From the human T2T-CHM13v2.0 reference genome, Homo sapiens, in NCBI RefSeq assembly GCF_009914755.1, contig NC_060939.1: a stretch of 64,000 bases of DNA; one strand, given 5' to 3'. The translations under genes were made by a program, and so were the position numbers. The notes below the pieces were generated by a model. It saw only the letters and a list, made by a program, of their open reading frames with translations, was not told the origin of the DNA and made no database searches. The stretch's first letter is position 1; the number at the start of each line of letters is the position of its first letter. Positions 1 through 64,000 of this stretch are shown here, piece by piece.

Positions 1-1420
1 TTTCAATTTATGCATTATGAATCTGACTTCTCTGTCTGCTTTTAAGATTTCTCCCCTAGTTTACATTAATTTTATTATCACATCCCTTTGTATAGTTTTT
101 TAAAATTTTTCTTCTGCTTGAGTTTTCTTGAGTTTCTTAGATTTTTGGCTTATTAGTATTTATGAAATTGAAATCTTTTCATGTTATTTTAAATATTTTT
201 TTCTGTCCCACCCGTGCCCTCCCTACCACCTTTATAAGACTTCAATTTTTCTTATGTTAGACTTGTTAATATTTTCCCACAACCCACTGATGTTCTATTG
301 ATTTTTATTTTACCATTTTCTCTGTGTGTTTCATTTTGTATAGTTTATATTGCTTTGTTTTCAAGTCCACTAATCTTTTTTCTGAAAGGCTTATTCTTTT
401 CTGTAAGGCTCTTAATAGTCTTTGGTATAATTTTTATTTTATATATTTTATTTTTCACCTTTAGAATTTTTTTCCTTTTTTGTCTTCCATTCTCTCCCAA
501 CATGTTCATACTTTCCTCTGCCTTCTTTAACATATAGAGTATATTCATTTTAGCTATTTTAGTATTACTTTGAACTAATTCTATTATACGTATATTTTTA
601 ATATGTTTCTAATAATTGTTGTTTCTCATAGGTTATATTTTTCTGTTTGTTTGCATGCTTGGTAATTTTTGATTGGATGCTAGCACATATGAATTTTATG
701 TTATAGTTTTCTGGATTTGGCAGGGGAGGTAGTTCTTTAAATATTTGAGATCTTGGTTCTCAGATACAATTAAATTACTTGGACTCAATTTTATCCTTTA
801 GGATTTCTTTTCAAGCTTTGGTAGCAAGGGTTCAGACATTCTTTAGTCTAGGCTAATGTGCTTTCTTTATAAAGGCAACACCCCATGCCCATGTATTAGG
901 ATGTCTTTCTACATTGATTGGTGAGATTAGAACCTATTATCGGCTAATGTGGCCTTCCAGGATTGATCTTTCTCTTCTCTAATGGCTCCTTTTCTGGCCT
1001 CACCCTCATGTGCAGATCAGTATTCAGCCAAGAACTCAAGGGGGAATCTTTCTGTAGCTTCCCAGCTTTCTCTATTCTTTCTCTTGTAAGCAACCTCCTC
1101 TCCTCTCGGGTACTTTGCTTTTAAAATTTTAGGCACTTTGGCTTCTCAAAACTCTGAATTCTGTCCCTTAAACTCTGCAAGACTACAGTCTTTGTTTTGA
1201 ATTCCTTCCCTGTGCTATGGCCTGAAAAATCTCTTCAATTAGTGAGCTCAAGAACTTATAGAGTTCAAAACATTTATTCCCATTGTCTCAGGGATTACTG
1301 ACCAGTCTTTTCCATTGTCTGATGTCCACTCCATTTAATTTCCTTTGTCTGGTTTTCTAATTGTCTAAAAAAGTAGAGTAAATCCAATTACCTATCACTT
1401 TATCATGACGGGATATAACA
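1..1420 (-). mobile_element. Ancient L1 (L1M-type 5'/ORF1-region or HAL1-like) fragment
   Basis: T-rich + strand with blocks typical of antisense old L1 5' regions (e.g. ggtaatttttgattggatgctag, tattcagccaagaactcaaggggg). Boundaries approximate; subfamily not resolved. Confidence 0.55.
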
Positions 1421-1810
1421 TACTTTAAGTGCCAAAATAAGTAAATAAATAAATAAATAAGGACGTAACGTAACACTCAAGGGCAGGAATACAACCAAAC
1501 TTTAGGAATAAGGAGTTTATATTCATTGGCCACCCAGGCAATACTTCGTTTTCCTCTGCATCTGTTTCTAATCTCTGCATCTGTTTGTCAATATCTGTGG
1601 AATGACTTACTCTGTTTCTCCAGTCTGCATAGTTAAATGTGCCTACTCCACATCTACCAGGTTTACATATTATTGTTGCAATCACTTACAGAAACTCCTT
1701 TTTGGAGGTATCTATTTGCAAAGTTCGAGACTATCAGACAATACATTATTTTAATGACATTCTTTTAGTTATTTTTAATAATATGCTTATTGCTATTAAA
1801 TCTTGAGGAA

Positions 1811-2125
1811 GGCCAGGCAGAATGGTTCATTCCTGTAATCTTATCACGTTGGGATGCTGAGGTGGAGAACTGATTAAGCCCCAGAGTTTGAGACCAGCCT
1901 GGGCAACAAAGCGAGACCTCATCTCTATTTGAAAAAATTTAAAAATTAGCCAAGTGTGGTGGCATGCACCCGTAGTTCCAACTACTTGGGAGGCTGAGAT
2001 GGGAGGATCACTTGAGCCCAGGAGTTTGAGCTTGCATTGAGCTATGATTGCACCACTGTGCTCCAACCTGGGTGACAGAGTAAGACTTTGTCTTAAAAAA
2101 TAAAATAAAATAAATAAAATAAAAT
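1811..2125 (+). mobile_element. AluJ, full-length dimer
   Basis: ggccaggc start; AluJ-type aggatcacttgagcccagg and gctatgattgcaccactg; (TAAAA)n tail; TSD aatcttga(g/t)gaa at 1799-1810 and 2126-2137. Confidence 0.95.
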
Positions 2126-2273
2126 AATCTTGATGAAATTAGTCCTTAGTAGGTAAGAATACCAGCTTGATTTTAGTATTTACCATGCAATATACTTAAT
2201 ATAAAAATGAATATAAAAATATTCCAATATTTTCCACATTGTTATTTTATTCTTGCATAGTAGAAAGCATCAT

Positions 2274-2434
2274 TCACTTTTAAAAACATTTTTTTATAGT
2301 TATGTTGGCCTACTCATAATATTTTTGTTTGTTCTTGAGTGATTTAAAATAACTTAGAATTCTAAACAGAATTCTAAACAGAAATATTATTATGAGTAGG
2401 CCAACATAACTATAAAAACTGTTTTTAAAAGTGA
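2274..2434. repeat. Long inverted repeat (hairpin)
   Basis: 2291-2321 is the exact reverse complement of 2388-2418 (31 bp), and 2274-2288 of 2420-2434 (15 bp). Confidence 0.95.
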
Positions 2435-2876
2435 TACTTTATTTTAAAATGCCTCTACAAATTATTTAAAAATTTCCTGGCATTGTATATTACTTTACAT
2501 TCATCTGCACTCAATTTTATGTTTTATTCCATTGTCCACTTATATTATCTAGCATTCTTAAGGCTATTCTGGAAGCCATAATTCTTCTCAACTTCATCTC
2601 AACTAAATTGTTTGGTGCTGTCAATAATTTTTACATTTGATCAGTTGTAAATTACTACATCATTTGACACCTACTACTGACATTTTTCCACCATAAAACT
2701 AGATGATATTCCTTAATTTTTAACAAATTGAGAACTGATTTGGAAGAAAAATTGGAAGTTTATAATTTTACATCTTTTGAAGACCGTAGTATGATATAGA
2801 AGAATGATCACATCACTGGTTGAAGAGTCAGTGTAAACTTGCATCATTAGGATTTTTGAATGAAAGTGAGTGAGAG

Positions 2877-3114
2877 CTCATAAGTGGGAGTTGAACAATG
2901 ATAACTCATGGACATGGTGGGTGGGGCATCACACACTGGGGCCTGTTGGGGGCGTGGGGGGCTAGGGGAGGGATAGCTTTAGGAGAAATATCTGATGTAG
3001 ATGACGGGTTGATGGGTGCAGCAAACCACCATGGCACTTTCTGTAGTTCCTATCCAACAAACCTGCACGTTCTGCACATGTACCCCGGAACTTAAAGTAT
3101 AATAAAAAATAAAT
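2877..3114 (+). mobile_element. 5'-truncated L1PA 3' end (L1PA7/8-like)
   Basis: ctcataagtgggagttgaacaatg...gtagatgacgggttgatgggtgcagcaaaccaccatggcac...acttaaagtataataaaa; TSD aaag(t/g)gagtgagag at 2863-2876 and 3115-3128. Confidence 0.93.
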
Positions 3115-3502
3115 AAAGGGAGTGAGAGATGTTCAAAATATTGGTTAAACAAATAAATGAATAAATATTCATTTAAAATATGCAATGTAAGCTATCCCCA
3201 TTTATAAAATAACCGTGAATCACATTGAATTGGGAGGAAATAGGTGATTTGCAAATATTCTTCAATAAAATACTTAATTATATTTACTATTATACATCCT
3301 AGTTGTCGTTCCTAACTTTTCTTAGTTTGCAAAGTGAAGCTTGCTGCTGCTTGATTTTAAAAATTATTTGCAGTTGTCCTCTGAAAACACATAGTATTTA
3401 TTTTATAATCAATAGATTATTTGAGTTTTAGACTTTTGAATTTTATTTTTGCTATATGCATGTATTTCTTTCTAAGACATAAAACGTAATTCTTATCAAG
3501 AG

Positions 3503-4655
3503 GACCTTATCAAAATGTTAAACTTTTGCTCTGTCAAAGACTCTATTAAGAAGATGAAAACACAAGCTACAAACTGAGAAAAAATATTTTCAAACTATAT
3601 ATTTGACAGAAAACTTGTATTAGAATCTGGAAATAAATCTCAAAACCCAGCTGTAAAAAAACAAATGATCCAATTAGAAAATGGGCAAAAACATGAATAC
3701 ACATTTCACTGAAAAGGATACATACAAATGGCAAAGATGCACATGAAAAGATGCTCAACATTATTAGCTTTTAGGAAAGGGCAAATTAAAACAATAAGAT
3801 ATCACACATCCCTAACAGAATGGCTAAAATAAAAAATAGTGATCACACCAAACCCTGGCGATTGTGCAGAGAAACTGGATTACTGTTCATTGCTGTGGAA
3901 ATGTAAAATGGCACAGCTAGTCTGGTAAAAAGTGACAATTTCTTGCAAAGCTGAACATGTGCTTACCATATGATCCAGCAAACACATTTATTCCAGACAC
4001 AAAAATGTATGTCCACACAAAAACCTGTATGAGAATATTCAGCATAGCTTTAACTTATCCTGAAACTGAAAGTAGCCCAAATGTCTTTCAGTGAATGAAT
4101 GTTTAAACAAACTGTGGTACATCCTTTCCATGGAACACTACTATTGATACAGGCAATAACTTAGATATGGATCTCAAGGGATTTCTACTGAGTGAGGAAA
4201 GCCACTCTCAAAAGGTTATATGCTGCATGATTTCATTCATATAACATTCTTGAAATGATAACATTATAGAAATGGAGAACAGATAAATGATTTTAAAGGG
4301 ATAGAGGAGTTTGGAGGGAGGTTGCTGTGGCTACAAAAAGTAGCATCAAGAATTCTCATAATGGAACTGTTCTGTATCTTGACTGTTGTGGTGGTCATGA
4401 GAACCTACACATGTGATACAATTGCCTGGAGTTACATACAAACAGAAACACAATTGAGTGCATATAATACTAGTGAGATTTGAATAATATCAGTGGGTTA
4501 TATTTATGTCAGTTTCCTGGTTGTGATGCTGTGTTATAGTTACACAAGATGTTGCCATTGGAGAAAACTGAGTAAACAGATATATGGGTTCTCTCTATAT
4601 TATTTCTTGCAACTGCATGTGAATCTATGATTGTCTCAAAATAAAAATTTAGAAA
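3503..4655 (+). mobile_element. Old L1M (L1MC/MD-like) ORF2 end and 3' UTR
   Basis: aacttttgctctgtcaaagac, aaaatgggcaaaaacatgaatacacatttcac, and 3' end ttcttgcaactgcatgtgaatcta...ctcaaaataaaaattt. Confidence 0.85.
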
Positions 4656-4924
4656 ATGATTACTTACTGCAATTATGAATTCACCGCCGAAGTCTGTATT
4701 CATCATTTCTATAGACACTTATCTGAAGAGTGATATTAAGTGGCTGATTGGATCAGGTCTGAAAGAGTTGGAGACTCTCCTAAAAAGAGTGATTTACTGT
4801 GAATCCTGAAGGGGATACCAAGATCAGAGACTGGAGTGTCTGGTCCAATTGGGAGACATGGTCAAATGCTAGCTTTCATGTCATAGGTCCAGGGTGGGCA
4901 GAAGGGCACTGACAGAAACTTGGG

Positions 4925-5035
4925 TGTAGACTGGGTTTTCTGGAAGCAAACTATGAATGGAATTTGTGGTGTTTATTGGAGATCGACATTTATGAAAGAA
5001 AGGTGAAGAACTGAGCATAATAGAGCTCTGGAGAA
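4925..5035 (-). mobile_element. Short ERVL LTR (LTR16-like) fragment
   Basis: gtagactgggttttctggaagcaaact...tgtttattggagatcgacattt resembles the LTR copies at 46.9 and 48.1 kb. Confidence 0.4.
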
Positions 5036-6565
5036 AATATTCCTTCTTAGAGTCACCCTGAACTGTCTTCAGTGGCCTTACTCGGTTACCCAGTGACATG
5101 ACCTCAGGTAAAGTATGTCTCTTTAGCTAAGGTGGATCTTGAAAAAGAGGACAGCTGAAGGCCGTCTCCTAACTGGATTCCATACAGTTGTGCAGCAAGT
5201 CCTGCCTGAAAGGAAGATCGCAGCAGTGCATCTCTGTGTTGGCATACATAGACCCAAGACAGTGACTGAGTTAGTATTGGACTCAAGCAAATAATTTAAA
5301 AAATGGAGTCTGGAGACAGAGGCTGGGGACAGGTGTGCAGGTCTCCTTAACAACACACTTGGAAGTACCTGTTAATAGGACTGCTGCTGGGAGACAATGG
5401 CGTCTCACTGCAAGTTGATGAAGATATGCAGTGAATTGGCATATGATTTGGTCTATTAGAAATTGCCCTTTAAAATTTATTTATATTCCATTTTAGATAA
5501 TGTTTTTAATCACTGGATTAATGCCAGCTGCAATGATGCACAGGTTTTTATTATTAGAATGGATGTTTTGGCTTTGCAGAAGTTTCAACTTGTTCACTTT
5601 CTGATCTAAGGGGGCAGACTGCTACCTATCCGTCAGTTGCAGAAAATGTTGACTAAGTCTCACTAGCTAAACTGATTTCACCCTCCATTTGAGCAACTTG
5701 ATATTTTACAGATATAGAAAACTGCTGTTTATTCTCCACTTAGACTCTCCCAATGCATTTATAAGGAGATAGTTAGAACTGGCATGTACCACAGGAAGGC
5801 TCTTCAAAGGGAACATGTTAACACATCCTTATTCCTGCTGAGTGGAACTTGAAAAAAGCTATTGTTACATTTCTTATGGAGTTCCTCAACGCCTCTTATA
5901 AATGAGCCATATTTAGTTTTAAACAAATTTCCTGAAGTAAACAGTATATTTCCCTGATTTTCATCTCTCTTGGAAAGCTTCCAAAAAACTTGGAAGTGAA
6001 TTAGTGTGCAATTTGCATCCAAGTCTTAGCCAAGGGGATGTGGTTTATTATAATACATGGTCCTCCTAATTATTGAACAGCCCAAGAAAACTCAGTCCAG
6101 TGTGCATCTGCTGTTGCTTGACCACATTGCCAAACACAATTTGGCAAGCACAGAAATGTACATTGAGCAGACCTACAGTCTAATTTGCATTAGAGTTTGT
6201 GGTAATTAGATGAAAGCTATAACTGAATGAGCTTGTCCTCTCTTTTTAGATCACTTCATTTCTAAAAAATAAACAAGAAGCAAACCTCCCAAAGAATTTC
6301 CCTTTTTATGTGTCCTTGAGGTTTCTCAATGTGATTTAATTATTGCCCAACTGTTAGTTCTGCTTATATGTGAAGAGAAAACTTCTTTCCCACATATTTC
6401 ATGTGGACTTTCTTTTATAATTCTTGATATCTATGGGTTGATTGTGCATGTTTCAATACATAGTTGATATCATTGTTCAAAAGAGTGAATATGAATACTG
6501 CTGATTAGATGTCTGCATTCTTTGGGAATTTGCATCCAAGAATAAAAAAATAGGTCCATCCACAT

Positions 6566-7333
6566 TTTTTTCTTTTATTTTTAACTTTTATTTTAAGTTC
6601 AGGGGTACATGTGCAGGTTTGTTATATAGGTAAACTTGTGTCATGGAAGTTTTTTTGTGAAGATTATTTCATCACCCAGGTATTAAGCCTAGTATTTCTT
6701 AGTTTTTTTTCCTGATCTTTTCCCTCCTCTTACCCTCCACCCTCCAATAGGCCCCAGTGTGTGTTATTCCCCTCTATGTGTCCATGTGTTCTCATCATTT
6801 AGCTCTCACTTATAAGTGAGAACATGGTTTTCTGTTCCTTGTTACTTTGCTAAGGATAATGGCCTCCAGCTCCATCCATGTCCTTGCAAAGGACATGAAC
6901 TTGTTCTTTTTTTATGGTTGCATACTATTCCATGGTGTATATATACACCACATTTTCTTTATCTAGTCTATCATTGATAGGCATTTAGCTTGTTTCCATG
7001 TATTTGCTATTGTGAATAGTGCTTCAATGAACATACACATGCATGTGTCTTTATTATGCCCAGAAATGGGATTTCAGGGTTGAGTGGTATTTCTGTCCTT
7101 AAGTCTTTGAGGACTGTCTTCCACAATAGCTGAAATGATTTATATTCCTACCAACAGTGTATAAGCGTTCCTTTTTCTCCACAACCTTGCCAGCATCTGT
7201 TATTTTTTGACTTTTTAATAGTAGCCATTCTGACTGGTGTGAGATGGTATCTCATTGTGGTTTTGATTTGCATTTCTCTAATGATCAGTGATGTTGAGCT
7301 TTTTTTTTCATATGATTGTTGGCTGCATGTATG
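6566..7333 (-). mobile_element. L1PA (about PA13-like) 3' end, 5'-truncated
   Basis: Poly-T followed by ttaagttcaggggtacatgtgcaggtttg...tctgactggtgtgagatggtatctcattg; encodes the ORF2 C-terminal motif [20 protein letters not shown] on the - strand. Confidence 0.95.
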
Positions 7334-7633
7334 GCAGAGTCTTGCTCTGTCACCCAGATTGATGTGCAGTGGTGTGATCACAGCTCACTGCCACCTTGAC
7401 CTCCTGGGCTAAAGTGATCCTCCCACCTCCACCTCCACCTCCCAAGTAGCTGGGACCACAGGCATGCACCACCGTGTCCAGCTAGTTAAAAAAAAATTTT
7501 TTAGAGACAGGGTCTCACTATGTTGCGCTGGAACAGAATTCCAGTCTGTCCTGGAATTCCTGAGCTTAAGGAGTCTTCCTGCCTTGGCCTCCCAAAATGC
7601 TGGGATTACAGACATGAGGCACCACACCCAGCC
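7334..7633 (-). mobile_element. AluJ lacking its own A-tail, joined directly to the L1 fragment
   Basis: cagagtcttgctctgtcacccag...cctcccaaaatgctgggattacag...ccacacccagcc; no poly-T between it and the L1. Confidence 0.9.
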
Positions 7634-7729
7634 CGTCCTCTGATTGATTTAAAGGATAATAAGAAAGCACAGAAAGAGCCATAAAGAAATCACAAAGTTC
7701 CCATTGAATAAACCACCTTGAATAAACCG

Positions 7730-7830
7730 CTGAATTTTTCTGAGTCTCGATTTTCTTATTTATAAAATGGGGAAATTGATGCCTCCTTTATCTACCTCAT
7801 ATAGTTGATGTAAGAGCCAACTGGAAAAAA
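7730..7830 (+). mobile_element. MIR core fragment
   Basis: tctgagtctcgattttcttatttataaaatgggg...tacctcatatagttgatg matches the MIR core. Confidence 0.65.
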
Positions 7831-8048
7831 ACAGGATTTAAAACTGTTTGCAGAAAACATATAGATGGCAAAGTTGTTTTAAAATGATAAGTTTATTAGG
7901 TACATACCAATACATACACAGAGAGTCTAGTGAATAATTTTGTGGTATACTGCACAAACTACCCTCAGAGACCACCAGGGAATCTGATGCTCCAGCCATG
8001 GTAGGCGCTCTGGGAGTTGAGGGTGATCATGGTCCAAGGGCTATTGAG

Positions 8049-8340
8049 CTACACTGTCCAATATGGTAGCCACTAGCCACATGTAGCTGTGGGACACTTG
8101 AAATGTAGCTTGTCCAAGATGAGACATGCTGTAAGTGTTCAATATATAGCAAATTTCAGACTTAGTGTAAAAAAGAATGTAAAATATCTCATTAAGATTT
8201 TTATAATGATTGTTTTCAGTATATTGAGTTAAAGACAATATATCACAAATTTTATTGTCTCTGTTTCTTTTCATTTTTTGAGTGTGGCCACTATGAAATT
8301 ACATATGTGGCTCACATTTTATTTCTATTAGACAGTACTA
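8049..8340. mobile_element. MER33 (hAT-Charlie MITE)
   Basis: ctgtccaatatggtagccactagccacatgt...catatgtggctcacattttatttctattagacag with degenerate TIRs. Confidence 0.85.
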
Positions 8341-10511
8341 CTTGAAAGCATGAAGCTATGGGATTGCTAATTATATTTAGGGCTGAAGCCAGAGTTAGGA
8401 ACTAAGCAGAACATTGACACATAAAGTGGGTACAAAGCAACAGGGTACTGACTGGGACACCAAGCTAGAGCTAGTGGTTTTTGAAGGGTGGGTAGGAAAT
8501 GGAGCTTAGAGATATTTTCTGGAACATGTATTAGAACTGTGGTTATAGAAAGCCCTTGGCTTTGTTTGTGGGTAGAAAGGGAGCTGTTAAGGGCGCCAGC
8601 CAGTTCAGACATACCAGTATTATTCTTCAAAAACAATTATGTTTAATAAAATCACAATAGTCTAGAGCCCACAGGGAATGCGTACTTTTTTGTGTGTTCG
8701 GGTATTCTGGTTATTTTAGTGTTTATCCTTTAAATATGAAAACTAAGATGATATTTGAAGCATTTCATGTGGGAATTTTTTTAATATTAGAAACTTGTTT
8801 TACCTTCTTATACAGAATAAGAATATACTCAACAAAATTTTTGTGGCATCCTATTTACACAAGGTAATCATTGTGGATGTAAATTATAGTTTTCCGTAAT
8901 ATATTAATGATCCACGTAATATTGTGTGGTTTGATTTGTGAGTGGCTGCTTGCTCCAATGCTGAATGGCCCCAGGTGGGAGTATAGTTAGAGTTTTGTCT
9001 GTTTTTACATCTCTCCACGTTTCCTCTTGCTATCAGACCACCAACCAGCACATTGTAGTGCTCTCAGTGCACCCACAAATAACAAATAACTAATTAATTT
9101 GTTGCATCTAATCTGCTGTGGGACTGGAAATTGTAAAAACAGATTCTTTTGGACTAGAGAAAAATCAAGTATAAATATGTTCTGAGAGTTCAACCCCTAT
9201 GCATAAGTTATGATGATGAATTTTGTGACATTTTCTTTAATCACAGCCATTTTTTTGTTGCTGTTTCAATGTTATGAGCTATGATCTACTTGTGCTTGCC
9301 AGAGAACCAAAGTTTCAAATATATGAGACTTCAATGTGATAAATGTCCTGTGACCGAGTCAGAAATGACGAACCTGCTCTAGCTTGCCAAATAATAGAAA
9401 TACATCCCTTTGGTTTGGGAAGGAACATAAGGCTTTTTTTTTCTTTTAGCTAATTGAGATCCAACAGTAAACTATCTCTTTTAGAGTGCCAAACTCTTGT
9501 ATCAGTTTAAAATCAGGTGTCTTCTGTTATTTCACATGCCATTTCTCAACATGGCATTGTGTGCAAAGTAATTGAGAGGGAGATGGGGAAAGAAATAGTG
9601 GCAAAAGAGCTCTGCCAAGTGCTTAGTAATGTCACATTATAAACTTATTTAGACAGTAGCTTCTGTTCAGCATAGTCATGTGAACTACTTGAAAGGCCCC
9701 AATTAATTATGTATTGGTAAATTTAAAAGTAGAATGTGAGATTTCTGGTGAGGTTCGTGCACATCAATGAATGTTTTTTATATATATCATTATGTTTTTT
9801 ATCATTAATTTTATGTTTAGTGAGCATAAAGGTATTTTATCTAAACTTTATCATTACCAAAAAATACAACAAGTTCCACTAATCCATATAAATGGAAATG
9901 TGTGCAAAGAATGTATCAATGGTCTACTTTCTCTCTGTAAAACTTCAGGTTGTGGAGCTGCACATGCCACAGATTTGCAATCACTAATTGTTGGATCTGA
10001 AAGGGCAGCCAGTTTGTTGCCTCTGGGAGATGTCCATTATAGCTCAACTACACAAGGCTATTATCCATGTGAGGTAACAGTATAGACATAATCCCAAGAG
10101 GATGTGCCGCTGGGGTTAAGGGCATGAGAGACTGGAGCTAATCTTGGCGTGGCCCCGTAATAGCTATATGATTCATCTCTTCTGTTCTACACCCCTTCCT
10201 ACTTAACTCCCGCATAGAGATGGTATTAATACCTACTTCTTGGCACCTGGTTAGAGTAACTACTGTCATTGTGTTTAGGCTCAGTAGAGGGCTTCTAAAC
10301 AAAATTGAGGAAATGAATATATATATTTCTCTATAGTTTTTGCTTCTGTCACAGAGCAGCATATTTGTAATATTTGCTATTAAGTTTTGGAATGATTCAA
10401 CCAATGATGGGGTGACCAACTTTACAGAAAGACATGCCATGGCCTGTGAAGAAAGGCAGTGACAACATACGTAATGAGAAACCCACAAAGAGGTGATGTG
10501 ATAACATTTTA

Positions 10512-10816
<305 letters not shown>

Positions 10817-11089
10817 TCATTTGATTCGATGAGGAGAGATGATCAGAAACTTTCTTCCACCATTCTTCATCTTTCCCTAATGTTACCATCAACACTAAAT
10901 AAACAGGGGTTCCAAAATTGAAAAGGAAAATTTTCACTACAAATTCAGTGGAACAGTTATTGAATTTTAAAAAATACATTATTAGGATTATTTCTGAAAT
11001 TAAAACTTATCGTTGTTGGCATTATTAGTTTAATATGTGCTGTGTGGCTTCTACCAATTTTTTTTGGTTTAATCTTTATAGTTTCTCTG

Positions 11090-11490
<401 letters not shown>

Positions 11491-11589
11491 CATGCCTGTA
11501 ATTTTTCTACCTTGTAATCAAAACATTATTATTGTTTTATAAGCTAATATTCATTTAGATTCACCCTTTCCATTGCTCATAGTTCCTCT

Positions 11590-11700
11590 TTTATTATCCC
11601 CATTTTACAGATGCAGAAATTAAGATACAGAAGGGATAATTAAATTGTTTAAGGTTTTCTAGCTAGTAAGAGGCAGAAACAATACTTCAACCCAGGCTTG
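11590..11700 (-). mobile_element. MIR
   Basis: ttattatccccattttacagatgcagaaattaagatacagaagg...agctagtaagaggcaga...cttcaacccaggc. Confidence 0.8.
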
Positions 11701-12479
11701 TTACTATTAATTATTAATCCAAAGAGGGCAGAATTATTCTGACAGCTACGTTAGCTTAAAAAATTAGCGGGAATCAGTTTATATGACAAAGACTCAGAAG
11801 TGATAATCATGTTAATTGCTCTGCTTTATAGAACACATAGACTGTCTTAATCAACTTAACCCAAGTTATGCTTAAAATGTTTCTCAAAGCCATGAAATAC
11901 CTACATATAGAAGAATATAAATCATTTTTATATGGTTATTGCTATTCATAGAAATTATATCCCAAAATAAACATGGGGCCCAAATCTTACCTAGAGAGCC
12001 AGGGTACTTCCTGAAGAATCTTTGTCTTTTGGATGAATTCTCTATGGGGTCCACACAAGCCAGGTCTTTCTCTTAGATTGAATATAACTATCATTCATAC
12101 ATCTTCCCTCACATGCACATCCTAATCGTCCCATCAAGTTACCAAATTGTTTCACATTATCTAAGAAAATCACTTATGTGAAGTCATTTTGAAAACGAGC
12201 ACTATACAATTAGTTAGAAGTTATTATTTTGAACCCCTATTTTCCTTGGCCACATGATCCATATGCGAAGGTGGCTGAGTTTTAATTTAAGGTTTTCATA
12301 CTTGTTCACTTAGACTCTCTGAGTCTCCGGCTCCATCAGATCCCTATTAAGAAATGTTTATCTTTCTGTTCAGTGAGGCATATAGTTATGCAACCAGATG
12401 GCATGCGCTCAGATGGTGGTGAGAGGGCCTGAGATCTCAAGGGAGCAAGAGGGATTCTTGCCTAATACTCTGCACATTT

Positions 12480-12580
12480 TGATAAAGCTTTGTAAGTGTA
12501 AGGAATAAGGTCTTATTTAACTATGTATCCCCAGCATCAAGCCAATGTGGGCACAGTAAATGTCTGTAGAATTGAATTCC
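12480..12580 (+). mobile_element. L2 3' end fragment
   Basis: tgtatccccagcatc...ggcacagtaaatgtctgtagaattgaatt. Confidence 0.55.
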
Positions 12581-13835
12581 TTATGTTGATTCCATTGGTG
12601 TGGTGGTGACAAGAAGGAAGAGAAGCTGAGCGTCAAACATTGTGTCTCAGCCTGGCCGTGGCCCTAGCTTTAATTCTTATATACTGCACAGGGTACAGGC
12701 TAAGGGATTCTGGTTTTGCTCAGAATAAGGTGTTTATGCTCCAAAAGGGTGCTATAAAATATCTGTAACTCACTATCTGAATGCAAGTAACTTGGGTCAG
12801 AGGTCTTGGTAAACTCTTCCAATTGTTTTTTACATGTAATTATTCAACTTTCTCCCACCCATGACCCTCAGCATCATATGGGGCAAAGGAACATCAAGCC
12901 ATATTGAGTCCCAAAGAATATCAAGTAAGCATCTTACGGCTGTACAAGATAAATGTGAATAATAAAATCTCAATTTGTGCTATTATTTTTCCTTTCAACA
13001 ATAATTCTTTTCATTTTATCTTTTTGAATTTATATTAAAGATGTATAAGTTTAAATTCATAGGAGTTCTGGTTATTCATGATATATTAATATGCTCCCTG
13101 CAACACCATTTTGGTATTTTCTCCTTGTCTTATATATGCACTATTTTATACTGCTATAAAATTCACACTGGAGAGACACTGTGAAGTCTAAATTACTTAA
13201 GGTCAAATTCTATTCTTAGCCCTATGAGTGTTTAGAAAATTGAGATAAAAGAGGCAGAAATTTTTGACTTGAGATCACTCATCAATACTCTGCAATGAAA
13301 TCAGCTTTCCTTTGTGAAGTCCAAAAGTAAACACTAATGTCTGAATCATATACAGAATCTAATATCAGAGTAATAGTTAGGCTGGGCTTGAGGCTTGAGG
13401 ATAGGGAGAAAGAAAACTCTTATTTTTACACAGACTGTAACACTCTAGCATTTCACATATTTCTAGGAAGACTTATTTAATCCACCTTGTCATGTGCTGA
13501 CATTTAATAAACACCTCATTCCTCTATAGGTATTTTAAACAATGAGCTGCAGAATACCAAATCCCTGGCCAGTTAACAGTATTGAAATGACCAAACATTT
13601 ATATAGCTTCTTTTTTGAAAAATAAGGTTAATGGAAATAATTTCTATTTTAATATGACTTTCTTCATGCTGTGAACTGTATACATATGCATACCTGCAAT
13701 GTATATTACTGGCTGTGAAGGGACCATCCTTATTTGTGATGGTTATGATGCTTTTACAATATCATGCATATGGTTCCATTTGAAAGACATGTAATTCATT
13801 ACCTTCTTCTGTTGGTTAATAGCTTTATGAGAATG

Positions 13836-13919
13836 TTTTCCCCTAGACCCACACAAAATGTGCCTCCCTGAGCATAGCACACATCCTCAAAGAATGCTAA
13901 CACTTTACAAATTTGCTAG
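13836..13919. repeat. Donor copy of the 84-bp inverted duplication
   Basis: Unique-looking sequence whose exact reverse complement lies at 11305-11388. Confidence 0.97.
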
Positions 13920-14332
13920 CTAATGTGTAATCTGCAGAGGATATCTGCCTTATCTGACAAACATCATCTCAGCTCAGGAAGCCATGTACAATCCGTCTAT
14001 CAGATCTGACATTGGTGGTATCTACGCAGCCCTTCCCAGCACACACCCTGCCTTTAAAGGTCTTCCCATCCCTGTTATTGGTCTCACAGATGATAGAGTA
14101 TGACACTCCATAAACAATGAGCTAGGCCTTTTGTAGGCTGCTTTGCTTTTCTTGGCTTCAAACTGCCACTGAATGTCAAATCAATTTGGCTCTCATTAGA
14201 ACAGCTTTATATGTGCAAATGTATTTGGGTCTGGTTGCCACTTTTTCCCCTATTTTTTTCTCCTTTCCATTCCTCCTCTTCTCTTTGAGATGATGTAATT
14301 TTTCTCTAATCCATGCCAACACCTGTTTCTTT

Positions 14333-14380
14333 AAAAGAGAGAGAGAGGAGAGAAAAAAGAAGAGAGGAGAGTGAGAGAAA
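14333..14380. repeat. GA-rich low-complexity tract
   Basis: aaaagagagagagaggagagaaaaaagaagagaggagagtgagagaaa. Confidence 0.8.
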
Positions 14381-15127
14381 ATGCTCGAGTGTGTGGCTCT
14401 TTATCACAATCAGCATGAACACCAGTCTGGCACATTATGGCTCAAGTTTCCCCAGAACAAAGAGAAAATGCCTCGTTGCCATGATATTGTACATCACAGA
14501 GCCCAGATAAAGTCGAGAGAGTCTTTGTAAACCTTGGTTCCTGATGTCTGGAGAAACGGCTGTCGAGATAGAGCAAGGTGTGTAAGCTGGTTTTATTGAT
14601 AAGTGATGAAGCTAGCAATAAATCTGGTGCAGTGCTTAAGGAAGTCTGAGCCACAGACCATGTTTGATGGGAGACTGTTTTCCTCTTGAGTTGGGAGAAA
14701 TAAAGCGCTACACCTAAGAGAATAGCACAGACTTAAAGAGGCAGCAGGAAACTCAATAATGAACAGACAGATGAAAAAACAAAGTAGAGTCTGGATGGCC
14801 TTTTTATGTTGATCTCTATATACTTTTCAGTTTATGTGAGAGATTTTCCCCCTGATACATGAACTTTGAGGTTTCTAATTCAAATAAGTCAATTTATTAT
14901 AAAATAAAATGCATATGATATCTAACGGCCTTTTGAAGACGTGTGCAGCTGGATCTTTGACTATTCTTGTTGGATTTTTTCATGCAAAAGAAATATGAAG
15001 TCATGTGGATAGAATCTAAATTCATAAACCAGATAATTATAATTCTTATTATTGTTTTGTGCTCCTCCTCCTGAGAAATTCAGATGTTTGAGAGCACACA
15101 AATATATATGTGTTTACATGTGTAGCT

Positions 15128-15715
15128 ATTCATTTATGGAGTACCTATTATTTACATTGTTTTATATGCTTCAGATATGTTCACGTGCAAAATTTAAAAC
15201 AATTCCTGCCCTTGCGCAACTTACTTCCAGTGCAGGATACAGATAATGAATAGTGAGCCTAAGAGATAATTAAAATATAAAGTATGTTAGAAATTGATAA
15301 ATATTACCAAAAAAAGCCTAACAGGGTAAAGGAGATTAAGAACTCTTGCTTATGTTTGGTTACAATTTTAAATGGGAGGATGAGGGCAGATATCACTGAG
15401 GAGGTGACTTTCAAAGAAAGACTTGAAGGAGAAAAGGGAGTGAGCTATCTGTGTAGTTGGTGAAGAATGCAGCATGTAGGAGGAAGAGTCAATGCAAAGG
15501 CCCTGATGTGGGAGCAAGACTGAAACTCATGGAAGGAAGCGTGGCCAGAGAACCATGAGCCAGGGAGAAAATAGTAGGAGGGACCATCAGAAAAGTAATG
15601 GAGGAGGGCCCAGATACTACAATGCCTTATAGGCCGTTGGAAAGCCAAAGCTTTTTTGCTTTGAAGAAAATGGTGATTTATTGGAAGGTTTTGAGCAGAA
15701 GAATTACATGATGTT
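15128..15715 (-). mobile_element. L2 3' region
   Basis: attcatttatggagtaccta...cctgcccttgcgcaacttac...gaggaggtgacttt...tgcaaaggccctga...ggttttgagcag. Confidence 0.8.
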
Positions 15716-16059
15716 TGTGTCATGCATTTGTTTCTATGAAAGATTGTAATCAGTTTAGGGTTTACAGAATTTTTTAGGAAGTCTGATTTATAGAGTTAGA
15801 TTGGGACACTTTCAGACTTTTTATGAACTTCTGCGAAGGACTGGGAATAAGGATGAAAACCAAACCTGTATCAGAAGAGCTCTTTTAGGATGTCAGAGCC
15901 AAAAACCTTGCTGGGTAAGCTACTAGAGAAGTAACTGAGAGTTTAGAAGTAATGACTTGTTTGTGATCTTAGAAATAGGAGCATACGGCTGGTGTAGACT
16001 CAAGGAAATTAAAGTAAAATTAGTCTGCCTGTGCAATAGACATTGTAGCCAGATAGATT

Positions 16060-16220
16060 TAGGATTATATTCCAGCTATGTCACAATCTGTATAGGGTTA
16101 GGCTAGCTAATTAATATTTCTGAGTCTTTGTTCCCTCATTTTGAAATGGGAATAATGATAACAGTTCCCTTGCACAGTTGTTTTGAGGGTTAAGTTATAT
16201 AGTTCATGTGCGGTTGTCAT
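16060..16220 (+). mobile_element. MIR
   Basis: tttctgagtctttgttccctcattttgaaatgggaataatgataacag...gttgttttgagggttaag. Confidence 0.7.
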
Positions 16221-18807
16221 GAAGTGTATGATAAACACATTGCAATTTTCTTCCTCTGTATCCTCCATAAAGTTCATGCACAACAAATATTTTTAAATTA
16301 TTTGCAAGATATTAATAACCAATTTGAACATGGAGGAGAAAAGTACAATGAAAGAAAAGATACCTAATTAAATCTGGCTCCAATAGTTGCCTAGGCTGAC
16401 GCTGCATAAAGATGAACTTACCTATACATTTCTAGGCATTCCAAACTCTCAAAGTCACAATGCAAATCAAGGATATTAGGGTTCCATAAACAAGGGGGTG
16501 TTCTTTTGGTGTACATCTATCTAGCCAGTTCACAGACTGCTACAGATTCAACTTAGCAAATATTTGTTAAATATGGCTGTGTGGGCCCTGAAGTAGCATA
16601 AAACATTATCCCTGCCTTTCAGAAACTTGGTTTGTTGGAGGAGTTCCCAATCAGATATGATATCTGATTATTTTTCCTCATAAAGTTCCAACTCATTTTT
16701 TTGTATTCTGATTAAAATATTATTGTCTACCCCTTCTAGAAATACTCCTTTTGTTCACTTGATTGGTTGATAGGTAGTCACTGTTTTGTAAACGAACAGT
16801 TATGAAGGGATGGGAATAAGCATTTTTGTTGCTATCTCATTGCACAATTGCAGAATTCATCATTCTCCAAAACATTATTTATTCAAGGCTAGTGTAGTTA
16901 TACTCAAGGGGAGGTGTTTGAATGTTAGGGGAAAGGGTTAAGAGAATTATTCTGTCACTGACAATAAAGAAGAAAACACTTTAAATTCACTATTTTTTTT
17001 TTTTTGGCAGATACAAGCTAAAACCCTTCTAGAATTGCATTAATAAAACTGAAAAGGAAAAATGAAATAAAACTTTTAAGCCCTGAAGAATCTTAAAAAT
17101 AGTCTTTAAAGGATAGAAAAAAAGAACAGAAAAATTCCTTTAAATTCCTGGGTCCTACAAATGAGATTTTAGTAGTGGCAAGTAAAACATATTGATTGGC
17201 ACCAAAGTATAAGATCTTTGTCACCATCTGTTTCCTGATTGTGTCAGCAAGTATTTTTTCCCCACGAGAGTGTGAGAATACACCATAGCCTAAAAGTATC
17301 AAAGTGTCAATTATGCACCACATTTAAAAGTTGGAAGCCCAGTTCATGAAAGTCAGTGACAAAAGTCCTGATTCCTGTTTCTTACTGAAGTGAAATCCTT
17401 GCACTTCATTCGTTTTGTGAACTACAAAAAGAATGGTGGCTCCATGGGTTAGTGGGGCGGGGAGCTGTGGCAAAAGAGGGAGAAAAGTAATCTTAAATGA
17501 ATATTTATCAAAAGTGCCCCCCCCCATGTAAGTCACTTTGCTACAAAATGAAGTTATTATGAATAGTATATGCAAATAACGATTTTAACAAGTATGGGGT
17601 GACAGGGAGGAGAAAGGGAAAAGAAGGGAAAGAGGATACAGAAAAAGAGAAGTAAAAAAAGAAGGAGGATGGATTAACAGGGAAGCATTTGGGAGTCTGG
17701 GCTGGAAAATTGAAAACAGGAGACACTGGTAGGACTGTTGAAACATGAGGCCATGAACAATGGAAGCTGGAAAGGCTGCATTTTCAGAATGAAATCAAGA
17801 TTATTCTCATCCCTCTTCCCTTTTATCTAGCCATTTTTTTTGTTGTTTACATTTAACTTGAGATATCCTTTTTCTATTTTTCTCTCTGTTTTGATCACTG
17901 CTATTGTTAAAGATGGCTAGTGATTAACTACCCTGATTTTCTTTGAGTTCCTGTGCATGTCACTCTGGGTTCTGCTTAGAGAGAAGCACCCTCTTCCTCT
18001 TTAGCTGCACCAATTATTTTTTGATGTGTTGCCTTTCTAGCCGAGTTGGTGGAGCTGCCAGTTTTGACACATTCTCTTGCCTAAGAGTGTTGCAATAATG
18101 TGTTGAGGTCATTCTTGTGCTGTTGGAGGAATGACCTATGCTCAGGCCAGGTAGTCACAGATGCCGTCTGTCTGCTCGAGTTTCATTCTTTTGTAGTAAG
18201 CCTTGGGAAGTTGTTCCTCTGGGTTGACATGAATCCTTTCTTTATTTTGGAAATGAGAGACTCAGGTTCCTATAGCACACTCAGTGTCTAATGTTAAGAG
18301 TCAATATCAAAAATACAAAGACTTGTGTTCTAACCAAGGGTGTATGGATTATAGAGACATACGCCTGGCTAGAACAATAGAAAACTTGTAACAAACAGAA
18401 AAAAAGCATGCCACATTGCCTTCCTTTACTCATCTAGGTTAACCTATTAAGTGGCAGGAAATCCCTACCTGGTGGAAGGACCAGTTCTGCACATCAGGCA
18501 GCCAGGCTCTCAACAAAAACCTTCCAGCCTGGAACTTCACGTGCACCAAGAGAGTAAATAGCCACGTCCTTTGTTCAAGTTTGATTAAATAGAATAGTAG
18601 AGGCTGTCAGGTGAGTCTCTTGGCACATTCTCAAATCACATATAACCATAATTAAAGTTAAATCTGTGTGAGTCTGGAAGCCTGGGACATTGTAGGTTTG
18701 ATCTGAGTTTGAATACACTGTATGAGAGGAGGAGAAAGTAAAGTGTGCTTAGTCTTTTGTCAGAGAAATATCAGATAAAGTGTCAGAACCATTAGAAAAC
18801 ATGACCA

Positions 18808-19060
18808 CTCATTCATTCATATATTCAACATATTTAAATTGAGCACCTACTATTTGGAAGATGCTATAAAATTCACTAAATGCATAGTATTAAATAGGTC
18901 ATTTGAGAACTTACATGTCACTGAGGGAGAGAAATAAGATAGAAATTAATAAAAAACAACATCATATTATAATAATGCTATGAAGGGAAAAAAAGCAGGA
19001 AGCCTTGATAGAGTGAGAAGTAGGGTCAGTGATGTAAAGGGGTAAAGGTAAATATACCTC
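18808..19060 (-). mobile_element. L2 3' end
   Basis: ctcattcattcatatattcaacatatttaaattgagcacctactatt is an antisense L2 terminus. Confidence 0.8.
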
Positions 19061-19666
19061 AACTGATAAACTGAGACATGAAAGATATGATATTTCTATT
19101 ATTTTTTTCCAATATTTTTAATGGTAAGCTATTGCTTTCCCAATACCCTGCATAGATTGGGAATCCATGAACTGACAATACCCTACCTTCCCATTTTAAT
19201 CTTTCACTACTTGTACATATATTGTACTTGGAATGAGCGGAACTACTCATTGTTTCCTACACACACCTTGTGCTTTCCTGACTTAGTGTCTTCACTCATC
19301 CTTTCCTCTGCCTGGAACTTCTTTTGGACTTTCGGATGTTGCATTCCTGCTACACTTTAAGGTCCTGCTCCACTGTCAGCTCCTTTAGTCCTTCTATCCT
19401 GGTCCTCTGAGCTCCTTCTTTGTGCCTCTCACGTTTACAACTTTTTTATTACTCCTATTTTACACATTCTAATACGTGTGTGTGTGTATTTAATTTTCAG
19501 CTCCTATTTCTCTTTGTAATCTAAGAATTCCAAAGATGCAGGGGCATGCATAATGTAAAATTGCTGCTGTCTATAAATATTCTTTGAATAAAAATAAATC
19601 ACATCCAATCAGCAGGAAGCCTGGAAAGTTGAAATCACAAAGAATTTGTGTATGAGACGCAGACAC

Positions 19667-19945
19667 TGTGTTAAATTATTTTGCTCCAAACAAATACTCT
19701 GATAAATTAGACACAAGGAATTTATTTTGAAGGTTACTTCAGGAAGCATTGTGAGGGAGTGAGGAAGTGAGGGATGGAAGGGAAAGCCAGTGAATCATAT
19801 ATTAATGTGTGGGTTTCCTCTGTGGGCAATGGAGGCTCAGTCTTGTCATGGCACCTCTGGGAGACTGTATAAAATATGCTTCAGAATTTTCCCTCTAAAG
19901 GGTAAGGAATCATCCCTCGTTAGTTGGAGATCCCTCTTGGGATGC
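19667..19945 (-). mobile_element. ERVL-class LTR fragment (LTR16-like)
   Basis: tttattttgaaggttacttcaggaagca...ggaagtgagggatggaaggg...ctgtgggcaatggaggctcagtc...ctctgggagactgtat. Subfamily uncertain. Confidence 0.55.
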
Positions 19946-20068
19946 TGAGCAATATGTTTACTCTAATTTTGTCTCTTCGATATTGTTTCTCTTCCATTGC
20001 TATTGTGCTAATTCTCCAACAGGGAGGCTAGGGAGGTGCTACCTGGCAATTTAGGGGTGTACTTTGCC

Positions 20069-21150
20069 ATGAGCAGTGGGGCATTAAGAATAATCTCAAA
20101 GTTGTGCAAAGCCTGGTACTCTCTGGCTTAGCTTTTTTGCTTTATGACAATTCTCTAATAGGGTTATATAGCCTGCCAATGGTAACAGAGCCAGCTTTAA
20201 TACCTAATGGGTAGTTAAGAAAACTACCAAGAGTAAACTCCTGGAGGTAGTTAAATAAACCTTCCTCAACTTCCTCAGAGCTTTTTGAGAAAATGGTTTT
20301 GGGACAGTGCCCATATGAATGCGGAAATACTGCTTGAGGTAGAGGTGAGAGTTAGTATTGATATGCTGGGCCTTTGAGTGGCTCCTTGACATGATGGTTG
20401 TCAAGCCCAAAGCCTTGAAACGAGGCATTCTACAGGCAAAAAAGCTCTCCTCTGATTGAACCCAGTGTCTGTAAAAGAGACTATATTCAGGCCTTTTTTT
20501 GTTCCTGGGAAGGAAGCATTTGAACCTTGAATAGCAAGCCTGGATGAGATGCTTCAAGAGGGGCAAGTGCCCATCACATAATATCTGAGGTGTCCCACAG
20601 AGAGCCTGGGGCCATTGCTTGATCCGGCCTTCCTCAAGGAGGAGTACTTCAAGGTTCTGAAGAGATCACTGGGAGCTTCGAGAGTGGCAAGGCTATCATG
20701 GTGCTGATTACATTTCAATAAGAAAATCTCCAACTGTGAGTGGCAATAAAAGAAATGGTTGCAGATAACCTTAGCAAAGGGGACTGCCTCTAGTTTTAAA
20801 ATATATTGATCATGCCTTGGGTTAGAAAAGTTCTGCCTAACAAAAAGTTGTGGAAGTTCTAGCTGCCTGCAAAGAAGGCAATGTCCCTGAGGTGGTAACT
20901 TTTGATTGAAGAAGATTATAGGAGACTTGTAAAAGACTGAAGACTGAAGACTGAATGTTTTTGGTAAAGCTCACCCCAGGTCAGGCACTTAACCATTAAT
21001 CTAACATCAGAGGGGGAATTACAGATAACATATTCCTCTCATCCCCCACCAGACCCCAAACTGCAGAAGGAGAAAAATTTGTAATTCAGAGACATGACCA
21101 TGTTGTCAAAAAGTACATGAAGTCAGCTGCATAAATTGTGAAACAAGTCA
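20069..21150 (+). pseudogene. Degenerate PNMA-family (Ty3/Gypsy Gag-derived) pseudogene or fossil Gag
   Basis: Manual translation gives collinear blocks matching PNMA1/MOAP1 as recalled: ALRIISKLCKA (~TLRLLEDWCRG), LVLSGL (~LLIAGI), SWR*LNKPSSTSSELFEKM at 20239-20295 (~VWKVLFKPPTSDAEFLERL), PLIEP..L*KRL (~PLVESIWYKRL), PGKEAFEP*IASLDEMLQEGQVPIT*YLRCPTESLGP at 20504-20614 (~[38 protein letters not shown]), GSFES (~GSVES), KISNCEWQ*KKWLQITLAKG at 20723-20782 (~KLSAYVIRLEPLLQKVVEKG). Multiple stops, frameshifts and deletions. Confidence 0.8.
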
Positions 21151-21218
21151 CTGTTTTATTTGTTCTGTGGCAGTGTAAAAATATAATTGCTTCTATCAAG
21201 ATAAGAAATAAAGTCACA

Positions 21219-21530
21219 GGCCAGGTGTGGTGGCTCATGCCTGTAATCCTGGCGCTTTGGGAGGCCAATGCAAGTGGATTGCTTGGGCTCAGGAGTTTGA
21301 GAACAGCCTGGGCAATATGGCAAAACTCCGTCTCTACAAAAAATAGAAAAAATTAGCCAGGCGTGGTGGCATGTGCCTATAGTCCTAGCTATTTTGGGGG
21401 CTGAGGTGGGAGGATCTCTTGAGCACAGGAGGTTGGAGGCTGCAGTGAACCAAAATTGGGACTGCACTCCAGCCTGTGTGACAAAGTGAGACCCTGTCTC
21501 AAAACAGAAACAAAAACAAACAAACAAGAA
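21219..21530 (+). mobile_element. AluJ, full length
   Basis: ggccaggtgtggtggctcatgcctgtaatcc; AluJ-type ggaggatctcttgagcacaggaggttggaggctgcagtg; (CAAA)n tail. Confidence 0.93.
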
Positions 21531-22029
21531 CCCCCCCTACCACCCAACCCCAAAACACAGATAGGCTATAGAATCTTGGTGAAATCAGACTCTACCAATT
21601 ATTAATGACCTAGGGTTAAGAGGAAGAATTGTGACCTGAGATGCCTCCTAAGTTCTATCACCTTCAGAGTTGATACTGGGTGCCTTTCTCTTAACTTTTA
21701 GCTTTCTTTTTACAGTCATGGTCACTCATAGCTACAATCTATGAGAGGATATTTTGGGAGGATTGCTTTTGCCTATTTGCTAAATTGGCCGAGTGGCACT
21801 TATTGTAAAACTCTAATTTACTTCATGCTTTTTTTTTCACAGTTATGGCCTATATACATGTGCCCACACCCTCATTGTGGAGCCATACAGAACCCAGAAG
21901 ATAAGTCCGACATTTAAAAACTTTATCCACAGACCAGCTCTAGTCTTTAACGAGCCTCCTTTATTATTCCAAAGTTTTCAAAATGAAAAAAAGAGATGAA
22001 AACATTATCCAGAGCCCTAACTCCTTTTA

Positions 22030-22302
22030 AAATTTTATTTTTCAAATGATCACACAGTAAAGTTGACTTTTTAGATGTAAAGTTCTATGAATTTTAACAC
22101 ATGAATAGATTTGTGTAATGACCTCCACAATCAGGATTCAGAACAGTTCTATCACCCCTAAAAGCCCCTTGTGCTATCCCTTCATAGTCATAGTCTCCCC
22201 CCAACCCTTGGCAGCCACTGATCTGTTCTTTATCACTGTAGCTTTGTTTTTGTGAAACTATCATATGAATGGGATCATGCAATGTGTTATATTTTGAGAC
22301 TG
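22030..22302 (-). mobile_element. L1MC/MB-like 3' end
   Basis: agttctatgaattttaacacatgaatagatttgtgtaa...cagaacagttctatcacccc...cccttggcagccactgatctgttc. Confidence 0.85.
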
Positions 22303-22339
22303 ATGATCTAGATAAACTAGATAATAAAAGGTAATGATT

Positions 22340-23200
22340 GTGTGGCATAGAAAAGTGGTAGAAACGTTTAATGAGGCCATATCATTGTTGGACTAGGATT
22401 TATCAAGACATGCTTCATGGAAGAGGTCAACTGTGGAGGATGGGTCTCAGAGAAGTCCATAATTTGTATTAATGGCAAAAACAGGGATAATATTTCAGGA
22501 GCAGAGAATGATAATAACATGTAATTAAGGAAATGAGAACAATGTGATTAGAAGAAATGAATCCAGGCATATGTGTTATCTCTTAAAAATGGAGAACAAC
22601 ATGAACAAAGCAGTGGTTTTTGAAGATTAATAGGCAGAGATGTACAAGATTTGTTAACTGCCATATAATATTTGGAAGATAAAGATGGTGATTGCACCCT
22701 CAAGAGTAGATAAATTTTTTGAAGGAGAAAAGACAGAGGGCAGTTAGAGTAGGGTCAAAAACTAAAGCATGAATGACAGCAGGTGGGTAGGAGGGAAAAA
22801 GACCTCTAGAAGATTTAAATAAGGAAGAGAGGAAACAATTGTAGAGGTTAGATAAGAACCAGTTCTTAAAAGGGAGGCAGGAGATCAAAACATTTAATGT
22901 CATCCAGAGTGGAAAAGAATGTGATGCAGAAGAAACAACTGGTAAGTTTGGAGATATTTGATTGCAGTGTAATTATGGGGATAAAGGCCAGATTGCAAAT
23001 GGGTTAAAAGTTATACTGAAGATGAAGGTGAAATCAAAGCAGACTTGGTTGTAAATTGGCTCCAAACATAGAAGGAATTGCAGGATGAAGTGAGTGGGTT
23101 CACAAGCTGACAGATAAACATAAGCATTGAAGGTAGAGATGAGCTGTAGTAACTAAAAACAATGGAAACAAGAAATTTCCCATATGATCCAGAGTTTATG
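22340..23200 (-). mobile_element. Highly diverged L2
   Basis: Purine-rich tract with L2-like motifs (tgcttcatggaagaggtca, gataaaggccagattgc). Boundaries vague. Confidence 0.4.
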
Positions 23201-26093
23201 AGGAGGTACTTTAGTCAAATTAGCCTTTGTGCATATTCTATCTGGTCAGGATCAAGAGTTAAATAAACTTCCAATAGTTTCTATCTGTATTTCTCGTCAC
23301 CACAAAAAGCTGTCCTATTATAATTGTTCTCTATTACTTAAGTTTTTCAGTTGTCACAAAATAGACTCTAACCTACCACAAGCTGTTATTGACTTAAAAA
23401 AAGATTCCACTAATTCTACTAATTCTTAGAGACTAAATTAATGTTGTAGTAAACGGATAGCAACTATTTACAAATGTAAATGCTTTAAAGTTTATAAAGT
23501 ACTTTCATAAACATTTTAATTTCACCTACTAGTAATATTTACAGTGATAGTAGAAACTATGGTGTAGCAGTATGGGAAGATTTTTCTCAACCTCATTACA
23601 AAGACACCACATTTCTCTCCTGGAACTCAACCATGTCAATCACACAGTAGTATCCCAAAGCATTTGCCTCCAATTTTCTTGAATCGAAGAATCTCTCATA
23701 GTTGTTAGTATCTAGCAAGCTGAAATTTTAAACAAGTCTTTGCTTGCAACCAAAATTGATTTCTGTAATTCTCTCCAGCATGGCTTTTCTGACAAGGCTA
23801 TTTCTAGATTACCCAGTGTTTGGGCTCAGCTTGTGTTGCTTATGCAACTTTAATTCTTGCCTCTAAGCTGCAACCTGGTCCCTCTGCCAATCACTGCTGG
23901 AAGCATCCTCCCATGTTATGGACCTTTTCATCAAATGGGCTCTACCAATCACTACTATCGACCCTCTACTCCTCATAAAATAAAAACAGAGACTTCGAGG
24001 GCTTCTTGACATTTTGCTCTGGTTCCCTGAAGACCCATCCAGGACACCTCCATGGATCTGCTTTACTCTGTAAGGATGATCTATTTCACAAAGACCCTAC
24101 CATAACTGAAAGTAATCTTAAAAATAAACCTTGCAGGACAGGCTGGGGCATATTGATTACCTCTCCTCTACATTCTTGTCCTGGATAGAAGCCAGCCAGA
24201 CTCCTGTGAATTCTGGATACTTATAACTTTCTATTAAAGAAGGATGGTGGTATTGTACAGCTGGCACCTGGAGTCCAACCAGAATTTAAAACTGTTAATC
24301 CCTGAGACTGTTCAGATGCCACTATGTCTCAGGCTGAAGGGCATGTAAATTTATTTGCAAGGGGCAAGGGTTTTGCAAAACTCTATAAATTTGTATTGTA
24401 TTCTACCTGGAATTCATATCCTTTCCATTTTAGTTTATGTTCTTAAATTTATTGAACAATCAAAATGTGGCAGAGTTAATAATTAGGAGCTATGTTAGCC
24501 AATTCTTCATAGTTGATTATTGTCTGCATTCCAAAAATCCCAAGGTGTATGATAAGTGTCACTAGGCTCTGTTTTTATTTCAGTAGAGAGGTAATGAGAA
24601 ATAGGAAATGAGCTGCCTTTGCCTGATAGGAGATGCAAGCTTCCTAGAATATGGATGTGTCTATAGAGAAAGTGAAACAAGGACTTGTTTAAATTGGGCT
24701 CTTGGTCAGACTTACATGAGGATGCAGAAATCAGTCACCTATGTGGTACAATTTGCAAGTTACCTCTGCTTTCAATTTATTTCCTGAAACATGTCACAGA
24801 GCCTGGATTTCCCAGTGAAAGTAATATATTTGAATTAAATATTACCTTCTTCTATCAGGTTCTCTTGTGAGCGGTATCACTGTAAGTTATTAGCATATGA
24901 GTAAACATCAGCTAACAGATTTATCTTTTGCCATGTTAAGAGTGATCTTGAGTATGTGATAGCATTGGGTTTGAGGGAATGGCACACAGACAAAGGGAAA
25001 GTTGTGCTCATTCAGAGAGGAGGTAAGTAGGAGTCAAACAAGTCAACAGCTTGAAAAAATATGCTTTTGGTTGCTTTTGCTACGCTTATGGTGATTCTGT
25101 GTTAAAATATCATTGACCCTCTTTACAGGTAGGCAAGTGAAGTGCTGTGAGGGATGTTTCAGTGAGGCATTGTAAAGGGAACAACACCCCCCTATATAAG
25201 GACAGGAAAGGGAGAACAGAACTTCAAGATTGTTAGCACTTTTTTGCTTTTTGTAAAGGATAAAAAAAAGAATTATACAATTTATTATCATGGTGACAGA
25301 ACCTACATTTATTACACAGTAATAACTTATTATTTCTTAAAAAGTGAAATAACTACTGGGAAAGTATCTAATATTTCAAGAAATGAGGAAAGCTGTCATC
25401 ATAAAAACCTACTTAAACTAGGTCACCATTTTTTGGCAGCAAAGAGGTTGGTAGAGAATAATGTCAAGAGAAAAACTGTATACTCTATACTGAAATCTGA
25501 AGGGACTGTTAAGCAGGGAATAGCTACAGGGCTTTAATGCTCAAACTGAATTGAAGAATAAAGAATCATGCATGGATGCCAAGGAAAAAGGTCAAGTGAG
25601 GCAGGAGAAAATGAAGGATTTACCAAAAGGCCAAGAGTATCTCTGAGAACTAAGAGGGAACAGGCATTTAAAAAATGAATTAGACCAGATGTCAGTGAAA
25701 AATAAAATAGTAATGGTACAGGAAGAGATTTGTTCTAGCAACATAGGTAGGAATATAAGGCAAGAAAAGGTGAAAGGTTGGGGAAGTTGAATTCAAGGCT
25801 GCTCACCAAAGGACCCCAAAAGAGATGGTTAACTATTGCAAAACCATCTGCTGGTATGAAATTGCTAATAACAGAGAGGAAGAGGGGAGACAGCTAAGTA
25901 ATTTACTGTTGACGTATAGATATCAAGTGAATTAATCTTTTCAATGAAAATTAGCCAAAAATAAAAGAAAAGGTACATGATCCAGGATTGATATAGAGAG
26001 TGGGGTAAATTAATTTGAGTGGGATCTGGATACCAAAGGTAGAGGGAGTAGAGTCAGATGTGAATGTGGGTGACCAAAAGGAGCTTGGTTTCA

Positions 26094-26609
<516 letters not shown>

Positions 26610-26668
26610 TTAGGTAATACTCATATGCTCTCAAAATCTACCCAGCATCCTTAAGAAGAGATGTGTAT

Positions 26669-29600
26669 AATCATCTGATTCTCCAAGGTCAAAATGAAAG
26701 AAAAAACTGTTAAAGGCAGCTAGATAGAAAGGACAGGTCACCTGCAAAGGGAAGCCCATCAGACTTACAGCAGATGTCTCAGCAGAAAGCTAGAAGAGAT
26801 TGGGGGCCAATATTAACCATTCTTAAAGAAAAGAAATTCCAACCAAGATTTCATATCTGGCCAAACTAAGCTTCATTAGTGAAGGAGAAATAAAATCCTT
26901 TTAAGACAAGCAAATGCTGAGGGGATTTGTTACCTGGAGACTTGCCTTACAAGAGTTCCTGAAGGAAGCACTAAATATGCAAAGGAAAGATAAATACCAG
27001 CCACTACAAAAACAACTTTAAATACACTGACCAGTGACACTATAAAGCAACCACACAAACAAATCTGCATAATAACCAGCTAACATGGATCAAATCTACA
27101 CCTATCAGTATGAAACTTGAATGTAAATAGGCTAAATTCCCCAATTAAAAGGCACAAAGTGGCAAGCTGCTTAAAGAACCAGGATAGATTGGTATGCTGT
27201 CTTCAAGAGACTCATCTCACTGCAGTGACAATGACACCCATAAGCTCAAAATAAAGGGATCGAGGCAAACCTACCAAGCAAATGGAAAACAGACAAAAAG
27301 CCGACAATATATTCCTAATTTCAGACAAAACAGACTTTAAGCTAACAAAGATAAAAAAACAAAACAAAACAAAGAAGGGCATTACATAATGGTAAAGGGT
27401 TCAATTCAACAAGAAGACCTAACTATTCTAAATATATACACACCCAACACAGGAGCACCCAGATTCATAAAGCAAGTTCTTAGAAACTTTCAGAGACTTA
27501 GACTCTCACACAATGATGGTGGGAGACTTCAAAACTCCACTGACAGTATTAGACAGATCATCAAGGCAGAAAGTTAACAAAGATATTCAAGACCCGAACT
27601 CATCACTGGATCAAATGGACCTGATAGTCATCTACAGAACTCTCCACCCCAAAACAACAGAATATACATTCTTCTCATTGCCACATGTCACATACTCTAA
27701 AATCAACCACATTATTGGGCACAAAACACTCCTATGCAAATGCAAAATAGATGAAATCATAATAATCACTCTCTTGGACTACAGTAGAATAAAATTAGAG
27801 GTCAAGACTAAGAAAATCACTTAAAACTATACAATTACATGGAAATTGAATAATTTGCTTCTGAATGACTTTTGGGTAAGTAATGAAATTAAGGCAGAAA
27901 TCAAGAAGTTTTGTGAAACTAGTGAGAATAAAGATACAACATACCAGAATATCTGGGACACAGCTAGGGCAGTATTAAGAGGGAAACAGACAGCACTAAA
28001 TGTCCACATCAAAAAATTAGAAAGATCTCAATGTAACAACCTAGCATCACAACTAAAAAACTAGAGAATCAAAACAAACAAACACCAAAGCTAGCAGAAG
28101 ACAACAAATAACCAAAATCAGAGCTGAGCTGAAGGAGATTGAGACATGAAAAACATTCAAAAGATCAACAAATCCAGGAGTTGGTTTTTTGAAAAAAATT
28201 ATTAAATAGATCACTAGTTAGACTAATAAAGAAAAAAAGAGAAGATCCAAATAAACACAATTGTAATTACAAAAGGGATATTATCACTGATTCCACAAAA
28301 CTACAAATAATCATCAGAGAATGTTATGAACACCTTTATGGATACAAACTAGAAAACCCAGAAGAAGTGGATAAAATCCTGGACAAATACACTCTCCCAA
28401 GACTGAACCAGGAGGAAATTGAATCCCTGAACAGACTAAAAATAAGCTCTGAAATTGAATCAGTAATAAACAGCCTACCGACCACTAAAAGCCCAGAACC
28501 AGATGGATTAATAACCCAGTTCTACCAGACGTACAAAAAAGAGCTGGTACAATTCCTACTGAAACTATTCCAAAAAAATTGAGGAGGTGGACTCATCCCT
28601 AACTCATTCTATGAGGTCAGCATCATCCGGATACCAAAACCTGGCAGAGACACAACAAAAAAAGAAAACTTCAGGCCAACATCTTTGATGAACTTCGATA
28701 CAAAAATTCTCAACAAAATACTGGCAAACCGAATCCAATAGTACATCACAAAGCTTATCCACCATAATCAAGTAGGCTTTGTTCCTAGGATGCAAGGTTA
28801 GTTCAACACATGCAAATCAATAAATGCAATTCATCACATAACAGAAATAAAGACAAAAAACACATGATTATCTCAATAGATGCAGAAAAGACCTTTAATA
28901 AAATTCAACATCCCTTCATGTTAAAAATTCTCAATAAACTAGGTATTGAAGAAACATACCTCAAAATAATAAAAGCCATCTATGACAAACCCACAGCCAA
29001 CATCATACTGAATGGGCAAAAGCAGGAAGTATTTCCCTTGAAAACTGGCACAAGACAAAGATGCCCTCTCTCACCACTCCTATTCAACATAACATTGGAA
29101 GTCCCACCAGAGTGACAAGGCAACAGAAAAAAATAAAGGTATGAAAAATAGGAAGAGAAGAAATCAAACTACCCTATTTGCAGATGAGATAATCCTATAT
29201 CTAAAAGGCCCATAGTCTAGGCCCAAAAGCTCTTTAAGCTGATAAACAACTTCCGTAAAATCTCACTGTACATAATCAATGTTCAAAATTCACTAGCATT
29301 CCTATAGACCAACAATTGTTAAGCTGAGAGCCAAATCAGGTATACAATTTTATTCACAATAGCCAGAAAAAGAATAAAATACCTAGAATACAGCTAACCA
29401 GGGAGATGAAAGATATTTACAACAAGAATTGTAAAATGCCACTCAAAGAAATCAGAGATGACACAAACAAATGGAAAAACATTCCATGCTCATAGATAGG
29501 AAGAATCAATATTGTTAAAATGGCCATACTGCCCAAAGCAATTTATAGATTCAGTACTATTCCTATCAAATTACCAATGACATTCCTCACAGAATTAGAA

Positions 29601-31101
29601 AAAACTATTTTAAAATTCATGTGCAACCAAAAGAGAGCCCAAATAGCCAAGACAATCCTAAGCAAAAAGAACAAAGCTGGAGGCATCACGCTACCTACTT
29701 CCAACTATACTAACAGCATGGTACTGGTACAAAAATAGACATATAGATCAATGGAAGAGAATAGACAGCCCAGAAATGAAGCTATACACCTACAACCATC
29801 TGATCTTCAACCAAGATGACAAAAATAAGTAATGGAGAAAGGACTCCTTATTCAATAAATGGTGCTGGGATAACTGGCTAGCAGTATGCAGAAGACTGAA
29901 ACTGGACTCCTTCCTTATAACATACACAAAAATCAACTCAAGATAGATTAAAGACTTAAATGTAAACTCCAAAACTATAAAAACCCTGGAAGACAACATA
30001 GGCAACAGCATTCTGAAGATAGGAGTGGGCAAAGATTTGATGATGAAGACACCAAAAGCAATTGCATCAACAACAAAAATGGATGAATGGGACCTAATTA
30101 AATTAAAGAGCATCTGCACAGCACAAGAAGCAGAGTAAACAGACAACCTACAGAATGGGATAAAATATTTGCAAACCATGCCTCTGACAAAGATCTGCTA
30201 TCTAGCATCTATAAGGAACTTAAACAAAGTTACAAGAGAAAAAAAAACCCATTAAAAAGTGGGCAAAGGACATGAACAGGCACTTTTCAAAAGAAGACAT
30301 ACATGCAGCCAAAAAGCATATGAGAAAAAGCTCAACATTATTGTCATTAGAGAAATGCAAATCAAAACCACAATGAGATACCATCTCACACCAGTCAGAA
30401 TGGCTACTATTAAAAGGTCAAAAAATGGCAGGTGCTGGAGAGGTTGTGAGGAAAAATTAACACTTATACACTGTAGGTGGGAGTATACATTAGTTAAATT
30501 ATTGTGAAAAACAGTGTGGTGATTCTTCAAAGACCTAAAGACAGAAATACCATTTGACCCAGCATTCCTATTACTGGGCATATACCCAAAGGAATATAAA
30601 TCATTTTATCATAAAGACACATACACACATATGGTCATTGCAGCACTATTCACAATAGCAAAGACATGGAATCAACCTAAGTGCCCATCAATGGTAGACT
30701 GAATAAAAAAAAATGTGGTATAGATACACCATGGAATACTATGCAGCCATAAAATAGAACAAGATCATGTCCTTTGCAGGAAAATGGATGAAGCTGGAGG
30801 CCATTATCCTGAGCAAACTAACACAGGAACAGAAAACTAAATACCACATTTTCTTGCTTATAAGTGGGAGCTAAATCATTAGAATACATGGATACATAGA
30901 GGAGAACAACATACACTGGGGCCTATTAGATGGTGGAGCGTGGGAGGATAGAGAGGATCAGGTAAAATAACTAATGAGTACTAGGCTTAATACCTGGGTG
31001 ATGAAATAATCTGAACAACAAACCCCCAAGACAAAAGTTTACCTATACAACGAACTTTCACATGTACTCCTCAATTTAAAATAAAAGTTAAAAAAAGAAG
31101 A
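26669..31101 (+). mobile_element. L1PA (about PA13-like), 5'-truncated in ORF1, disrupted ORF2
   Basis: ORF track fragments of EN (GDFKTPL), RT ([29 protein letters not shown]) and the C-terminus; 3' UTR; TSD aagaaga(g/a)atgtgtat at 26653-26668 and 31102-31117. Confidence 0.97.
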
Positions 31102-31223
31102 AAGAAGAAATGTGTATTCGTGGATGTGATTTGATAGTGTAATTTACATAGAATAGTATTAACCATTTTCTTATTTTGATATGACTATTGAAAGTATGCA
31201 TATTCTTTACTATGTCTCTAGAT

Positions 31224-31447
31224 CAGTGATTTTCAAACTTCTTGGCCCTGACCTATAGTAAAAAATAATTTTATATTGCATCTCTATACATATACACACA
31301 TAATAAAAACAAAATTTCCATAAATATCTGCCTTTAATACTTGAATTATTCTATTCTATTCTTTTTCTAAAAAACACAGTCTGTTACCCACTAACTTGAT
31401 GTCATGGCTCACCAACTGGGTGGTATCATACTATTTGAAAACCACTG
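31224..31447. mobile_element. Non-autonomous hAT-Charlie DNA transposon
   Basis: TIRs cagtgattttcaaa ... tttgaaaaccactg. Confidence 0.7.
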
Positions 31448-31962
31448 CTCTGCCTTATGGATAGGACATTGACTAAACGAATTTAGTCCTGTCAGTCATT
31501 CATTTGTTACTCCAATACATTTGGCCATATTCTTCAAATTATTGAAAATAATTGTTAGTGTTTTTTTTCTTGAATAAAAAATAAGTAGCTTCATGAGACT
31601 CAATGTCATCATCCTTGATCACAAATATGTAAGCTAAATCTCTCAACTCCCAGTAAAGTACTTACCTACTTTGGGAATTAATTGAACATAAAGTAGAATA
31701 ATGTTGCCAGGGATAAACTTTGCAACCAAGTGCTTTTCAAATCACTTTTAAGAGTCTCAGATTGAAATATTTAAACAGAGGACCATATTTAAATGCACCA
31801 AGAAAAAATATATAAAGGAAACCATTACTGAATATGCTTATGAATTGAACAACTACTTCAATGATTCAATTTTTGTGTGTTTATTCAGTTTTTAAAAAAC
31901 AAGCTTTCTAAACAGAAACAAAAAAACATCTACATGCATCCAATTATATATGCCCATTTCCT

Positions 31963-33735
31963 CTCCAATAAAAGGCACAGAGTGGCAAGTTGGATAAAGC
32001 TGCAAGACCCAACTGTATGCTGCCCTCAAGACACACATCTCACATGCAATGACACCGATAGTCTCAAAGTAAAGGGATGGAGAAAAATCTACCAAGGAAA
32101 TGGAAAAGAGAAAAATGCAGGGGTTGCTATTCTAATTTCAGACAAAACAGGCTTTAAACCAACAGTGATCAAAAAAGACAAAGATGGACATTACATAATG
32201 TTAAAGAGTTCAAGTCAACAAGAATATCTAACTATTATATATATGTATGTGTGTGTGTATGTATACACAACACAGGAGTACCCAAATCCATAAAACAAGT
32301 TCTTAGAGACATTAAAAGAGACTTAGATAACCACATATTAATAATGAGAGACTTCAACACCTTATTAATAATATTAGTCAAATCATTGAGGCAGAAAACT
32401 GAAAACTGAAAAGATATTTGGGACCTGAACTCTTGACCAAATGGACGTAACAGACATATATGCAACTCTCCACTAAAAAACAACAAAATACACATTTTCT
32501 GCTATGCACATGACACACACTCAAATCCACCACCCAACTGGCCACAGAATAATTCTAAGCAAATTCAAAAAATGAAAATCATACCAACCACACTCTCAGA
32601 CCACAGAACAATAAAAATGAAATCAATACTAAGAAAATCACTCAAAACCATAAAATTACGTGGAAATTAAGCAACCTGAGTGACTTTTGTGTAAACAATA
32701 AAAGTAAGGCAGAAATCAATAAATTCTTTGAAGCTAATGATAACAAAGATACAATGTATCAGAATCTCTGGGACACAGCTAAAGCAGTTTTAGAAGGGAA
32801 GTTTATAGAGCTAAACGCCCACATCAAAAAGTTAGAAATATTCAAATTAACAACCTAACATCACACCTTGAGGAACTAGAACAAGAACAAACCAATCCCA
32901 AAGCCAGTAGAAGACAAGAAATACCAAAACAAGAGTTGAACTGAAGGAAATTGAGAGGTGAAAAGCCATACAAAAGATAAACAAATCTAGGAGTTGGTGT
33001 TTTGAAAGAATAGGTAAGATAGACCACTAGCTTGACTAATTATAAAAAGAGAGAAAAAAAATAAAAACAGGTAGTGGTGGGCTTGCTGGGAAATGGAATG
33101 CTTACACACTGCTGGTAGTTCAGCCATTGTGGAAAGCAGTCAGGCAATTTCTCAAAGAATTTATAACAAAATTACTATTTGACCCAACAATCCCATTATT
33201 GAGCATATATCCAAAGGAATATAAGTCATTCTACCACGAAGACACATGCATGCATATGTTCAATGCAGCACTACTCACAATAGCAAAGACATGGAATCAA
33301 CCTAAATGCCCATCAATGGTAGACTTGATAAAGAAAACGGGGTACATATACATAATGGAATACTACACAGTCATAAAAAAACAAGATTATGTTCTTTGCA
33401 GCAACATGGTTGGAGCTGGAGGCCATTATCCTATGTGAACTAAATACAGGAACAAAAAATGAAATACTGAATGTTCTCGCTTACAAGTGGGAGCTAAACA
33501 TTGAATACACGTGAACACAAAGAAGGGAACAGACACCGGGCCTACTTGAGGACAGAAAGTAGGAGAAGGATGAGAACTGAAAAACTACCTATTAGGTACT
33601 ATGCTTATTACCTGGGTGACAAAATAATCTGTATGCCAAACCCCCATATCATGCAATTTACCTATATAATAAACCTGCTCATGTACCCCGAACCTAAAAT
33701 AAAAGTTTAAAAAATTAAATACAATTAAAAAAGAA
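31963..33735 (+). mobile_element. L1PA15/16-like element with a large internal deletion
   Basis: EN-domain ORF (KRHRVASWIK..DTHLTC..KGWRKIYQ..AGVAILISDK), a jump near 33060 to the ORF2 C-terminus, then the 3' UTR (gaaaaactacctattaggtactatgcttattacctgggtgac). Confidence 0.93.
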
Positions 33736-34731
33736 ATGTTTTTAACATAATCATAAATTATACAGATATATAAATTATTTCCTTAAATAATTAGACAATA
33801 TATACTGTTTGACTAATGCACCCAACTTAGTTGTATCTTTATTTCACCTTTGAGTTATTCATCCTTCATAGACATAGACAAATAACTCTCAAAAGTGGCC
33901 AAAATTTGCTATATCAATTTTATGGTTTATACCCCTTAGTCCATATAGATTTTTAATTCCCATAATGTTGGGCAGTTATTTTACACTGGTTTAGTACAAG
34001 ACTACACTTTCTTTGTACTTATCCTGTTTTATTTTGATGCAGGACTTAGCCTAACCATCTAGAACAGGCTGGCTTGACAATAGCAATAGGAATCAACATT
34101 ACCTCTGCAACCTCTATGTTGTTACTCCTCTGTTCAAAATTTTTATATGGAGCAGATAACCATTTAAGCTTAAATTATTGACTCTTTTTCTCCAAATTTC
34201 TCTTATAATAACTTTCTTACAACTGTGTTCTTATCTAAGCAAGTCATTTGACCTACTGATTCTCACATACACTTTGCCTTTACCTGCTTATATGTCTTTG
34301 ATCGCAAAGTTCTCTACTATGTATCACCTTTCTCTGTGTTCAAATATTTACTGTTTCTCTGCCAACTTCCAGCACCATAAAAAAAAAAAAAAACATTTTT
34401 ACTTTGCAGTCTAAGGTGGTTGCTCCCATCTCTTAAGTACCTATTATCTGTACAACTTGCCAGTTAAGGGCAATGTGAAATGGTATAGTGTGTGTCTTTC
34501 TTGTATTTTAAGTGACTGTTAACTTCTACATATGTTGGTATTTGTATAAATCATTAGCCCCACTACATCATTTATTGTTTGCTATATTCCACAAAAACTT
34601 ATTGAGTGCCTGCTATGTATCAGATATTGTGCTAGAAATTAGTTTGCAGGTGGACATTAGTATTTTACATATATTGTGAAATATGAAGTGATATGACAGT
34701 CTGGGGTTTGTTCTTATTTTTCCTAGAAGAC

Positions 34732-35117
34732 TGTGTCAGAGAATATTAGTATGCCAGAAAAATTCATGCACTCCTCAATATTTCACAGATCCCATGCATC
34801 TGGGTGGGGTGTGACTAATTCTCACTAATAGAATATGAGCAGAAATACTGCATCACTTTGGGTGGAGGCAGGAGAGAGTAAGAGAGACATTAAATCTCTA
34901 TATGGCTGGAAATGAAAAGCTTTGGGTTGACAGAGTTTTAAGCTGGAAGAAGCCTGAGTCTCTGGGGTCCTCACTTGGAGAGGCCAGCACAGAGAGGCCA
35001 AGATACCTGCATCAGATTGTGACATGAGTGAGAAATACAGCTTCACTGTGTCAAGGCTCTGAGATTTGGGGGTTTATTTGTTACTGATGCATAGCTTATT
35101 CCATCATGATTATTACA
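34732..35117 (+). mobile_element. MaLR LTR (MLT1I/J-like)
   Basis: gtgactaattctcactaatagaatatgagcagaa...agcctgagtctctg...catgagtgagaaatacagcttc...ctgagatttgggggtttatttgttact...attaca. Confidence 0.8.
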
Positions 35118-35189
35118 GAGTAATGATTTTATTTGTGTATGTTGATGAGATCATTAAAGATGTTCGAATGATGTGAACTCTGACTCAAT

Positions 35190-35300
35190 TATCAGATCCT
35201 TGAGAGTAGAGACTTTGCATTCATGTATAGCCTTCTCAGTGTCCAGGCCAGTGCTAGGATTATAGTAGGCTCTCAGCAGATATTTGTTGAATGGATAAGT
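35190..35300 (+). mobile_element. L2 3' terminus
   Basis: ccttgagagtagagac...cagtgctagg...tagtaggctctcagcagatatttgttgaatggat. Confidence 0.7.
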
Positions 35301-35969
35301 TAACAAACTAGGGTTAGCTAAAAGAAGAAATCATTAGGGTACAACCAGAGGAAATAACATGTGACAAAATCCAAAAGAATCTTAAGATACAAATCTGGAG
35401 TCAGAAACAGAATTTAGCAATGAGAAAGAGATTAAGGTTTAACAAATGTAAATGTCTATTGAGCCAGCAGAGTTTCTACATTTCAGGTTCCCTTATGAGT
35501 AAACTGACTTCTGTGATTTATTAAGATCAGGAGATAGGTGTGGGCTAATAAGAAAATTCTGTAAGTCCTTTAAACACCTCAGTAGTTACTCTCTGAACTG
35601 TCCATTGAAGAATGAACAGGAGTTTCAGCTTCTCAGTCAAAGCTCATTGGGAAACTCCCGTCTGGCTGATATTTCCTGGCTCTAAGGGAATCTTCTCCAT
35701 AGAATTGATAGAAAAATAATCTCTACTTTTTCAATAGGGAGAATGCTTCCCTTACTTATACTTGGTTTATTATTATCCTAATTATTATTGCCTTCCATAG
35801 TCTGTCATGTGACATGGGCCAATTCTTTTTGTTTGCTCTAGGGTAAACCGGGATTCCAGATCCTGGGTGGAGGTTGGAAATTGTGGCTGAATATCCAGCT
35901 ATGGCACCAGACTGGGGAATATATGAATACATAAATTAACTGGTTTCATTTTAAGAAGGTAAAAATGAG

Positions 35970-36011
35970 AGGAGGTTTCTAAATCTATGTAGATTTAGAC
36001 AGAAACCTCCT
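35970..36011. repeat. 42-bp quasi-palindrome
   Basis: aggaggtttctaaatcta-tg-tagatttaga(caga)aacctcct. Confidence 0.9.
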
Positions 36012-36354
36012 GTCTTTGCCTTTGTGCTCTTAATTAATCTTGATATTATCAGGCAGAATAATTAAGGATAGTACAGTGACATAACAGAATAGGCATATAT
36101 AATGTCTATATAGGCATTTATAATGTCCTAGTATATACATAGATCATCCAGAAAATTAAAGACAGAAAATCTTTGAGTAAAAATTGACTACAAGAGGAAT
36201 TTATTATTGAGAGATATACTTCTTGTATAAGTATGAATAAACCAGACACAAAAATGTATCAGAGGTGAGAAAGCAAATCCAGCCTCAAAACAATTTCATC
36301 CTCTGCTATTTGCATAGTCGATTTACTACAAAATGTTATTTGTTTTAACTTTTT

Positions 36355-36530
36355 CAGCAACCTCAGTGAGACAGAGAGGTGGATTTTATTGTCTTTAGGT
36401 TACAGGTGAGGAAACTTCACCCCAAAGGTATGATATTGCTTGCTCAGCGCCCCTCATCTCCTCTGTGGTCAGGCTGGCTGGAGCTCAGTTCTGCTGACTC
36501 TTAGTCTGGGGCTCTTTCAACTCTATCACA
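36355..36530 (-). mobile_element. MIR
   Basis: gcaacctcagtgag...ttacaggtgaggaaact...ctgactcttagtctggggctctttcaactctatcaca. Confidence 0.75.
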
Positions 36531-37452
36531 TTTTAAGAGGTATAACGATTGTTACTCTAAAGCCAGGCATTGATATGACAGCTCAGTGCAGGGGAGGGGC
36601 GGGGGAAGCAGCAGACTTTGCCACTGAGTTCACCGATAGCTTGAGATGCCCTAATATCTCATTCAGGGCCAAGCACACTTGAGACACAAAGAAGCACGGC
36701 TCGACTCCATCCATTTGATTTCTTTGGGCACAGCCCTCTCAGACAATCAGGTACAGCACCCTCCCTTGCATAGTTGATGGCCTTTCCTGACGGCTATCAA
36801 ACATATCTGCTGAGACTGCACTAAATAAAATGGCTGTCACCAAGCCATCTGGTGCATTTGTGCTTTTTCCCCCCTCTAAGATGCAAGTTTTCAGTTTGCA
36901 CAGCACTTCAAATTCTTAATACACTTGACTAAGTCATTAATATTTCACTTTCATTACCATGTATTAATAACATGAGAATTTAGAATGATCTTGTTCATCT
37001 AACTCCTGGAAAACAAATAATTACATTCGTGCATATTGATTGTCAGATAACTAAAGATGTTTAGCCTGGGGCCGTGAGAAATCCACCAGCAGGCCCAGTT
37101 TTGGTTCTTAGCCATGTTCAAAGTATATCAAGCTGATGTCTATGAAACACCAGAGACAGCAGTAGCGTAGTTCTGGGAGTTAGAAGGGGCGGCCTTAAAT
37201 GGACCCCATACAGGTCTCCATAATTGTTTAGCATGAGGTTTCTTCAGAAGAGAGTTGAAAGTCCTGAAGGATGCCCAAGGGAGAGACTAAGAATATGAAA
37301 CTTTGTTCTCTGATGTTTGGTCTAGTTTTATTTTGTAGTAGGTGGCGCTGGAGGCTTCTTATCTTCCCTTTCCTCCTCTTCATCTTGATTAAGGATGGTA
37401 GATTCTAATGGTGGAAAGTGCCGTAGACACTGTTCAATGAGTCAACATTTGC

Positions 37453-37483
<31 letters not shown>

Positions 37484-37484
37484 G

Positions 37485-38100
37485 TAAGTATGTGTCTACC
37501 AAAAGCTTGTTGCTAAGCTAGGTCATTAGCAATTTAGCATGGACAGAACAGTGTTGTTTTCTCCTTACTAGTGGGAGAGACAGACAATATGCAAGTGAGC
37601 AAATTGATAAACAAGGAGGCTGTTCTGATATGCACGGGTAAGGAGAGAGAGCACTTCTTTAGATGGGGGTCAAGAAAGTCTATTCCAAGAGAGGAAGTTT
37701 GGGTTAAAAAGAAGGAAGAGAAGACAGGTGTATGACGAACTAGGGCAAGTGCATAATGGACATAAGGAATGGCTGTGCAAAGACCACAAGGCAGAACAGT
37801 GCTTAGCTGGCTCTAGAAACTGAAAGAAGTTCAGAGGGATAGAGAAAAAGGGAAAATGGCATGAGATAAGATTCAAGAAATAGTCAAGGGCCAGATTACA
37901 TAAGCCTTTGTAGGCCATGATCAGAGGTCTGGATTTTTTTCTAAGTGCTGTGGGCATGCATTGAAACCTTGAGGAGGGTACCACAAGGGTGTAACATTAG
38001 GGGCTGAGAGAAAGGTAGGAATCTAGTTTCTGGCTTTAGACACTTGGTGGGTGGTGATACTGACCTCTAAGTCAAGGAGGGGTTGGGAAGGGAGAAGACA
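37485..38100 (-). mobile_element. L2
   Basis: ctagtgggagagacagacaat...ggggtcaagaaagtc...gggccagattacataagcctttgtaggccatg...ggattttttt; preceded by T24 at 37453-37476. Confidence 0.75.
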
Positions 38101-38174
38101 GGCAAGAAGAGAGATTAGATAAGAGTGATCAGATAGGAGAGGAAGTTTAAATCTAGTTGTCTTAAGTAGAGTGA

Positions 38175-38522
<348 letters not shown>

Positions 38523-40534
38523 ATCCTACAATTGTTAATTGTGTCTCCTTTTACTCTCAAAAACATATCAGTATCTGGACATATTAACTAACTACATTTC
38601 TCCAGTTCTTCTCCTGGCTTTATAATGTCCTTGGCATAGGGAAGAGAACTGTTGCATACAAGCAGTTTGCTTTTCCTGCCATTTTCTGGCCACTTCGCTC
38701 TTTGCAGAGTGGGATGTTGGTGGTTCAGTCCACAAGAGGTGTGTTTCCCTCTCCTGCTAACTGATGCTCCTCACCATTGCTCACTCCCTGTTACTATAGT
38801 AACTCCCTATTAAGTTACAAAGTTTCTTTCAAATATCAGTTGGCACCTGCTTCCCTGGGGAAAAGCTCACTACTCTAACCTAGGAAACTTTCTTTCTCAA
38901 CCCATCCTTTTCTAGGAGATACAGAGAGAGTTTGTGGACAGCAGCTGTGGTTTAGGTGGAGAAACCTCCACAAAACTGATGATAGCTGAGGTTTTTCAGG
39001 ACTCCTGTGCTCTTGGACACACAACCTCAAACATGGACTTTGTGCCAAGATTATTCTCCTTGAATCTCTAAAGCAAGGCAGGTGCAACAACTATTATTGC
39101 CCTTTCTTAGTCTCTTGAGATCTTGCCCCCTCAAACCAGAGGTATCAAAATTTAAACTCAGGATTTACCAGCCAAATCAGTCTTAAATAGGGGTGACATT
39201 TTTTTTATGCTCAAGACTTCATCTTCCTCCAGTTCTCTTTTGTTTGTTTCATGCTTTTCCTTTATAGATTCCCTAAGCTTTAAAAATACCGAGCAATTCG
39301 TACTACTGTAGATCACATGCTCTTACGTTAGGCCTTTGCACATGGAGTTCTTTCAGCTTGTAGCCCAGTAACCTTCATCTGCCTGACCAATGGCTATTCA
39401 ACTTTCAAGGTTAAGTGCATTGTTTTCAGTGAAATCTACATCTCATTATCATAACATCTGCATTGCCGAGATTGGGCGCAGGAGCAAAGAAGGAAAATAA
39501 AGCACCTGGATCTATTGGATTAGGTGGTGGTGATATAGTGGAGACAGGACCATTAAGCTTTATCCCTTGACTATGGGGGCAGAAAAAGCACAGCTTCAGG
39601 CATTTGGGTATGTGACATCTCTCTTTCTCAGGATTCACACAAGCACCTTCCACTCCTTCTACAAAGCCCCACTAGATCCCCAAACCTTATTTGGACTTGA
39701 AGATCATAGCCTTTTCTCTTTCCCCTAAATATGTGAAACTAGCAGAGGACGCTTCATGAAAAAAGCTGGCTTAGAAGGGAAGAGAACACTCTTTTTAATA
39801 AGCAGATGGTCTCTATAGATGAGGGAGTGTTAACATTAAAAACATATGCTTGGTACCAAGGAGGGAGAAACACAAAAGAGGATCGCGATGCACATGGTCT
39901 CTGTAAACAAGTAGTCTTTGTGGAAGTTCCCCATGTGAGGGAAACAGCTTTACAGGGTGGTATGAAGAAACTTGCCTGAATAATTCTGACTTCATCTGCA
40001 AGACTGTTTACCTGACATGAATTATAATAGCACATTACCAAGAAATGACATCTGCAGAGATGATAGCTAATTGAGCTTGTGTTTATTTGTTTGGTTTTGT
40101 TTTACCAATTCATTGATGAAATAAAAGCATTAGAAAATAGTCACCATGATCATGCACTCAATCTTTGTGTTTGTAGCAGAGAAATAAAACTGACTTTGTG
40201 TCAGCATTTGGTATCTGCTATGTAAATATATAACATTTATAGAAGAAAACAGAAATAGGTATAAAGAAAGTCCATACCTATTACTCCAGTGATGCAATTT
40301 CTAATGTGCTACTTTGATTTTAGAGCAGAAATCTCTATCAAAAATGGAGAGAAGTGAGTAGACAACAAAACATACCCATGTCAAGAATATTTAGTTGCTT
40401 ATGGATTAAATTTAGCCTGAATGGAAATTGATATAGAGGCATAACTTGTATTTTGAGATTAATCTATTTTCCCTTTTTTTTACATTAAAAGAAAAACATT
40501 TCTAGTGATGAGAAAGATGAACTGAACTAAATCT

Positions 40535-40670
40535 ATAGTATAATGAAATGAGCACTGGGTAAGGAGTTAATAGATCTGGGTTCTGCCCCTAACTAGCTAG
40601 GTGACCTTGGTTAAGGTCATTTTATTACCATTGGCTTCATTTCTTTGATTATAAAAAACAAGTTAATATA
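40535..40670 (+). mobile_element. MIR
   Basis: agcactgggtaaggagttaatagatctgggttctgcccctaactagctaggtgaccttgg. Confidence 0.7.
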
Positions 40671-40673
40671 AGT

Positions 40674-40990
40674 CAAGGATCACAAACTCAAATTTCTATG
40701 TGGCCCTGGCTGGTGTCATACATGAGTAAATCTGCCTGGGGGTAAGGCTGTAGAGGGTGGTAGGGCTTGTGATTAAATGGAGAGAGCATGCCTCCTTTAA
40801 ATGGGCAGCTGCTGCCAAGCAGCAGCCAAATGTTGCTATGAGAGTTATGGAGGAACATGTTTCCAGAGCTTCTAATTTTTCAGTTTTTTAAGGTAGAAAT
40901 CCTGATTTTGTGCAAAGTAGCTCAGTGTTCAAAGTGAGCAATTCATTTAAATAAAAAAAAGAGAGAAAAAAAATAATGTAAGGGTCAAAT
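40674..40990. mobile_element. hAT-Charlie element (MER102-like)
   Basis: caaggatcacaaactcaaat...ggagagagcatgcc...tgttgctatg...ttccagagcttctaatttttc...agaaatcctgatttt. Confidence 0.6.
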
Positions 40991-41269
40991 GATTATGAGG
41001 CTCCATGAGCTAAAAGGTGAGAACTATAGTCTAAATGATCTCTGGGGTCTTTTCTAGTTTTAAAATTCAATGATTCTAGGGTAGAAATTGCAGCAAGAAG
41101 GAATTTACTTCTGCTTAAAACAGATCGTGTCATTTTTTTTAGTGCTCTGAAAAAAAAAAGGCTGCCAGATATGTGCTGTGTTAATTCAAGGATGGAGGTA
41201 CTAAAAGAGTGGGGGCTGGATGGCCATTGCTTTGCTGGGGATGTGGTAGAGGAGATATCCCTATTTGAG

Positions 41270-41336
41270 GTGTGTATTTGTATGTGTGTATGTGCATGCA
41301 TGGAAGTGTGTGTATTTGTGTGTGCAGATATGTGTA
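41270..41336. repeat. Degenerate (TG)n tract
   Basis: gtgtgtatttgtatgtgtgtatgtgcatgc... Confidence 0.7.
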
Positions 41337-42883
41337 TTGGTAAAAATGGGGCAACTAAACCAAAGTATTCCGTCAGTTCTTTCTGACCCTGTGAGTCTAT
41401 GATTCTAGCTTTGTACTCATTCTCACTTCTCTTTCTTTCCCTTTTGCTCTCCCCTTCTTGCCCTTATTCTTATTATTTCTCTGATTTTTCAAGTAAGGGG
41501 TCTGGATATTTAAAAATCTGGGTAGGAATGAAAGATGTGACAATGAGTTTGAAGGAAAGTGTAGAGAAATAGAGGAGGGAAAAAAAGGGAGGTGAATCAC
41601 CTGCAGATACTGTAGTTAGGAAAGTCTGTTATTTCAAGCTTGACTTATCTTTACTGTGGACATAAAATATGATCAGGGAGTGTGATGTCAGTGCATCCAC
41701 TTTCAATAATTGATATGATGAATAATCTCAACCTTCCGACACCTTCTGTATCTCCCCACATCTCAAGAAACTTCATTCATCAGCCACGTTTGAAATGTTT
41801 AAGCAATCTCAGTGATGTATGGAATCCTGACACTCCCTTGTTAGAAATTTGTGCTACTAACATTCTATCAAATTAAAAAGCCACTGAGCTCTTGTGCATA
41901 AAATTATCATAAATTACCTTCTGAAGGTTCACTGCTGTTTGGAATGTTTAATTGCTCACTCAGCTGAACTTTAACGGCTCAGGATTATTCATCAACTTGT
42001 CAAAAGGTTTTTCATTATGTAGTCTCTAGATGGAATTGGGCAAGGTACAAACTTGTGCTTCAGTTGGTCTGATTGTAGCAAATTGCCAATACATCTTGAT
42101 AGAGTTTGGCATCTTTTGTTCACTTATTTTGATATTTTTACAAAGGATTCATAGGGAAACTGGCTTATCCTACAGTTTTCAATAGACTCAACAAATTCCC
42201 ATTTAAAGCAGAGAATAGTTCTGACCATCTAAGGGCCAATGAAGGCAGGTAGATGTATGACACTCTACTTACAAGTGACCTTATACATTCCTCTTTGAAT
42301 GATGAAAAGAATGAGGGATAAACTTCAAAATGTTATTTATATTTCCATTATGACCTCTAATGTTATTTTATAGTAATCTGCTTATAAACAGTGTATGAAG
42401 GAATAGGATGTTTTAATTTAATATTGTTCAGTGTACTCTTATAGTGAAGCCAGGGCTGTCTTATTTTCCAATGAGTGGGTTCACCTTAGTTAGCAAAGCC
42501 ATATCACAGTCTAAAGATTATTACTGAGTTCTCATTTCTTCAACTATCAACCCTAAAAACAATTATTTAAAACTCAATGCTCATGGTCACTACTTTCATA
42601 AGCTCAGGAGTAAGAAAAGTCTTCAATGAAAATGAAAATAACCTAACATTTTACACTGTACGTAATTATTCCCTGTTCTCTATTTTTCTCTCTCTGTAAT
42701 TTTTTGAATTGTACAAATATCTGAAAATATTAGCATGGAAAATCATGTTTTTCTATTAGCTATATATTTTCACATTTATAAAGTAAATTTGTTTCTGGAA
42801 ACCCAAGAAATAAATAACGTCCACCAAAGAAAATTATTACTACAGCAATTGGTGGTGGCTGTGTTAAGGTAGTGGTGGTGTTG

Positions 42884-42933
42884 AGCGGCTGGAGGAGCGG
42901 ACGGGCCCCGCGGGGCCCGAGGGCAAGGAGCAG
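42884..42933 (+). other. MAST2: MAST2 exon-1-derived 5' leader of the SVA_F1 (transduced fragment, not the MAST2 locus)
   Basis: Reads RLEERTGPAGPEGKEQ, the end of the MAST2 exon-1 coding sequence as recalled, and ends exactly at the SVA junction. Confidence 0.9.
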
Positions 42934-42974
42934 CCGCCTGCCTTGGCCTCCCAAAGTGCCGAGATTGCAGCCTC

Positions 42975-44330
42975 TGCCCGGCCGCCACCCCGTCTGGGAA
43001 GTGAGGAGTGTCTCTGCCTGGCCGCCCATCGTCTGGGATGTGAGGAGCCCCTCTGCCTGGCTGCCCAGTCTGGAAAGTGAGGAGCGTCTCCCCCCGGCCG
43101 CCATCCCATCTAGGAAGTGAGGAGCGCCTCTTCCCAGCCACCATCACATCTAGGAAGTGAGGAGCGTCTCTGCCCGGCCGCCCATCATCTGAGATGTGGG
43201 GAGCGCCTCTGCCCCGCCGCCCCATCTGGGATGTGAGGAGCGCCTCTGCCCGGCCGAGGCCCCGTCTGGGAGGTGAGGAGCGTCTCTGCCCGGCCGCCCC
43301 GTCTGAGAAGTGAGGAGACCCTCTGCCTGGCAACCACCCCGTCTGAGAAGTGAGGAGCCCCTCCGCCCGGCAGCTGCCCCGTCTGAGAAGTGAGGAGCCT
43401 CTCCGCCCGGCAGCCACCCCATCTGGGAAGTGAGGAGCGTCTCCGCCCGGCAGCCACCCCGTCCGGGAGGGAGGTGGGGGGGGGTCAGCCCCCCGCCCGG
43501 CCAGCCGCCCCATCCGGGAGGGAGGTGGGGGGTCAGCCCCCCCGCCCGGCCAGCCGTGCCATCCGGGAGGGAGGTGGGGGGGTCAGCCCCCCGCCCGGCC
43601 AGCCGCCCCGTCTGGGAGGTGAGGGGCGCCTCTGCCCGGCCGCCCCTACTGGGAAGTGAGGAGCCCCTCAGCCCGGCCAGCCACCCCGTCCGGGAGGGAG
43701 ATGGGGGGGTCAGCCCCCCCACCCGGCCAGCCACCCCGTCCGGGAGGGAGGTGAGGGGGTCAGCCCCCCGCCCGGCCAGCTGCCCTGTCCGGGAGGGAGG
43801 TGGGGGGGTCAGCCCTCCGCCCGGCCAGCCGCCCCGTCTGGGAGGTGAGGGGCGCCTCTGCCCGGCCGCCCCTACTGGGAAGTGAGGAGCCCCTCTGCCC
43901 GGCCAGCCGCTACGTCTGGGAGGGAGGTGGGGGGGTCGGCCCCCCGCCCGGCCAGCCGCCCCGTCCGGGAGGGAGGTGGGGGGGTCGGCCCCCCGCCCGG
44001 CCAGCCGCCCCGTCCGGGAGGGAGGTGAGGGGGGGTCAGCCCCCCTGCCCGGCCAGCCGCCCCGTCCGGGAGGTGAGGGGCGCCTCTGCCCGGCTGCCCC
44101 TACTGGGAAGTGAGGAGCCCCTCTGCCCGGCCAGCCGCCCCGTCCGGGAGGGAGGTGGGGGGGTCAGCCCCCCGCCCGGCCAGCCACCCCATCTGGGAGG
44201 GAGGTGGGGGGGGGGTCAGCCCCCCTGCCCGGCCAGCCGCCCCGTCCGGGAGGTGAGGGGCGCCTCTGCCCGGCCGCCCCTACTGGGAAGTGAGGAGCCC
44301 CTCTGCCCGGCCACCACCCCGTCTGGGAGG
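42975..44330 (+). repeat. SVA VNTR
   Basis: Tandem units of about 35-50 bp, such as ccgtctgggaagtgaggagcgtctctgcccggccgcc and ccgtccgggagggaggtgggggggtcagccccccgcccggccagccgc. Confidence 0.95.
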
Positions 44331-44837
44331 TGTGCCCAACAGCTCATTGAGAACGGGCCAGGATGACAATGGCGGCTTTGTGGAATAGAAAGGCGGGAAA
44401 GGTGGGGAAAAGATTGAGAAATCGGATGGTTGCCCTGTCTGTGTAGAAGGAAGTAGACATGGGAGACTTTTCATTTTGTTCTGCACTAAGAAAAATTCCT
44501 CTGCCTTGGGATCCTGTTGATCTGTGACCTTACCCCCAACCCTGTGCTCTCTGAAACATGTGCTGTGTCCACTCAGGGTTAAATGAATTAAGGGCGGTGC
44601 AAGATGTGCTTTGTTAAACAGATGCTTGAAGGCAGCATGCTCGTTAAGAGTCATCACCAATCCCTAATCTCAAGTAATCAGGGACACAAACACTGCGGAA
44701 GGCCGCAGGGTCCTCTGCCTAGGAAAACCAGAGACCTTTGTTCACTTGTTTATCTGCTGACCTTCCCTCCACTATTGTCCCATGACCCTGCCAAATCCCC
44801 CTCTGTGAGAAACACCCAAGAATTATCAATAAAAAAA

Positions 44838-44873
<36 letters not shown>

Positions 44874-45604
44874 TAGTGGTGGTGTTAAGAAGGGTAGTAT
44901 TCTGAGCCTCCTGATAACATTGGCACGTATAAGATATTTGTGAATGCCTTCCTCCTATGGCCACAAAAGCAAAAACTGGAATCTCATGATGCTGTCACTG
45001 GAACTGAAGCTGTAGGGCCACCCAAGGGATGACTAATCTTGTTAAAAAGACGGTTGGTACTGAAAACTAATCCTTCTTGGTTGGGAAATAAACTGCCTTT
45101 GCCAGAAATTACTTGAAAAAAATATCTTGAATGAGGTTTCAGTATTTGCTTCATTACTTTTCATGTGGCAAAGAATGAAAATAAGATACCCACGGAAAAA
45201 ACAATTTAGATGCCACTGGATCCTGAGATGACTAAAGATTCTTCTCCCTGCCCGCATCCCTCTCCACCCACCCACCCAAAGCCAGCATGACATAATTTTC
45301 TCCCAAATCTCTATGAGTAACATGTGGTAATGTTAAAACCAACACTCTATTAGTTACTCTATGACTTCTGTCTTGCCATCACTGCATTTATCATTTCCTG
45401 CCCTCTTTCAAACAGAATAGAGTGGTGCAGTTAAGGAGGAAAAAGAACATATAGTTTGAGAAAGACTCTGCATTAATTAAATGAACATAAATGGATAACA
45501 GTGCACTGCTGACTGAACATTTGCCTTAAGAAGGGAAGACTGGTGCTGGAATGCACATCTTTTGTAGAAATGACACAGTGAATATTTCTTCATCATGATT
45601 GTGG

Positions 45605-45835
45605 TATCACTTAAGATTGATTGGGCTTCAAGTAACAGAAAACCCAACAAGTAGTGACTTCATCAGGGTTTCATTCTCCCCATATAACAAGAATTTTGGA
45701 GATGTGCTATTGCTGCTGTTGATTTAGTTATTCAAAGATGCTATTTAGAACTCAAGCTGTTTTTCTTGTCTACTGTCTTTACTGTGCTGACTTTTTGTTT
45801 ACTTGCTTGTGACCTCATGGTTGGGAATGGTGGTT
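45605..45835 (-). mobile_element. MaLR LTR fragment (MLT1K/L-like)
   Basis: ttaagattgattgggcttcaagtaacagaaaacccaac...catataacaagaattttggag. Confidence 0.6.
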
Positions 45836-46923
45836 TTAGTCAATTAACTGTGTCAGCCACAAATTAATCAATTTTATTTAGCATGAATAAGATGAAATGT
45901 CACTGGTGAAGACTCTACTAATTTTTATTCGATTAGTTAAATTTTCACTCTAACTCCTCTAATATTTAACAGAAAGATTTAAAACATGCATGAAAGCTTA
46001 GAAAATACAATCTAATGACAGATTAAAAGAAGCTTATTAAAGAAAAGTTGAGTCTTTTCTCTTCTCCAAGCATAGAAAAGATGACTAGGAAGATGTTGGT
46101 CATCTTTATTTTGGAAAAATAAAGCTGCTTTATTTTTCCAATACACAGCAAATTTAAAAAATCCTATTATTACATGTGAAAGAATTTACTACCAACGAGG
46201 ATTTTGGAGTCCTGGAATGGGTGACTTCTTTGGAAAACTGTAAGATAATCTTAGAGAAGAATGTATTTGAATTAATTTAGGCAACTTTTTTGAGTAAGGT
46301 TACATGACATGATCTCTTGAGGTCCCATTCAATTCGATGACTCTCTGGTTATGTGATGCTAAATTTTGGAATGATTGACTAGAATGCCTTAAGACTAAAT
46401 TCTACTCATTTATTTCAGTATTACTTATGAAAAAAAAAAGCCCTAGAAATTACCACTTTATGCACTGGTTATAGCAGCCAGCATTTCCCCCAAGCTTTGT
46501 AGTGATGCATTTTGGAGACTAGAGTGGGACTTATAGTGTAAATTTTCTTTAGTGCATGGATTATTGATTTAATAGATCATGACAATCTATTTTGTCAGAC
46601 CTGCTACCACATGGGTTCTGAGTCAGCAGGCAGACAAGCCTTATAAAATATTTGCTGTTTTAAAAAAGCTGCTGCATAAGATGAAATTAAAGCTCAATAG
46701 TGTTATAGTCAGTTATTTGATAAGCAAGGTGATCACAACCCAAGAGCCAGAATCATTAGAGGAAAAACGAAGTAGTCATTTTGATGTTTGCTTTTGCTTC
46801 TGTCACCAGAATGGTAAATTTTAACCTAAAGGAAGAAAACAACAAATTTTGGGTCTTTTAAGGATGTATAATATAAAGTATGAAATAATATCCAGTTGGA
46901 TTCTTGGTTATCAAAGGTGGGGT

Positions 46924-47288
46924 TGTCAGAATCTGGAAAACAGGCTCAATTTGGCTATTTGGTTGCAGGCAGTTTATTGAGTAGCAATGGAAAGCAGGAT
47001 GGGCAAAGAGAAAACTAAACTGTGATGCAGCCCCAACAGTAGTTTCAAGCAATTCGCACGGAGTATGGGATATTCCTTTAGAGATATCCCAAATGGAGGC
47101 AAGGGGTTTAAATTTTTGTCCTCTTACATTGCTCAGTCATTGGATGTGATCTTTCCCTAGAGAGGGAACATAAACTTGGTCAAGCAGGTTCCTTTGGCCA
47201 AGGGTAATTCTTGGGGAGGATCAGAGTTGAAGAGATAAATAGCTTGGCCCTGAGGGAGATGTGGAGGCACTCCACAGCATCTAGTACA
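46924..47288 (-). mobile_element. ERVL LTR (LTR16-like)
   Basis: tgcaggcagtttattga...aagcaggatgggcaaagagaaaactaaactgtgatgcag...cctttagagatatccc...cagtcattggatgtg...cacagcatctagtaca. Confidence 0.65.
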
Positions 47289-47666
47289 GCGCACTCCTTC
47301 TGCCACTTGAATTCATTTTTTTCATGCAGTAAATTCACCCTATCTGGGAAGACATACTCTCTGTACTTGCTTTCTTTTCTTGGGGAAACCCTAAAGAAAA
47401 AGGTTAGAGGTACAACAGCCCTAGGCAGTACAGCTTGTACCTGATACTCATCAATGCTCTGCTCAGGTATGCATTCCAGACTTCCCCTCACCATCGTTGA
47501 TTAACTCTGCTGGGCCAGGCAACTTACTTGGAAGGGTCACCAAACTCTCAACTATGATCTCAAGGTCACTGATATTCTCAGGCCATGGCTTAGGTACTTG
47601 TCCGTTTATTATTAAAATTGGCAACTGGAGTGCCAAGATATGCCCCAGTGGATCACCTAGGCACCA

Positions 47667-47891
47667 AACAACAACAACAACTACCTCTTCTTCTTCTTCT
47701 TTTTCTTCTTCTTCTTCTCCTTCTTCTTCTTCATCATCTTTTTTGAGGCTAGGTCTGACTGTATTACCCAGGCTGGAGTGCAGTGGTGCGATCATAGCTC
47801 ACTGTAGCCTCAAACTCCTAGGCTTCAGTGTTGCTCCCATCTCAGCTTCCAAAAGGACTGAGATTACAGGTATTCATCACTCTGCCTAGCC
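47667..47891 (-). mobile_element. Alu monomer (FRAM-like) with (CAA)n/(TTC)n microsatellite tail
   Basis: Single antisense monomer at 47744-47891 preceded by aacaacaacaac and tcttcttct repeats. Confidence 0.85.
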
Positions 47892-48105
47892 CCTTGACCT
47901 GTGTGTGTAAAAACGGATGAGCTTCCTCCTAATTTTCAAGGTAAATTGTCTCTGTTAGGATGGTGACTTTTCTCCTTACCTGCTGGTCTGAGGAGCACAA
48001 AGTGACCAAGAGGCACCTGAAACTTAAAGTTTAATGGGTCGCTCAGTGGGTCCCAAGAGTCAAAATCCCATTTTAGATTCTGCCCCATATGACTCTGGTA
48101 CCAAG

Positions 48106-48541
48106 TGTCACAGTTCAGGGTCTTGGGGGAACAGACTTTACTGAGACGTAGAGATTTGAATGCAGGAGTTTTATGGAGGTGCCCTCTCAGGATCAACACC
48201 CGTGAGGAAGCAAGGGCCACGTGATTCGGCAGCTGAAGATGTTGAACTACAATGTGGTTGTAGTAGCAGCTTCTGATGATCCCACAGGGAGTATTGAAGC
48301 TAGGGTTATCCTTTAGAGATATCCTAAATTGTGGGAAAGGGCTTGGTGACCTTGCATTGACCAGTCACTGGATACAAGCTGTCCCCCAAAGAAAACAGAA
48401 ACTTAGGCAGTTTTTGTTGACCAAGGGCAATTTCTGGAGAGAGACACAGCTGTAATCTGTGTTGAGAGAAAGAATCTGTGTTGAGAGAAGGAATCCCTGA
48501 GTCCTGAAGGGTAATCTGGAGGTATATGACAGCATCTTCCA
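48106..48541 (-). mobile_element. ERVL LTR (LTR16-like), second copy
   Basis: tgtcacagttcagggtc...gagatttgaatgcaggagttttatggagg...ggatcaacacccgtg...cctttagagatatcc...ccagtcactggatac. Confidence 0.7.
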
Positions 48542-51049
48542 CCTTGATTCTAAATTTACTATCTGTACAGCTTGGATAAAACCCTCATTTAGAGTCAGAT
48601 TATTTTTATTCCTTCCTTCCTTCATTATGAGTATTTGATAAATCACTTTTGAATACATGAATGATTCCAATGTTTGAGTGTTTAGCATGTCCTCACACTC
48701 TGTGATGTATGTCCTGGTGATACAAATAGAGGAGTCAAGCACAGTCTGCCATTAAATTTGATGTGTGACATTCCTCTCTCTGCCCCTTACTAAAAAAAAG
48801 ATGTATTCAGGCAAGTTATTTAAAATCATGTGCCACTGTTTTCTTACCTGTAAACTTGGACAAACAATGCTTTTTCTGTTCACCTCAAGATTATGAGAAT
48901 CAAAGCAGTCTGTAGAGGTTCTTGGAAGATATAAAAAGTGTTTTATGACTTTTATATAGAATCATTCTTATACAAGTTGTTAATATGTAACATATAATGG
49001 ACAAATAAGTACTTCATTTTATATTGGCTGAATTTGTGCTCAAGTAGACCTTGAATGTTATTTGAACATTTTTGGAAGGATGTTGTTAGAGGTATTGGTT
49101 TGGGAATAAAAGTCCCAGTGAAATATCTATTATTTGCACTTTACTATGTTTCATTTCAATGTTATTACTGTACTGAAACAATGCATCAAAATACACATTT
49201 GGACAATCTAAACACTTGAATAAAATATATAATTAACAGCATTTAATGGCATTACATGTTTGGGTCATTTTGACAGTTAATATCTGTCTCTTGCTTTTCT
49301 AATAGTAATAATTTTCTCCTTTTCTCTTCATTTTCTCTCTAAATAAAATTAACTTTTTTCAGATTTTGCAAAACACAAATGAGTTCTTAAATCAGTATGA
49401 TAAATGTTAGTTGAGAATTTCATCTGAAAACTGAAGTCTCAACACTTAGACAGAGAGAACTTGTAGTTAGAGAGGTTTGTCAGAGCCATTTCGTACCACA
49501 CCTGTTTCCATACCACAGGCTGACAAAACATAAAGTCAATAACAATTACTGGACACCTAAAACATGCAAAGCTCTGGGCCAGTTGGCGTGAAGACAAATA
49601 AAGATGAATAAAACTTAAAAAGACATATAAGCCCCATGGTCTTCAGGGGCTTATATTATAGTGAAATATGTTCACCTTCGGTTAGGCACAGATAAGAAAA
49701 ATGCCTTTACCCAGATCAACTTAGAGGAAGGAGGATGGAAGTAATGGCTTATAATTCTGACTAGAATAATGAGGTCAAGGAAACATCAAAGCATTTTGAC
49801 TTTTTCTCCTCCAACTTTTAATCTTCCTAGGAAGAACTGACCTCCTAAGACTTTATTTTACATCTCTTTCTCTCTCTATCTAATATCTCTATATATCTAT
49901 CTATCTATCTCCTAGAATATTAATTGGCACTAAGTATAGACTAAAACAGAAGAATAAAATCAGAGCCTATCATTTACCCTTTGAATCACAAAATGGCCTT
50001 CATCCCTAAAAGCCAATTGCCACAAAGGCTCAACTGTTTGGGAGAAAGTTGATGGGCCATAGCCTTTTGACCTGAATATAACAGCCACCCTGGTGCAGAT
50101 AATTCGCAAAAGTCTGTTTTGGGAAAAAGCATACTTTGCCCATATGTTTTTTTTAAACCAGCTATATCAGACAGAGAGAAGATCTCTATAGCTTGGAGGA
50201 TAGTTTGGTTTTTAAGCCACTTTGTCTGCTGAAAATTTGCCTGTGCCCTGATATTGAGGGTGTTGCACATAGCCCAAGGCCAAACACAGCGGTAGCAACC
50301 AGACTGCCAAGCTTACCCTCACCATATACAGTAATAGGTGATTAACAGGTTTCTTTCAATTTCATAGATCTTACAAGGTTTGAAAAAAATTGTTTCACAG
50401 GTGGTGAGAAATAAGTTAGTGCCTTGGTGAAGGATATGCCTGTCATGAATGCACGGCCCTCAGAGGACTAAGCAATATTCAATCCTTGTCCTTAAGTAAG
50501 TCTTATAAAAGTCAAAAGGCAATAAGGTAAAAATCCAGAAGCAAAGTCTTGGTCATCCATGCCATTCATATTTCCCAGTATTTCTATGAAGTAGTTTAGT
50601 GGCATCTATTAGGCTGACAAAGAATAGGTTTGATTTTACCAGGCAGAAAAATGTTCTAAGGATATCAGCAATGAAACATGTATTGCAGAATTAAATAGCT
50701 TCAAATGAGCAGTTGGAGGGCAATGTAGAACACCTGGTAGACAGGTAAATCAGTGTGTAAAGATGTGGAAGGAATCTTAAGCATCTGCTTTACCAAGCAA
50801 ATCCAAAACCTGGACTGGAAGAACTTAAGGATGAAACTCTGAGGTAGTTCATGGGCTGTGCAGATAAGTATATTTGATTTCTTAATAAAATACAACATTT
50901 ATAGAACTAAGCATTGGTTGCAGTTTATTGGCACTGCATATTATTTAGCATTTATAAATGAGAACCTGTCAGCTCCAAATTGCCCACATGCATAAAAGGA
51001 AGCCAAAGCATTGACAATTTCAGACAACTGATATTTAGAATATCATACT

Positions 51050-51500
51050 TAATTTCAACAAGTACTTATTGCATGCTTACTTTGTTGAAGGCACTATGCT
51101 GCTCTATCAGGTTCTTTCTTCAGGCAGTAGGATAAGACAATGTCAATCAGCTAGCATTACATGTACAAGGTATATGTAATAAGTGCCTAAAAGAGGTGCA
51201 GAGGAGGGAGGGAGTATATCCAGGAGGGCAGATTATGAAAGACGTTGTGGAGGAGATAGCAGTGGCATTTTGACAGAAAGTTATGGGTCCAAGGAGAATG
51301 TTTCTGGATGAGAAAATAAGAGTAAAACCAAGACTGGTAAGATAGGAAGCGAGAGGCATGTTTGGGACATCAAAATAGGTCATTTTTGCTTGGTTGCTAC
51401 AAGAGCAGTTGTAGGGAGATAGGAATTTAGTCTGAAAAGGAAGTTGGGTAATATTGTAAAGTGCTTTCAATTTTAGGGCAAGAGATCTACTTCATGCTGT
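51050..51500 (-). mobile_element. L2
   Basis: ttcaacaagtacttattgcatgcttactttgttgaaggcactatgct...gaggcatgtttgggac. Confidence 0.7.
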
Positions 51501-51504
51501 ATAA

Positions 51505-51697
51505 CAAGGCTCCTCAACCTTGGCACTGTGGATATTTCAAATCAGATAATTCCTTGTTGTGAGGGGCTGTCTGGTGCATCATCCCTGGCTTAGTGGCATT
51601 TCTGCCTTCCTTATCCCCTCCTCTTCTGACAATGAAAAATGTCTCCTGATTACCATATTCCCTGGGGGGCAAAATAACCCCCAGTTGAAATCTACCG
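51505..51697. mobile_element. MER20 (hAT-Charlie)
   Basis: ctcctcaaccttggcactgtggatattt...agataattccttgttgtgaggggctgtc...aaaaatgtctcc...ccctggggggcaaaataacccccagttga. Confidence 0.88.
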
Positions 51698-51739
51698 GTG
51701 TAAATAATGGGAATCAGGGAAGTTTGGGAGCTATAATCA

Positions 51740-52435
51740 GATATGCCTCTCCTTACTTTCCACATCTAATCCATCACCAAGTAATCAAAACTGTTTCTAA
51801 ATATCTCTTGTATTCTTTTCTTGCATCACTGTTGCCACTGACTTAGGAAACACCTTCCATCATTTCCACAGAGATTCCTGCAATCGCCTATGAGCAGCTC
51901 CCTGTTCTAGACCTTTTCACCTACAAACTATTTTTTCATACCCTTTTTCAAAATACAAATCTGATCATGTCATCACTTTACATAAAATGCTTCAGACTCT
52001 CCATTGCTTTCATGGTAGAATTCAAATCTTTAACATGGTCCTTCCTATCTGCACAACCTCATAATTCCTTCCATAGGATCACGTGTCTCAGCCATATACT
52101 GGACTACTGAACTTTCTTTAAAGTGTCACACTTTTTTATATTGCCACGTGTTTTCACATGGTGTTCCTTCTGTCTAGAACTCTACTGACCCTGCTTGATG
52201 GGTAATGCTTATTCAACTTAAAACTCATTTCAGTAGGAATCTCATCTAAGCACAAGAAAACCCCTCCTGCCCTACATACACCCTACATACTTCTGGAGCC
52301 ACTCCACTTTGTGTTATTGTGTCCTAGTGCCAATCAACTTCTATTACTATCTGTACAATTTTGTCTCTTCCACTGGAATGTACTTATCTTGAAGGCAAAA
52401 ACTAGTTGTGCCTTTTTTGTATATCCACAGTATAT
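51740..52435 (+). mobile_element. L2
   Basis: aaatacaaatctgatcatgtcatcactttacataaaatgcttcagactctccattgc...ttgtctcttccactggaatgt...cttgaaggcaa. Confidence 0.75.
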
Positions 52436-54915
52436 GTTGTATATCCACAGGATCTGTATATCCGCAGTAGTCATTGTCACCTTAAAGCTGTGGTCTGTAT
52501 ATTTCCCAAAAGGAAAGTGATGCAGTTTTGACTGATGGTCCTTAGCAACCAATATACTCTCCAAGGTGTTGGTCTTTTGTAGAGGACTTATACATAAGGG
52601 CTTGCGGGCCTCTGGAATAATCTCTGCTTTTTCCTACTTCCTCGAACAGCAAGAATCAACCAAACCCCAGCAGCTGCTAAAATACATAGCTCATTGGTAT
52701 TTCTGTTTTGTGGAGGGACTATATTCCAACTTACAAATAAAAATATCCTCTGCTAGCTATATGATTATTTCGGTCTTCATTTAGATGACAGTCATTAACC
52801 TGAAGCCCTTGGAACTCTAAGTGTGCCGGGTAAGGTTTGTGATCCCACACAATTGTTTTCTAAGAAAGAATATATAATACTTTTAAAATGTATAATAGAT
52901 TTTTTAAAGAAGTCAGCTTTCTAGAAAGGTTAGGAGTAATTTTCTTAAAGTCCCTTTACAGAGAACACTAAATCTCAAGTAAAATTTGAAACCTTTGCCT
53001 TGTATAGAATCCATTTGTTAAATATCCAAAGATTATTTGACCACAAACACAAAACAAAGATCCAAGTGTGGTAAAAAATAAAAATTCAAAATTAAAGTAC
53101 TAGCTTAAAAATAAGCACAAAAGGCCCTAGGTTCTTTTCTCTCTTAATAAAAGAAAAGGAACGATAAGACAAGTTGGACTCTGAATTTTCTGGAAACAAT
53201 TTCAGCATCTGTAAAAGGTCTAAACAGTTTTCGAATGCTGGCTACTCCCAGGTCTGACATGTGCCACCTTAATCAACACTTTGGCGCGGGCGTAATGGAA
53301 AACATGTTTTCTCTGCCATAACTCTAGCGCAAGTTTATGACATCAGCCAAATGGGACAGACAGTCTGAATCCTGCGATAGACAGGCCTTCTGACAGCTAA
53401 ATAGAGGACACCCTGCTCATGAAAGATAGCCTTTATAGATACAACAGCTTCCAAGTGGAAAACTCTCTCTTGGAATAGAGAAATTTGGCACAACTTTTCC
53501 CAGAAACTATGCCAAAGATCTTTAATACTAGAGGCAGTTCTCATAATCATAAACTCTATTGGTTAGTCTACTGACACAAGTGCTTAGTGCTTTTTCATCT
53601 AATCAGACTTGAGTGTGGAAACAGCCCAAGGTTTCCTCGGGTGTTTATATTATTTCAATGGCACTTCCTTTGATTTACCTAAGGGATGTTTTGTTTTAAT
53701 TAGAGTTTATGACCAAAGATCAGCCGAAAAAGTATTGACGTGGATGTACATTGTTTATGGGTTTTGAATACAATTATATCAACCATAAAAATAGACCAAA
53801 CAATTTTGCTTGTCTGCCAAAAATAAATTCTTGATCACAGGATTTCAGGTCTTCATTTTGTTTTCATTTACGTTAATAAAAAGTACTTGCTGATCATTAA
53901 CTGGAGAAAACTGTAAAGTCAGTAAATCTGGAAACTAACATTTATTAAGTTTCAATGGGAAATGTAATGAGGAGATCTGATGTTGGTTAAATTATGGACT
54001 CTTTCCAATTAGTTGGCTGTCCCTCCAAAGCAAATGTACTAAAAATAAAATGACTTCCTTTTTGATGTCAATTATAAAGTGTGTATTTTTTTTTGTCTCT
54101 TTTTGTCTTTTAGGTTTTGATAAGATTTGGCAAGATAGTACCTATGAACCTATCTGACACCTGCCTCAGAAATCATGCCAAATGTCATAAGGTCGCCATC
54201 TATTTCCTTCACACTCTCTTAGCTTTTATGTACCAAGTTCTAAAATTAGAAGCAAGAGAAATGATGTACTGAAGAATGCATCTTTATTGAGGACTTTTAT
54301 TAAAACCAAACAAGTTCTCATAGGCAAAATATTAGATTAAAATGGCTTCCAAAGCATACCCACCAACTTCTTGACAGGTCATAATAGCATCTGAGTACAG
54401 AACCTTGATTCTTAGAACAAGATTTACAACTACTGATGCTTTCCTCTGTGTTTGCAAAGATATTGAGAAACACAACAGCTAGGGCCCCTGCTTCAAGATC
54501 ACCAAATATTTGTGGTCTCAGGTCTGCAGCTGCTCTGTGCCCTCCTCACATTCAGCAACTAGAGCAGTATGAGCCTTGGATTGTGGTCCTCAAAGACCCT
54601 TCTTGGTCACATATGTGTTTCTAAGAAGACATCAGCATGGTGACAAGATTGATGTTTTATTTTACCTTGCTTAAGGCATTTGTACCACAAAAATGAGTTT
54701 TTAAGTGGGACTTTGGAAACAAAGGTATTATTTCAGAATATACAAATCACATAATGAAGATTTAATTTAATAAACCCCCCAAATTTTCATTTTAACCAAG
54801 AGTAGGGCATTAAAATAGTAGGAGATCTAGATTCCATTTTTGGTTTCACTTTCTATTATTGCATGTTCTGAGCCAAGTCATTTGACAGCTATGAAACAGG
54901 GATACTAATACTTCT

Positions 54916-55226
54916 TTTTTAAAAACTTTGTGTGTATATATATATATAAAATTTATGGATACATAGTAGGTATATATAATATTTATGGGGTACATGAGGT
55001 ATTTTGATACAGGCATGCAATGCATAATAACCACATTAGGGTAAATGGGATATCCATCACCTCAAGCATTTATCCTTTGTCTTACAAACAACCCAGTTAT
55101 AATCTTTTAATTATTTTAAAATGTGCAATTAAATTATGTTGACTATAGTCACCCTGTTATGCTATCAAATACTAAGGTCTTATTTATTCTTTCTAACTAA
55201 TATTTTATACCCACTAACCATCCCCT
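54916..55226 (-). mobile_element. L1MA1/2-like 3' end
   Basis: atacatagtaggtatatat...ggggtacatgaggtattttgatacaggcatgcaatg...tccatcacctcaagcatttatcc; TSD agggata(c/t)taatacttct at 54898-54915 and 55227-55244. Confidence 0.92.
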
Positions 55227-56996
55227 AGGGATATTAATACTTCTCTGTAGGAGAAATTGAGGGCTTCTTTTCCAGAGGAATGCTGCTATCAATTGTTTGG
55301 GTTCATGCTGTTGTCACAGTGCCAAGGGCTGTGACAGGTTAAAGGCTGGCTCACATACGAATGTGGCCCTTTTAAATTGCTCCCCCACCCCCACTCCATG
55401 AGCTTAGATAAGTCCTTTTAGGGGTAATAGGCCATCTCTCTTGCTAACATATGACTGGTGAAGTGAGAGTGACTTGGAAGAGGTCATCAGTGGCCAGGCT
55501 GAAATCTAGGGCAGCTACTCCCTTGCTTTTTCAATTTCTCCTACTTCCCACTGGCATATGCATTCTGCTTTGGCTTTTTCTTTCATTAGAATGGCTAGAT
55601 CTGATATTCAGTTTTGGATTGTGGTGGTAGGAGGCAATATAAGCCCTGAGAACTGCTTTCACTTTCCTCTACTTGAGTCTACTTTGTTAGGGTGAAGGAA
55701 ATCTTCCACACGGCTCATACCAGAATTTTAGAGTCTTATGTCAGTGTTGGGGTCAAAGCCCCAATTACTGCAGTAATAAATAGTTTTTCGCTCCCTTGAA
55801 CTTTTTTTTTTGTTTTTTAATTCAGGGAACTTGTAGAGGATTGACTGGTCTAGGACCAGATTCAGGTATTTAGAATCTTATTCTTGGTCATTTATCTCTC
55901 AATAGATACATATCTACTGGCATTCCATTTTGACATGATTTACATTTATCTCACAGGTGGTTTACAAGATCAGTTGGAATAATATATGTCAAAATATATG
56001 CTTCAGGCACTATAAATTATTGTACAAATGTTTGTTATGTATTATTATTTCTTGCAGGTGTATTGTACAGGTGTATTTCTACTTTTTATTATTTATTATG
56101 GCATGTTGTACTAGGGAGTTGACAATTGTTTATTAGTCACAGGTCAGTTCTGCAGCTTCTTCCTTCACTTGACTGTGTTCATGTTTTTGCTTCTGTGCAG
56201 ATCACGTATATATTTCAGGGGCTTTCATATTCTCTTTATACTTACACAATGGCCAGCTATTATGTTTCAGGGGCTGTGTGGTCACAACTATAAAAAGGTC
56301 TCTGGACTATGTTTTTCGCTGTTGTCCCCTGAGGCAAGATAATGTCTTTTCTCACTCTCTTTTTACCTTTTTGGTTCTTTTCACATTGCTGCAGATATCT
56401 ACCCCTTCTTGTCTCTGCCTTTTAACTCAGCTTGCCCTCCCAGTATCACACTTCCTGGGAAGGTAACAACGAATTGTAAACAATGCCAAGAATTTGCTCA
56501 GCACAGCCCTTTCCTATTGCTCTCCCTGCTGCTGTCATGGCCATGCCTTGATTTTCATTAGCTGCTTCTGATTCCCTTGGTTCAGGATCTCACTCATATT
56601 TTTTGGTGGGCTGGTGGGGGGAGTTATAGCGCTTTCATCACTTGCTAGGCTAACCTCTGCTGTCTCATTTGTTCTCCATTCAGGAGTGGAGAATTCACCA
56701 CATTTTGAAGGTTATGCACATCCCTCAAGGGCCAGTTGAAAGATTCTCTCAACGTCAATGTTAATTTCTCTTTTTATCCTCTTACATCTTCTTGTTTGAC
56801 TCTTCTTATGTCAGCTACTCCCATTTTTCTTGCATTTATGTATGGGTTTGCTTCTCCCACTGAATTGAGAGTTCCTGAATGGGGTGGCTTTACCTTACTC
56901 ATCTTTGTTGACTCAGAACACTTGCATCATCCTTTGCATATGAGTAGCCTGTGGGTAGAGATGTATGGAATTGGTTTATATTGAAATGCTCCTTCT

Positions 56997-57153
56997 GGCC
57001 AGGTATCCTGGTGCGTGCCTGTAATCCCAGCTACCCAAGAGGCTGAGGTGGGAGACCAGGCGTTTGAGGCTATAGTGCTGCTATGATGATTGTGCCTGTG
57101 AATAAACACTGCACTCCAGCCTGGGCAACGTAGCCAGATCCCATCTCTAAAAT
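56997..57153 (+). mobile_element. FAM (fossil Alu monomer, 7SL-derived)
   Basis: Monomer retaining the 7SL-type gtgcctgtgaata..cactgcactccagcctgggcaac segment; TSD aaat(g/a)ctccttc at 56984-56995 and 57154-57165. Confidence 0.85.
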
Positions 57154-57554
57154 AAATACTCCTTCCTGTCTTCGCACCCACACTGCTGTCTATCTCTGCA
57201 GGGTACTTCATACACCTTTTATCTACATAATACTTATTTATCCTTCTCCTTTCTGTGTAAATGCTGCTTCCTCAGATATCCCATAGACTAGGTTAAGGGT
57301 TCTTGAGAGATGCTGTTAGTACGTGTACTTAACTCTAAAGAAGATTGGACACACTTAAAATTACATATTAAGTATCTATATTCTCTGTTAGACAGTGAGC
57401 TCCATGTTGACAAAAATAAGACACAGCTACCTCGTTCACACTCTATACCTACCATTGGCACAACTATCTGTCGATTTATTAAAATAAATTCACTGGTTTC
57501 TATTCTTCTAATTGTTATTCTCTTTTTGTCAGAAGTTATCCCTTAATATTTGGC

Positions 57555-57775
57555 ACATGGAAGCTGGAGCCAAACTGTAAGTTCGTGTATCACAGCTCCG
57601 TCACCTACAAGTGGTACACTCTTAACCTCTCTGTTCCTCAAATTCTTTATGCTTAAGATGGGAATCATAACAACACCTACAGTGAGGAATGTGGTATTAG
57701 GAGAGATAATGTGGCTCGCTCAGCAAAGCACCTACCTAAGGAACGTATTCAATAAGCATTAGTTATTACCACCCT
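57555..57775 (+). mobile_element. MIR
   Basis: gctggagccaaactg...cttaacctctctgttcctca...gatgggaatcataacaacacctac...attcaataagcattagttatta. Confidence 0.75.
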
Positions 57776-57975
57776 CCAGCCATCCTTATGGAAGGAAGAA
57801 AAGATAAAGATAATATGAGAAATTATTAAAACGACTCTTCTCTCGAGCTCTGGAATCTCATCTTCCCAACTCAAACTGACAATCCACTCAGAAGTATGTG
57901 TTCATTCATATGTGCCACCCATTACTCCCAAGAGGGTCAGTACTCTAATGAGATGTATTTGTGGAATTGGGGCCA

Positions 57976-58021
57976 TGTGTTTGTGTGTGTGTGTGCATGT
58001 GTATGTGTGTGTGTGTGCGTG
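57976..58021. repeat. (TG)n microsatellite, interrupted
   Basis: tgtgtttgtgtgtgtgtgtgcatgtgtatgtgtgtgtgtgtgcgtg. Confidence 0.85.
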
Positions 58022-58724
58022 CAGGAGCATCCCTAAGACTAAGGTCTGGTGATGGAGCTGCTGAGTATCCCTATTCCCGTACCCTGCACCTTCACTCTGA
58101 GATCAGGGCGCCCTTAGGAAGCACTGAACTAAAATTGGCCCCAGCGCTTCTTTGCTTCCAAGGATAAATATTAGAGCTGATGTAGCAGCATCTTTAGGCA
58201 TATAACTGTAGAATAGATGTTTAAGTTTCTATTCTTTTAAAAGTGCTTTTTGAGAACTTTCATACAAGTTATACTGGGTTGTTTTTATGGCTGCAGCCAA
58301 TACCATTTCCCCTTTCTTCGTTTTCTTGACATTTTATCCAATCAATTAGAAAGTAAATTGCTCTTTGCTCTCAAAATGGCACGGCTTGCTTTCTTTTGAA
58401 CCAGCTTATGAAAATTTCAGAAATCATTAAAGAAAGTGAAGAAACAAAAAGCCACAAGACAAGCAATGTGGATTTTATGTTTAATTGGCATACAGCCTGT
58501 CTTTTAGCTCTAGTGTTTTTAAATTGTGTTTGTAAAGAGTAAGAGAAATTTCTTGTTAATTACTCACACACCTTTTCTCATTTGGCCCAGATAATTGCCC
58601 TGTCAAGGGGGAGGGTAAATTAATTTTAGACCCATGTTAGAGAGGAGGAACCTGTGACTCAGTGACTCACTCAAGGTCCTGACTACATTTTAGAGTGATG
58701 AAATTCAGGTTCCCTGATTCCTAT

Positions 58725-59035
58725 AGGCCCAGCCTCACCATTTACTAGTTCTATGACTGTGACCAAGTTACTTAGTCTTGTTGTCTCAGCTTCTTCATCT
58801 GTGAAAATGGTGATACACTTCCATCTCAGGGTTTCTGTTAGGATTATTTAATTAGTTCTTTTAGAATAGTGCCCTTTACATGGTAAACATGCAGTAAGTA
58901 TCAGATATTAACATAATACCTCAAAATAATAATATCTGCCTTTTAGAGTTTAGAGAGGTTTCAATAAGATAATTCATGTAGACTCTTAGAACATTTCCTG
59001 GCACAAAATAAACACTTAACAAGTGTTTGGGATAT
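58725..59035 (+). mobile_element. MIR fragments (two tandem pieces)
   Basis: ccatttactagttctatgactgtgaccaagttacttagtc...tctcagcttcttcatctgtgaaaatgg, plus a second 3' half ending cctggcacaaaataaacactt. Confidence 0.7.
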
Positions 59036-62000
59036 TTTTAATATTATTTTTATGATTATTCTATTTGATCATGATGATGAAATATCTAATCAACTGAATC
59101 ATTGGTTGGGGGTTGGAAGACTGAGTTTTAGTTCCTCCCTCACTAGAATTCTGGTGACAACACCCAAAATACTTTTTACCTTCCTTTACTATTTTATATT
59201 TTTTAAAATAAATTTTTATGTGTGGTTTAGATATGTAAAAACTCATCAGTTGGATAAATTGATAAAAGGTAATCATTTGGCCATGAATACTATTCACCAG
59301 TTCTGCAACTGCCATAAAGGAATGCCAGTGTTTATTCTTGTCTGCCATTGTTAGGTATCATTTTATATGTGGAAGTTTTGAGTTTGGGAGAGCATTTGAG
59401 GACATATGAGGCAAGAGGCAGCTAAGGATAAACTTCATGCTTGGCAGCACTGCTTTCAACTAATAGCCTTCTCGTGCCTGTTATACACCTCTGAGACTTA
59501 GCTGCAGCGGCATATCCTGATACTAGGTTTGCCCAGGAAGTAAAATGTTTTAAACCAAATGGAATTATTGACAACAGTATTCAATGAGCTTTTTAACTTT
59601 GCCCATTATAAACCACCAAATTCTAAGAAACTAATTCCATGGAAGGATGCAAAACCTGCTTAGAAATATTTTTTTTCAGATTTGGGTTAGGCTTTCAGAG
59701 CTTAGTTTTGTGTTTGTTGAATATCCGTAAGTTATTCTTATGAGAAAATGTAGCCCACACTCACAAGGTTGTTTGACCATGAGGCTTAAGCTTTCAGTAT
59801 TTCAGAAAGAAATTTGAAAAGCCACACTGCCTTTGCTTGAGGTGTGAGATGTGATTAGCTAGTAAAACAACTTACCTTTCCAGGTCTTACCACCTAGTTC
59901 AAAAATGAATAGTGATTTTGAAAATCTCTAGTAAGAAGCTGCTTGGATGAGCAAAGTAGATTTAGCTGGTTATTTGGATGTGCAACAGTAAGATCCTCTG
60001 CCTCTTTAGGTGTAAACTTCTATATCTTTAAATTCCTAGGTTGGAAGACAATAGTATAATAACAGGTCAAGTTCTGCAGTATAGCTAGAGAAGAGACCTT
60101 TCTGACCTATGACATAATTTTAAATACTTTAGATTTGGATCTGAAACATCTAGTGCAGTTGTCCTTAGAGGCCAAATTCTTCAGGTAATTGCAAAGCACA
60201 GGGGTTCCTTGTGGTGTATAGATACAGTTACCAATACAATGTCACCATATTTAGAGGGCATCTTCAATACCTTCACCCATGTTAATGTCAGCCTATTTGT
60301 CTGAAAATTCAGCTGTTGAGTGGAAGTTTACTTTGGTCTTCTCCCCAAGGGCTTTCAGAGTAGTTAGTATAAAGTCCGGAAAAAAAAAAGAAGGGTAGAT
60401 TGTTCTTAGCATGCAGGAAGGAAGTTGTCAGGCGGAAAGAGGATATGGGTCTGTTTGCATGCGAGGGTCAGTATTTGCTAGCTAGATATTTCCGCTGTGT
60501 CCACACGACAAGAAAATCCTTAGTTTCCTGTGCCGGACAAATAGCAGGAAAGGGTGTGAGGGTTATTGAATGACATTATCATGTTATAGCCTCATGGGTG
60601 AGGAAAGCCTGCTTATCAAAACTGATAGCAGCACAGGACTTGTTTGGGGAGGAGCCCCAAGGTGCTGGAGTCACTTGGGGCGTTTTTCCTCTTGGGTGCT
60701 GTGGATCACTTGGCTTTTGCAGACCCGACATTCTTCCTCTCAGATAGAAGGGACTGTTCTTACTCACTGGAAAGTTACTATCAGTTTCATTATTTGCCAT
60801 CTCCTATCTGGCAAACAGTTCAGGTGGAAAGGAAATAAGAAACATTCAGCCTGATTGGCAAAGTAGAAGATATCATGTCCTGAAACTTGCAACCATCCCC
60901 AGCCCACCCCAACCGTCTAAGGTCTAGCCATACATAATCATGCTGCACACTCAGCTTTACTCAAATGTGAATTTTGTTTAGTGCAAAGCCCATTTCCAAT
61001 AACTGCTGGTGCAATAGCTTAAATGAATGTGAGAGTGAAAAGTACAATTCACTCTGCCACTTTAAAGGTTCCAGGTGTGAAAGTTGTTTCTTAATTTCTA
61101 GCTTTTCCAGTTGGAGAAATACACAGGTAGTGTCTACACTCCTGACCTGTGAATCTATTTAGATTGTGATTGAGAAGTGTAATTGGGCATTAATTAATAT
61201 TTTTCTACAATTCTTCAGTATTTACTACTTTTAGCAATGACTACAATCCAGAATCAAGCAATTTGGTAAATAATGAGTAATTGTAGGTGCTTTCTTATTA
61301 GCAACTTACTTCTTCTAATAAGCAGTTTAGCATTCTGGAAGGTTTCAAAATTTTGGAAAATACTATGAGCAAAAAAAAAATGGTTAAAGTAATGATATCC
61401 ATATTCAATAAAATGAATTTTTTTTAATTTAAATTCATCTGCAAACTCCCTGCTTCCCAACCAGAAATATTTAAGTTCAATCAAAAAGGAAAGGATCAGG
61501 GCTTATTCTCAAGGAGTCATCTTATTCTAAAGATAAGTAATAGGAACAATTAATCTTCGGAGAAGCATATCAAAAAGTATTGAATTAAATCCTGAAAGGA
61601 AATAATAAAATGACTAACAGAAAACATTGCAGCATACTAAAATGTTGGTAGAAGAGACTTTTAAAAATGGATCAAGAGACTGAAAAATATATCAAGTCTT
61701 TAATGACACACTGTGGATGAGGATTGTAGTTCCTCTTGAAGTCAGAAAATCATTTATTCTCTTACGTTAATTTGGAGGTACCGTTTCCTCATATAGATTC
61801 ACCAAGTAAATATTCTACCTGTGCTATACATATCTACAAAAAACTCACAGCTAAGTTATATAGGTTTTTTTTAAAAAACTATGAAAAAAAAAGCATGAAG
61901 AGTAAATCATGACTGTAAATAGATTTTTAAGGTAAAATTACCTGTATTAAGTAGCACTGTATTTCACCACTGAAAACAATGATTTTTTTTTTTTACATGT

Positions 62001-63687
62001 ACTACTGGTATAAAAAGTAATCTCAACATTATTATATTTATATATACTCTTAATCAGTGATAAATGTATTAATAAACAGTATGTAAACTTAATATATAAA
62101 CAATCATTTGAAGCAACCAAAAGTCAGATGAATGTCTTCAGATTCCTCATCCTAATTTTATTGGCTAAAGATGCTTTAGAAGAAGCATAAAATGCTCTGG
62201 GAGAAAAAAGGCTTCTACTGGCCTAGGTTTGTGAGCATTCAGTAACTAGTTTCAGAGGTTGTTTAGGGTTTCTCAAGCTCAGAGTCACTGTCATCATTTT
62301 TTTGTTTGGCTTGATTCCCAGTCTCCCAGGCGCTCTCCACTTCAAACATTTTCTGCACACTTCTCAGAATTATTTTGCTTCCTGAAAGCTCTGACCATGT
62401 CTTTCTGCTTCTCACAGGCCCCTGGAGGCTTCTCCTCACTCTTCAGCTTGCATGCTGACTGCCGCCTTCAAAACTCTCTAACACTGTTCCCACATTACCT
62501 ATCTGTCCTTGTTTCCCCAAAGTCACAACAATATGTTGTATGAAATGGCTAAAAGGATTCAGGGAAAAAGGCGCTTGTGGTGCACGTCTTTGTTAACCTG
62601 GCTGTGTTGGCCTAGCTTGTTTTCAGCAATTCCCCAGCTAGTTGCAAGGTAAACGAGGAGCTCTGAGTTAGTGCTTGCTCAGGCTAGAGGCCTGCATGTG
62701 ATCTGAGCCTTTGTACACAAGTAGTAGGAATATATACATTCGATAGACATTTTCATAAGCAATTTTTCTCTTTTTTAACTTTAATGTCTTCCCATATTGC
62801 ATTCATCTGCATAACAGTAAACACATGCCCCGACAGAAAGTTGCAGGCAGGGATATTTATTTATAACAGATGGCACAGAGCAGGAGCATGATGAATTGGT
62901 GTGTGGCTCCTGAACTAGCAGGCCCATAAATAAAGTATCCTCAAAGCTACTTTGGGGATCTTGCTTGCTCAGAAGGAAGAAAGGAAAGATGATGCTCACA
63001 ATTTTGTTGCCTTATATAATATAATCCCAAACATGTGCAATTTAACGACAAGCAACCAAAATCTTATAACTGAGTTTTTTCGTTGAAAAAATTTATTCAT
63101 AGATAGCTTTTCAGACCTATGAAACAATTACAGCAATAACAGTTTTCTTTCCTTAGTTCCTTTTATGTTTATTGATCTAATGACTCAATGCATTCTAAAA
63201 AGCATAAATTTGCAACTAATAATGGTCAAAACAAGACATAGACCAATAATATTTACATAACCCTTTGTGTAAAACCTTATGACAGAGAGAATAATGAGTT
63301 TATTTCCAAGAATATAGTTATTAATGACACAAATGCAATTCCTTGAAATTTGAAAAATTTTGTTGCTTTCTCAATATACAAAGCACACTAGGATAGTAAA
63401 TATAAAAGCCAAATTTGGCTGATCTTGTATATGTGAATCATTTATTTAAAGGATTCAGAGACAAAACATGTTTTTTTTTCCCATCAACTTTGGGGTTTTA
63501 TTGGCCTTGTTACTATTTTTAAGGGGTCCTGAAGTTGAAATTTAACAGTATTATCGATTCTGGCACAGGTGTAGTGAGCCAAACATTTTCATAGAAATAC
63601 GCGTGTGAGTGTAAATGTGTATATGTGTATGTGAGGGGGGTTTATGTTTATATATTGTTTAACCTTATAAAAACCTCTGCCATTATT

Positions 63688-63984
<297 letters not shown>

Positions 63985-64000
63985 TTCTGCCATTATTTTG

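What the first reader, a model, noticed from the sequence alone, without database searches (positions are those of the whole stretch)
20069..20935. Hidden, near full-length PNMA-like (Gypsy Gag capsid) fossil gene missed by the ORF track
Seen in sequence: + strand translation across frameshifts gives at least seven collinear blocks with PNMA-family spacing, from the N-terminal ALRIISKLCKA/LVLSGL, through W..L.KP.....E..EK, to the capsid core PGKEAFEP*IASLDEMLQEGQVPIT*YLRCPTESLGP, PAF...E..K.L, GSFES and KIS.........LQ.....KG. The lesions at conserved residues are single-base changes: W TGG>TGA at 20528-30, W TGG>GGG at 20561-63, E GAA>TAA at 20579-81, Y>TAA at 20472-74. Established knowledge: PNMA1/2/3 and MOAP1 are domesticated Ty3/Gypsy gag genes, and some PNMA proteins assemble capsids. 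Inference: this is a dead PNMA paralogue that may be intact in other mammals, or a relic of the ancestral retrotransposon. It looks too diverged to be a recent retrocopy of PNMA1. The comparison uses recalled protein sequences, and I cannot tell whether the locus is already catalogued.
Basis: partly seen in the sequence, partly recalled or inferred. Interest (0 to 1): 0.9.

Follow-up and report, generated by a model that had tools for sequence, protein, structure and literature searches.

The report
Decayed PNMA-like Gypsy gag relic

Summary
My frameshift-aware alignment to the 353-aa chr14 PNMA ORF (L004, PNMA1 by size and place, name recalled) gives one chain. It runs over window 20059-20718 and residues 28-255, with 70/207 identities, 7 stops and 5 frameshifts. 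It scores 116; the best of 300 shuffles scored 69. The capsid block and the N-terminal block each pass on their own.

Against this, Pfam finds nothing at E<=10, a genome-wide PF14893 scan misses the locus, and DNA identity to the PNMA1-like CDS is about 48%. Nothing beyond about 20794 is supported, so the relic is not near full length.

At least 11 other dispersed relics in this genome score alike. No pol, LTRs or open frame were detected.

Best reading: an inert, very old gag relic of the MamGyp-type Gypsy family from which the PNMA genes derive. An equally old dead copy of a PNMA1-like gene is not excluded. It is absent from the two PNMA catalogues I read. I could not check RepeatMasker. Ordinary; low interest.

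The parts
20059..20301 (+). Remnant of the PNMA-type N-terminal (matrix-like) domain, aligned to L004 residues 28-107. It holds 2 in-frame stops and a private 4-codon insertion after the conserved IP.
   Evidence: Banded frameshift-aware alignment scores 51 for 20125-20301; 0/200 shuffles and 0/222 natural segments reached it. BLASTP 25.8 bits, E 0.002. The chain alignment extends to 20059.
20302..20503 (+). Linker stretch bridged only by the relaxed chain alignment (L004 residues 108-171) through several frameshifts. It includes *KRLYSG at 20472-20492, which resembles YKRL..FSG by eye.
   Evidence: Relaxed alignment. It has no significance on its own. The TAA at 20472-74 was read.
20504..20646 (+). 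Capsid N-terminal-domain core, L004 residues 172-233: PGKEAFEP*IASLDEMLQEGQVPIT*YLRCPTESL-GP. The stops TGA at 20528-30 and TAA at 20579-81 lie at W180 and E197. GGG at 20561-63 lies at W191. R207 is missing and residues 212-220 are deleted.
   Evidence: tblastn E 0.004 in the 64 kb window; this is the best L004 hit in the window, and every stronger HSP is of L009/L010 in the low-complexity repeat at 43-44 kb. Alignment. BLASTP E 4e-6. hhalign against 6 paralogues E 1.6e-4, probability 50%.
20647..20718 (+). Continuation after a frameshift, EEITGSFESGK--AIMVLITFQ, aligned to L004 residues 234-255 (EQVFGSVESSRDAQIKFLNTYQ).
   Evidence: It is part of the score-79 alignment. BLASTP instead stays in frame, so the exact path here is ambiguous.
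20720..20794 (+). Weak last block, KKISNCEWQ*KKWLQITLAKG, aligned to L004 residues about 259-279.
   Evidence: It appears only as the in-frame tail of the BLASTP and hhalign alignments. It is not significant alone.
20795..20935 (+). No detectable PNMA similarity.
   Evidence: C-terminal banded tests with 7 paralogues over 20719-21212 were all within the null.

Best explanation
Window 20059 to about 20794 (+) is an inert molecular fossil of a PNMA-type gag sequence. The likely history is as follows.

- Inferred: a copy or fragment of an ancient mammalian Ty3/Gypsy LTR retrotransposon of the MamGyp type inserted here by reverse transcription in an early mammalian ancestor. The PNMA genes were domesticated from the gag of this family.
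- Inferred: it was never, or not for long, under selection.
- Shown: it has drifted almost to mutational equilibrium. It keeps recognisable remnants of the N-terminal domain and the capsid N-terminal domain only, with 7 stops, 5 frameshifts and private indels.
- Shown: no pol, LTR or open frame was detected.
- Inferred: it has no present function. By the hub's gene table it lies in an intron of the lncRNA DPH6-DT.
For: Homology is real:
- Chain alignment to L004 scores 116 over residues 28-255 with 70/207 identities. 0 of 300 shuffles reached it (max 69, Gumbel P about 5e-8).
- The core block scores 79, against 0/96 natural segments and 0/1000 shuffles.
- The collinear N-terminal block scores 51, against 0/200 shuffles and 0/222 natural segments.
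- Four paralogues exceed every natural null segment at the same place (L005 56 vs 49, L006 57 vs 46, L003 48 vs 42).
- BLASTP E 4e-6 and 0.002. hhalign E 1.6e-4.
- 300 shuffled L004 proteins against the real DNA reached at most 55.

It is one of a dispersed population:
- PF14893 finds decayed loci on many chromosomes.
- Under the same alignment, 11 of the 17 loci tested score 95-357, against a natural 3.3 kb null maximum of 72 (n=30). Examples are L016 118, L023 128, L024 129, L027 119 and L019 139; the candidate scores 116.
- L004 is the best or joint-best of 8 paralogues for 9 of these 15 other loci as well. So the candidate's preference for L004 need not mean descent from that gene.

Great age: 48% nucleotide identity, with third positions at the null level.

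Literature:
- The PNMA2 ORF is the Gag-derived part of a MamGyp-int element (10.1101/2023.02.09.527862, passage).
- MamGyp-int and its LTRs are listed as human Gypsy traces (PMC5753468, passages).
Against: - No Pfam family at E<=10 for any of the six frames or for the two best pieces.
- The genome-wide PF14893 scan gave 36 matches, none at this locus.
- My own HMM of 10 PNMA ORFs ranks the locus first of 258 translated chunks, but at E 4.3.
- phmmer against PDB chains found only a chance Pax-8 hit at E 0.67.
- A reverse search of the genome with the 84-aa core finds only itself, plus two weak unrelated places.
- blastn and tblastx against PNMA loci and the other relics give nothing better than E 0.026, and that hit is to L033, one of the two weak places and neither a PNMA locus nor a relic.
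- Identities are not significantly enriched at family-conserved columns (27/69 against 43/138, one-sided P 0.16; shuffles show the same trend).
- Against a retrotransposon origin specifically:
  - No pol domain in 15001-29001; only L1 ORF1/RT was found.
  - No match to an RTL1-like pol in 19001-27000 or downstream of 8 other relics.
  - No pol downstream of 2 near-full-length relics.
  - No LTR-like direct repeats.
  - No indels shared with other relics.
Confidence: 0.55

Rival explanations
1. It is a dead copy (a retrocopy or segmental duplicate) of an early PNMA1-like host gene, made after domestication and pseudogenised very early. It would then be an uncatalogued PNMA-family pseudogene, not a transposon relic.
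For: - L004 (PNMA1-like) is the best paralogue in both independent blocks: 79 against 56/57/48/41, and 51 against 46/33/39/29.
- Identity at columns where the other paralogues differ from L004 is 31%, about the same as at conserved columns.
- No pol or LTRs were found.
- Kokosar and Kordis argue for a single exaptation followed by duplications (PMC3670739, passages).
Against: - L004 is best or joint-best for 9 of the 15 other loci tested as well. This suggests it is simply the most conservative paralogue.
- Shuffle alignments show the same 32% identity at variable columns, so that figure is partly an artefact of optimisation.
- Synonymous positions are saturated, so no closer link to PNMA1 can be shown.
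- A population of at least 11 similar dispersed loci fits a mobile source better.
Confidence: 0.33
2. It is a chance resemblance in unconstrained intronic DNA, picked out by a reader looking for PNMA motifs.
For: - No Pfam hit.
- Own HMM E 4.3.
- The reverse search finds only itself.
- No enrichment at conserved columns.
- Third-position identity is at the null level.
- The single-HSP tblastn E of 0.004 holds for a 64 kb search space only. Scaled to the genome it would not be significant (my arithmetic).
Against: - Two blocks in different frames, at the collinear spacing, each pass empirical nulls.
- The chain score of 116 compares with a shuffle maximum of 69.
- My product of the two Gumbel tail probabilities (about 5e-7 and 1e-4), times about 5 million 1.25 kb strand segments in the genome, is well below 1. 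This is an extrapolated estimate.
- The three lesions at W180, W191 and E197 are each one base away from the family-invariant residue.
Confidence: 0.04
3. The relic has been exapted, for instance as a regulatory element or as part of the DPH6-DT transcript, or it survives as an intact gene in some mammals.
For: None from my calls. It only lies inside the DPH6-DT span (hub gene table).
Against: - No exon of DPH6-DT lies in the window (hub table).
- Decay is near equilibrium, with 7 stops and 5 frameshifts in 207 codons.
- Iwasaki's human PNMA list has no chr15 entry (PMC3789554, Table 1). The main text of Henriques' T2T scan mentions none (PMC11011659).
Confidence: 0.05

Closest known systems
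PNMA1 (chr14 ORF of 353 aa, locus L004; name assigned by me from length and chromosome, recalled) and its paralogues MOAP1/PNMA4, PNMA2, PNMA3 and PNMA5
   Same: The order of N-terminal domain, linker and capsid N-terminal domain is collinear. The family motifs are recognisable: PG.E.F..W, E.L..WQV, ESL(R)GP, FGS.ES and T(Y/F)Q. Identity to L004 is 34% over 207 codons.
   Different: - There is no open frame (7 stops, 5 frameshifts).
- The capsid C-terminal half is undetectable.
- It falls below the Pfam PNMA threshold.
- It has private deletions of residues 212-220 and of R207, and a 4-codon insertion.
- It is on chr15, where the PNMA list I read has no member (PMC3789554, Table 1).
MamGyp-int, the Repbase/Dfam internal sequence of an ancient mammalian Gypsy LTR retrotransposon
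   Same: The PNMA2 ORF is described as the Gag-derived portion of a MamGyp-int element. A PNMA-like gag relic is therefore what a MamGyp-int gag fragment should look like. The family is listed among human Gypsy traces.
   Different: I had no Dfam or Repbase sequence, so no direct comparison was made. I found no pol, no LTRs and no shared indels with other relics.
Other dispersed PNMA-like relics in the same genome (loci L014, L016, L017, L019, L022-L024, L027, L028)
   Same: The kind of decay and the alignment scores are alike (95-339 against 116). W180 has become a stop in L016, L017 and L019 as well.
   Different: They lie on other chromosomes. Pairwise DNA or tblastx similarity to the candidate is not significant. 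All of them but L028 reached the Pfam cut-off for PF14893 (L022 and L023 by only 24 and 23.7 bits, L028 20.4 bits, E 0.04-0.55; cut-off 25), and the candidate did not appear at all.

Membership tests
PNMA family (Pfam PF14893, capsid-derived domain) | A match to the family profile at or above the curated cut-off (25 bits) | tested here: not met
   There were 0 families at E<=10 for all six frames of 20001-21200 and for the two best pieces. The genome-wide PF14893 scan gave 36 matches, none at C15:33.438 Mb.
PNMA family (Pfam PF14893, capsid-derived domain) | Collinear sequence similarity to PNMA proteins beyond chance | tested here: met
   See (empirical nulls; BLASTP E 4e-6 and 0.002; hhalign E 1.6e-4, probability 50%).
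PNMA family (as domesticated host genes) | An intact ORF kept under purifying selection at a conserved syntenic position in placental mammals | tested here: not met
   There is no open frame: 7 stops and 5 frameshifts on the path. Synteny and dN/dS could not be tested because no other mammalian genome is held.
Ty3/Gypsy LTR retrotransposon (MamGyp-int) | Similarity to the MamGyp-int consensus or Dfam model | not testable with these tools
   No Dfam, Repbase or RepeatMasker is available. The only link is indirect, through the literature.
Ty3/Gypsy LTR retrotransposon (MamGyp-int) | A pol (protease, RT, RNase H, integrase) downstream of gag | tested here: not met
   Pfam on six frames of 15001-29001 found only L1 ORF1 and RT domains at about 26.7-29 kb. 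tblastn with an RTL1-like ORF found nothing. At this level of decay, absence is weak evidence.
Ty3/Gypsy LTR retrotransposon (MamGyp-int) | Flanking LTRs as direct repeats | tested here: inconclusive
   Sensitive blastn of 14001-20100 against 20700-32000 on the same strand gave 3 short matches, the best at E 0.029 over 60 bp. LTRs of this age would probably be unrecognisable.
Ty3/Gypsy LTR retrotransposon (MamGyp-int) | Multiple dispersed copies in the genome | tested here: met
   Eleven of the 17 other loci tested score 95-357, against a natural null maximum of 72. They lie on chromosomes X, 7, 17, 11, 6, 3, 21 and 2.

The most novel reading that the evidence does not exclude
The locus is a previously unlisted member of the PNMA gene family. 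It would have been a working gene in early placental mammals and may still be open in some lineage. That would add an autosomal branch to the family and bear on the question of single against multiple domestication.
Probability: 0.04. Interest if true: 0.55.

Novelty: new member of a known kind. Interest (0 to 1): 0.2.

Why it matters
Taken alone it matters little: it is one more dead gag relic in an intron.

It has modest value as a data point on how the PNMA family arose. Two models are in print. One has a single exaptation followed by duplications (PMC3670739). The other has several retrotranspositions of a Gypsy12_DR-like element (PMC3789554). Relics like this one, scattered over many chromosomes, are the raw material for telling these apart, once they are placed on a rooted tree and dated by cross-species presence.

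It also shows that ORF-based and Pfam-threshold scans miss the most decayed copies. This includes the genome-wide PF14893 scan, and by design the ORF-based T2T scan described in PMC11011659, section 5.

Tried and rejected
- Pfam hmmscan of all six frames and of the short pieces gave nothing.
- phmmer against PDB chains gave only a chance Pax-8 hit.
- A DNA search of the genome with 20000-21000 found only itself, so this is not a young repeat.
- A reverse protein search with the 84-aa core found only itself.
- blastn and tblastx of the candidate against the PNMA loci and relics showed mostly the Alu at 21213-21533, and nothing significant in 19501-21200.
- A genome scan with PF17919, meant to find Gypsy-type pol near the relics, was swamped (2250 candidates, 150 scored) and was of no use.
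- tblastn with an RTL1-like pol and Pfam scans downstream of other relics found no pol.
- An LTR search found nothing.
- A test for enrichment at conserved columns was not significant.
- A third-codon-position identity test was at the null level.
- A search for indels shared with other relics found none.
- I considered that the two minus-strand open frames of 153 and 138 aa marked a gene on the other strand. I rejected this: there were no Pfam hits, and 14 stop-to-stop frames of 130 aa or more occur in the window.
- I considered a CCHC-like string in frame 3 near 21125-21160. I dropped it: its spacing is off by one (read by eye), and no C-terminal alignment supports it.
- A search of the Henriques supplement for the longest open piece of the relic gave 0 occurrences. 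That file is held cut, so this does not prove absence.

Full report
**What is in the sequence.** The window is human T2T chr15:33418001-33482000. The frames hold 23-26 stops each, so nothing is open.

**First tests were negative.**
- Pfam hmmscan of all six frames gave no family at E<=10.
- phmmer of frame 3 against PDB chains gave only a chance Pax-8 match at E 0.67.
- A genome-wide scan with PF14893 (PNMA, 161 positions) gave 36 matches, none on this part of chr15.

That scan did supply intact PNMA-family ORFs from the same genome (loci L002-L012) and a series of decayed loci (L013-L031). I used both as comparison material. From length and chromosome I take L004 (353 aa, chr14) to be PNMA1, L005 (351 aa, chr14) to be MOAP1 and L006 (364 aa, chr8) to be PNMA2. 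These names are recalled, not given by a tool.

**Direct comparison.** tblastn of the 11 ORFs against the whole window returned 2200 HSPs at E<=1000.
- L004's best hit in the window is residues 172-244 on 20504-20692 (+), at 33% identity and E 0.004. Every stronger HSP is of L009 or L010 in the low-complexity repeat at 43-44 kb.
- A second HSP lies at the collinear spacing: residues 52-107 on 20125-20301, E 0.57.
- L002, L003, L005, L006, L007 and L008 hit 20501/20504 at the equivalent residues.

**Frameshift-aware alignment.** I wrote a frameshift-aware local aligner (BLOSUM62; gap 10/1; frameshift 12).
- L004 scores 79 over 20504-20718 (residues 172-255, one frameshift).
  - None of 96 other 1.25 kb strand segments of the window exceeded 48.
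  - None of 1000 dinucleotide shuffles exceeded 54 (Gumbel P about 5e-7).
  - None of 300 shuffled L004 proteins exceeded 55 against the real DNA.
- L005, L006 and L003 also beat every natural null segment (56 vs 49, 57 vs 46, 48 vs 42).

**The N-terminal block as a separate test.** I searched only a band of +/-15 codons around the diagonal set by the core.
- L004 scores 51: 0/200 shuffles and 0/222 natural segments reached it.
- L005 scores 46: 0/200 and 0/222.
- L003 scores 39: 1/200 and 1/222.
- L006 scores 33: 4/200 and 3/222.
- L002 scores 29: 14/200 and 20/222.
- In a run of 1000 shuffles the largest score was 56, so at least one reached 51. The Gumbel fit gives about 1e-4.

**Single chain and tool checks.**
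- With milder penalties (8/1/8), one chain covers 20059-20718 and L004 residues 28-255. It has 70/207 identities, 7 stops and 5 frameshifts, and scores 116. The shuffle mean was 40.8 and the maximum 69 (n=300).
- The BLASTP tool gives 33.9 bits, E 4e-6, for L004 against frame 3.
- BLASTP gives 25.8 bits, E 0.002, against frame 2.
- hhalign of six paralogues against 20495-20794 gives E 1.6e-4 and probability 50%.
- TGA, GGG and TAA fall on W180, W191 and E197, columns invariant in the six paralogues.

I conclude that the homology is real, with about 0.9 confidence overall.

**Limits and results against.**
- The C-terminal part (L004 residues 256 onward against 20719-21212) shows nothing with any of 7 paralogues.
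- Pfam still finds nothing in the two best pieces.
- My own HMM of 10 ORFs ranks the locus first of 258 translated chunks, but at E 4.3.
- A reverse genome search with the 84-aa core finds only itself.
- DNA identity to the L004 CDS is 48%. Third positions are at 34%, against 31% in shuffle alignments.
- Identities are not enriched at conserved columns (27/69 against 43/138, P 0.16).

**What kind of thing it is.** The same aligner run on the other decayed loci gives scores of 95-357 for 11 of the 17 tested. The natural 3.3 kb null has a maximum of 72 (n=30). The candidate's 116 sits in the middle of this range.
- L004 is the best or joint-best of 8 paralogues for 9 of the 15 other loci tested. 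The candidate's preference for L004 is therefore not special.
- Several relics also have a stop at W180. No indel of the candidate is shared with them.
- Around the candidate I found no pol domain; only an L1 was found at about 26.7-29 kb.
- There was no match to an RTL1-like pol and no LTR-like direct repeats.
- Two near-full-length relics elsewhere also lack pol downstream.

**Literature.**
- Passages of PMC5753468 list MamGyp-int and its LTRs among human Gypsy traces.
- Table 1 of PMC3789554 (section 12 read) lists 19 human PNMA candidates on chr14, 8, X and 19, and none on chr15. Its tblastn cut-off was 1e-9.
- Section 5 of PMC11011659 reports an ORF-based HMM scan of T2T that found 24 intact metaviral capsid genes and two pseudogenes. 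Its main text does not contain 'chr15' or 'chromosome 15'.
- The longest open piece of the relic is not in the part of that paper's supplement that is held.
- A search for PNMA together with DPH6 gave one unrelated paper.

**Verdict.** This is an inert, very old PNMA-type gag relic. I favour a MamGyp-type retrotransposon origin (0.55) over an early dead copy of a PNMA1-like gene (0.33). Chance stands at about 0.04. I could not run RepeatMasker or Dfam, so it is open whether the interval already carries a MamGyp-int label. It is a new member of a known kind at most, and of low interest.

Noticed in passing
window 21213-21533: An Alu-like insertion just downstream of the relic. It matches Alu-like copies in many of the fetched loci at 70-75% identity and is masked in the hub's list. 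The family name is recalled.
   Followed up: partly
window about 26690-28985 (+): An L1 element. Pfam finds Transposase_22 and Tnp_22_dsRBD (ORF1) at about 26.7-27.0 kb and RVT_1 at about 28.6-29.0 kb.
   Followed up: no
window 42970-44330, with poly-A at 44845-44871: A GC-rich tandem array of 37-49 bp units (higher-order periods 156-226) followed by a 27-base A run. It looks like the VNTR and tail of an SVA element; that identification is from memory. It causes spurious low-complexity tblastn hits with the repeat-rich PNMA6E/F-like ORFs L009 and L010.
   Followed up: partly
window 20207-20665 (-) and 20557-20970 (-): Two stop-free frames of 153 and 138 aa run antisense to the relic. There are no Pfam hits. 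Fourteen frames of 130 aa or more occur in the window, so this is not unusual.
   Followed up: yes
L014/L018/L035 (G000:C23:107.84 Mb): The best-preserved dispersed PNMA-like relic outside the known genes. It covers L004 residues 1-337 at 39% identity, with 6 stops and 17 frameshifts. It lies next to guanylate-cyclase exons.
   Followed up: partly
L015/L029/L042 (G000:C23:52.98 Mb): A PNMA-like stretch covering L004 residues 202-350 at 40% identity with only 1 stop. The Pfam matches there have no internal stops. It may be a partly preserved capsid C-terminal fragment.
   Followed up: no
L016, L017, L019 and window 20528-30: The invariant tryptophan W180 has become a stop independently in the candidate and in three of the 12 other relics aligned. 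It is a recurrent one-step decay of TGG.
   Followed up: partly
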